64,000 nucleotides of DNA, taken from Octopus vulgaris. Lineage: Eukaryota. The stretch lies in the NCBI GenBank assembly GCA_951406725.2, contig OX597816.1:60264001-60328000 (forward strand), written 5' to 3'. Below are positions 1 to 64,000 of the stretch, in pieces (positions within the stretch are counted from its first letter, which is position 1; the number at the start of each line of letters is the position of its first letter). Made by a program: the position numbers and the translations under genes. Under the pieces are notes generated by a model that had not been told where the DNA came from, did not search any database, and saw nothing but the letters and a program-made list of their open reading frames with translations.

Positions 1-155
1 TGGGGATAATTATTCTGAGTATAAGTAAATTGTCGAATTTCATCATGAATTTTGTTGCGTTTGTTGTTATTTCATTAGCTAGTGTGGTGTGAAGTGATAA
101 TTTCATACAATGTGAGGGAGTTGTGTCATTTCATTGGGTGACAAATTCATTGGGT

Positions 156-563
156 CTCTTTTACTCTTTTACTTGTTTCAGTCATTTGACTGCGGCCATG
201 CTGGAGCACTGCCTTTAGTCGAGCAAATCGACCTCAGGACTTATTCTTTGTAAGCCTAGTACTTATTCTATCGGTCTCTTTTGCTGAATTGCTAAGCTAT
301 GGAGGACATAAACACACCAGCATCAGTTGTCAAGCGATATTGGGGGTGAGGGACAAACACAGACACACAAACACACACACATACATATACATATATATGA
401 CGGGCTTCTTTTAGTTTCCGTCTAACAAATCCACTCACTAGGCTTTGGTCGGCCCGAGGCTATAGTAGAAAACACTTACCCAAGGTGCCATGCAATGGTA
501 CTGAACCCGGGACCATGTGGTTGGTAAGCAAGCTACTTACCACACAGCCACTCTTGCACCTAT
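156..563 (-). mobile_element. tRNA-derived SINE family A, full-length, central (TA/TG)n tract
   Basis: On the minus strand: A-box-like TGGCTGTGTGG and B-box-like GGTTCAGT head, CORE-like 'ccttgggtaagtg', internal microsatellite, and 3' end 'gctccagcatggccgcagtcaaatgactgaaacaagtaaaagag'. More than 20 related copies in the window. Confidence 0.85.
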
Positions 564-629
564 AGCATAGGTGTATGTCTTTTGTGTGCAGAGAGTGAAA
601 TGTTTGGGACTATGTTGATCAGAACTATA

Positions 630-1700
630 ATTTGTCCAGCTTTATGTTCTGAGTTCTAATTCTGCTGAGGCCAACTTTGCCTTTCATCCTCTCAGGGTCA
701 AGAAAATGAGCATGAAATGAGTATGAAATGAGTATTGAGGTCGATATTGTTACGGAATCACCCGTCATCGTCGCCCGTCCCGAACGGCTCACACAAGTTC
801 CGCCACGGAGCCCGGAGAGAGGAGATACAGATAGATACTGCCACAACCTCAACAGCACAGAGATACGGAGGCACAACCCGAGATACAACCCAAAGAGGCA
901 AGGCAACAACTGGCAACACTGGCTTATATTCAAACAACAGTTTATACGACAATTACAATTGTTACAACATCAAGATACATCAAAGCATGCACGTGACTAC
1001 TCAATACATAATACAACAGCATTTCGAGAGTACAACTCAAAGCATAATACAACATTATGTAACAATTCAAGAGTACACGTCCCAAGACAACAGTTCTTTA
1101 AAGTCTCTTCCTAAACATCACAATCAACAAGTCCTTTACTCTTCTTCTTCACAATGTCCTTTATCGACCACATCGACAGAGTCCTTGACTGTTCTTTTCA
1201 CTGTTCAATACACCGTGACACATATCAATGCACAAACACATACCTCAATTCCTAATTGAATCTGCCAGTGTCCCATTCCTCTCAATCCTGCCAATTCCTC
1301 TGAATACTGCTAATTCCCCTCTGTGCCGCCAAGCTTTCTCGCATCCAACTTGCTCCTAAGAATTCCAATGCTTGCTCCTTAAATCCAAGGTCCGTCTGTC
1401 TTCCTCGAGGACCGGCCAGCGACTGCAAGTCTGCTGCCTATCACCCTCTCACGACAGCTCTCAGATCCTTTAATCTGTCTTCCTCTTCACTTCTTCAAGG
1501 GGTGCTTAGAATGACCTCCAATTCACCCGAATCTGACAGGACAATGGGTTTATCCTAATGTAGGTCACTGGGACATACTACACTGGCTAACCCAGGTCAC
1601 TGGGACATACTACACTAGCTAAGCCTGTAACAATATAATCAACTTATCCCCTCCTCCAAAATTGCTGGCCCAGTGCCAAAATTTGGAGCCATTATTATCC
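630..1700 (+). mobile_element. SINE family B copy, split by a solo LTR
   Basis: Motif 'gttctgagttctaattc...ctttcatcctctcagggtc...gaggtcgatat|aatcaacttatcccc...attgctggcccagtgccaaaatttg'. Related copies at about 1715-1920, 2570-2790, 9915-10120(-), 10680-10845, 17290-17700(-), 48110-48310(-). Confidence 0.7.
748..1632. mobile_element. Solo LTR, 885 bp, probably Ty3/Gypsy-type
   Basis: Termini TGTTAC...GTAACA. 4-bp target-site duplication ATAT (744-747, 1633-1636). Removing it restores the SINE-B sequence 'gaggtcgatataatcaac'. Internal ~32-bp tandem duplication at 1562-1622. Confidence 0.8.
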
Positions 1701-1920
1701 TTATGGATCCAAAGTGGCAAGCTGGTAAAATTGCTTGTATGCCAGACAAAATGCTTAGTGGTATTTCTACCAGCTTTTTATTGTTCAGAATCCAAATTTT
1801 GTGAAGGTCAACTTAGCTTTTCAGCATCAATAAAAAAAATACCTGTTGAACACTGGGGTTGATGTAATCAACTCAACCCTTCCATTAAGAATGTTGGCCT
1901 TGTTCCAAAATTTGATATCA

Positions 1921-2490
1921 TTGTTATTATTATTGAGTGAGAGAGCAGTGCATGCCATCGAAGTGACACTGGGGTAAAATATACAAAGTCCAGTATACCC
2001 ATCATGACTATCCGTCTGATAAGGGTACACTAGGCACATGCATCACAACCACATGTGCACGACATGGTGATCTTATATGATGATAAACAGTGCATGACCT
2101 TGCAGGTGGAGCCAAGTAAGAATTTTCTTCTGGTCGAGTAGCCCATCTACTCAAAAGGTCCCTGAAAAAGGACTGTTTAAGGATGTTGAACAGAACACCC
2201 ATGTTTCCAAAGGTGAATTATCCAAACCCCAAAGAATTCCTCAACACATGGCTATGATGTTCTCCCACTACTTCTGCATATGATCAAAGATGCACATATT
2301 ATCAGCCACTAAGGGACATGCTCAACCAGTTAGGGTCAAACAACTGACAAGCAAATCTGTGGTATTGAGCAGAATATTTGCTGTAGCCCATCTTTTATAC
2401 CAAGACAAAACAATGTACATGATAACACTTCCAATCAGTTAAGTTGAGAAGCCATGAGAGCCACTGCCTAGTACTACATCAGGGCATGTA
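1921..2490 (-). mobile_element. Retroposon family C, ~550 bp with (TAA)n tail; SINE or LINE 3' UTR
   Basis: Near-colinear reverse complement of 10123-10670. Ends 'gcactgctctctcactcaataataat'. Confidence 0.7.
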
Positions 2491-2527
<37 letters not shown>

Positions 2528-3089
2528 CAGCAGCAGCAGCAGCATCATCATTATTAACATCATCCTAGTTGGAAAAATGGCAGAATTGTTAGTGTATTGG
2601 ACAAAATGCTTTGTGGTGTTTCTTCCGCTCTTTATGTTCTGAGTTCAAATTCCACCAAGATCGTCTTTGTCTTTCATCTTTTCAGGGTCAATAAAATAAA
2701 TATGAACTGAGCACTAGGGTTAATTTAATCACCTCAAACATCTCTTGCTAAAAATTGCTGGCCTTGTGCCAAAATTTGAAACCATTATTGATATCATTCT
2801 TCATATTTTTGCCTTTAAGACAGAAGAAACAGAGGAAGTACCAGACTAAATGCCATTTGGTATTTAGTTTTATGCCAATCCATATCCCATAACCAACAAG
2901 AGTCAATAAAATAAAAGTTAGTCTTGTAGTGCCTGCAAACTCATGGCCTTGTGCAAATGGAATAAACCACTGTCACTGGTGCTTGGTTAGTGTAACAGCT
3001 TTATGGACCAAGTGTCTTTCAAGTATCCTTTGTCTTATCATGCGACATCAAGTGGTTGAATTTTCAGTCTATCACAACCAACACACTCA

Positions 3090-3385
3090 TATACACACAC
3101 ACACACGTCTGTACACACAGACACACACATATACGTATATGAACGTATGTGTGTATTTGTATACACACACACACACACACACACATGGTTGTACACACAA
3201 ACACACACATATACATATATGTACGCATGTGTGTATTTGTACACTCACACACACACACACACACGTATGTACACACAAACACTCACATATACGTATATGT
3301 ATGCATGTGTGTATTTGTATATACACACACACACACACACGTATGTACACATGTGTGTATTTGTATACACACACACACACACATC
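3090..3385. repeat. Higher-order compound microsatellite, ~65-bp unit x4-5
   Basis: Repeated unit '(ac)n gtatgtacacacaaacacacacatatacgtatatgtatgcatgtgtgtatttgtat'. Confidence 0.8.
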
Positions 3386-4841
3386 TATATACTGATATAT
3401 ATGTATTATACATTTACTTACGTAGACACAGATACACAGATATACACACACACACACTTATATGTATATCAGATATATTGCTGTCAGCACAATTCAGTGA
3501 AATGTCTCTACATAAACTTAGGTGTGATTACAGCAGCTGGTTTTGTTTTCCTAAGTGTCCAGAATGATTTGAGGAAGATCACTGACGCAGAGAATAGAGA
3601 AGTGGGGCTGGTAACAGATCTCTAAAAGGTATTTGGGTTGAGGAATCTGGGAATTAGAGCAGCAAACAATAAGCTATGGTTGATTGAAAATAAATAGATA
3701 TTTGTTATAGGTATAGCTATAAGAAAGGTTGACCTATTGTTTAACAGTAAGCTTGCTGTGACCAAGTAGACCTTTCTTTGCTAAAAGATATTCCAGCTAT
3801 GGCAATCACACTATTTGTTTTTTACAAGTATAGCTTATTCCATACTGTTCTACTCAGTGTCATGTTCCTTTTCTGAGATGGTATCATGTAATTTAAGGAC
3901 ATAATTATTATTGTCATCATTGTTTTCATGTCTACTAACATCAGTGATATTGGCATGCAGCTGGCAAGCCCTTGAAACCCTGAAAATAGGGGCTTTATGC
4001 TAGTAGATGAAAGTTTATGTATGTAAGAAGGACATGAAACAGAGCAGGTTGTAATTGTAGAGGAGTTACATGGCCCTCACATTTAGAAGTGAGTTAGAAA
4101 TGAATGATTGATAGTTGCAAAGAGACAAATAGTGGTGATAAGCTGTCCAGGTGGCACCTCAAGGTATAAGGTAATTAGAAGTGAATGGGGACAGAGAAAC
4201 TAGGAGTGGGTGGGAGCTTGTAAGAATGTATTGAGAGAAAAAGACAGGGAAATGGGAGGCAGGAACCCCCTGTAAGAATTGGATAGGGTTGAAGAGTGGA
4301 GGCAGTGGGGGAGAGGAGATTACCATTTGTGCCTTGATTGGGAGGTAATAATAATTTTTGTTATAGGTACAAGGCCTAATTTAAAAAAAAATTTTATTGG
4401 GTGATGGTGGCAATCAATCAAAGCAGCTCCAGTGCTCAACTATTACTTTTTTTATCAAACACCTTTTATAAAGGCGGTGCTCCAGCATGGCCACAGTCAA
4501 ATGACTGAAACAAGTAAAGGAGTAAACCCAAAAGGATGTCAGGCAAAATCAACCTTGGTGGCATTTGAACTCAAATGTAAAGAGCTGGAAGAAATACCAC
4601 TAACCATTTTGTCTGGTACAGTAACAATTCTGCCAACTTGCCTCCTTATGATTTCTTATAATAATAGCATCATTCCCAGTATAACACCAACAGTGGGCGT
4701 TGTTTATGGTAGCTCTACTTTACTTATAAAATACAAGATGTGGACAAGGTTTGACTTAAACAGACTGATAAATTTATCAGTTTGCCTAACCCTCAACAAA
4801 AATGTTTGTAATGGAACTCAAAACCCCATATTTCTTTAGTG

Positions 4842-4876
<35 letters not shown>

Positions 4877-5103
4877 GGAGACTTCATGAAGATAAGAAAT
4901 ACTTGCGGAATAGAATAAAAATATAAACGAAAGAGTAAACATGGGTTTTATGTTACTTCCGATACAAACAAGTCCAAGAGAAATTTGTTGAGATGTTGGT
5001 TAGAGCAATTTAGGAATTATAAATTGTTGACAGAAGCAACTATGATAAATGATATTTAGCATATAAGTGTGTCTGTCTATCTCTCTCTCTCTCTTTCTCT
5101 CTG

Positions 5104-5147
<44 letters not shown>

Positions 5148-5219
5148 CATATATATATATGTATATACATATATACATACACACATATATATATACATAT
5201 CTATATACATATATATATG

Positions 5220-5258
<39 letters not shown>

Positions 5259-5684
5259 GTGTATGTATATATGACACAACTCTGTATACCTTCATACAGA
5301 AGCATACATAAATGCAGACAGATGAATGTTATACTGCAAAAGCAAATTAAATCGAGAGCAAATCTGTTACTTCAAACATGCTAAAACATACACGAGCTAG
5401 ACTTAATCTAAATTCTGTAGAAAAAAAAAAAAAAAAATAGAAAAAATGTAATAAAAAAATAGAAATTTTAAAAAATGAGGAAATTCATGTAATGTGAAAT
5501 GGTAAACAAGTAGAATGCTGTTGAAATGAGAAGAATGAGAGTTTAAAATATGAGATAAACTTAACAAGATGAGATGTGAAGAGAGCAAAGAAAGCAACAT
5601 TCAGTTGCCAACAGAAACTAGATTAATTGGAAAAGTACTTAGTTCTACGACTAAAAGACTATGGTTTTGGTAATTTGTGCATTA

Positions 5685-5728
<44 letters not shown>

Positions 5729-6035
5729 TTCTATTTTTAGAACAGCATTTCAAAAGTTGAGGGTTTGGATCTTTATAGGATTTTATGGTCTACAATAAGA
5801 AAGAAAATCTTATTGGTGAATTTATTGAAAAGAAAAATCAAACGGAAATGAAGGAGAATAAAAGAGCAAGGAATCTGAGTGAAATTATGGTCAAGGACAC
5901 ATACATAACTAAATGGTTAAAAAGTTCACTTCACAATCAAATGGTTCCAGAATTAATCCCAGTGTGAGACAACTTAGGTAAGTATTGACCCAGTAAGCAT
6001 GGAAAACTGGATATTTAAATATTGATGAATTCTCT

Positions 6036-6374
6036 CATGGCTCAGTGGTTAGAGCGTCGAGCTTACGATCGTGAGGTTGTGAGCTCGAATCCCGGACGGG
6101 GCTGCGTGTTGTGTTCTTGAGCAAGGCACTTTATTTCACGTTGCTCCAGTTCACTCAGCTGTAGAAATGAGTTGCGACGTCACAGGTGCCAAGCTGTATC
6201 GGCCCTTGCCTTTCCCTTGGACAACATCGGTGACGTGGAGAGGGGAGGCCGGTATGCATGGGCGACTGCTGGTCTTCCATAAAACAACCTTGCCCAGACT
6301 TGTGCCTCAGAGGGTATCTCTCTAGGTGCAAACCCATGGTCAGTGCCTGACCGAAGGGGGTCTTTACCCTTTAC
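6036..6374 (+). mobile_element. tRNA-derived SINE family D
   Basis: A box TGGCTCAGTGG, B-box-like GCTCGAATCC, CORE-like 'ttgagcaaggcacttta', tail 'tttaccctttac'. CpG-rich, so probably young. Second copy at 45958-46278; related heads at 29020-29260 and 29295-29375. Confidence 0.8.
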
Positions 6375-6390
6375 TTCAGCAAGTGCCTAT

Positions 6391-6434
6391 ACTTCACTGA
6401 TGAGGTCATAATATGACTGAAACATGCTTGAAGT
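6391..6434 (+). ncRNA. Decayed minimal hammerhead ribozyme motif (Penelope-type)
   Basis: ACTTCA-CTGATGA-GGTCAT aat ATGACT-GAAA-CATG-CT-TGAAGT: 6-bp stem I, intact CUGAUGA and GAAA, 6-bp stem II, palindromic CAUG in place of helix III. Position U16.1 is C. Confidence 0.6.
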
Positions 6435-6554
6435 TGTCTTCCATTTGTGCTGAATACTTTTCATATCATAACATGTGGGGTTTTATTCACACTAGGCACC
6501 AAAGTGTGTTTGTATTGTACTCAACTCAGTTTTCATGTCAATCTTCATCTGTAG

Positions 6555-6775
6555 CCATAAATGTCGGATAATGACTAAAAGAGTACAATCATGAAAACAA
6601 ATGACTGAAATGGAGTTCTTTTGAAGAATCTCTTGGGTAATATTACGAGGTGAACAGCTCAGAGATCAGGGAGTTTCTCCATATTGAAAGATTGTAGTTC
6701 TGGTACTATGGACATGAGATTAGAATGTCAGAGGAAAGAATCACAAAAGAGATTCTTCAAGGTGAGCCAACTGAG
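6555..6775 (+). pseudogene. Degenerate RTE-clade LINE ORF C-terminal fragment
   Basis: Translates with stops as EMEFF*RISW...EIREFLHIERL*FWYYGHEIRMSEERITKEIL, resembling the RTE motifs EMRFLRRI and LRWYGHV.RM. Confidence 0.5.
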
Positions 6776-7990
6776 TAAAATATAATAGGTACTCATCATC
6801 ACCATCATTGTTTAATGTCTGTTTTCCATGTTGGCATAGGTTGGACAGCTTGACAGGAGCTGGTGAGGTCAGGGGCTGCACCAAGCTCTATAGTCTGTTT
6901 TCAGTTTGGTTTCTGCTGGTGGATGCTTTTCCTAATGCCAACCACTGTACAGAATGTACTGGATGCTTTTTACATAACGTCATCACTAGTACTTTTTACA
7001 TGGCACCTTGGCTTTAGAATATCAGTTATTTGTGGCGAGCAGTGTTGAAATAAGTAAAATAGCATCAGTCATTAAATTAGTTAAATGATAACTCTTTCTC
7101 TCTACTGAATTAAACAATAACTATTTCCTCAATCTTCTTTACACACATATTTTTCTGACATTTTAATGTCACTACTTAATAAAAGTATATTTTCCTCACA
7201 AACAATGAAGGCATGGCAGTGTTGTTAAGAAGATTGCCTTTCAACCACATGGTTTTGGTCCAATCCCACTGCATGGCACCTTGAGCAAGTGTATTTTATT
7301 GTAGCCTCAGGATAGCCAAACCCTTGTGGATGTACAGGATCATGACACTTACCTCAGCAGAATCTAACTTAAACTAGCTGATGGCACATAGCTAAAACAC
7401 TCGCAAAACTACTCAAAATGAAGCCTCTGTGTAATAAATTGATTTGTTAGAAATACCAACCAAATCTCTCCCAAATCAGACTCTATTATCTTTTAAAGAA
7501 TCTGTGTAGTTTGGAGAATACACCAAATAGCTTTGAGCAGTTCTTGATACAGAATGTCTGATAAACCAGATGGCCATGGCTTGAACAACTCTGTTACAGG
7601 TCTGCTAGAATGCTCTTGATTGTAGATCAGGGCTGAACTTCTGACATTCCATGAAAGTTGCAAACGAGTTTCACTGTCATACAAGCAGTGTCATTAATTT
7701 CCAATATTCTGCAAACACGTGTTTGACCATTGGGAAATATTCCTTGCTTGGAAACAGGTGAAGGTTGGTGATAAGAAAGCTATTCAGTCATAGAAAACCT
7801 GTCTCAAAAAACCCTGTTTGACCCATGCAAGCGTGGAAGAGTGGACCTTTGAAGGATGATGATATAATTTTTAAGTTACAGGAAAAAGAAATATCATAAC
7901 TCACCAAAAATATGACAGCACAGACAAATGAAGTCAGGGCTGACTTAAGGTTAAACAACAAGAATATTGTCACAACAGCAATCCATAGAC

Positions 7991-8131
7991 CAGTATTGGG
8001 CAACCTGCAGCCTACAGGACTTTCTGAATGCCTAACAAAAAGTTACCTTGAATTTTTTTTATTGTACAGCCCATCTGATGATGAGCAATGTCTCATGTAG
8101 CTTGCTTCTTGAAAAAGGTTTCTCATCACTG
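7991..8131. mobile_element. hAT-type MITE, 141 bp
   Basis: CAGT...ACTG termini with imperfect TIRs (cagtattgggcaacc / ggtttctcatcactg). Perfect 8-bp TSD CCATAGAC (7983-7990, 8132-8139). Confidence 0.75.
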
Positions 8132-8952
8132 CCATAGACTGTAATTGTTGTACTTCCTCTTCTGGCATGGAGTGAGCTGAAATTACTACAGCTATGTTCA
8201 GATGCTGATTCTCTTCAAAGCGAAGATCTACTCACATTAAAATCTTGCTCACATATTTGGAGTGATGTCACAAGATTTTGGACCAAATAACTTAGTCAGT
8301 CACAGCATTTGTTGATAATGAATAAATTAGAAAATAGATTACTTAAAAATAAAAGTAAAAAGTAACAAATAAGAAAAAAAGTAAACAGAAACAGAAATTC
8401 CATTAACGAACATTTTATTTTGATGGAAATGTTTGTAAAACTGTCATTTTGTCAAGTTTAAGCTATACTGTCCCTCACCATTATTGGAAAGTAAGACATA
8501 TTATTGTTCTGGGTTTCTTTTGCAAATCAGTTTATATGAATTGACAGATATAAAAACAAAAATATCAAAGTTAAAGAACTGCATGATTCCAGATTATAGA
8601 ATTGGTCACACACACACAAAGCAATCATTCACACCAGTATGTGTGTATGTGCACATATATTCAAACATATACATACACGTGTTCATTGAAGTGCACATAA
8701 ATAAGTATCTGCATACATCTGCACAAACATATACATCCGCATACACATGCTACTATGCATAAATGCATGTGTATAAACAAACGCACACACATGCACAAGA
8801 TGCAAAACATGTATGCACACATTCAGCCACATGCGCGCACACGCACACATACACACACAGACCTACGCACACAGACACATATATTGCAGATATGTAAACA
8901 AGCACGCAATCACACGCAGACATACATTACATTCTCATACATCACATACATT

Positions 8953-9368
8953 CAGGTGCAGGAGTGGCTGTGTGGTAAGTAGCTTGCTTACCAACCACAT
9001 GGTTCCGGGTTCATTCCCACTGCGTGGCACCTTGGGCAAGTGCCTTCTACTATAGCCTCAAGCTGACCAAAGCCTTGCGAGTGGATTTGGTAGAGGGAAA
9101 CTGTAAAAAGCCTGTTGTATATATGTATATATATATATGTATGGGTGTATATACGTTTGTGTGTCTGTGTTTGCCCCCCCCCCCCACATCGCTTGACAAC
9201 TGATGCTGGTGTGTTTACGTCCCCGTAACTTAGTGGTTCAGCAGAAGAGACTGATAGAATAAGTACTAGGCTTCCAAAGAATAAGTCCTGGGGTCAATTT
9301 GCTCGACTAAAAGTGGTGCTCCAGCATGGCCGCAGTAAAATGACTGAAACAAGCAAAAGAGATAAAGA
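8953..9368 (+). mobile_element. SINE family A, full-length
   Basis: Head, central microsatellite and tail all match family A. Confidence 0.85.
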
Positions 9369-9609
9369 GATTCACACACCACACATACAGCTTACATATT
9401 TACATTACACATACATACAAGCACACAAGCATTTACACACATACTTCAAGAAATTCAACAGTATGTCTGAAGAAGTTGATTATTTTGGAAATGCATTTTA
9501 TTTGTTTCCGATTGTATTGGATAGGATGTCTTGAGTTAATGATTCTCCTCCCCTTCCTTCCTCTCCCTATCTCTCTCCCCCTCCTCTTTGTTTGTGTCTC
9601 CACCTTCCT

Positions 9610-9664
<55 letters not shown>

Positions 9665-9830
9665 AACCCTCCCCAACATTCTCTCTCCCCACACAGCTTG
9701 TCTGTCTCTGATAGTTTTGTTTTTCACTGAAAACAAATTTTTTAATGAAATAAATCACTAGTTGTGATTAGGCCTAAAAAATTATTTGAAATTATCAGAA
9801 ATGTAATTAAAAGAAATTAACAAATATTTT

Positions 9831-9871
<41 letters not shown>

Positions 9872-10122
9872 TAATTATTATTATTATTATTATTATCATT
9901 ATTATTTTCTATTCTAGGCACAAGGCCTTGAAAATTTTTGAAGGGAAGGGGACTAGTCAATTACATCGACCTCAGTGCCTAACTGGTACTTATTTCATTG
10001 ACCCTGAAAGGATGAAAGGCAAAGTTATCTTCAGAGGAATTTGAACACAGAACATAGCAGCAGATGAAATACTGCTAAGCATTTCACCTGGCATGCTAAT
10101 AATTCTGCCATCTTTCGCCTTA

Positions 10123-10670
10123 GTGGCTCTCATGGCTTCTGATCTTAACTGATTGGAAGTGTTATCATGTACATTATTTTGTTTTGGTATAAAAGATGGG
10201 CTAACAGCAAATATTCTGCTCAATACCACAGATTTGCTTGTCGGTTGCTTGACCGTAACCAGTTGACCCTGTCCCTTAGTGGCTGACGATATGTGCATCT
10301 CTGATCACGAGCAGAAGTAGTTGGGGAGCATCATAGCCATGTGTTGAGAGGAATTCTTTGTGGTTTGGATAATTCACCTTTGGAAACATGGATGTTTCAT
10401 TCAACATCCTTAAACAATCCTTATTCAGGGACCTTTTCAGCTAGATGGGTTACTCGACCAGAAGAAAATTCTAATTGGGCCCCACCTGCAAGGTCATGCG
10501 CTGTTAATCTTGATATGAGATCACCATGTCTTGCATTTATGGTTGTGATACATGTGCCTAGTGTACCCTTATCACATGGTTAGTTATGATGGGTATACTG
10601 GACTTTGTATATTTTACTCCAGTGTCACTTCAATGGCATGCACTGCTCTCTCACTCAATATTAATAATAA
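10123..10670 (+). mobile_element. Retroposon family C
   Basis: Reverse complement of 1921-2490, with (TAA)n-like tail. Confidence 0.7.
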
Positions 10671-11032
10671 TATCAACAATTCTTTAAAGTGTCTTTATGT
10701 TCTGAGTTCAAATTCCACCAAAGTCGACATTTCCTTTCATCCTTTTGGGGATGGATAAATTAAGTACCAGTTGCATACTGGAGTCAATCTAATCAACTGG
10801 CCCCACCTCCCAAAAATTTCGGGCCTTGTGCCTAGAGTAGAAAAGAATATTAATGGTTCTTTGTAATTTTGGCACAAGGCCAACAATTTTGATGGAAGAA
10901 TGTAAGTCAATTACACTGACCCCAGTATTTAACTGGTACATTATTTTTAAGCAGACCACTTCCCCAGTAGAAAACTTTAAAAAGAATAGTTTAATTACTG
11001 TTAATTTATCAGAAGTTTTATAATATATAAAG

Positions 11033-11330
11033 TCATCATCATCATCGTTTAACGTCCGCTTTCCATGCTAGCATGGGTTGGACGATTGACTGACAATTTG
11101 ACTGAGGACTGGCAAGCCAGATGGCTGCACCAGGTTCCAATCTGATCTGGCAGAGTTTCTACAGCTGGGTGCCCTTCCTAACACCAACCACTCCAAGTGT
11201 GTAGTGGGTGCTTTTACATGCCACCAGCATGAGGGCCAGTCAGGCGGTACTGGCAACAGCCATGCTCAAATGGTGTTTTTTAAGTGCCACCTGCACAGGA
11301 GTTAGTCCAACGGTACTGGCAACAACCTCA
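11033..11330 (-). mobile_element. RTE-LINE 3' end / RTE-tail repeat (family E)
   Basis: Plus strand reads 'catcatcatcgtttaacgtccgctttccatgctagcatggg', i.e. a (GAT)n tail on minus. Other copies at 6813-7010(-), 27418-27556(-), 54476-54730(-), 63370-63465(+). Confidence 0.7.
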
Positions 11331-11342
11331 CTTTTTTTTAAG

Positions 11343-11524
11343 TCAAAGAAATCAATCCCCAGGCTTATTATTTTAAGCCTAGTACTTATTCTTTCAGTCT
11401 CTTTTACTGAACTGCTAAGTTACGGGGGAGTAAACACAGCAACATCAGTTGTTAAGCAATGGTGGAGGGACAAACACGGACACAAAGATACACACACATA
11501 AATACATACATGTACATACATACA

Positions 11525-11558
<34 letters not shown>

Positions 11559-11567
11559 CATACATAT

Positions 11568-11599
<32 letters not shown>

Positions 11600-11757
11600 G
11601 ATGAGCTTCTTTAAGTTTCCATCTATAAATCCACCCGCAAGGCTTTGCTAGTCCCAAGCCTATTGTAGAAGACACTTGCCCAAGGTTCCATGTAGTGTGA
11701 CTGAGCCCAGAACCATGTGGCTGGGTAGCAAGCTTCTTACCACACAGCCACACCTAT
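11343..11757 (-). mobile_element. SINE family A, 3'-truncated, with (TATG)n core
   Basis: Matches family A on the minus strand. Confidence 0.75.
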
Positions 11758-12066
11758 ATATATATATATATAATATATATATACATATATATATATATAT
11801 AATATATATATACACACACACATAGAAGGTTGATTGCTATGGCTGGTCAGAGTGACAGTTGCTTTTGAAGTTACATAGTACTTAGCTGTATAGGCAACTT
11901 GTCGGACTCAAAAGGCTTGAGGCATATAACTTTTCTATGCTTTATAGGTGTGAATCCAATGGTCATTTTCTGTCTAGCCATAACAATCAACCTTCTACTA
12001 TGAATACATTCCTGCTCTAATGTTTATTTGAATATATGAACTACTGACAATACATATGTGTGTGTG

Positions 12067-12100
<34 letters not shown>

Positions 12101-12103
<3 letters not shown>

Positions 12104-12655
12104 TCATCATCATCATCGTTTAACATCCATTTTCCATGCTAGCATGGGTTGGACGTTTCAACCGGGGTCTGGGAAGCCAGGGGGCTGCACCAGGCTCCAG
12201 TCTGATCTGGCAGTGTTTCTACAGCTGGATGCTCTTCCAAATGCCAAGCACTCCATGAGTGTAGTGGGTGCTTTTTATGTGCCAGGTGAGGCTGGCAGCA
12301 GCCGCGTTCGGATGGTGCTTTTTACATGCTACTGGCATGGGTATCACAACTACAATTTCCATTTGATTTTGATATACTTGATTCAATAGGTCTCTTCAAG
12401 CACAGCAGGTCACCCTACAATCCAAGGTAAACACAGCCGGCCATCCTGCAAGCTTTGAACTCACTTCATTTGTCAGGTCTTCGCAATCACAGCATATCTC
12501 CAGAGGTCTCGATCTTTCGTCATTGCCTCTGTGAGGCCCAACGTTCAAAGGTCATGCTTGACCATCTCATCCCATGTCTTCCTGGGTCTACTTCTACACC
12601 AGATTCCTTTACCTGTTTGGGAGTGACACTTCTTCACACATCTCTCCTCATCCAT
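12101..12655 (-). mobile_element. RTE-clade LINE 3' fragment including the ORF end
   Basis: Minus strand encodes ...RSRPRKTWDEMVKHDL..., like the RTE C-terminal RGRP..W motif. Followed by the family-E 3' UTR and (GAT)n tail. Confidence 0.7.
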
Positions 12656-12688
12656 CAATAGTACATATATATATATATATATATATAT

Positions 12689-12732
<44 letters not shown>

Positions 12733-13083
12733 CAGGTATGGCTGTGTGGTAAGAAATTTGCTTCTCAGCCACATGGTTCTTGGTTCAATCACACAACATT
12801 GCACCTTGGGCAAGTGGCTTCAACTGTAGCACCAGGCCGACCAAAGACTTGTAAGTGGATTGGTAGAATCCCATTGTGTGTGTGTATGATCTATATGTAT
12901 ACGTGTTTGTGTTTGACCACTACTGCTGCTTGACAACTTGTTTATGTACTTGTAACTTAGTGGTTCAACAAAAGAGTGTGATAAAATAAGTACCAGGCAT
13001 GAGAAAGAGGGGAAAATGTACTGGAATTGATTTGTGCAACTAAACCTTTAAAGGTGGTGCCCCAGCATGGCTGCAGTATAATG
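12733..13083 (+). mobile_element. Diverged SINE family A
   Basis: Head 'tggctgtgtggtaag' and tail 'cccagcatggctgcagt'. Confidence 0.65.
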
Positions 13084-13254
13084 TATTATCTAGTTGGTTT
13101 GGTGCATCACACCAGCCCTGCTTTTAAGATGAAATTATTTCAACAATACTTTTACACAAGACTGCTGTGAAAGTATAATGTTGATCTCAATAGATTACTG
13201 ATGCTAATTTTATTGAAGAAATGACTGAAAAATGGAGCTGATACTCTCAGCTGT

Positions 13255-13655
13255 ACTTGTTTCAGTCATTTGACTATGGCCATGCTGGAGCACCGCCTTT
13301 AGTTGAGAAAATCGACCGCAGGACTTATTCTTTGTAAGCCTTCTACTTATTCTATCAGCCTCTTTTGCTGAACCGCTAAGTTACAGGGACGTAAACACAC
13401 CAGCATTGGTTGTCAAGCGATGTTGGGGGGGACAAACACAGACACAAACATATACACACACACACACATATATATATATATAGATAGATATGATGGGCTT
13501 CTTTCAATTTCCGCCTAGCAAATCCACTCACAAGGCTTTGGTCGGTCCGAGGCTATAGTAGAAGTCACTTGCCCAAGGTGCCATGCAGTGGGACTAAATC
13601 CGGAACCATGTGGTTCGTAAGCAAGCTACTTACCACACAGCCGCTCCTACGCTTA
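13255..13655 (-). mobile_element. SINE family A, full-length
   Basis: Matches family A on the minus strand. Confidence 0.85.
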
Positions 13656-15133
13656 TGTCAATAATATCGGAATTCAGAAATAGTATGAAGTAAAGCATTT
13701 ATAAAAAAAACTGTATTCACCTCGTAGTTTCGCCCCCAAAATAAGGGCCAATGAAGCAGAGCTTTGATCAAAAGTGTTTCAGCAGAGACTATTTCATCTG
13801 TCTTTGTCAGGAACAATTTTGTTCAAAGTAGACTGTAGGATGCGCATTCAGGGAGATTTGGCTGCTATTCCTAGTAAACTGAGCCAATGAACAAACTATT
13901 AGAACTCAGTTATGAGCATGAACTGTTTGAATAAATAATCTTTATTACAGAATGCACTTTGCTGAATTAACCTTTCTCTCAGCTATGAAGTAAGACTGTC
14001 ACTTACTGTCTGCTAGATTCACACATTCGAACAAAGTAACCCATCTTGTCTACAGTCGCAACGCCATTGTAATTGAATGATAAGAATTCAACAACTCTTG
14101 AGTTAACATTTCAGCACAGCACAGCAGTCACAACTGATACTGCCATAAATATCAGCTGAAAATTATTTCAATTAGAATTTCGCTTGAAAAGAAATGGAAA
14201 TTTAGTTTTTCGAGCAGAGAGAAATCAATAATTAAAATGAATCAGACCCAATTGTATATGCAAGTGGACATTATTATCAACTGAGTTCAAAGTATGGAAA
14301 AACATTTTTCTAATGCGAAATCTAAATGTTCTGAATTTAATAAATTATTATTCTTTTTTTGTATATTTTTTCTAGTTAGTATTTTTTTTTTTCCCTTTTA
14401 CATAACTCAGCAAATAATAGCTGAGACATAAAAATGAATTATTTTTGGAGTAGGAGAGCAACAATGACATGGCTGCCTTAACTGAAGTTAAAATATGCAA
14501 ATTATATCAGATAAATAAAGTAACCAATTATCTGATGTGGCCTAATGATGGTCAGCAATAAGCAACACACGATGCCAATGTTGCTATATGCCATGCCTTT
14601 GTGATTCAGTGAAGACAAAACAGAAACAAAAAAAAAGGAAAAACCAAAACCAACAAAACATGAAATCATTACTGTGTAATTAATAATCATTGATTAAATC
14701 ATTTTCTATCAAATAAATATAGACAAATATAACATTGCTGCTTCAGTATAGTTTATCAAAATAAAGTGTTTATGTAGGGAAATAAGTTGAACTTTAAATA
14801 TCTGGCTAATTTAAGGCTCATAATGATCAATTCCTGTGTCAGGGATGTGTGTGTGTATGTGTGTGGGTGTGTGTGGGTATGATTTGTTTGCTTAATGGTT
14901 GGTTTTCCATGCAAGCAAGGGTCCAGATGGAGAGTTGAGGCAGAATTTTATGACTGGATGCTCTTCCTGTCACCAACTCTCATCCACTTTTCAAGTAAAA
15001 AAAAAGACAAAAAAAAAACACAAATAAACAGGCCTTCAGAAATACAGAGCAACAAGTCACAATGTCAACATGGAATGTCATCACCACCACTTTGCTTAGG
15101 GGATGACAATCGTGAAATATAAATAAGCACATG

Positions 15134-15183
<50 letters not shown>

Positions 15184-15191
15184 CACACAAA

Positions 15192-15262
<71 letters not shown>

Positions 15263-15279
15263 ATGCATATAAACATGTT

Positions 15280-16275
15280 CAGGCATGGCTGTGTGACTGA
15301 GCAGTTCGCTTCCAGCCACATGGTTTTTTTTGAGTTCAGGCCCACAGCATTGCATTTTGGGCAAGTGTCTTCTATTGGCCCAGAGGTAACCAAAGCCTTG
15401 TGAGTGGATTTGGTTGATGTGAACTGAAAGAAGCTCATCATGTGTGTGTGTGTGTGTGTGTGTGTTTGTATCTCTTTGTATTGACATCACATGATTGTTA
15501 TGAGCAAGTGTCACTGTCATATAAGTGGTGTCATTCATTACCAGTCCTCTTTAAAAATATGTTTGGCCAAGGAGAAATATTGGGTTGTCCAGAAAGTTTG
15601 TACTAATTTTTAAAGGAAAGAAAAAGGTCAATAAATACTTGCCATTACATTTTTAATCAACCAAATATGAACCATTTTGTTGGACAATGCGTCTCCATCT
15701 TTCCTTTAACTTGAAAATACCCTTTTCCCAGAATTGAGGTGATTTCATGGCAAAGAATTCATCAAGGTATCTTTTTACCTCATCCAACGAATTGAAATTT
15801 TTACCATTAAGACTATTCTGCAGAGACCTGAATAAGTGGAAATCTGAAGGAGCAATATCTGGTGAATATGGAGGGTTGGGTTAACACTTCCCAGCCAAGC
15901 TGCAGCAATTTTTGTCTGGTTCCCAAAGCATCAAGTGCCGAAAATGAACTTTCTTGTCTTCCATTTTAAAGGGTTACAGAATTAACACAGGTTATAGGAA
16001 CATAAACCTTCTTCCATGAAAAGATAGCTTAAACTGTGCTCTAAATGGAGGTGTAGTCAAATCCTATTTTATGGACTCAACCATGTTCTAAAATAAGTTG
16101 AAATGTAAGCTACTATAAATGGGCACGAACTTTCCAGACAACCCAATATTATCTTACTTGGAAACATGTGAGGGTTGGTGACAGGAAGGGCATCCAACTA
16201 GAGAAAATCTGACTCAACATAATCGATCTGACCCCCTGCAAGCACAGAAAAGTGAATGTTTAGATGGTGATGATG
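15280..16275 (+). mobile_element. Chimeric SINE (family-A head and microsatellite, different body, RTE-type tail), split by a mariner
   Basis: A-type head, then 'ttgacatcac...gtcactgtcat...ggagaaata|ttatcttacttggaaac...gacaggaagggcatcc...gatgatg'. Uninterrupted relatives at about 7640-7865 and 46880-47330. Confidence 0.65.
15580..16146 (-). mobile_element. Internally deleted mariner transposon, 567 bp
   Basis: TIRs ttgggttgtccagaaagtt / aactttccagacaacccaa with TA TSD. Minus strand encodes MEDKKVHFRHLMLWE joined directly to the C-terminal part ...PPYSPDIAPSDFHLFRSLQNSLNGKNF...RWRRIVQQNGSYLVD*. Confidence 0.9.
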
Positions 16276-16446
16276 AGCAAACTTCTTGCTGCTTCTGTCA
16301 ACCAAACTCTCTCATATGACGTTGGTCGACCTGGAACTATAGTAGAAGACACCCAAAGAGCTGTACAGTGAGACTGAACCCAAGACCACATGGTTGTGAA
16401 GAAAACTGTTTGACCACACAATCATACATGAGCGCGCACACACACA

Positions 16447-16494
<48 letters not shown>

Positions 16495-16939
16495 CACACA
16501 CACACACATTCTTCCTGTAACCAACTCCTGTTCTTCAAGTAAGGTATTCTAATTCCACTGGGTCTTAACATGTTAAAAATCAATGAAAGTTTTGATCAAT
16601 GAGATGTAAACAAACATCAAGGCTTTTGCTCAAAAAGTGTCAATATGAAGACAAAAATAACACACACAAAGATATAAACAAATACATGCCCGAAATATAT
16701 AAACATTTACATACAATTTCCTACTACACAATTTCATTAACCACATTTCACTCACAAGGTATGAATCAGTCCGAGGCTCTTGTAAAGAGCAATTTGTCCA
16801 AGGTGCCATGCAGTGGGATAGAACCCAAAACCACATGACTGTGAAGCAAACTTCCTAACTAAACAACCATACCTGTGTCTATTCCATGCTACCACCTGTG
16901 GTCATTCCTGTACCTACAACCATGACTGCACCTCTCGTC

Positions 16940-17181
16940 ATACTCTTTTTCACTTGTTTCAGTCATGTGACTGTTGCCATGTTGGAGCACTGCCTTTAGT
17001 CGAGCAAATCGACCCCAGGACTTATTCATTTTTTTGTAAGCCCAGTACTTATTCTATTGGTCTCTTTTGCTGAACTCCTAAGTTACTGGGACGTAAACAC
17101 ACTAGCATCGGTTGTCAAGCTATGTTGGGGGGACAAACACAGACACACAAACATATACACACGTGTACATATATATATATG

Positions 17182-17225
<44 letters not shown>

Positions 17226-17287
17226 TATACATATATACGACGGGCTTCTTTTCAGTTTCCATCTACCAAATCCACTCACAAGGCTTT
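16940..17287 (-). mobile_element. SINE family A lacking its head; donor of the 19.3-kb duplication
   Basis: Family A 3' two-thirds, with private variants shared with 19487-19803. Confidence 0.8.
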
Positions 17288-18511
17288 CTAATTTTGGCAC
17301 AAAGTTAGCAATTTTAGAGAAAGGGGGTTAGTCAATAACATCAACCCAAGTGCACATCTGGTACTTATTTTATCAACCTCAAACGGATGAAAGGCAAAGT
17401 CACCCTCAGTTGGAGTTGAACTCAGAATGTTAAAAGCCAGAAGAAGTGTCACAAAGTTTTGTATCTAATGTGCTAGTCTGTGTTCTGCTAGTCTGCCGCC
17501 TTGCTTTAAATTTTGGCACAAAGCCAGCAATTTGAGAGGCGGTGTAAGTCAATTACATCAACCCCAGCACTTGATTGGAACTTTGTTTTACTAACCCCAA
17601 AAGAATTATCTCAATGGATTTGAAGTCAGAATATAAAGAGATGGGGAAATGTTGCACGGTAAATTTTTAGATGATCTAATAATTCTGTCAGCTTGCTGCC
17701 TCAAGTTATATATGATAATTATAATTATTTAAAAATTCTAAACAATTATTTTTAAGTCTGTATTTTGTTTCCATAAAGTGGTTAGCATCTCTATTTTGTT
17801 TCCATAAAGTGGTTTATCCTATAGTACTATGCTCACATTAACAATATATTAGTAATATTTTGTCTAATTATAAGGATGGGATGAATTGGTTCTTAATTTT
17901 ATGGAAAGAATATTTGGGAAAAAAAGTTTATACACAATATATAATTAATTCAAACAATATTATTCATGGTATAGATGAATACATTATGGAGATTAGGTAG
18001 ATTTTAAACACAAATAATTATAATATTCATCTTTATGTGGTATAAATCATGGCATTTTGTAGAGTGAGAAATAAAAAAAAAACGTGTGAATATATTGGTT
18101 CATGTGAATATGTATTCCTCCTTTGTGCATGTGTGTTTGTGTGTGTGTGTGTGTGTGTTAATCATATACACATATGTGCTTGTGTATGTGTGTGCATGAC
18201 CATATGTATGTACATACACACAGAGATAAATTTTCTGTTGGATAAGATGCTGATCTAAGACAAAATAATATTTCCAGATAATCTGTTCTATATTCTTGAG
18301 AATTAAGTGAACTGAGATAATGCAGAATAAAGTGCTTTGTATGGAAATTGAACAAAACATCTCTAGCAGATTTGAACCTATGACTTGTGATTCATTCTTC
18401 GTCAACATGATATAAAACAACAGTACTGAACATTTTGTTTGCACTATGGGCCAATTGCATACAAAACAACTTTTCTACAAACTGGTGAATCATGTATAGG
18501 TGCTGAAATCA

Positions 18512-19045
18512 TAAGGGGTTGCTGAAAATTCCCTGCCTTTTAGGGTACTGCAAAAGGTCTGGTTGGAAGCCCAGCCTTCCAAGTTCTTTTACAGGCCTTA
18601 GAAAAACTGAAGAACTGCTGCAATAAGTGTGCTAATCTGAGTGGAGAATATGTTGAATAAAATCTGAACATAGCTGTAGTAATTTCAGCTCACTCCATGC
18701 CAGAAGAGGAAGTACAACAATTACAGTCTATGGCAGTGACGGGAAACCTTTTTCAAGAAGCAAGCTACATGAAACATTGCTCATCATCAGATGGGCTGTA
18801 CAACAAAAAAATTCAAGGTAACTTTTTGTTAGATATCCCATTCAGAAAGTCCTGTAGGCTGCAGGTTGCTCAATACTGGTCTATGGATTGCTTTTGTGAC
18901 AATATTCTTGTTGTTTAACCTTAAGTCAGCTCTGACTTCATTTGTCTGAGCTGTCATATTTTTGGCGAGTTATTATGATACAATTAACTGATCCCCCAGT
19001 ATTTTAAATACCTGAAGCCAGGAACAAAGTCAGCACCCGCTTCTA
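18512..19045 (+). mobile_element. Short mariner-derived MITE interrupted by a templated insertion (18662-18980)
   Basis: Left TIR 'aggggttgctgaaaattccctgccttt' and degenerate right TIR 'gaagccaggaacaaagtcagcaccc'. Encodes a transposase C-terminus ALEKLKNCCNKCANLSGEYVE*. Confidence 0.6.
18662..18980 (-). repeat. Inverted copy of 7892-8203
   Basis: Reverse-complement alignment over ~310 bp, including the hAT MITE, both of its TSDs and the flanks on both sides. Confidence 0.9.
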
Positions 19046-19331
19046 CATAACAACACAAAAGTGTATAAGATTTAATTTAGTTATTTTATATATAATGCAT
19101 ATATATATTACATATGTAATGCAAAAACACCATGAAGATTGCAATAGTCAATTAGATAGAAATAAAATTTCAAAATATATTCTTACTGTGTGACCTAGTA
19201 CCAAACAATCCATGGTTTGGTACTGGCCTGGTTGTTAACAACTGATATAAAGGATATAACTAATACACATTAATCCCTCTTATTAGTCTTGAAAAACAAT
19301 ATATATATATGGGACTCACGGAGGCAGTGAC

Positions 19332-19702
19332 AAGAGCAATTTGTCCAAGGTGCCATGCAGTGGGATAGAACCCAAAACCACATGACTGTGAAGCAAACTT
19401 CCTAACTAAACAACCATACCTGTGTCTATTCCATGCTACTACCTGTGGTCATTCCTGTACCTACAACCATGACTGCACCTCTCGTCATACTCTTTTTTCA
19501 CTTGTTTCAGTCATGTGACTGTGGCCATGTGGCCATGCCTTTAGTCGAGCAAATCAACCCCAGGATTTATCCTTTGGAACCCTAGTACTTATTCTATCGG
19601 TCTCTTTTGCTGAACTGCTAAGTTACTGGGACGTAAACACACTAGCATCGGTTGTCAAGCTATGTTGGGGGGACAAACACAGACACACAAACATATACAC
19701 AC

Positions 19703-19773
<71 letters not shown>

Positions 19774-19985
19774 TACAACGGGCTTCTTTTCAGTTTCCAT
19801 CTAAAGGGGTTTACAAAAGGGGTTACAAAAAGGCAGTCTGTAACCTTCTTATAATTAGACAAAATATTACTAATATATTGTTAATGTGAGCATAGTACTA
19901 TAGGATAAACCACTTTATGGAAACAAAATACAGGTTTAAAAATAATTGTTTAGAATTTTTAAATAATTATAATTATCATATATAA
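19332..19985. repeat. Composite duplication: direct copy of 16785-17265, 44-bp filler, inverted copy of 17706-17874
   Basis: Direct alignment by eye; includes non-repeat spacer sequence. Confidence 0.9.
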
Positions 19986-19989
19986 TTTA

Positions 19990-20537
19990 GGGGTATGCTG
20001 TTTTTGAGAAAACCCGGCAAGCCAAATGAGACCGTAGCCATGGCTTATGCCAGTGTCACATAACTGGCCCATTTAAGAGTACCCTTCAATCATTGGGCAA
20101 TATACTGTGCTTGAAAAGACCTGTTGAGTAAAGTGAAATCTTTGTCATGGCCATGCCAATACCATCTGACTGGCACCCATGCTGGTGGCATGCAAAAGCA
20201 CCATTTGAGTGAGGTCGATGCCAGTCTCACTAGATTGGCTCCTGTGCTGGCGGCACGTAAAAAGCACCACTCGAACGTGATTGATGCCAGTGCTGTCTGA
20301 CTGGCTCCAATGCCGGTGGCACGTAAAAAGGACCATTTGAACATGGTCGATGCCAGTGGCACATAAAAAGCACTCACTACACTGTCAGAGTGGTTGGCAT
20401 TAGGAAGGGCATCCAGCTGCAGAAACCTTGCTAGATCAGAATGGAGTCTGGTGCAGTCCTTGGCTCTCCACTCCTCAATCAAACCATCCAACCCATGCCA
20501 ACATGGTAAGTGGGCATTAAAAGATGATGATGATGAT
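19990..20537 (+). mobile_element. RTE-LINE 3' UTR (family E) with internal ~60-bp subrepeats
   Basis: Four repeats of 'gccagt...ggcacgtaaaaagcacc', ending in (GAT)n. Confidence 0.7.
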
Positions 20538-20551
20538 ATATATATATATAT

Positions 20552-21934
20552 ATAGGTGCAGGCATGGTTGTGTGATAAGAAACTTGCTTCCCAACCACAT
20601 ATTTCCGGGTTCAGTCCCACTGCACAGCACCTTGGGCAAGTGTCTTCTTCTATTGCCTTGGGCTGACCAAAGTCTTGCAAGTGGATTTGGTAGATGAAAA
20701 CTGAAAGAAGCCTGTCGTGTGTGTGTATATATATATATATATATATGTGTGCGTGTGTGTGTGTGTATGTACTAGCTGACATATCCAGTAATTCCTGGGA
20801 AAGCAGGGCCTATCCTTTGGTCCTCTTCTCATAATCATTTCACTAATCCAATAACAACAATACAAAGTATGTAGCCCTTAAAACGGATTTTGTGCATTTG
20901 CAGAGAACACCAAACTGTCTTACACAAGATTTTGTTTTTAGGAAATCCCAATAAGTTATGAATACCCAAATTATGAAATCAGTCATGTAATAACATGAAA
21001 TTTGTTACCTGAAAGTAAGAATTCAAATAAAGTAGCCCCGAAAAGGGCTTTAATGCATTCCCAGAGTATATAGAACATAGGAAATACTAATAAGGTATGT
21101 ATACTAAAATCGTGAAGCATGTTATGTAATAACAGGCTAATCAGATATGCGATAATAACAATTCAAAGTAAATAACTCTGAAAAGGACTTTTGTGTGTTC
21201 CTAGAGAATATCTCCCTCAGGGGCGCTAGTGTTGGTATATTCGTGAGTAAGTCACTAACTGAAATAAGTGGATCTATTATTTAGGAAAATACTATTTACT
21301 TGTTTAAGGGTTGTACTGGATAAATTGTGAAAATAACTCTAACAGTTCAAATACTAAGAAATAAGCATACTCAATTTGGTTCATACAAAATAATTTAGGA
21401 AAATGATTTGGGCTATTTCCCTTGGTTATATATAAGGATCCTTTCCAGGGGCCAATGGGTTATTTCCTTTGGCTTTTAGAATAAAATATATTAGATATAT
21501 ATAAGGATCCTTTCCTGGGACCCTATTATCGATTTTTTTCAACAATTTGAGTATGCCATGAGATTTCCAGACATGAGTTCTACTCATGTGTCAAGTTTCA
21601 TCAAAATCGATAAAACAATGTAGAAGGAGTTAGCTAACAACTCCACAATCACACTCACAGACAGAATTTCCCGCATATGTAATAGATATATCTATATATA
21701 CATTTATACCTGAGTGTCTCTGTGTCTGTATTTGTATCCCCACCATCGCTTGACAACCAATGTTGGGGTGTTTATGTCCCCGTAACTTACCAGCTCTGCA
21801 AAAGAGACTGATAGAATAAGTACTTGGCTTAAAAAAATAAGTCCTGGGGTTTATTTCTGCAACTAAAAGACCCTTTAAGGTGGTACTCCAGCATGGCCAC
21901 AGCCAAATGACTGAAACAAATAAAAGAATAAAAG
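20552..21934 (+). mobile_element. SINE family A split at its microsatellite by a Helitron
   Basis: Head at 20552-20770, tail at about 21710-21934. Confidence 0.75.
20772..21686 (-). mobile_element. Non-autonomous Helitron
   Basis: Minus strand: 5' A|TCTATTACATATG, 3' hairpin (cccaggaattactgg) then CTAG|T. Shares 'cgattttgatgaaacttgacac' with the other Helitrons. No TSD. Confidence 0.7.
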
Positions 21935-22382
21935 TATATACATAGCCAAGTGGCCCAAATGTCATAAATTTCTTATGAGTAGCCAGCTGGTAGATTATAG
22001 CAACTTTCTCTAGCCTAAAATAGATGGAGTGGTTTCTAGCTTTTTCTTTGCAATTTGTCTACCAACAGAGGAAAATTCTATTACAAAGAACAAGAGATGC
22101 TTAGAAAAAAAACATGGAATTATCACACACAAGCAACACTTCAAGCTGGCATCATTAAATGACTAATATGATAAGAGTCTCTTTGGAGACCATGAAAAGA
22201 TGCCGTAGATTTAATCATATGACTAGAAGAAAAAGATCTAAAATTTTACATGAATGTTCATTCCTTCTTCTCATTGTGTATGTATATGTGTATGTATGTG
22301 TGTGTGTGCGTGTGTAAGAAAGTTGGATACAGATGAAGTATGATTGCTGAGTGATGGAATCATGATCCCTAAATACACATCT

Positions 22383-22750
22383 CGCTATAGCTATAACCCA
22401 GTCTCTAAATCAAACACTGTGGTTATCAATCCGACTGACCAAACCCACACTGTAATTATAGCTTGTCTTCCTTCCAGTCCTACACCATAAATATGATATC
22501 ATCCAGACTTACTGTAAACTAGTAGAACATCACTATAGCTATCACTTAGTCTCTCAGTCACACACAGTAGTTAATACAGCTTCCCCATTCACACACTATA
22601 GCTATCATCTAGTCTCACAGTCACATACTGTAGTTCACATAGTGCCCTCCAACCACATATAACTACCACCCAATCTCTCAGTCACACTCTGTAACTATCA
22701 TATCATCACTAAGTCACTTAATTGCACGCTGTGGCCATCAGTCAGTCTTT
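22383..22750. repeat. Degenerate ~30-bp minisatellite
   Basis: Recurrent units like 'cacactatagctatcacttagtctctcagt'. Confidence 0.6.
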
Positions 22751-23129
22751 TAGATATAATAAGATACATACAGCAAGTTAACTACCGTTGGCTTTAATGA
22801 CTCTAAACATTTGATCTATAATTTTCTTTACATGGATGTTAAAAATGTTCCACCATGCCATATTAACAATCCACCAATGAAAACGAAAGATCAAAATTCA
22901 TTGTAGAAAATCAAAATAAAACAAAACCTACACACATACACACACACACACACACATACACACAGAGAAATATATAAACATAGGAAGTAAAATGTAACAT
23001 GAGAGATTTTTTATAAGATGTTTAGTTGCATAATAATTTGCCATGTACATGGTGATTGATTCTGATAATATATCAACAATCCATTAATGTTGCATATACA
23101 CACCGCTGACAATCTGACATTGGACCCTC

Positions 23130-23164
<35 letters not shown>

Positions 23165-23548
23165 TATACATATATACGACGGGCTTCTTTCAGTTTCCGT
23201 CTACCAAATCCACTCACAAGGTTTTGATCAGCCCAAGGCTATAGTAGAAGACACTTGCCCAAGGTACCACGCAGTGGGAATGAACCAAGAACCATGTGGT
23301 TGGTAAGCAAGCTACTTACCACACAGCAACTTCTGCACCTATTGTGCAATTTTTTTTACATAATTATTATTATTGCATAAAGTGTAAAGTTAAGTAATTC
23401 ATGATGTAATAAAAACAGCAAAACAAACTTTTCTGTTTTATTCTTGGGTATACATTTTGTAGGTAATTCAAATGTATATGATACCAAACAAAAATCAGTG
23501 GACAAATACAGTTTAATACTTAAATGAACTTTGAGTATACAAGTATAC

Positions 23549-23946
23549 ATAGGCGCAGGAGTGGCTGTGTGGTAAGTAGCTTGCTTACAAGCCACATGGT
23601 TCTGGGTTCAGTCCTCTGCGTGGCACCTTGGGCAAGAGTCTTCTACTATAGCCTCGGGCCGACCAAAGCCTTGTGAGTGGATTTGGTAGATGGAAACTGA
23701 AAGAAAGCCGTCACACACATATATATATATATATATGTGTGTGTGTGTTTGTGTGTCTATGTTTGTCCCCTCAACATCACTTGATAACCGATGCTGGTGT
23801 GTTTACATCGCCCATAACTTAGCGGTTCAGCAAAAGAGAATAAGTACTAGGCTTACAAAGAATAAATCCTGGGGTCGATTTACTCAACTAAAGGCGGTGC
23901 TCCAGCATGGCCACAATCAAATGACTGAAACAAGTAAAAGAATAAG
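23549..23946 (+). mobile_element. SINE family A, full-length, head-to-head with a minus-strand A head at 23170-23343
   Basis: Matches family A. Confidence 0.85.
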
Positions 23947-24259
23947 GATTACCACAGAGTTCTAAACATTGGTTAACTGCTGTGCTGTCTCAATAAAAAT
24001 AACACTACTCAGTTACATTACATACACACACACACACAATTATGTGTCATCTGATACTTGTACAAAATCTTCAAATCTATTAGATTCTCATCAAGGATTC
24101 AAGAGAACCTAATTGATTTAAAACATTTGTACAAGTGTCAGATGCTATTTGGATAATAAAATATCTAACTCAACATGAACATGGAATGAGTTTTTTTTAA
24201 TTTTCTATTAGTGATTTTTTATTCTATGGATCAAGAATATCTTATATATATATACCTCT

Positions 24260-25021
24260 ATGAACACACAAATAGAGAGCGATGTTCCACAGGTCACTGT
24301 CTTGGAACCACTGCTTTTTATAGTGGCCCTCTCAGATATGCCTTCAAATGCCCGGATAGCCACTCTGGCAAGCTATGCAGATGATACGAAAGTCTCTCAG
24401 AAAATACAGAACCCCAGCGATGTTGCACACCTGCAGCAGGAGTTGGACTCAATCTACAGATGGGCTGAGGATAATAATATGCAGTTTAATGCTGAAAAAT
24501 TCCAGGCCCTGCGCTACCAGCATCCAAAACTGAATATTAAACTTACAGGGTACACTGGTCCACAGGGAATTTCAATCCCAGAGCCTAAGTCTGTGAGGGA
24601 CCTGGGTATCGACATGAGTGATGATACCTCCATCCAAGTGCACATTACCAGGATGGCGACAAAGTGCAGACGACTGGCTGGATGGATCCTAAGAACATCC
24701 AGAACCAGAGATAAGGAAACCATGATGATCCTCTGGCGCACATTCGTCCTCAGCCGCCTGGATTACTGCTCACAGCTATGGTCACCCACCAGTGTGAAAT
24801 TAGCAGTGGACCTTGAAGCAATCCAGAGAAGATTCACTAACAAGATCGTCTCTTTGCAACAGCTCAGCTACTGGGAAAGGTTGAAACAGTTAAGACTCTA
24901 CTCCCTGGAGAGAAGACAGGAGAGGTATGCAGTAATATATGTCTGGAAGATCCTGGAAGGAATTGTGCCAAATTTTGGCATTGTAAGCTATACCAATGCT
25001 AGAACGGGATGTCACTGCATT
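24260..25021 (+). pseudogene. LINE reverse transcriptase C-terminal fragment (CR1/L2 group), truncated at both ends
   Basis: Motifs [47 protein letters not shown]. The frame stays open for ~254 aa and then runs into (TA)n. Confidence 0.85.
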
Positions 25022-26745
<1,724 letters not shown>

Positions 26746-27251
26746 ACACACAAACACATATCTTTATGCACACACACATCCACATATACATATGCACATG
26801 CAGAAAACTACACCTACTCTAGTCTGGTTGAAAGCTGAAAATTGAACTTATCCTGTTTAACATAAAACCTGAATGAAAAAAATAGAGAGCTTGCTCCCTG
26901 TCTCTTATAATATTACTGATTTGGACTATTAGATGTCACTTCCTCCTCTCCACATGACTTTTGAACAGCAAATAATATGGAGCTAGCTGATACGGAGGCA
27001 GGGGGGAACTGTAGCATCACAAGATGCATGATTAGATAGAGTGAAAGGTACGTAGATTTCTGCTATTATGATACAAATATATAAATATGTGTGTGTATGT
27101 GTATGTATGTATCCATACAATTACACATGCATTTATAATATGTATTTACAGTCACATATATACATGCCTGTGAGTATATCTCTCTCTGTGTATGTGTGTG
27201 TATATATATATATAATATATAATATATATATGTATTTATGTATATGTATGC

Positions 27252-27321
<70 letters not shown>

Positions 27322-27386
27322 ATATATATGTATATGTATGTATATATATATATGTATGTGTATGTATATATATATGTATATGTATG

Positions 27387-27424
<38 letters not shown>

Positions 27425-29764
27425 CATCATCGTTTAGCGTCCGTTTTCCATGCTAGCATGGGTTGGACGGTTCTACTGGGGTCTGTGAAGCCAGAAGGCT
27501 TCATCAGGCCCAGTCAAATCTGGCAGTGTTTCTACGGCTGGATGCCCTTCCTAACATATATATATATATGTATGTATATATATAAATATATATATATATA
27601 TATGTATACATATATAAAAATATGCACTGAGTGTGAGTAATACATGGAGAATAATAAACAGATAAAAGTAAAGAAATAAATAGAAATAGAGAGACAAATG
27701 AAGTGGAAAAAAGAGAGGTTGGCAGAGAGAGAGAAATGTATATGCAGAAATAGACAGCAATATATGACTTGGTCCTGCACCTCATAACCCTCTTCTTATT
27801 CACTTTGCTTAAACTCCTATTGTTGCACTGTTACTGAGAAATAAACCAAATGAATTTCACCTACTTCAATATTATTCAAGTTTCTGTCTTACTGAGAACG
27901 ATCAATATTTTTCTCTGTATGTGTGTGTCAGGAGAGAAGGAAGTGAGGTCTATGATTTATCCTATGCAACTATATCTTGTTTTGTGTTTTAAGGAATATC
28001 AGGATGTATGGCATGGTTTCAGTTATTGGATTGAAGCCATGCTTAGGCACAGGTTTCGAGGAAGGGGAAAGGGTTAGTAATTTTAATCAATCCTAACCCC
28101 AAATCTACCTCCAGTATTTATTTTGGGAAAATACACTGGATAATTTAATCCTGGATTTATGGTCTGATGATAAAATGGGAAGGTCATGTTTAGAACAATC
28201 TGATTGCCTGCTTGTATAGAATTAATTCAATAGAGTGATAACAGTGATCATCCGTTCTGTTTCAAAGCTGTTCAGCTTTGGGAGCATTCTATTTGGATTA
28301 TGTTTTCAAATATGGAGTATAAGAAAATTAGTAAGGGTCTGTGGTAGCAACAAGGGTAATGAAATTGAAGAGGGGTCGTAGGTACCAATAAGTTTAGTTG
28401 CCACAGAATGAGGCAAGTGGATGCAGCTTTTTGGATGCTTTGTACGATTTGGCATGGCTGATTGGACATTGAACCTGTTTTGTGACTGGAGGCAAACACA
28501 CACATGCACATGCACATGCACACACACACACACACACACATTTGCATGAATATACACATACAGATAAAGAGAGCTATTACAATTTATTATTAATTGAATG
28601 CAATGTGATTGAATAAGGAAAGGGGTAATCAGGAGTTTAGCTATTTATTGCAAGACTGAATAAGTGGGATGAGGATATTCTGATGCAGGAAATCAGGGAA
28701 ACTGAACAAGAAAGGTAGCAGGGGCAGAGAACTATAATGTTCCGCAGTGTAATATAGTCCCTGAAAGTAAATACAAAAGAGAGAAGTGCAGCAGATTACA
28801 GTAGAATATTAATGAGTTACAGACGAATGATAGAGGTAGGTGGTATTTTGTGGGATATTAGATATGTTTTTGGAGAATGGGCTAAACTGAAGGTCACTCC
28901 AGGTGGCACAAACACTGGTTATATCATTGATCTATAATGTTTTATCTAAAAATTGCCTATCTCTTTCCCCTGAAATTAAGCCAAATTTATTGTACCCTAC
29001 TCCATGTTCTTTGCTGGTGGAGGTGCATGGCTTAGTGGTTAGAGTGTTGGACTCATGATCATAAGATTGTGGTTTCAATTCCTGGGCCAGGAGATGAGTT
29101 GTGTTCTTGAGTAAAACACTTCATTTCATGTTGCTCCAGTCCACTCACCTGGCAAAAAAATGAGTAACCCTGTGATGGGCCAGTGTCCTGTCCAGGTGGG
29201 CAGTGTACATGCCATGAAACCGGGAAACTGGCCCTTATGAGTCAGTATGACTCAAGAAGGTAACTCTAATTTTTTAGCAGAGCTATGTGATTGAGTGGTT
29301 AAGCTGTTGGACTCATGATAGTAAGATTGTGGTTTCGATTCCTGGACCAGGCAATGCATTGTGTTCTTAAACAAAACAGTGAAATTTTCCTACAAATTGT
29401 ATCTTCCTATTTTTCAAAAGCAAAGAAAACATCGAACAATGCAGACCTTGATACATAAAAAGATTGGATGTTTATGGCTGTAATACCTTTGATCATAGGT
29501 TTGCTTCATCAAGGATGACCTGAAACTAAACAACACCTCGAGATTTTAGTGTACCTCTAAGGATACATGTCTAAACAAGTGTATGCGTTATATTTATGTT
29601 GAGTTTCTACATTCTATTCCAGCAACTCCTAATGGTGTATCTGAGCTACAAAGAGACAAATGATTGTAGATTATGTTTACTTTGTAACTATCACTTCTAA
29701 AGAACATGAAAACAATTATTAGGGCCATAAACTCCTATAATTTTGTGTGTCTGCCAATGAGATA

Positions 29765-29800
<36 letters not shown>

Positions 29801-31155
29801 TAAATAGACAATCAGGGTGGAAGGCAAGTAAAGAGAAATATAAGCAGAGAAGCAGAGATGAAAGGTAAAATTAACATGAGGAAGATTTGAAATTTTAGTG
29901 GACAGAACTAAACATTGCAATATCTTATGTTGGCCTCTATCATTTCCATCAACTCAAACTCATCATTCTAGGAATGTGTTAATATTACTTTACTTGAATA
30001 ATGGTAAGTATTATTCTATTGGAAAAGATAATGTCAGCTTTTATTTATATAAATCTGCCTAAATATCGATAACAGCAAAAGACTGTTTACATTCTGAATG
30101 CTGCTTGCGTGTTGTTTGTGTAGAAAATTCTATTATTGTCTTGCAGAAAATAAAGGTACATAACAACTAAACTATGCGCCGTTTTCTTGATTCTTTAGCC
30201 TGATGTTGTCTACAGCATATCAAATCTTTTGGAAAGAAAAGAATTAGTCCAATTATTCTGCTCCCCAAAATAGTTATACTATAATCAATCACATCACTTT
30301 GGTTTTCATTTAACCCTTCAAAATATCTGAATAAAGGTTTCCATAAAAAGCTACAGACAAAAGAGTAAGCATTTCAAGTGTAATTCAATTTTAAAAATTC
30401 AATGGAAGCAGATGGACTCGATTGTTTAAGGGTTTGAAGAATAAATCCATGAATGTATTCTCAAAATAGCAACAAATGATAAACACTTCACTGCATTGTG
30501 CAGAGATGTTACAAACAGAAAAACTTTGATTACAAGGTAATTTTTTCTTCTTTTTTTCTTCTTCTTCTCACTTACCAGCTGCAGCATGAATTATAGACAC
30601 AATTTAGCGATCTAATTTAATTTATCTGTTAACGGAAGCAAAGGAAATATAATTTCTTTGATCAGTTATAGCAGTAAATTTAGTTTACATAAAAGTAAAA
30701 AAAAAAAAAAAAAGGATTAGATACTAATAAAGATAGCAACCTTGGAAAATATAGCAGGATTAGAAATAAAAGAACAGTTCTGTTAGGAGAATATCTCATC
30801 AGGTTTAATTAATAAATTCTATCTTCACAATCAAGTACCAGCAAAAAACATAAAAAAATTAAACAGATATTAGATGTTTTCAAGAAGTATTTATATATTT
30901 TAACTTCTCAGAACTCTATGAAAACAAAATTCACAATTTGGTTATCTTTAAAGTATGAGAAGTGTGCTATCATTACTGTTTTTATTAGAAATTTTTAATA
31001 TTTCATATTCATTACACATCAAATGTCTCTAATTTAAGAAACTATCTGGAATAAAATTAATTCCTTCCCTATCTTAAAAACTAGGAAATTCTGAACAAGG
31101 TTTGATGCAATTTGACACATAAAAATTAAATATGCAAGTTTAACTAAATTTACCA

Positions 31156-31503
31156 TAGGTGCAGATATGGCTGTGTAGTAAGAAGTTTGCTTCCCAACCA
31201 CATGGTTCTGGGTTCAGTCCCACTGCATGGGACCTTGGGCAAATGTTTTCATACTTTCACCTTAAGCCAACCATTATGTGTGTATCTTTGTGCCTGTGTT
31301 TGTCTGCACTACTGCGTTGGTGTATTTATGTCCCGGTAACTTAGCAGTTTGGTAAAAGACACCAAGAGTACTGGACTTTAAAAAGAAGTACAGGGTTTAA
31401 TTAGTTAGACTAAAAATACTGGGGTCAATTCATTCGACTAAAAATTCTTCAAAGTGGTGCCCCAGCATGGCCACAGTCTCATGACTGAAACAAATAAAAG
31501 ATA
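31156..31503 (+). mobile_element. Diverged SINE family A
   Basis: Head and tail recognisable; internal tandem duplication near 31390-31445. Confidence 0.65.
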
Positions 31504-32478
31504 ATCTGATATGTCACTGTTTTGTTTTAAGCCCCAGGTTGGGTTTTGGTTGAACAAATCTATTATCAGGGGCATTCCAGCCATGACCATTCTTTCTCTC
31601 ATGGTTGTCAAGGACAATATTATTTTATGATTATTAAGGACAATATTATCAGGACAATATCATCTGACATATTTTGTCTTGTTTAAAAAGGTATTGAGAA
31701 GGGGTTGATTCAAGGAAGATTTTGCTGCTGTTTCTAGTGGAGCTTTGTCAAAGTTCTTCTTGGGCCTAAGCCTTATATGAGATTAAACTGATTGTCTATC
31801 TTTATCTATTTCATCCTTATGTCAACATATCTTAGCATGTGCTTCACTTAACTCATCTCCTGATGTTCTAGAACCCTCATCACCACCACCGCTTTTGTTT
31901 TTTTTACATTACCAACTCCTAATCAATTTTTCACAGTTTCTCTGCATTTTTCTAGCCCATCCCAAGCCCACTTCCACTCATTAGAATATTATTTATATAA
32001 TTATGAAGCAATAAAATTCTTCCCTCTAGCTATATAATGTTCCTTGGAAAATGTTACTGATATTAAACATATGTCCAAATTTTCATCTGCAACCTTGTTA
32101 CACTTTATAACCACACGCTACAGTCTTCTCCTCTGCCACATAACCATAAAAATAATATTTCAAAGATTTTTTTTTTCCTTCTCATAAATATTAATTTCAA
32201 TTGTATAGTTTTTACAAACATTTATATTTTCCAAGGAATCACCCAGTCAAAACATTTCTATTTTCATGTGATTGTCTTCTGATCAGCTGTAAAATGAGGT
32301 ATATTTTGAGGGAGAATGATGTTGTAGTGAAGGTATAAACTAAGACAATAGGTAGGGTGGAGGTATCGGGTTTTAAACTGTCAAATAGTAACCCTACTCC
32401 CTACAAAGTATCACTGAAATATATTTTGCCCCACCTCTTCTTTATTAATGAGAAGACAAAATAGGTGCAGACATAACA

Positions 32479-32518
<40 letters not shown>

Positions 32519-32969
32519 AAGAAGTTTGCTTTGCGACTACATGGTTTTCAGTTCAGTCCCACTGTGCAACATCTTGGGCTGACCAAAGTCTTGTGAGTGA
32601 ATTTGGTAGATGATAACTGTGTAAATGCACCAACATCAGTTGTCACGCGATGGTGGGGGGATAAACACACACACACACACATACATACACACACACACAC
32701 ATATATATATATATACACGGGTGTGTGTGATTATGTATAGAAGAATGTATTAATGAAAGCAATTCCAACCTTGTCTGATTTTCACGTTTTATTTACAATC
32801 TTATAATGATATAAGATAATATAATATAATAAAATAAAATAAAATAATAGAATGTCAAATGTTCATTCTGATTGAACTAGTACTTTCATGCATTAAATTC
32901 TGCAATCTTCAGGTTCATGTAGTAGTGGTGACAGTCATGCTTCACAATTTTTGACTGTATATATATATA

Positions 32970-33427
32970 CGAGCAAAATGCCACCCCTCCGTCCAATGGA
33001 CAGTGCTGAGTTGTCAAACATTTAAACCAAATTTTCTCAAAACAACTTGTCCGACCATCCCATAGGCCTCCCTTTTGAGAAACACTGATTTAGCCTAAAT
33101 TTGAGACACCAGCAAAAAGAGAAATAAACATAGACTTTTTTCTATTCCAAAGAAAAACGATTTTATTCACACAAATAGGCAACCAAAGAGTTTAAAAGGC
33201 CAGTAAGTACATCGCAACAGCTGATGTACTTGCACGTACAAATGCACGTTCCCACGGCTTTATCAATCGCATTCCCACCTGGAATCGATTTTTGTAATTT
33301 TTTCAAGACTTAGACTCGCTCTGACACCATCAGTATCTACATATCAAATTTGAGTGCAATCGGATAGAGGATGTCCGAGATCCTAGAAGACGCACACAGA
33401 CAGACAGAATGGATTTTATATAATAGA
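32970..33427 (-). mobile_element. Non-autonomous Helitron
   Basis: Minus strand: 5' A|TCTATTATATAAAATCCATTCTGTCTGTC; 3' end CTCG|T (a CTAG variant) preceded by a GC-rich partial hairpin. Flanked by TA/TG repeats inside a diverged SINE A (32461-33716). Confidence 0.6.
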
Positions 33428-33444
33428 TGTATGTATGTATGTAA

Positions 33445-33517
<73 letters not shown>

Positions 33518-33944
33518 TGTTTGTATTTGCTCCCTCCACCTCTTTACAACCGGTGTTGGCTTACTTATGTACCCATGACTTAGTGGTTCAGAAAAAGACT
33601 GATAGAATAAGTAACAGACTTTAAAAAACGTAGGTACTGATGTTGATCTATTTGTTTAAAAATCCTTCAAGGCAGTGCCCCAATAAGGCACAGGCCGGTG
33701 ACTGAAATAAGTCAAACAAAAAAAAAAAAAGGGAATTGTAAATAAAAACTGCGTCCCCTGATTTCTTACAATTATGGCTATAAAATGAAAAACCATCTTC
33801 ACTTGATATTAAACATGGCTATTTATCTGCCCCTTTTTAAATCTGCCCAGAACTTCTCCCCTGTAATGTAAACTACTGAACAAATGTCAGTTTGAAGCAT
33901 GGAAATATCCAGACACAACAATGGTTATTCACTATTTATTAACT

Positions 33945-34108
33945 CAAAATGCTAGAAATAGCATTCAAACCTCCCTCAGATCACACCTTTCTGTATTAAA
34001 AAAGGAAGGGCATATTGGATATAAAATGACACAATGGTCTCAGCTGAAATACCTTAACTCATAAGCTTGCTGCTTCAGAGCTTACCAAGGATTAAGCAAC
34101 AACAATAA
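33945..34108 (+). mobile_element. Old dispersed repeat (family G), unclassified
   Basis: Motifs 'gctagaaatagc...aaatcacacc...cataggtctgct...ctaaacaacaac' recur at about 7440-7630, 13730-13880(-), 29400-29540, 31520-31740(-), 36100-36240. Confidence 0.45.
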
Positions 34109-34284
34109 TAAACTACACTATATTATTTCCATACAGAATCACACACACTAAAATTATCTCAAAAGCTTCAATATTTGTCTATATCATATAATATTTTTAG
34201 CAAAACACAGCTGTAGCACTCATCCACTAAAACCATAACTATATTAGTGTAGATTAAATAACACTACTAGGCAGCAACACATGG

Positions 34285-34760
34285 TCTCTAACATAGTTCT
34301 ACCAACAGTTCTCTATGCCAATGAGATATGGAATAGCTCTGAGGAAAATCGACAGAAAGCTAGACATGTTCCACCAAATATGTTTCAGAAGGATTCTGAG
34401 ATTACATAAACAAAGACCTCCATTCTGGCAAGATTATATAAACAAAGACATCCATCCATTCTAAAGACAGCTGACATAAGATCACTCAGTGAAATCATCA
34501 CAAAATGCAGATTAAAACTAGTAGGTCACATACTCTGGTTACTAGAACAATGCAATTTTAAAACAGCTTTCAAATGGACATCACTGAAGGGAAAAAGAAG
34601 GACATTGAAAACTATATGGTGCAGAACATTCACAACCAGCATGAGAGAAGCCAATATCACATGGCTGAATGCAGAGAAAACCACAGCCAGCCAGTGGCAT
34701 CAACTTGTTGCCCACTGTGCTTGATAGTATTTGAAGAACTGATGCACAAACTTGCACCAC
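34285..34760 (+). pseudogene. Degenerate RTE-clade LINE fragment
   Basis: VLPTVLYANEIW...KLDMFHQICFRRILR...LSEIITKCRLKLVGHIL, matching RTE motifs LLYG.E.W, F...CLRRIL and RL.W.GH. Confidence 0.6.
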
Positions 34761-34950
34761 CACAACTATAAATGTAATCAGCCAAAGACATGAACTGAAG
34801 TAGTCAAAGCTGATTCTCAGGATGATGAATCACATCAAATAAATGACAAAAAGACTACAGCAAGTAATGTGATACTGAGCTAGAAAAAAAACCTGTCTTA
34901 GCATGGAAAAACAGATCCATAATGATGATGATGATTACAATGGTACATAT

Positions 34951-35395
34951 ATAGGTGCAGGAGTGGGTGTATGGTAAGTAGCTTGATTACCAACCACATG
35001 GCTCCAGGTTCATTTCCACTTTGTGGCACCTTGGGCAAGTGTCTTCCACTCTAGCCTTGGGCCGACCAAAGCCTTGTGAGTGGATTTGGTAGACGCAAAC
35101 TGAAAGAAGCCCGTCATATATATATATATATATATATAAATATATATATGTGTGTGTGTGTATGTATGTGTGTGTTTATGTGTTTGTGTTTGACTCCCAA
35201 CATCACTTGACAACCGATGCTGGTGTGTTTACGTCCCCGTAACTTAGCAGTTCAGCAAAAGAGAGCGATAGAGTAAGTACTAGGCTTACAAAGAATAAGT
35301 CCTGGGGGTCAATTTGCTCGACTAAAGGCGGTGCTCCAGCATGGCCACAGTCAAGTGACTGAAACAAGTAAAAGAGTAAAGAGTAAAAGAGTAAA
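34951..35395 (+). mobile_element. SINE family A, full-length
   Basis: Matches family A with (GAGTAAA)n tail. Confidence 0.85.
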
Positions 35396-36397
35396 TATCC
35401 TAGATGTAAATCGATAGAAATTGCAAGACTTCACCTTATCAATGATGATTACTTTCTAATGTGTGGGACAGACATTTATCTGTGTTTAAAAATTGCGTAT
35501 TTGTTAGAATGCTTTAGCTAGCTGTGCCATGCTGCATTCCTGGTAATAGTGTAGATGTTTTATTAAATAAAATACCATCAGATTCTAGCAAAAAATTCCA
35601 GCAGTGCTATCTGCTTGCTATAAGATAAGCAGTGTACTTAAAAGGTTAAACATTCTGCTATTGCTCTCAACCCTGATGTGTTATCCCTCATAGGATACTG
35701 ACACTCATAAATGGAAATATTTAATGAATCAAACGACTGACAGCTGTTAAATAGAGAGGTAGCACACAGTATGTGTGTGCGTGAGTGTGTGGTGGTTGAG
35801 TTTATTAATGGATTAGACATCTGACTTGAAAGGTTAGGAGTTCAAATCTTACCAACATATATGATGCCTCCTTCAGGGCTGAGAAAAGAGGGTCACAGCT
35901 GGTTGTTAAGTTGGTTGGTTACCGGCCAAGAGGCTAACCAAAGGGTTAATAGTTTGTATTTAACTTAACCCTGGAAAAGATACTGAACTCTCAATTGTTC
36001 ATTTGGACTAACTTGAAATAATCTGTGGAGCAACAAATACAGTTTGCGTAGAGTTATGATAACATCATTGACCAAGCCAATCAGGTAATTTTTAAGCAGT
36101 TGCTCAACCTGCTACAAATAGCAGCCAAATCCACATCAACTTCAAACTCTACCACACCATTTCAGATAAGGAAAGGTGCATTAAATACATTACGTTTGAA
36201 GAAAGATCAGATAGTCAATGTAGAAGCACTCTGAATTCTAAGTCTACTTAACAATTATTTTGAAAATAAATGTATTTTTTCAGACATATTTTTTAATTGT
36301 TTTATTTTACTGTTTTGAATGGTGATTTCAAGGTATATTTCAAACCTTATTTATTATGAATTTTAATTCAATAATATTGATTTTAAATTACAGCATT

Positions 36398-36549
36398 GGG
36401 CAGAAACGAGTTAACCCGTTTTCAGACGAAGGAACTCGTTTGCTGTCGATTCTGGCGAGTCTATCTTTTGACGAGTTAACTCGCCAGAGTTGGAAAAAAA
36501 CGATTTCGGTCAAAACGCATATATTCGTTTCTGCCGGGTAAGGGGTTAA
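36398..36549. mobile_element. Small CpG-rich palindromic MITE-like element (piggyBac-like right end GGG-TTAA)
   Basis: Inverted ggcagaaacga / tcgtttctgcc, internal palindrome cgagttaactcg. Left end appears truncated. Confidence 0.45.
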
Positions 36550-37430
36550 TGAGAGCTGACTTGAGTCAAACAACAGCATAATTCTAATTGTAAACCTCAT
36601 TTAACATGCTGTTAGTGGTGTAGTGAGATGAGTGGTTACCAAACGAAGTCTTTGACCTGGTTTTAGTTAAAAATCAGAAGTGTTTCACTCTTCTTCCATT
36701 CTTTGGAGAGAAATTAACATCGTAGCTTCCAACATCTTCCTAAAATTTTCTGTTTTCATCTGTTGCTAAAACTAAGAAATTCACAAATAATTCCTCTAAT
36801 AATGTCATATGAAGGACAAAGATTAACTGATTGGGGTCAAGAGTTACTCAGACAAGAAGTAAATACTCAACACCTTTATATGAGAACAAGTGATGCAACA
36901 GAGAAATTTATCTGGTTTTTTTCTTTGTTTTAATGTTTTAATCAGAAGAGAGAAATTAGTTTCTATGACCCTTTCAGAGCCTCTGAGATTGATAACAGGA
37001 AGAAAGGATCTTATCCTCATTCCTAGCCCAAACGCTCGCAACAGAATTGACTCTACTGAAGATGCCAAAGAATTGGGTGAGGATTAAATTTACCTCCAAA
37101 GAACAGGAGAGCTCCTACTAATGAGATTCCTCACAGTTTCTGACATTCACATTTGTTTTAGTACTTAGTTTGTCAACTTCAAAGTCACCAACAATTCAGC
37201 TTTTAAAGCCTTTAGATGGTTGCTTGACCTACTAAAGAATGCAGTCAAACTGCTTTCAAAAGCATCTTATTGGCTTAGATATTTCATGCTTTTACATCTG
37301 CTTTTCTATGTTAGCATGGGTTTGATGAATGCATAATATAGGCATTATTTTTACATCCAGGCGTCTTTTCTATTGCTGACTTTTTACCTACTTTTCAAGT
37401 AAAAGATCGCTTGTTTCTATACATCTTTAA

Positions 37431-37657
37431 CCCTTTAGCTTTTAAATCAGCCATAACCAGCTCAAATATCTTACCTGTTTCATGTTCAAATTGGCCAGAT
37501 CTGGGGGGTTTTTTACACCACCTATGCAACAAAATCAACTTAAAAATATACAATCACATCATTGAAATCTCAAAGCTATGAGACAATACATTATTAATTC
37601 AAAACAATTTGAATACATTAACATTACATTTGACAGAGTAATCTGAATGCTAAAAGG
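37431..37657. mobile_element. piggyBac-type MITE
   Basis: TTAA|ccctttagc ... gctaaaagg|TTAA. Same family as 43259-43478, opposite orientation. Confidence 0.75.
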
Positions 37658-38363
37658 TTAAAGGGGAAAGGTCAGCAAGTATTTTGCTGACAGGCGAAAG
37701 ACACAATTGCAACTCACAGATCAGGGATTTTTGAAGAATATGCAGGAACACATATACATAAATATGACAGGTTTCTTCCAGATATACTATGTCTGAAAAA
37801 TTTGATCTACTGTTGTTTAACCTCCAACTGCATCAAACCAAAGAGTAGTAGTTTTCTTCTTCCATTTTGACCAAATCTCAGAATCCCTACTATAATATCA
37901 TGGATATTGCCCCTTCTTCCTCTAGCTTTGTCATAAAAAATGTAGAGATAGTAGCTCTTATAATATCCATTATTCCATCCATTTTCGCCATCCACTGTTA
38001 CTGGAAGGATCATGAGAGTAGGGTCCTCAGGCACTTCTCCTATTGGGTTCTATTAGAAACAACCGTTGTAACACTTCCCAGTTGGAATCCTAGGTGTGAC
38101 AAATTCAGACCTCTCAATGCAGAGGAATTGCAGCTCAACTTGGAGAGACTCCTAGTTAAAATATATTGGTTTATATACTTTTAAGATAGAAATAATCTTG
38201 AGTGGCTGTGTGGTAAGTAGCTTGCTTATGAACTACATGGTTCTGGGTTCAGTCCCACTGCATGGCACATTGGGCAAGTGTCTTCTACTATAGCCTTGGG
38301 CCAACCAAAGCCTTTTGAGTGGATTTGGAAGATGGAAATTTAAAGAAGCCCGTTGTATATATG

Positions 38364-38398
<35 letters not shown>

Positions 38399-38498
38399 GT
38401 ATATGTTTGTATTTGACCCCCAACATTGCTTGACAACCGATGTTGGTGTGTTTACGTCCCCATAACTTAGTGACTCAGCAAAAGAGACCTATAATTTT

Positions 38499-41045
38499 TT
38501 GGTAATTCCTTGTGCCGATTTGAACGAATCACAAGAAGTTTTTTTCTGTGACGTACGTATGACCATGTCAACACTCCTGCTTGGCGTTGTTTATCGTCCC
38601 CCAAATTACCATCAGGACACACAGCTTTGCAACATCCTCCGAGCTGCAGCCAGGAAAACAGCCACTTATGTGTTTATTGCAGGCGATTTCAATCATCCTG
38701 AGATCGATTGGGAAACCTTCCGTTGGCCACAGAGTGCAAACGATTTTGTTGAGCTTGTTCTGGACTCAAACTGGTCACAAGTAGTCACCTCTCCAACAAG
38801 AGGCGACAACACCTTGGACCTGCTCTTCACCACAACTCCTGAAGCGGTTATCAATTGTACTACGGAGGAACCTCTAGGTGACTCTGATCATGCTATGATC
38901 ATCACCAATCTGGCTCTTGCGGGCAACAAACACCTGAACCATCTCCAATCTGCTTCCTTCGATTGGAAGAGAGCAGATTGGAACCTGTACCACACTGAAC
39001 TACAGCACCCAAACTGGCGTGAATTCTACAACTCTGGAGATGTGAATACTATACTCCAGAGTATCCTGGACTCAATATGGGCAGCATGTGCAGCATCAGT
39101 GCCACGTAAACAAAAAAAGAAGAACCGCCCCAAAAGGGCAATTTGGAAAACTTCAGCGGTCCGACTTGCCAGGAAGGAACGTCGGGCTGCTGAACAGGAA
39201 TACAAGTTGCATAAATCAGACACCAACAGGAAGAAGTGGAATAAATCCTCCAACCATCTCAAGCAAGTGACAAAAAATGCAGTGCTTGAATTTGAACAGT
39301 GCATAGCAGCCAATCCTGACAGCAAGGTTTTCTGGAAATATGTGCATTCAAAGCAGAGACCTCACTCTCCAGTGGGCCCTCTTCGCAACCCTCACACGAA
39401 CCAGATCACTGACGACCCCAAGGAATGCGCAGAACTCATTGCCGAGTGCTATGCAAACATATTCACTGTCGAAAGTCAAAATGTACCATCTTCACCATCA
39501 CTAACAGCAAACTCCATAACAACTATGGAATTTACACCTGCAATGCTGCGACGTCACCTTCAAAATAAGCGCAACTATGCCTCCCCTGGTCTCGATGGAG
39601 TTACATACCTGCTTCTCAAACGTGGCAGGCACTTCCTTTTACACCAGCTTTCTATTTTCTTCCAGTACTGTCTCAACAATGGTGCTACTCCGGAGCAGTG
39701 GAAAACTGCCAGTGTCATTCCTCTGTTCAAAAAGGGTGACCGCACATCACCTGTCAACTATCGCCCAGTCAGTCTCACTAGCTGTATTGCAAAACTGATG
39801 GAATCGTGTGTCAGAGAAACACTCTGGAACTTCTGGAGCTCTCACAGTCTCATCCGACCCTCACAATATGGATTTGTCCCTAACTCCAGCTGCAGTGACC
39901 AGCTTGTCGAGTTCCTTGGGGACATTACTCAGATCACTGACAGTGGCTCATGGGTGGATGTTGTCTACCTTGACTTTGCTAAGGCTTTCAACTCTGTGCC
40001 ACACAAAAGGCTTATGGTGAAACTCTCTGCAATGGGTGTGGGGGATGACCTTTTTAACTGGTTGAAATCCTTCATCCTCAGCCGAAAGGAGGTAGTCACA
40101 GTTCTAGGACAGCACTCTACACCATATGAGATGTCATCGGGTGTACCACAGGGATCTGTCCTTGGTCCCCTCCTGTTTGTGGCATACATTAATGACATAG
40201 ATGCCAATTTAAAGAATGCCACAGTATTGAAATATGCAGATGACATCAAGCTGTACCTTGAAATCAAGAGGACTGATCCTGATGTCTACAACTCTTTCCT
40301 GCAATCAGACCTAGACACAATGCAGCAATGGATCACAGACTGGCAACTGAAACTGGCTGTGGACAAGTGTACCACCATGCATTTTGGGAGAAAAAACCCT
40401 GCGTCCACATACTCCCTCCACAACACTGATATCAAGAAATCCTCTTGCGAGCGTGACCTAGGCATCACTGTCAGCAGTGATTTGCATTGGACAAAGCATA
40501 TCTCTAAAATTGTCAAGAAGGCCGAGGGTGTCTTGGCATCACTCAGCAAGACTTTTGTTAGCCGCTCTCCAGCCATCTATTTAAAACTGTATACAGCTAT
40601 GGTACGACCACACTTGGAATTCGCATCATCAGTTTGGAATCCCTATCTTGCTCAGAACATTGACCTCCTGGAATCTGTCCAGAGACGTGCAACCAAACGC
40701 ATACCCTCCATCAGACACCTACCATATTCTGAGCGCCTTGTTTCCCTGGGCATGGATTCACTGAAGCTCCGGCGTCTAGCGACAGACTTGGTAAACACCC
40801 ACAAGGTTATCAACCACCTCACCAACAACAACACTGAACACCTTTTTGATCTCCATGTGTCTAACACATGTGGACATGCCTACAAAGTCAGAAAACAGCA
40901 CAGCTCCCATGACTTTCGGAAACATTTTTTCACGCTCAGGGTTGCTGAAGCGTGGAATAAACTGCCTGCATCAGTTGTTGACTGCCATGACACTGCATCC
41001 TTTAAGGCCCTCATGCTTCCCGAAATCCGTCGAAACTACACCTGA
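38499..41045 (+). CDS. LINE ORF2: C-terminal part of APE endonuclease plus reverse transcriptase, 5'-truncated, no internal stops
   Basis: EN motifs YRPP, GDFN, LDL, SDH. RT and C-terminal motifs YRPVSLTS, QYGF, YLDFAKAF, SGVPQGSVLGPLLF, YADD, RPHLEFASSVWNP, FF..RV...WNKLP. Lacks a native start, so probably not expressed. Confidence 0.9.
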   Translation: MVIPCADLNESQEVFFCDVRMTMSTLLLGVVYRPPNYHQDTQLCNILRAAARKTATYVFIAGDFNHPEIDWETFRWPQSANDFVELVLDSNWSQVVTSPTRGDNTLDLLFTTTPEAVINCTTEEPLGDSDHAMIITNLALAGNKHLNHLQSASFDWKRADWNLYHTELQHPNWREFYNSGDVNTILQSILDSIWAACAASVPRKQKKKNRPKRAIWKTSAVRLARKERRAAEQEYKLHKSDTNRKKWNKSSNHLKQVTKNAVLEFEQCIAANPDSKVFWKYVHSKQRPHSPVGPLRNPHTNQITDDPKECAELIAECYANIFTVESQNVPSSPSLTANSITTMEFTPAMLRRHLQNKRNYASPGLDGVTYLLLKRGRHFLLHQLSIFFQYCLNNGATPEQWKTASVIPLFKKGDRTSPVNYRPVSLTSCIAKLMESCVRETLWNFWSSHSLIRPSQYGFVPNSSCSDQLVEFLGDITQITDSGSWVDVVYLDFAKAFNSVPHKRLMVKLSAMGVGDDLFNWLKSFILSRKEVVTVLGQHSTPYEMSSGVPQGSVLGPLLFVAYINDIDANLKNATVLKYADDIKLYLEIKRTDPDVYNSFLQSDLDTMQQWITDWQLKLAVDKCTTMHFGRKNPASTYSLHNTDIKKSSCERDLGITVSSDLHWTKHISKIVKKAEGVLASLSKTFVSRSPAIYLKLYTAMVRPHLEFASSVWNPYLAQNIDLLESVQRRATKRIPSIRHLPYSERLVSLGMDSLKLRRLATDLVNTHKVINHLTNNNTEHLFDLHVSNTCGHAYKVRKQHSSHDFRKHFFTLRVAEAWNKLPASVVDCHDTASFKALMLPEIRRNYT

Positions 41046-41649
41046 TAAGTATTGGGTTATCCCATAAATAACACAGTTTTTTTTATACCTCTTTTATTTT
41101 TCAAAATTAAGAGAAACAAAGTTCTTTTTTAATCTAAACTATACTCTCCTTTATTTTCTACAATGCTCTTCCATCTGTCTGGTAGACTTGCAAGGCTCTC
41201 TTCCACAATTCACTTATCCATGACAAAAAAATACTCCTCCAGTACTGTTCTCACCTTGTCTACAGAATTCATATTTTTTCCGGCCAAATGATTTTGAAAA
41301 CTGTGGCATAAATGATAATCAGGTGGGGCAATGTCCGGCGAATATGGTGGGTGGGGCATCGTTTCCCATTCAAACTACTCCAGCCTTTGGAATGTCATCC
41401 TCGCTGTATGTGGCCAAGCATTATCCTGATGGAAGAACACCTTTTGTCTTGAAACCAAAAATGGTTGTTTTGTGACATTGCAGGGTAGGTGTGAGATGCT
41501 GGTTCTGGCCAGTTTGAGCATAAAATGTGTAGAATATTTGGGCCGGATATCGCCGGTTTAAACACTAAAGGGTTAAACTCAAACCAAACAATGAAAAAGA
41601 AGATCCACTGCGAGCAACTTGAGCGGCTTAAGTCAGCGCTAGAAGAAAA
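41044..41649. repeat. Templated insertion: inverted copy of 43553-43977 followed by direct copy of 43378-43555
   Basis: About 6 differences over ~600 bp by eye. Includes flank beyond the mariner TIR and part of the nested piggyBac MITE. Confidence 0.9.
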
Positions 41650-42474
41650 CACTTTAGATGAGTTGTAGTGCACCTGAGCACTGTACACAATTATTATTAT
41701 TATTATTATTATTATAGAGTAAGTACTAGGCTTACAAAGAATAAGTCCTGGGGTTGATTTACTCGACTAAAAGCGGTGCTCCAGCATGGCCACAGTCAAA
41801 TGACTGAAACAAGTAAAAGAGTAAAAAAGAGAGAGGAAAGAGTAAAGTAATTTTTGTTGCCACAAAGTTAATGAAAGAATTTTTGTTTCATTTATCTTTT
41901 TATTAAAAAATAAGAAAATTTGGGTGTGGATGTTAAAAAGTATAGGTACTTTTTGGAAAATCATTTAACGGTTCTGCAACAAAATAATTCTGCTAACCAC
42001 AGGAATAAGATATCCTGTTAGAGATATCTTTCCAGAGTGCATTAGTGAAATAAAATAAAGAAAACTAGCAGCTTATCAAGAAACAAAACAAATCTGTGAC
42101 CTTATCTTGCCAAAAGACCTATCTTTACTGCATGGTGCTCATACTTTTGAAAAATGCTTTCTGATAAAGCTTAAAACCAACCCTCTGCTGGGAAAATAAA
42201 CAAGAAAGAAAAATGGACACCCAAAATATTCATTTCATTACATTTGTTTACATGTTGAAAGGTTCTTTACAGAACCTGATGCAAATATTTAAGAAAATAA
42301 ATATTTCTGGTAGAAACAAGTATCAAAGACAAGTTAGCATTGTTAATGAGAAGGAAATTAATAAATTCTTTATTCTGTTACTGGTTGCAGTCATTGGACT
42401 GCAGCCATGCTGAGGCACTACCACCAAGGTTTTTCATTAGTCTTATCAACTTCAGTTCTTATTTTTGTTTATTA

Positions 42475-43970
42475 TTGGGTCATCCGATAAATAATGCTGT
42501 TGTTTCAATTGCATGAACTAAAAGTCAGAGGGGGATGGGATAAACTACCTGCATCAACTTATAATAAAAGCAGGTAGTAATTTTACCTTGTACTTATTCT
42601 TAGTACAAGTTTTGAAGAGTGCAGTTCAATTTTAACAGTTATAATGGAAGTGACAAAGGATCATGTTCGGCATATTTTGTTTTATGAGTTCAATAAAGGC
42701 AACAGTGCAATGGGAAGTGCAAGGAATATTAATGCAGTATATGGGAATCAGACAATAAGCATAAGCCAGTGTCAATGATGGTTTCAGAAATTCCAAGCTG
42801 GAAACCACAGCCTAGAAGATGAGCCTCATCCTGGAAGATCTGTAGAGCTTGAGGAAGATGTCCTGCAAACCCTGGTGGGACAAAATCCCATTGTAATTGT
42901 TGAGGAACTAACAGAGAAGCTTAGATTTGGTCATTCAACCATTCATCAACACCTGCATGCCATCAGAAAAGTCAGCAAATTGGGTTAATGGGTTCCTCAC
43001 AAACTTTCCAAGTCTTATTGCACTGAGAGAGTGAATGCATTTTCCTCTTTGCTGCCACATCTCATGAATGAATCTTTTTTGGACTGAATAGTGACTGCTG
43101 ACAAGAAATGGGTCCTCTATAAGAATGTCAAGCACCAAAACAGTGGGCAGAGAAACGAGAAACACTGGCACCCCAGGCTAAAGAAGGTCTTCACCCATAT
43201 AAAGTGTTGTTATCTGTTTGGTGGAATATGAAAGGTTTATTTCACTGTGAACTTTTAACCCTTTAGCGTTCATATTAATTTGTCAAAAGTAATCCTTATT
43301 TATTCACATTTAAAAAAATTTATCTGATATTATTTTGTACCTTCAAGATAGGAAAGATGTAATTGCTTATTTTTAGAGTGACATTGCAGGGTAGGTGTGA
43401 GATGCTGGTTCTGGCCAGTTTGAGCATAAAATGTGTAGAATATTTGGGCCGGATATCGCCGGTTTAAACACTAAAGGGTTAAACTCAAACCAAACAATGA
43501 AAAAGAAGATCCACTGCGAGCAACTTGAACGGCTTAAGTCAGCGCTAGAAGAAAAACAACCATTTTTGGTTTCAAGACAAAAGGTGTTCTTCCATCAGGA
43601 TAATCCTTGGCCACATACAGCGAGGATGACATTCGAAAGGCTGGAGTAGTTTGAATGGGAAACGATGCCCCACCCACCATATTCGCCGGACATTGCCCCA
43701 CCTGATTATCATTTATGCCACAGTTTTCAAAATCATTTGGCCGGAAAAAATATGAATTCTGTAGACAAGGTGAGAACAGTACTGGAGGAGTATTTTTTTG
43801 TCATGGATAAGTGAATTGTGGAAGAGAGCCTTGCAAGTCTACCAGACAGATGGAAGAGCATTGTAGAAAATAAAGGAGAGTATAGTTTAGATTAAAAAAG
43901 AATTTTGTTTCTCTTAATTTTGAAAAATAAAAGAGGTATAAAAAACTGCGTTATTTATGGGATAACCCAA
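42475..43970 (+). mobile_element. Full-length, inactivated mariner (DD34D) transposon
   Basis: TIRs ttgggtcatccgataaataa / ttatttatgggataacccaa with TA TSD. Transposase relic from 42644: MEVTKDHVRHILFYEF...WVPHKL...IVTADKKW...HQDNPWPH...HPPYSPDIAPPDYHL, with stops and frameshifts. Confidence 0.92.
43259..43478. mobile_element. piggyBac-type MITE nested in the mariner
   Basis: TTAA|ccctttagcgtt ... aacactaaaggg|TTAA; interrupts the transposase. Confidence 0.85.
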
Positions 43971-44024
43971 TACTTATGACGGTCTTAGAGCAAATCACTT
44001 GCCTGGAAAGTACATCTCCAAAAT

Positions 44025-44411
44025 ACTTTTTTACTCTTTTACTTGTTTCAGTCATTTGACTATCGCCATGCTGGAGCACCGCCTTTAGTCAATTGAGCAA
44101 GTCGACCCTAGGACTTATTCTTTATAAGCTGAGTACTTATTCTATTGGTCTCTTTTGCCGAACTGCTAAGTTACGGGGACGTAAACACATCAGCATTGGG
44201 GGATAAACACAGATATAAACATACACACATACATATATACATATATTCGACGACCTTCTTTCAGTTTCCGTCTACCAAATCCACTCACAAGGCTTTGGTC
44301 GGTCCGAGGCTATAGTAGAAGACACTTTCCCAAGGTGCCACGCGGTGGGACTGAACCCAGAACCATGCAGTTCATAAGCATGCTACTTACCACACAGTCA
44401 CTCCTATGCCT
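44025..44411 (-). mobile_element. SINE family A
   Basis: Matches family A on the minus strand. Confidence 0.85.
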
Positions 44412-44918
44412 GTTTGTTGATGTTTATTTATGAAATGATTAAGTTACCTTTTAATCAGTGAAGTTATGTCGTCAATCACATAAACACAGACACATACATG
44501 TGACATCATTATTATCCTCATTATCATTTAAGATTCACTTTTCCACATAGTTTAAGGTTCAACCTTACTGTGTGGTATCTTAGGCAAGTGTCTTCAACTG
44601 TAGCCTCAGATTGACCAAAGACTTGAGAGTGGATTTGGTAAATAGAAACCAACAGAGACCCATTGTGTGTGTGTGTGGGGGGGGGATATTGTGTGACAGT
44701 TGTAGGTTTATGTACACATGCACACACATATAAAATATGTAATACGCACTAAGCCAAATGTTGATCTTTTGATATTTTGAATGCATTTAATACATGTTCT
44801 TACATAATTACTTGAAACAGACGTATTAACTGCATTCAAAATATCAAAATATCAACATTCGATTTTGTTTTTATTACATGTTACACGATTCTTCCATAAC
44901 TAACTAGCTTGTTCTTGC

Positions 44919-45137
44919 TTACTCATTTACTTGTTTCAGTCATTTGACTATGGCCATGCTGGAGCACTGCCTTTAGTCGAGCAAATCGACCCCGGGTCAA
45001 TTCATTGTAAGCCTAGTACTTATTCTATCGGTCTCTTTTGCTGAACCGCTAATTTACGGAGACGTAAACAACCCAGCATCAGTTGTCAAACGATGTTGGG
45101 GGGACAAACACAGACACACAAACATATATACGCACAA

Positions 45138-45193
<56 letters not shown>

Positions 45194-45360
45194 ACGACGG
45201 GCTTTTTTCAGTTTCTGTCTACCAAATTCACTCACAAGGCTTTGGTCGGTCCGAGGCTATAGTAGAAGACACTTGCCCAATGTGCCATGCAGTGGGACTG
45301 AACCTGGAACCATGTGGTTCGTAAGCAAGCTACTTACCACACAGCCACTCATACGCCTAT
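44919..45360 (-). mobile_element. SINE family A
   Basis: Matches family A on the minus strand. Confidence 0.85.
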
Positions 45361-45699
45361 AACATTTTGGTCAAGTCTATCACATCAAAGCATACCCTTC
45401 AATATATACATATATATTTTGAGGGATATGATTTGATGTGGTCTACAGTAGTAATTGTGTGGACAAGCAGATGGATGACTGTTACTTTTGTGTTTAGATC
45501 TCAATCATAATCTGCTTCCTACAGTGAGTAGTAGCTTTACTAAAGGATGAACACAAGTTTATATTATAGTTCCTATATGCATCTCCATATTATCACTGTT
45601 ACAGTTGTTTGGAGTTCAATAATAAGTGTTCCAAGAGATCAACCACAACAGAACATCAGAGAACGCATTATTGCATTAGCATTAAGTTACAGATAAACT

Positions 45700-45918
45700 A
45701 TATATATAAAGTTAATCCAAACATGAAAACACAGAGAGAAAACACAACAAGCCGAGAGGACGTGGAACAAGTATAGTGTTATTGGACGTTTAGGAAAGGA
45801 AAGAAAGGAGGATTTAACATTTCGAGCAGAGCTCTTTGTCAGAAACGTAGGGAAAGGAAAGGTCCAAGGAAGGGAAGACGGAGGAAAAAAAAATCGCCAA
45901 CAATACACACGCAGTCAT
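45700..45918 (-). mobile_element. Probable Penelope-like pseudo-LTR fragment with a decayed hammerhead at 45812-45846
   Basis: Minus strand GTTT-CTGACAA-A-GAGC tct GCTC-GAAA-TG-TT-AAAT. CpG-rich segment flanked by TA repeats. Confidence 0.55.
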
Positions 45919-45957
45919 ATATATGTATGTATGTGTGTGTGTGTGCATTTGTAACAA

Positions 45958-46278
45958 ATGGTTCAGTAGTTACAGCATTGGGCTCACAATCATAAGGTAG
46001 TGAGTTTGATTCCCAGGCTGGGCTGTGCATTGTGTTCTTGAGCAAAACACTTTATTTCCTGCTGCGCCAGTTCACTCAGCCGTAAAAGCGAGTAGCAACA
46101 TCACTGATGCCAAGCCTTTGCCATTCCCTTAAATAGCATCAGTGTCATGGAGAGGAGAGGCCAGTATGCATGGGTGACTGCTGGTCTTCCATAAACAACC
46201 TTGCCTGGACTTGTGCCTCAGAGGGTAACTTTCTAGGTGCAATCCCATGGTCATTCATGGTCATTCTTTACCCTTTGT
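45958..46278 (+). mobile_element. tRNA-derived SINE family D, diverged
   Basis: Colinear with 6036-6374. Confidence 0.75.
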
Positions 46279-48641
46279 ACATCATACGTGTATATGTGTG
46301 TGTGTGTGTATTTGTATGTATATGTATGTATATCACTATATATGTTTATGTCTACCAGTGAAATTTGGTGTTGTATTTCTTTGTAAGGCTGAAATAAGAA
46401 CTGGAATTGATACAATCAACAAAAACCTTTGACTGTGGTGCCCCAGCATGGTCGCAGTCCAGTGACTGAAGCCAGTAAAGTATTAAAAGATAATTCCGAA
46501 AACCAAAATGTTCCCATTGAGAATTCTGATTAAATGCTGTGTTTTGGTTTCTTGTGAATGATTTAAATATGAACTGATTTCAGAATGAATCGATAGTATA
46601 TATATATATATGTATGTTTGTGTGTGTGTGTTTGTGTGTGTATGTGCATGTGTGTCTATGAGTGTGTTTAGATGTGTGTGTGTGTGTGTTTGGATGTTTG
46701 ATAGCCATGTGCATACGGTGGTGGTGGTAATAGCAATGAGAGACTTAAGAACAGAATGATTTAGGAATGACAAATAAATAGTGTGTGTGTGTTTGTGTTG
46801 ACAAAACGTGTGTATGTGTGTTGATAAATGAGAAATAACACATCACTAAATTTCCTTGGATTTTATTGATTTATCATGTTTGCATGGCTGTGAGGCTAAG
46901 ATATTCAATTCTCAATCTCGTGGTTTTGCGTTCAGTCTCGCTGCATGGCACTCGAAGCTTTGTGTATGGATTAGCTACAGCGGTACTGAAAGAAACCCAA
47001 TGTGTGTATGTGTATACACACACACACACATACACACACATACACACACACACGCACACACATGCATGTCAGCGTGTCAGCATATGTGTCTCTTTATTCT
47101 GATACCATTTGATAGTCGTAAATCATTGTCTCCATCATACAAGCTCTGGTGTTCATTTCTAATCTTATTTGCCAGTATTTTCCAGCCACTGGAAAATTAC
47201 ACCTTACTTTTAGAAACAGACAAGGTTTGGTGACAGGAAGGACATCTGGTCTTAGAAAATCTGCCTCCACACAATCCTTCTAACCTATGCAAGCATGGAA
47301 AAGTGGCTGCTAAAATAATGAAGATGTTGGTAATGGTTTGTGTGTGGGAGTATAAATGGAAGAATATGATATGAATTATATTATGCTCAGACTTATAAAA
47401 TAGAATTTAAAAACAAGAGTAATGAAATACTGAAGAAATACAAGAAGGTTTTTAACATTTATCTGAAGCTGAGAAAAAAACCTCTTTTATTCCTTTACTG
47501 ATTTCAGTCACAGAAATTGAGGGCATGCTGGGGCACCACCTTCAAGGATTTAGACAGGTGTATTGACCCCAACCCAACCCAGTACTTACTACAATTTGGT
47601 GCTTATTTTAGCAGTCTCTCTTTATTGAATTGCTAAGTTATGCAACTTGATATACACCATTTACACACACACAGAGCATACTAGCAGAGTTCCTAGTGTT
47701 GGCTAATAAGAATCTATGGTATTTCTTCTAGCTCAACACAGATTTCAAATTCCGTCATGTCTAACTTTGTACTATCATGGAGGTCAGCATGTGTGTGCGT
47801 GTCTACATGTTATTGTACCCAACATTTTTGTTTTCCTGTTCTGTCAAGAGATTTCTAGTTTGTCATTCATTTATAACAAAATATGAAAAACATTCACCAT
47901 TAGATTCTAGAATATGATTATGGAACAAGGAGTAAGGAACGAATGCTAGTATAAAGAAGTACATGAAAGTCACATCATCAATGAGGTCACAGGATGAGAT
48001 GAAAAAACTTTGACAAACTAATCAGTCAATTTGTGAACTACAACCAATGCATGTGTTTTAATTGGCTATGTGACCCTCTCAACATTCAACAAAATCAGTT
48101 TTTGGGTTTCAAAATATGGTACAGAGTCAGCAATTTCGGGGGGGGGGGGGTAAGTCGATTACATTGACCCCAGTAACTAACTGGTACTTATTTTATCAAC
48201 CCCAAATGGATGAAAGGCAAAGCTGACCTTAGCAGCATTTGAACTCAGACTGTAAAGACAAATGAAATACCATTAAGCATTTACCCAGTGCACTAATGAC
48301 TCTGTAAGCTGTTTCAAATTTGAACATGATGAACTTTCATTGAGTACAGTTGCTCATTTGTTGGCTCATAGTGCTAAGAGTTGGATATCTTCTCTCTTTT
48401 ACTTGTTTCAGTCATTGGACTGCAGCCATGCTGGAGCACTGTCTTGAAGGATTTAGTTAAACAAATTATCCAAAGTACTTTTTTTTTTGTTTAAAGTTTG
48501 ATACTTATTCTACTGGTCTCTTTTGCCAAACTGCTGAGTTACAGGATGTGAACAACTAACACCAGTTACTAAGCTGTGAAGTATGTGTGTGTGTGTGTGG
48601 AGGGGCAGACAAACACAAAGATGCACACACACACACATACG

Positions 48642-49058
48642 AAGGAGTGGCTATGTGGTAAGTAGCTTGCTTACCAACCACATGGTTCCAGGTTCAGTCC
48701 CACTGCGTGGCACCTTGGGCAAGTGTCTTCTACTATAGCCTCGCGCTGACCAAAGCCTTGTGAGTGGATTTGGTAAACGGAAGCTGAAAGAAGTCCATCG
48801 TATATGTGTGTGTGTGTATGTATGTATGTGTGTGTGTATATGTTTGTGTGTCTGTTTGTCCCCCCAGCATCTCTTGATAACTGATGCTGGTGTGTTTACA
48901 TCCCCATAACTTAGTGGTTCAGCAAAAGAGACCGATAGAATAAGTCCTGGGCTTACAAAGAATAAGTCCTGGGGTCTATTTGCTCAATCGACTAAAGGCA
49001 GTGCTCCAGCATGGCCACAGTCAAATGACTGAAATAAGTAAAAGAGTAAAGAGTAAAA
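48642..49058 (+). mobile_element. SINE family A nested antisense in an older A-like SINE (48393-48640 and ~49070-49230, minus)
   Basis: The two host halves flank it at the host microsatellite. Confidence 0.8.
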
Positions 49059-49835
49059 GGAGCACACACACACACGACATGCCTCTGCACAGTTTCCATC
49101 GATCAATTTCATTCAAAGGCAGTGGATGGCCTAGAGCTATAGAAAAAGGCACTTGCTCAAGGTGTCACACTGTGATATTGAACCCAAAACTATATGGTTG
49201 CAAAGTAAACTTCTTAACTACACAGCCAGAGTGAAAAGAAATTTAAATGAACCAAATATATCTTCGACAGTCTAGATACTCACCATGGCTGCTATTTTCA
49301 GGCTGTAAGTATCTGTACAAGAAAACTTCATTATTGCACAAGTTGCTGATATTTCTAGCAAGAATACTAATAACCACAGTTTTCTGGCAAGTTCATAGAT
49401 GAAGTTTTTACTGAGCAATATTTTTTATTTAGATGTTATTTAGCAAGTATATTTATCTAGCAAATGAGTGAGAATGTTGATGTAAAGCACGAAGTATACT
49501 GTTTAAGTTCTTTGGTATTTTCCATATTTTTACTTTACTTTGAATGATGGAGTCTTGAGAAGATCTTGGGAAGCTTTTTATGTTTGAAGGCTACATTGAG
49601 GTTTACTACAATTTGACTAAGCTGCATCACAGACTGAATAGTTTTGCTAAAGCTATTATTTTATCAAATATAATTATTCGTAAATTCTTGACCAATGTGC
49701 AGAAAAGAAAGGGCTTCAGAATGAGAAACCACCAGCCCAACCCTAACTGCAACTTTTATTTTTTCTGATCATCATTTGGGATTTCTGTTATTAAACAAAA
49801 TTATAACTACTTTAAATGTAATTACAAGTAATTAC

Positions 49836-50264
49836 ATAGGCGTAGGAGCGGCTGTGTGGTAAGTAGCTTGCTTACAAACCACACAGTTCCGGGTTCAGTC
49901 CCACTGCGTGACACCTTGAGCAAGTGTCTTCTACTATAGCCTCGGGCTGACCAAAGCATTGTGAGTGGATTTGGCAGATGGAAAGGGAAAGAAGCCCATC
50001 GTATATATATATATATATATATACATATATATGTATGTGTGTGTGTATGTGTTTGCATGTTTGTCCCCCCCAACATCACTTGACAACCGATGCTGGTGTG
50101 TTTAGGTCCCTGTAACTTAGCGGTTTGGCAAAAGAGACCAATAGAATAAGTACTAGGCCTGGGGTCGATTTGCTCAACTAAAAACCTAGGGTTGATTTGC
50201 TCGACTAAAAAGGCGGTGCTCCAACATGGCCACAGTCAAATGACTGAAACAATTAAAAGAGTAA
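49836..50264 (+). mobile_element. SINE family A, full-length
   Basis: Matches family A; ~26-bp internal tandem duplication at about 50160-50210. Confidence 0.85.
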
Positions 50265-50989
50265 GTCTAAATAAAGAAACATAAATATGCCTCAAAGTTT
50301 TGCAATTAGTTGAAAAAATAGGTTTTAAATATAATTAATACAACAAAAATATATTCCAGGATAATGATTTTCTCTCAGACATACAGAAAGGTGCAAGTAC
50401 TCCATCATCGGACTAGTAGAGGACAAGTTTTCAATTATTATCACAACTTGTGGTGCAAGTTAAGATTTTGAATGACCAAGTTCCATATTTCAGTTTAATC
50501 AGGGTGTTAAAGAAACAAATTATCATTTAATTCCAGACAAGTCCAGATTAAACAGATCTGCAATCAAAGTATTGCTGTCTAGCCTTGACCAAATTTCTTT
50601 CAAATTACATTACCATCTTGAAAAGAGAGGGAAACATTGAGTAAAGTAGCCCTACCTTAGGGAAGTGTCTTTTACTATATCCCCCAGGCCAGTGAATTTG
50701 GTTGATAAAAATTGAAAGAAACCCCGTGTGTATATATATATTATATGTGTGTTGGGGGTGGATGTGCATGCACGTGCATGTTTGTGTTTGTCCCCTACTA
50801 CTGCTTGACAACCCATGTTGGTTTACTTACATCCCTGTAACTTAGCAGTTCTGCATAGAAGGTTGATAGAACAAGTGCCAGGCTTAAAGAAAAATAATTA
50901 CTGGGGGCAATCTGTTTGACTAAAACCCCTCAAGGCTGTACCCCAGGATGGCTGCAGTCTAATAACAAAAAGTAAGCAATAAAAGATAT

Positions 50990-51034
<45 letters not shown>

Positions 51035-51112
51035 AATTGAGATAGGGGTTGTAAATGCAACCCACCATGGGATAACATATATCCAATATACTGCTAGTGA
51101 GACACCCAACAA

Positions 51113-52286
51113 AGATAATACTCAATCACATACTTTATTAAACCACTACATAAGAATCTATAAGGTTAAACATAATAATGCAGGGTAAAACATTGTACAT
51201 GAAGGAGTGTACATAAAATAGTAATGTTATACAATAAGAAAAATACGTATAATCTCTCTATATATAAATGGCAGTTTGTCTGTCTGTGTGTCTGTCAGGT
51301 TGTACCCTCACCCTGACCACGGCTTTCAACCGATTCTGATGAAACTTGACACACACATAGCCCAATGTCATAATTCAAAACTAACGCAGCGAAAATTTTG
51401 AAAAGTCCCCCCAGTTCTGAAAAATCGATAAATTTGACATGGGTCGAGAATCTAAGCTTTTTATATGCAACACATTTTCTACAGACTGTCTAGGGGATGC
51501 AACTCGACCTTTTTAACTCTCGGAATACGTGGGGTAAGTATCCCAAAATGTATAACAATGTACAAAAATGGCAAAAAAGTGGGCAGCAATGTGAGTGACA
51601 ACAACGAAAAAGTCAAAAGTGACCAAACTGAACAAACGAATGGAAAAGGTTTTTTGGTGCACACGACAAAAGCGGTTTATAATAAACCAAGAGTTTGCAA
51701 GTAGCGTCCGAGTACCCTTAGGGTACATCAAAAATTTAAGGTAAAATGTTTGGAGTGGTAGTTATAAAGAAAGTGTAAACAAAAAAAGTATTCGAATAAC
51801 TTGCGGCTGCAGCAGCTATTAGCAGAAGTGGCGGTGTTGGGGGTAAAGTCTCGAATGTAATTTCTTCCTGGTAGGAATTGGTTGGGTTGAATTATCGATA
51901 GCTGTTTGATAGTTATTTGGGAGTGAAGAGAAGACATTGCAACCTACACATGCGCCTTCGTTCCCTAGAGGGAAAGGACTAGATTGGGATTAGTCATTGC
52001 CTACTAGGGGCTCTTACATACCCGGGCAACGCCGGGCTATGCTGCTAGTAGAACATAAATATAAGTACACATAAGGTTAAACATATAAGTACACATAAGG
52101 TTAAACATAATAATGCAGGGTTATGTGTACTTATATTTATGTTCTATTATACGTATTCTTCTTATTGTATAACATTACTATTTTATGTACACTCCTTCAT
52201 GTACAATGTTTTACCCTGCATTATTATGTTTAACCTTATAGATTCTTATGTAGTGGTTTAATAAAGTATGTGATTGAGTATTATCT
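51113..52286. repeat. Fold-back inverted duplication with 166-bp arms; left arm interrupted by a Helitron
   Basis: Left arm 51113-51252 plus 52049-52074 is the reverse complement of 52121-52286, with one mismatch seen. Confidence 0.9.
51253..52048 (+). mobile_element. Non-autonomous Helitron, 796 bp
   Basis: A|TC start; hairpin cccgggcaacgccggg then CTAG|T end. The empty site is preserved in the inverted arm and shows A|T insertion without TSD. Confidence 0.9.
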
Positions 52287-52357
52287 GGTAATTGATATTT
52301 GATTTCGATGTATTTCTCCATTTTCTTATTTATATTATATATATATATATATATATC

Positions 52358-52394
<37 letters not shown>

Positions 52395-52562
52395 TATCAG
52401 GGAGTATAACTTATTATATATTGTTTATTCATTTTTGTACTTTTTGTGATCTAGTAATATGTTTTAAAATATATTTTATTTTTTATTCATGATTTTGTTT
52501 ATGTCTATCATTGTTTGAATTGCATAATAGTGGTTTTTCTCTAATTTATATATATACATGTA

Positions 52563-53417
52563 TTGTATCATTCCATAAATAATGTTGTTCTTTTCAATTG
52601 CATGAACTAAAAGTCAGATGGGGTCAGGATAAACTACCAAGTGCAAATTTTGAAGAGTGCAGTTGGATTTTCACAGCTTTTTTGTCAAAGCTATAGCGGA
52701 AGTGTTAAAGGAGAATATTCAGCATATTTTGCTTTATGAGTTCAATAAAGGCAACAATGCAATGGAAAGTGCAAGGAATATTAATGCAGTATATGGGGAT
52801 TGGACAATAAGAGTAAGCCAATGTCAACGGTGGTTCCAGAAATTCTGAGCCAGAAATTACAGTCTAGAAGACAAGCTACATCCTGGAAGATCTATAGAGC
52901 TTGGTGAGGACGTCCTGCAAACCTTGGTGGAACAAAATCCTATCGTAACTGTTGAGGAACTAGCAGCGAAGCTTGAATTTGGTCATTCAAGTCAGCACTA
53001 GAAGAAAAACAGCCATCATTGGTTTCAAGACAGTGTTCTTCCATCCGGATAATGCTCGGCTACTTACAGCAAGGATGACATTCCAAAGGCTGGGGCAGTT
53101 TGAATGGGAAACAATGCCCCACCCACCTTATTTGCCAGACATTGCTTCATCTGATTATTATTTATTCTACAGTCTTCAAAATCATTTGGACAGAGAAAAT
53201 ATGAATTCTGTAGACGAGGTTAGAATAGTACTGGAGGGGTATTTTTCATAATGGACAAGCAAATTGTGGAAGAGGGGCCTTGCAAATCTATCAGATAGAT
53301 GGAAGAGTATTGTAGAAACTGAAAAAGAATATATTTTAGATTAAAAAAGAACTTTGTTTATCTTAATTTTGAAAAGTAAAAAAAGTATTAAAAAAAACAC
53401 TTTATTTATGGGATGAC

Positions 53418-53421
<4 letters not shown>
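52563..53421 (+). mobile_element. Internally deleted mariner, same family as 42475-43970
   Basis: Same TIRs and TA flanks. N-terminal QHILLYEFNKGN, then a deletion at 'ggtcattcaa|gtcagc', then HPDNARL...HPPYLPDIASSDYYL. Confidence 0.88.
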
Positions 53422-53489
<68 letters not shown>

Positions 53490-53511
53490 TATATATATAT
53501 GTATATATATA

Positions 53512-53587
<76 letters not shown>

Positions 53588-53632
53588 ATGTGTGTGTGTA
53601 TATATATATATATATGTATATATATATGTGTG

Positions 53633-53669
<37 letters not shown>

Positions 53670-53733
53670 GTGTGTGTGTATATATATATATATATGTATG
53701 TATGTGTGTGTGTGTGTATATATATGTGTGTTT

Positions 53734-53790
<57 letters not shown>

Positions 53791-53815
53791 TCATATATAT
53801 ATTCATATATATATG
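53422..53815. repeat. Alternating (TA)n/(TG)n compound microsatellite
   Basis: Seen directly; begins at the TA next to the mariner end. Confidence 0.9.
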
Positions 53816-55145
53816 CAAGAAGAGTGGATTGTCATAGCTGGAATGTCTTTGATCACAATATTCCAGCCATAACTGATACAGAGTTAAACAATACAAATGC
53901 AACAACATATGATTCATTCTCATAATGATGCAAGAAACTTTAACAAGTAAGGTTCAAGGAAATTAGTTTTCTGAAAAACAGCAATCTATTCTCATGTACA
54001 AAAAAAAAACAGCATATTTTATATTATTTGTAAAAGTTTTAAATAATGATGTTTCTTTTTGAGTGCATGATAACTTCATTATATCCTTTGTTGTTGGTAC
54101 TAAGAGAGACTTCCTGGCACACAATTAAAAAAGCCTAGAGTATCTGTATCAAACTTCAAGCCTATGTCATTTAAGTATTTTGAAGTCTACAAAGTGGGCT
54201 TTCTTTAGAACATGTGAACAGAACATTCTCTATGGATTCCAAACTTTGACTATGAAGAATAGACTTTAAGATTTCTTTAGTAGCACATACCCCAGATTCT
54301 TAAGGTTCAAAACATCTTTTAGCATGAGTACAAGACTGAGTAGGCTTATGGAGACATTCTATACCCATCATTACTATTGTTGCTTTGTACAGGGTAGACT
54401 TTGTTGATCATTGCTATCACGACAGGTCCTATCAGCTGTTATATTTTTGGAGACTCACAAAGTCTAACAGAAGACCATCATCATCATCGTTTAACGTCCA
54501 CTTTCCATGCTAGCATGGGTTGAACGATTTGACTGAGATCTAGCGAACCAGATGGCTGCACCAGACTCCAATCTGATCTGGCTAGTTTTTACAGCTGGAT
54601 GTCCTTCCTAATGCCAACCACTCCGAGAGTGTCATGGGTGCTTTTACATGCCACCAGCACAAAGGCCAGTCGGGCGGTACTGGCGACGGCCACACTCAGA
54701 TGGTGCTTTTTATGTGCCACCTGCACAAGGGCGAAGACTATTCAATTGGATTGATGTTGTTGACAGAGACATCCAACATCAAATGTTGTACTAAGAACTA
54801 AAGGGAGACAGAGATTCCTGGTATGGTGCAATGAAATGCATCTCAGTTGCAGCAAGGCAGAAGCGAGGGAAGCAGAAGCTATGTATAATTCATGTGAGAC
54901 AGATGACTGTTTAGGGTATGGAGTGTTTGATTATAGGTTATGAGTTCAAATTCTAAAGAGGGTCCACAGACAGGAGCAGAGAGCAAATCCTAGGGAGAAT
55001 TTCTCAGAGGTTGACCATCAGTTTATCTATTGACCATCAGTTCATCTCACATCTGCTTCACTAAATGAAGCCAGAGTTTACTCACTGGTCTCCAAAAACC
55101 TTGTAAGAGCGCAAAATAGCATTTACATAGTTTTACTTACAAATG

Positions 55146-55179
<34 letters not shown>

Positions 55180-55754
55180 CATTAGAATATAACAAACTTG
55201 TTGGACCATATCTTTCACAAGTATTTAGAATCAGGTGTGGTTGAAATTTTTTTTCACTACTGGAAGCAAATTACAAGTGCGTGAGAACTCATTGGGACAC
55301 ATCTGTGCTAATGAAAATAATGAATCTTTTAATTTTGCAAATTCATAGATATGTAATAATAAATTACTATTTTGGCCTTAAGGTTATATTTTCTTCATAC
55401 AGCTTTTCAGAGACTGTCAGTAGGTGGTATCAAATTTGAATGCAAACAAAAGGTTTAGATAACTGTCAAGCTTTGTATTTGCAGAAACAATAATGCATAT
55501 CATTCGACACCAGTTCACCAAAACTACATTTATTATAAAAATGTTCAATGTGATAACAACAACAATAATAATAATGATCATAATTATAATAGCTTCTTTT
55601 AATTGTCTCAGGATCATCTTAAGAGGGGGACATTATAAGGACAGTTTATGATTTATGTGAAAGTTTACATAAAAGATGAAAGGAAGGAAGGGAGAGAAGT
55701 AGGGGAGGTGAGATAAAAAGCATACATAATATACAAAAGATGTGAACACATGGA

Positions 55755-56100
55755 TGCAGGATTGGATGTGCAGTAAGAAGCTTGCTTTCCAATCACATGG
55801 TTACAGGTTCAGTCCCACTACAGTGTGCTTTGAGCAAGTGTCTTCTACTATAGCTTCAGACTGACTGAAGCCTTATGAATGGATTTGGTAGATGGAAACT
55901 GAAAGAAGCCTGTTGTATGTGTGTATGTGTGTGTGTGTGTGTGTGTTTGTCTTTGTGTCTGTGTTTGTCCACAACTTGACAACCAGTGATGGTGTGTTCA
56001 TGTCCCTGTAACTTAGCAGTTTGGCAAAAGAGAGTGATAGAATAAATCTTAGGCTTAAAAAAAAAAAACAAAGAAGTACTGGGGTTGATTTATTTGAGTG
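55755..56100 (+). mobile_element. Diverged SINE family A
   Basis: Head, microsatellite and body recognisable. Confidence 0.65.
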
Positions 56101-56971
56101 TAAATTTAAACACAAATGAATATATATATATAGTGCAAGAAACAGCTGGGTTTCTTTGTCTAAAGTTTCACATAGTTCAACATGTTTCTTATTTCTTTAT
56201 TGCCCACAAGGGGCTAGACATAGAGAGGACAAACAAGGACAGACAAAAGGATTAAGTCGATTACATCGACTCCAGTGCATAACTGGTACTCTTTCTGGCG
56301 GCCACTAAAACATATTCTCTCAGTGAGTGCTACTACAATCTTGCACAAGTGAATGTGTGAAAAATAAAACAGGAATTTTGAAAGAAATATCAATAAAACT
56401 AGATTTTAAACACTGAATGGCAAGGTGGGTGAGGGGTTCAACCAGAATAAAATAGTAATCAAAGGGGTCCATCGGTAAAAAAATGTTTGCATACCATTGA
56501 TATATGCCTTTGGAAACCTATCTCTGGTAAAATGCTACTGAAGAATTTGTATTAGGAAGAAAATTACAAGAAAATAAAGTCAGGAGTGAGAAGGGAGCAG
56601 TAAATAATTGTTACACCTGAAACAGTATTACTGCTAAATTTATTAAAAAAATATGCATTATTAAGAAATTTATGAAGAAACAAAGTCAACAAAAGATTCT
56701 AAGCTATAGTTTTGCCCACTTTTGAAAACATATGGAATCAACGTTTTTTTTCTCTTTTCCCTCTCTTTCTTTTTTGTTTTTATTAAACTTATATAATTTA
56801 ATTTATAGCATATTTTTTTTTTTACTTTAGTTTTTACTGTTAGAAAGGCAATCTCAATTATAATGAAGTGTTCACCGAAAGCATAAATCAAACGGCTATA
56901 TGTTTTATGATGCTGAACAACCGTTCTTGCCATGGTGACAGTTTGTCTGAACTCAAAGCCATGTGTTACAA

Positions 56972-57003
<32 letters not shown>

Positions 57004-57146
57004 TGTGTCTGTGTGTGTGCATGTATGTCCATGTGTCCACCTGGTTAGGAATGCCCATTGCAAAATGTATTGATACAGCCCCAGAAAGATTTCTGACCTT
57101 AGGGATTTTCTTGATACATGGTTCTAGGATGCTTTTGCTTGTGTAT

Positions 57147-57531
57147 ACTCTTTTACTTGTTTCAGTCATGTGACTGTGGCTATGCTGGAGCACCGTCTTT
57201 AGTCGAGCAAATCGACCCCAGGACTTATTCCTTGTAAGCCTAGTACTTATTCTATCGGTCTCTTTTGCCGAACCGCTAAGTTACAGGATGTAAACACACC
57301 AGCATTTGTTGTCAAGCGATGTTGTGGGGACAAACACAGACACACAGACACACACACACACACATATAATATAGATGAGTGGCTGTGTGGTAAGTAGCTT
57401 GCTTACCAACCACATGGTTCCGGGTTCAGTCCCACTGCATGTCACCTTGGGCAAGTGTCTTCTACTATAGCCTCAGGCCAACCAAAACCTTGTGAGTGGA
57501 TTTGGTAGACGGAAACTGAAAGAAGCTCGTC

Positions 57532-57573
<42 letters not shown>

Positions 57574-57957
57574 GTGTATGTATGTATGTGTGTGTATATG
57601 TTTGTGTGTCTGTGTTTGTCCTCCCCCCCAACATTGCTTGACAACCGATGCTGGTGTGTTTACGCCCCCGTAACTTAGCAGTTCGGCAAAAGAGACCAAT
57701 GGAATAAGTACTAGGCTTACAAAGAATAAGTCCTGGGGTCGATTTGCTCGACTAAAGGCGGTGCTCCAGCATGGCCACAGACAAATGACTGAAACAAATA
57801 AAAGAGTAAAAGAGTAAAGAGTATATACAAATATACAACAGGCTTCTTTCAGTTTTTGTCTACCAAATCCACTCACTGAGGCTATAGTAGAAGACACTTG
57901 CCCAAAGTGCCATGCAGTGGGACTGAACCCAGAACCATGTGGTTGGTAAGCAAGCTA
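57147..57957. mobile_element. Nested SINE A pair: plus-strand copy (57376-57822) inside the microsatellite of a minus-strand copy
   Basis: Host 3' half at 57147-57370 and 5' half at 57823-57957. Confidence 0.85.
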
Positions 57958-59580
57958 ATGCAAATTCTAGTGAAAATTCATTAAAAAATTGTGGTGTCAT
58001 TTTCAGGACAAACTTCAATAGTTATAGATTTATTTCATTGTAAGTAAGACAATAACAATCCTTAAAATTCCAATGTATTTCAATGATATGTAAATCTCTT
58101 CAGTGTAGAGGCAAATTTATGAGAATCAAGATAGATAGATATTTATGGGAACCAAGCTAGAAAGAAGTTTAAATGAGAAATGGCGTGAGATAGAGATTAA
58201 TTATGAGAGTCAAGATAGGCTTTCAATCAAAAGGGTGAAAAGAAGATGGAAAGTAATGAAAGTAGTCACAAAGTCTTGGCTTTTTTTTTTATCCTTCTCC
58301 AATCAGAAATGCATAAGGAACATATGCACCCACAAACTCTCTTTTATATTTATAGATACAGTGCCTCAAAAAAGGGCTAGGCCCAAGAATAAGTAAACCT
58401 ATTTGATATACTCCCACACAGTTTGCATCTACTCAATTTCACCTAAACTGATTGGAGCAATCCAAGGCTGGAGTAGCCAAAGGTGATGCACAGCATATTT
58501 GAACCCAGAATTGCATGATTTGTAATGTGAACTTCTTAAACACACAACCATAATGAAAGTACTGACACCTATGCAAATACAAAACACATGCTTACACATG
58601 CATGAATGCACATAGACACACACACACACATACAGAGTGGTACATACACAGGCACACAGTCACACACATGCATGCATTCAGGCATTCACAAACACTCCCA
58701 GATGCAGACAGCTCCAACAGATGATTACACAACAGAGACAGAGACATACAAACAATTACACCTGAAGAACAAACTTCCTATATTCCACCTCACTGCCACA
58801 TACCATACATGACACAGATATTTATCAATTTACACATAATTTATTCCAGAAGGTGAGCTCCAAAAAAGCTATATATTAATTGCAAAGCAAACACAAACTA
58901 ACAAATTCTAATAAAAACCAGAAAGAGTTTGTTTGTGTATGTGTATGTATGTATGTATGTATGTATGTAAGTATATATGTATGTGTGTGTGTGTATGTAT
59001 GTATGTACGTGTGTATATATGTATAATTTCCTCTTTATATAACCATCTGAGAAATCTCTTCAGTCTATCTCATAGAACACCCGCCTGCTAATATCATCCA
59101 CGTGTACAAACATACTTCCAGATTATTTCCTTTCTAAAGGAAACATTTCAGGCTTCTCTCTTGCTGCTTAACCAAAATGTCAACTCCACAGAGCAACGAG
59201 AGTAAACTAGAGGATTAAAGAAAAGAAAAAAAAAAAATATCAAGTCTTGATGCTTTTATAATACTCTGCTAATTGTTTACTGTGGATTGTTTTTAGTTAA
59301 TACTTTTCACATTTTATTATGTTATATCTTGCTATTTATTACATTCATATAAATATATATATACGTTGCATTTATATAGTATTTTTTTTATAAAGCTGGG
59401 CTATTATTTAGTAGGTTTGCTATGTATTAGAACTATTATTTAGTGAGTTCTATTATTCATTAATCTGTATAGTATTTTATATAATGCAGATCTATTATTC
59501 AGTAGGTAAAACTATCACTAAATTTATATATTTTTTGTGAAGCAAGACTGTTATTTAGCGGGTTTTGCATTTCATTAAGT

Positions 59581-59997
59581 TTACTCGCTTTACTCTTTAC
59601 TCTTTTACTTGTTTCAGTCATTTGACTGTGGCCATGCTGGAGCACTGCCTTTACACAAGCAAATCGACCCCAGGACTTATTCATTGTAAGCCTAGTACTT
59701 ATTCTATCGGTCTCTTTTGCCAAACCACTAAGTTACGGGGACGCAAACACACCAGCATCGGTTGTCAAGAGATGTTGGGGAGACAAACACAGACACACAA
59801 ACATATATACACACACACATACATACATATATACGACGAGCTTCTTTCAGTTTCCATTTACCAAATCCACTCACAAGGCTTTGGTCAGCCTGAGGCTATA
59901 GTAGAAGACACTTGCCCAAGGTGCCATGCAGTGGGATTGAATCCGGAACCATGTGGTTCGTAAGCAAGTTACTTACCACACAGCCACTCCTATGCCT
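59581..59997 (-). mobile_element. SINE family A, full-length
   Basis: Matches family A on the minus strand. Confidence 0.85.
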
Positions 59998-60085
59998 GTT
60001 TATATAGTATTTTTTATAAAGTTCGTATATAATATGTATACTGTTTATATTAGTCAGATTGGTGTCCCCATCTTGACTGCTACTT

Positions 60086-60129
60086 ACACTATGTTTTGGC
60101 TGTTGTAGGCTCCAACCTTCTTCAAGTGT
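60086..60129 (-). ncRNA. Decayed minimal hammerhead motif (Penelope-type)
   Basis: Minus strand ACAC-TTGAAGA-A-GGTTG gagcctacaa CAGCC-AAAA-CA-TA-GTGT. Three transitions, two at CpG sites, separate it from CUGAAGA...GAAACGUA. Confidence 0.45.
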
Positions 60130-60744
60130 CTTGGGTTGTTGTATTAGAATTTGATCCATGGAGCACACTGTTCTCATGCCACTCTCTGCATTGTGTGAGA
60201 ACAATGTACCTCCATGGATCAAATAAAGGGTTAGGTCTGAAATTCCTATAAAACAACCAAATTTAATACAAGACACCTGATGTAGGCCAAAGCATACAAC
60301 AGCTGAAATGTAGTGAAAGCAACAGTCGCAATGAATATACCAGTTCAACTAATATTAACATATATATTATAAATTCTTTATCACAAAAATATTAAACTGG
60401 TCTATATTATTTTGTGGCTTTGCTATCTATTAAATCCATGTACCATTTTTTATAAAGCAAGCTTAAAATATTTATACAGAGCTTAGATCAATCTATATCA
60501 TGTGAATTCTTCTTGAATATTGAATATCCATTTTCTCAGTATAAGAAACATTGTGCCAAAGAAACCAATCTTCATTTTTACAGTGGTAAAAATTAACTTG
60601 TGTAGTAAGTAGTAAATGATAACTAACTCAAGATACAAATATTGTTTTGCAAAGGAGCATTGCTCTTATATCTGTATAGGATATCTGAGTTTCTAAGCTA
60701 TTAGAAATTATTAGAAAGGTAAGATAAAATCTGAAATTAGTGGT

Positions 60745-61068
60745 AAAAGGTGATATCTAAATAATAGAATCCATTCTGAAAATGATATTCAAACAGTGGT
60801 ATCCATGTCCCTATGAGTGATATTTAAATGATGATATCCATCTTACATAAGTGATATTTAAATATCTTTGCCACGCAGGAGATGTCTAATTGACAGTATC
60901 TGTATTACATAGGTATTATTCAAATGCTGGTAACAATCCTGTGCAATTAATATTATTCAAATTTTATGATCTGTGTCATACTGGAGATGTCTGAATGATG
61001 GCATCTTTGTCATGAAGGTAATACTCTGATAATAGATTCTTTGCTATATATACAGTATTCAAATGTCT
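60745..61068. repeat. Degenerate ~35-bp minisatellite
   Basis: Recurrent units like 'tgatattyaaatgatggtatccatgtcacatagg'. Confidence 0.55.
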
Positions 61069-61798
61069 GTAGAAAAAAGAGATATCAAAAGAAAAAGGAA
61101 GAACAGAACAGAATGATTCTGGTGGTTACAACATCTGGTTAGATCAGAACTAGCATAGAGCTAAACAACAGCAATGACAGCATCAACAAAAACAAATACT
61201 ATATAGTTAATATATATATATATAATTGAAGAATGGTTGTCTTAAATTAAAAAGTATTAATTATATAAAAAAAAATAAATAATAAAATAACAGTAATAAA
61301 TGAGTGAAGAAAAAATAGTGTGTGTTTATTTGGCAAAAAATAAATAAATGAATAAAATGACCATCCCAAAATACTACAATATCAGTTTCATCACATGATT
61401 TCACATCAGGAATCTTGTTAAATGAATTGATAAAAAAAAGTCTTTTTAAAAGAAAAGAATGACAAGAACCCTTCAGAAATTAGGTGGACTAACTTTGGTA
61501 AATTAAAACTTTTAAAGACATATATACAGCTGTCTATGACATGAGAATACCAATTATGTCAACAAAAAATCATTTTTTATGAAAAGATTTGCAGATATAA
61601 AGTTAAGAAAAAATATTTGTTAGGATAATGTATGTTTTTTATCATCTGTTCTTTTGTTCACATTTTAAAAGTTTATTAGAAGGAAGTTATTTACAAGAAG
61701 TCAACATCCTTTAGTATTTGTAACAAAAATATGTCAGAGATCATTGCAAGTGATGTAGTTGCAACCTCTCTTTCTCTCTCTCTCCTAGGTTATATTAA

Positions 61799-62018
61799 TC
61801 CTTTTGTTACCAACCCGGCTGAAACCGGTTCTGGCTCTGAGTACAAATGTCTTGTTTTCATAAGTTTTTTATTAAAATCTTCCACCAAATCTTAGTCACA
61901 ATTTATGTTCCTAACACTAACTGAATGATAACCAAGTTATTTTACTAAATTCTTTGTTATATTTTAAGTAATTGAAAGAAACTCAGAGCATCTTAAAATA
62001 AATACAGTAACTAAAGGG
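61799..62018. mobile_element. piggyBac-type MITE, second family, 220 bp
   Basis: TTAA|tccttttgttac ... gtaactaaaggg|TTAA. Confidence 0.7.
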
Positions 62019-64000
62019 TTAATAAAAACATTTGAAAATTTTATGTTGTATGAAATGTTCTATCTTCTGCTCAGTGAAAAAAAAAATACTTGTAAGAGCA
62101 CTGAAATTCTGATTGCATGGAGTTCCAGCAACCCTAGGGGTAGTTCTGTGCAGTGGGGCATGTTTGGTAGTGAGGGAGAGAAAGAGAGTGAGAGAGATGG
62201 GAGATGGCTCAATATTGTAGCAGTAATAGTTGTAGTTGTGATAGTGATGATGATGGGTGGTTTCATATTGAATGAGTGGTCTGTAGCTGTTATCTCTGGA
62301 CTATTTGAAACAAGTTCTGGAGAGGTGAAATTTAACAGACTGTTTCTCCACTTACTTCCCCCTCTATCTGCCATCCCTACTGCCATCTTACCATTTCTAT
62401 CTTGCACTGGTCTCCACCCAGCTTCTACTGTAGCAGCCACAAGTCTGACAATGCTTCCTTTATTTCCTCTGATAACATTTCCCATCTCTGCCTTTCCTTC
62501 CTTTATCTCACACACCTTGTCTTCTCCATTTTGCCCTTCTTCAACTCTTTCTTTCAAAATATTTAAGACCTCTCTCTCCCTCTCTCTCTCTCTTGCTCTC
62601 TGTCTTTCACTCTTCTCCCCTCTCAGTTTTAATCTCTCATTATTTACTCTCTTTTCACTTCCCTATCTAAATCCATTTTATTTACCTTATTTTCCCTACA
62701 CATGCATACACTTCCACCGGCCTCTCTTCACATACATACTTCCAACTCTTTATTTCCTTATCTTTTCCTCTAAATCAACCTGCATCTCACTTTTCCTTTT
62801 GGTACAAATCTCCCACCCTTTTTCTCCCCTTACTGTCTTTTCAATATTTCTCCTAAACCAACCATCTTCTCTCCTACCCTCATCCTTTCCTCATATCTGA
62901 TTCCAGAACCTACTACTGACACAGCTCTCACTCTGGCAGTTCTTACGAGTTCCAGAAGTTAATCCCTCCACTCCTTACTACCTTAACTTATAAGACACTC
63001 AGATAATAATTAGTGTTAGAGGAAAATTACATAACACACTGCAGAGCAAACAAATTAATTCTATCTAAAAATATGAATCTAGCCTTGCTCTAAAATATTT
63101 TGTTGGGTGCTTGAACATATTTGGGGAGTGAGGACAAGTTTGCATCAAAAGAAGGATTGCAATTTTGACCTAATATGGTCTGATTTAGATTGCATTGTTT
63201 CAGTCAAGATGTTTACACCACCATGGTTTCATGTTCAGTCCTACTGTGTGGCACCATGGGCAAAGTGTTTTCTACTATAGACCTGGGCCAAACAATGCCC
63301 TATGGGTGAATTTAGTAATTTTGGGGGATGAAAAACTGTATGAAGCTTCCTGCATATGTATATATATATTGGAGCCAGGTGCAACCGCTGGCTCTCCAGA
63401 CCTCAGTCAAACCGTCCAACCCATGCCAGCATGGGAAATGGACATTAATCGATGATGATGATGATATATATATATATATGTGTATAAGAATTTTTTGCGT
63501 AATAAGATAAAAAACCAAGGCTCATAAATACATGTTTGAAAAATTTCACTGCAGATTTTGCTATGCCAGCATGGGTTGCACAAGATGTATTGAAACAGTA
63601 ATCTATGGCTAGTTGCTCTTCCTGTCACATACCCTCGGTTCTGCTTCAAGTAAGGTATTTTCTCTCAACTAGTCTGCACATGAAGCTCCTGAAAGCATCA
63701 AGCCATGGAAGGTACTGTTTACAGGAGACATAAATATGCAGAATTGCTCTAATGGTATCAATGTGAAAGTACACAGAAAGCAACAGACACATGCATGTAC
63801 ACATGCACGCAAGCACACACGCACACACACACACACACTCTCTCTCTCTCAACAAGTTTTTATAGTATTCCTTCACAAAATTTCTTTAAGAGGGCGTTGG
63901 AAAATCCATGGCTACAGCAAAAGTCACTTGCCCAAAGTGTGACAGAGGGGGATGAAACCCAAAATACCATGATTGCAAATTGAATAGATTGTAACCACAC

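What the first reader, a model, noticed from the sequence alone, without database searches (positions are those of the whole stretch)
41044..41649. Twin-priming-like copy of the neighbouring mariner inside a young LINE 3' UTR
Seen: right after the LINE stop codon come rc(43553-43977) and then 43378-43555, after which the LINE terminal stem-loop and (TTA)n resume. The two pieces abut in the donor with ~3-nt overlap (aaa). The copy runs ~7 nt past the mariner TIR and includes half of the locus-specific piggyBac MITE, at ~99% identity. Established: an inverted upstream segment abutting a forward segment is the geometry of twin-primed TPRT. Inference: both ends of a break primed on one template strand (RNA or ssDNA) from a locus about 2-3 kb away. 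There is no poly(A), so this may be RT-mediated or RNA-templated repair rather than normal retrotransposition.
Basis: partly seen in the sequence, partly recalled or inferred. Interest (0 to 1): 0.72.

Follow-up and report, generated by a model that had tools for sequence, protein, structure and literature searches.

The report
Local DNA patch inside young LINE
A 605-base copy of DNA lying about 2 kb away, in two abutting pieces joined head to head, replaces seven bases inside one young retrotransposon copy; it is most likely a one-off DNA-break repair scar of a known kind, and copying from RNA is possible but unsupported.

Summary
Window 41045-41471 is rc(43553-43977) at 421/427; 41472-41649 is 43378-43555 at 177/178. 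The insert replaces TATATAT in the LINE 3' UTR, with no TSD and no poly(A). It is unique: 1 copy disrupted at this point against 322 exact intact ones. The donor is local (next best 90-91%; MITE junction locus-specific).

The geometry does not prove reverse transcription. Any inverted pair of abutting pieces fits twin priming, and the inferred top-strand template is both mariner sense RNA and the strand removed by resecting the right-hand break end. Tiled, oppositely oriented ~180-bp insertions from within 10 kb of a break are described as ssDNA products (PMC12807874). No RNA sign was found: no editing, dead donor, no locus-specific RNA contig in 2 runs; the LINE shows 1 inversion in 98 copies. 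Other local templated copies occur nearby.

Best reading (0.55): DNA-templated break repair from one single-stranded piece. RT/RNA twin priming 0.2; formed during LINE insertion 0.15. No public contig spanned the junctions, so read proof is missing. The scan noted a similar two-piece patch elsewhere in this genome (unchecked).

The parts
38200..38493 (.). SINE, left part; the LINE inserted into it at a TATA
   Evidence: SINE alignments break at 38493 and resume at 41714; (T)ATA on both sides is a possible 3-4 nt TSD
38494..41046 (+). 5'-truncated young CR1-like LINE body, open APE+RT frame, stop at 41043-45
   Evidence: RVT_1, Exo_endo_phos_2; 8 private substitutions in 2553 nt; CR1 label rests on two-ORF APE-RT layout and recalled motifs, not on a clade tree
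41045..41046 (+). left junction microhomology AT
   Evidence: a match this long occurs at 8% of local sites
41045..41471 (-). insert piece B, inverted copy of 43553-43977
   Evidence: 421/427
41471..41472 (.). inner head-to-head junction (43553 joined to 43378), no microhomology
41472..41649 (+). insert piece A, direct copy of 43378-43555 (MITE right half, TTAA, mariner)
   Evidence: 177/178
41649..41651 (+). right junction microhomology: A strictly, ACA if one A slipped in the A-run
   Evidence: ACA-length match at 2.5% of local sites
41650..41713 (+). rest of the LINE 3' UTR and (ATT)8 tail
41714..41830 (.). SINE, right part
42475..43970 (+). dead mariner (donor element) between TA dinucleotides; stops and frameshifts
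   Evidence: HTH_48; weak Transposase_1; 105 of 1281 columns differ from the family majority
43259..43478 (.). TTAA-flanked piggyBac-type MITE inserted in this mariner copy
   Evidence: absent at this site in 28 of 28 other copies
43378..43977 (+). donor segment, intact, 1.7-2.3 kb right of the break

Best explanation
The 605-bp insert is a copy of the local segment 43378-43977 that replaces 7 bp of the LINE 3' UTR, and it most likely arose when a double-strand break in that TA run was patched from one single-stranded top-strand DNA piece released near the break. Steps: (1) shown: the LINE family has TATATAT here, this copy lost it, no TSD, no poly(A); (2) shown: the source is the neighbouring locus and its two pieces abut; (3) inferred: the right end was resected for more than 2 kb, and resection or discontinuous refilling released top-strand ssDNA covering the donor; (4) inferred: the left end primed at AT (43976-77) and copied 425 nt, the right end primed at ACA (43556-58) and copied about 180 nt, or the two adjacent fragments were captured on opposite strands; (5) inferred: the two new ends were joined without microhomology by end joining (polymerase theta type, enzyme untested) in the germ line, at about the time of or after the LINE insertion.
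For: Local, intact donor. Deletion plus microhomology, no TSD, no poly(A), ends that ignore element borders. PMC12807874 section 13: 126 short insertions, median 184 bp, 113 within 10 kb of a break, tiled with little gap or overlap, 41 of 79 neighbour pairs on opposite strands, proposed to be ssDNA complementary to the 3' overhang; here piece A is 178 bp and the top strand is that strand. Other local templated copies of non-repeat DNA exist in the 1.04 Mb examined: window 17706-17874 from 19848-19985, L094, L108, L149. No A-to-G change on the insert branch: the one A/G difference is ancestral G in the insert (G also in runs X1 and X2).
Against: Microhomology outside and none inside is also the L1 twin-priming pattern (PMC2912911 passages). 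The template strand equals mariner sense. This LINE family can make 5' inversions (L183, 1 of 98) and favours ATA targets (39 of 92), so its enzyme could have cut and copied here. The tiling model comes from chromothripsis in human cells, not from simple germ-line breaks. No second abutting inverted pair was seen among 44 filtered local copies. LINE and insert ages cannot be separated. Junctions not seen in reads.
Confidence: 0.55

Rival explanations
1. True twin-primed reverse transcription: both break ends primed on one plus-strand RNA crossing the dead mariner (intronic, read-through or break-induced RNA), copied by LINE ORF2, a Penelope RT or polymerase theta, after a cut in the TA run.
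For: Geometry, 3-6 nt overlap and junction microhomology match twin priming. Template strand is mariner sense. The family has one 5'-inverted copy in 98 and an ATA target bias. RNA-derived class 2 insertions exist (PMC5110952 sections 5 and 9). Unchecked scan notes report twin-armed Penelope/retrozyme insertions in TA repeats of this genome.
Against: No poly(A); the copy ends 46 nt past the nearest AATAAA (43926) with genomic sequence. Donor is decayed; no host exon found among 135 of 209 non-repeat and donor frames scanned. No editing mark. 5' inversions were rare outside human L1 in cell assays (PMC4245944 passages). Needs an extra reason for locality.
Confidence: 0.2
2. The patch formed during the LINE insertion itself: RT stalled 64 nt into the RNA, the cDNA end copied flank-derived top-strand DNA, and synthesis resumed on the LINE RNA 7 nt upstream.
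For: Insert and LINE are of similar age: 1 derived substitution in 605 nt against 8 in 2553 nt. Flank-derived pieces sit at the 5' junctions of L166 and L135 (2 of 98); L075 folds back at the same ACAC point, and L062 and L070 are truncated there. Flank-templated 5' extras are known for L2-clade LINEs (PMC4245944).
Against: Needs three switches and resumption on the same RNA; the other examples lie at 5' ends, not inside the element. 0 of 98 other copies has an internal local insert.
Confidence: 0.15
3. Conservative template switching (MMBIR/FoSTeS): one nascent strand jumped three times, or a simple inverted insertion was followed by an in-place inversion of piece A.
For: Germ-line multi-template insertions and in-place inversions are described (PMC8421209 passages); L094 and window 17706-17874 look like such events.
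Against: Does not explain why the pieces abut within 3-6 nt (about 0.2% if the second site were drawn from 6 kb; arithmetic, no call); the inner junction has no microhomology.
Confidence: 0.05
4. Assembly or chimeric-read artefact.
For: No contig listed for X1, X2, X15, X17 spans the inner or right junction; best word shares 0.54-0.60 are near the 0.64 expected from the donor alone.
Against: Insert and donor differ at 5 sites and an A-run; at 4 sites the insert has the family letter. A precise 7-nt loss with three junctions is not a typical misjoin. Young insertions are often absent from other individuals; contigs show presence only.
Confidence: 0.05

Closest known systems
Tiled short insertions from ssDNA near break ends (PMC12807874; passages and section 13 read)
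   Same: Size near 180 bp, donor under 10 kb from the break, adjacent pieces with little overlap, opposite orientations, strand complementary to the 3' overhang.
   Different: Described in chromothripsis of human cells; here a single germ-line break with no copy loss seen and no microhomology at the inner junction.
Class 2 templated sequence insertion polymorphisms (PMC5110952; abstract, sections 5 and 9 read)
   Same: No TSD, no poly(A), small deletion, microhomology, intact donor.
   Different: Their donors are distant and argued to be RNA-derived; this donor is 2 kb away, in two inverted pieces.
L1 twin priming (Ostertag and Kazazian 2001, seen only as cited in PMC2912911, PMC4245944, PMC12350158; passages read)
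   Same: Inverted 5' piece next to a forward 3' piece of one strand, small overlap at the inversion point, more microhomology outside than inside.
   Different: No poly(A), no TSD, template not a retroelement RNA or mRNA, host element CR1-like; such inserts are classed non-canonical in PMC12350158.
Microhomology-mediated templated insertions, MMBIR/TMEJ (PMC8421209; passages read)
   Same: Local donor, several pieces, microhomology, germ-line occurrence.
   Different: Longer than most; abutting pieces are not expected from random switching.
Flank-derived 5' extra nucleotides of L2-clade LINEs (PMC4245944; passages read)
   Same: Local DNA copied into a LINE junction; seen in this family (L166, L135, L075).
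   Different: Here the copy is inside the 3' UTR, 605 bp long, from 2 kb away.

Membership tests
Twin-primed TPRT insertion | Inverted 5' piece adjoining forward 3' piece of one template strand | tested here: met
Twin-primed TPRT insertion | Poly(A) or element tail at the template 3' end | tested here: not met
   copy ends in genomic flank 7 nt past the TIR
Twin-primed TPRT insertion | Target-site duplication | tested here: not met
   7-nt loss instead
Twin-primed TPRT insertion | RNA template (splicing, editing, transcript) | tested here: inconclusive
   no intron available; no A-to-G on the insert branch; no locus-specific RNA contig in 2 runs
Twin-primed TPRT insertion | Endonuclease-like target motif | tested here: inconclusive
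   break in a TA run; ATA follows the tail in 39 of 92 copies, but TA runs are common
Templated insertion at a double-strand break (class 2 TSIP type) | No TSD, no poly(A), microdeletion or microhomology | tested here: met
Templated insertion at a double-strand break (class 2 TSIP type) | Donor intact (copy, not cut-and-paste) | tested here: met
Templated insertion at a double-strand break (class 2 TSIP type) | Polymorphic, empty allele known | tested here: inconclusive
   junctions not listed in X1, X2 contigs; empty allele cannot be tied to this locus
Tiled ssDNA-fragment insertions | Donor under 10 kb, pieces tile with small gap or overlap, either orientation | tested here: met
   1.7-2.3 kb, 3-6 nt overlap, opposite orientation
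Tiled ssDNA-fragment insertions | Independent proof of ssDNA origin (strand-coordinated deamination, sister breakpoints) | not testable with these tools
   one old event, 5 substitutions
Mariner local hop | TIR end joined exactly to a target TA | tested here: not met
   donor flank CTT is copied beyond the TA; other end is internal

The most novel reading that the evidence does not exclude
A germ-line double-strand break was repaired in cis by twin-primed reverse transcription of a local, non-polyadenylated RNA, by a CR1-like or Penelope RT or by polymerase theta: a natural fossil of RNA-templated break repair outside mammals, one of a class that could be counted in octopus genomes.
Probability: 0.2. 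Interest if true: 0.55.

Novelty: new member of a known kind. Interest (0 to 1): 0.24.

Why it matters
As a single event it has no function: a repair scar in a dead transposon copy. Its value is as a clean test case, because the pre-break sequence is known from hundreds of sister LINE copies. If many such two-piece local patches were collected, their template strand would separate DNA-templated from RNA-templated break repair in an animal germ line, which is still argued over. It also shows that twin-priming geometry alone should not be read as proof of reverse transcription.

Tried and rejected
Closer donor elsewhere: none among 40 scored candidates; the C27 pattern hit is unrelated. Family-wide insert or hotspot: rejected; of 31 hits with a changed letter before the 3' end, 30 were fetched and only the window has body and end split by a large foreign insert. 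Mariner local hop: rejected by junction. ADAR mark: the single A/G difference is a donor-side change. Donor-side excess of substitutions (4 to 1) is not significant (p 0.375). Extended imperfect homology at priming sites: only top 6-7% of local sites. Reads: (X1, X2, X4, X13) was swamped by repeats and cut; one search listed 31 of about 917 pieces, none across the inner or right junction; the left junction was not; a hole in contigs proves nothing. RNA-labelled runs X15 and X17 have no cover at 41587-41604 (no proof of silence). Host gene: 135 frames scanned, only mariner domains and 3 sub-cutoff hits; orientation of any host transcript unknown. Inversion survey: 98 of the first 100 listed copies (C1-C4; two close neighbours dropped), blind to very short inversions. 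Paper searches: (0 hits); none listed this event or a two-ended local patch in a mollusc, but the library lacks most subscription papers and no supplements were read (Supplementary Note 3 of PMC12807874 bears on the ssDNA models).

Full report
Setting. The window is G000:C3:60264001-60328000 of a 2.8-Gb animal genome; earlier scan notes call it an octopus (unchecked). It is repeat-rich (53% matches other fetched loci). A 5'-truncated LINE with an open endonuclease-RT frame sits inside a SINE at a TATA. Long family members have two ORFs and an (ATT)n tail, which I read as CR1-like from recalled features. The copy is young: 8 private substitutions in 2553 nt; the family 3' 29-mer occurs 2694 times exactly.

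Observation. The insert is rc(43553-43977) at 421/427, then 43378-43555 at 177/178. 29 of 29 other copies read CCTGAT, a 7-nt TA-rich run, then ACACTTTAG, so 7 nt are lost and nothing is duplicated. 322 exact intact junctions exist and one that breaks at this point, the window itself. The donor is the neighbour: 99% against 90-91% for the next best of 40 scored candidates; the MITE is absent at this site in 28 of 28 other mariner copies; the copy includes the donor's own flank letters beyond the TIR. Junctions: AT on the left (8% of local sites match as well), A or ACA on the right (2.5% for ACA, which needs one slipped A), none inside.

Age and reality. Of 5 substitutions, 4 leave the insert with the family letter and the donor changed; 1 is a CpG change in the insert. 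Runs X1 and X2 each hold a contig across the MITE-mariner junction with the insert's G, so the donor's A looks recent or private. 4 to 1 is not significant, and 1 in 605 fits the LINE's own age. No listed contig crosses the inner or right junction in X1, X2, X15 or X17, and best word shares of 0.54-0.60 are close to the donor-only expectation of 0.64. The insert is therefore probably absent from those animals; I could not confirm it with reads.

What the geometry says. Abutment within 3-6 nt points to one source molecule (inference). Two-ended priming implies a top-strand template. But among the 6 arrangements in which two abutting pieces show as two, 4 fit twin priming, so the inversion adds little. 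The top strand is mariner sense, yet it is also the strand that resection removes from the right-hand end of a break at 41046-41650. PMC12807874 (section 13 read) reports short insertions of median 184 bp, 113 of 126 within 10 kb of a break, tiled at origin, 41 of 79 neighbour pairs on opposite strands, and proposes ssDNA complementary to the 3' overhang. That accounts for locality, tiling, inversion and lack of poly(A) without RNA.

Tests for RNA or RT. For: the family can invert (L183, 1 of 98, with a 733-nt gap) and ATA follows the tail in 39 of 92 copies; more microhomology outside than inside is the L1 pattern (PMC2912911 passages); class 2 insertions are argued to come from RNA (PMC5110952). 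Against: no tail or TSD; the donor is decayed; no host exon among 135 frames; no editing mark; no locus-specific contig in two RNA-labelled runs (weak); inversions were nearly confined to human L1 in cell assays (PMC4245944 passages).

Background rate. In 1.04 Mb, 126 local near-identical pairs were found and 44 passed a locus-specificity filter. Many are inverted repeats of rare elements or tandem copies. Several look like templated insertions of non-repeat DNA: window 17706-17874, L094, L108, L149. L166, L135 and L075 carry flank-derived pieces at LINE 5' junctions, which keeps formation during LINE insertion open. None besides this one has abutting inverted pieces. An unchecked scan note (e1-9583399) reports a similar two-piece local patch.

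Verdict. A real-looking, one-off templated insertion at a break: DNA-templated 0.55, RNA/RT twin priming 0.2, co-insertional 0.15, template switching 0.05, artefact 0.05. New member of a known kind; interest 0.24. Other papers seen: PMC11702581, PMC8421209, PMC12350158, PMC2246262, PMC13282606 (passages only); the rest as search listings; no supplements read.

Noticed in passing
window 17706-17874 vs 19848-19985: Second local templated insertion: two overlapping inverted copies (78 nt at 97%, 83 nt at 100%) of non-repeat DNA 2 kb away, with an 8-nt linker, like a back-slipped re-priming.
   Followed up: partly
L183 (= L015), G000:C4 near 34074460: 5'-inverted LINE copy, 240-nt inverted piece, 733-nt gap: twin priming by a CR1-like LINE, 1 of 98 copies.
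   Followed up: partly
L075, G000:C17 near 62610878: Short LINE end with a fold-back copy of its own 3' end, tail and about 35 nt of flank, joined at the same ACAC point as the window's right junction.
   Followed up: partly
L166 (-326..-188) and L135 (-431..-382), relative to the LINE 3' UTR: Copies of the 3' flank (inverted 139 nt; direct, patchy) at the LINE 5' junction.
   Followed up: partly
L094 (-6260..-5425): About 300-nt tandem duplication with a 65-nt piece from 470 nt downstream at its junction.
   Followed up: partly
L068, L076, L079, L085-L091: Older LINE subfamily with about 87 extra nt in the 3' UTR at the same position; 12 of the 31 pattern hits lie on contig C29.
   Followed up: no
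L033, L043 and others; window 52561-53423: Internally deleted mariner copies whose breakpoints fall at the same A-run (43536-43553) as the insert's inner boundary; probably shared microhomology.
   Followed up: no
window 51113-51253 vs 52146-52286; 1920-2465 vs 10122-10671; 16785-17265 vs 19332-19803: Other local pairs: 141-nt inverted at 99% (probably arms of a repeat element), 546-nt inverted at 90%, 482-nt direct at 94%.
   Followed up: no
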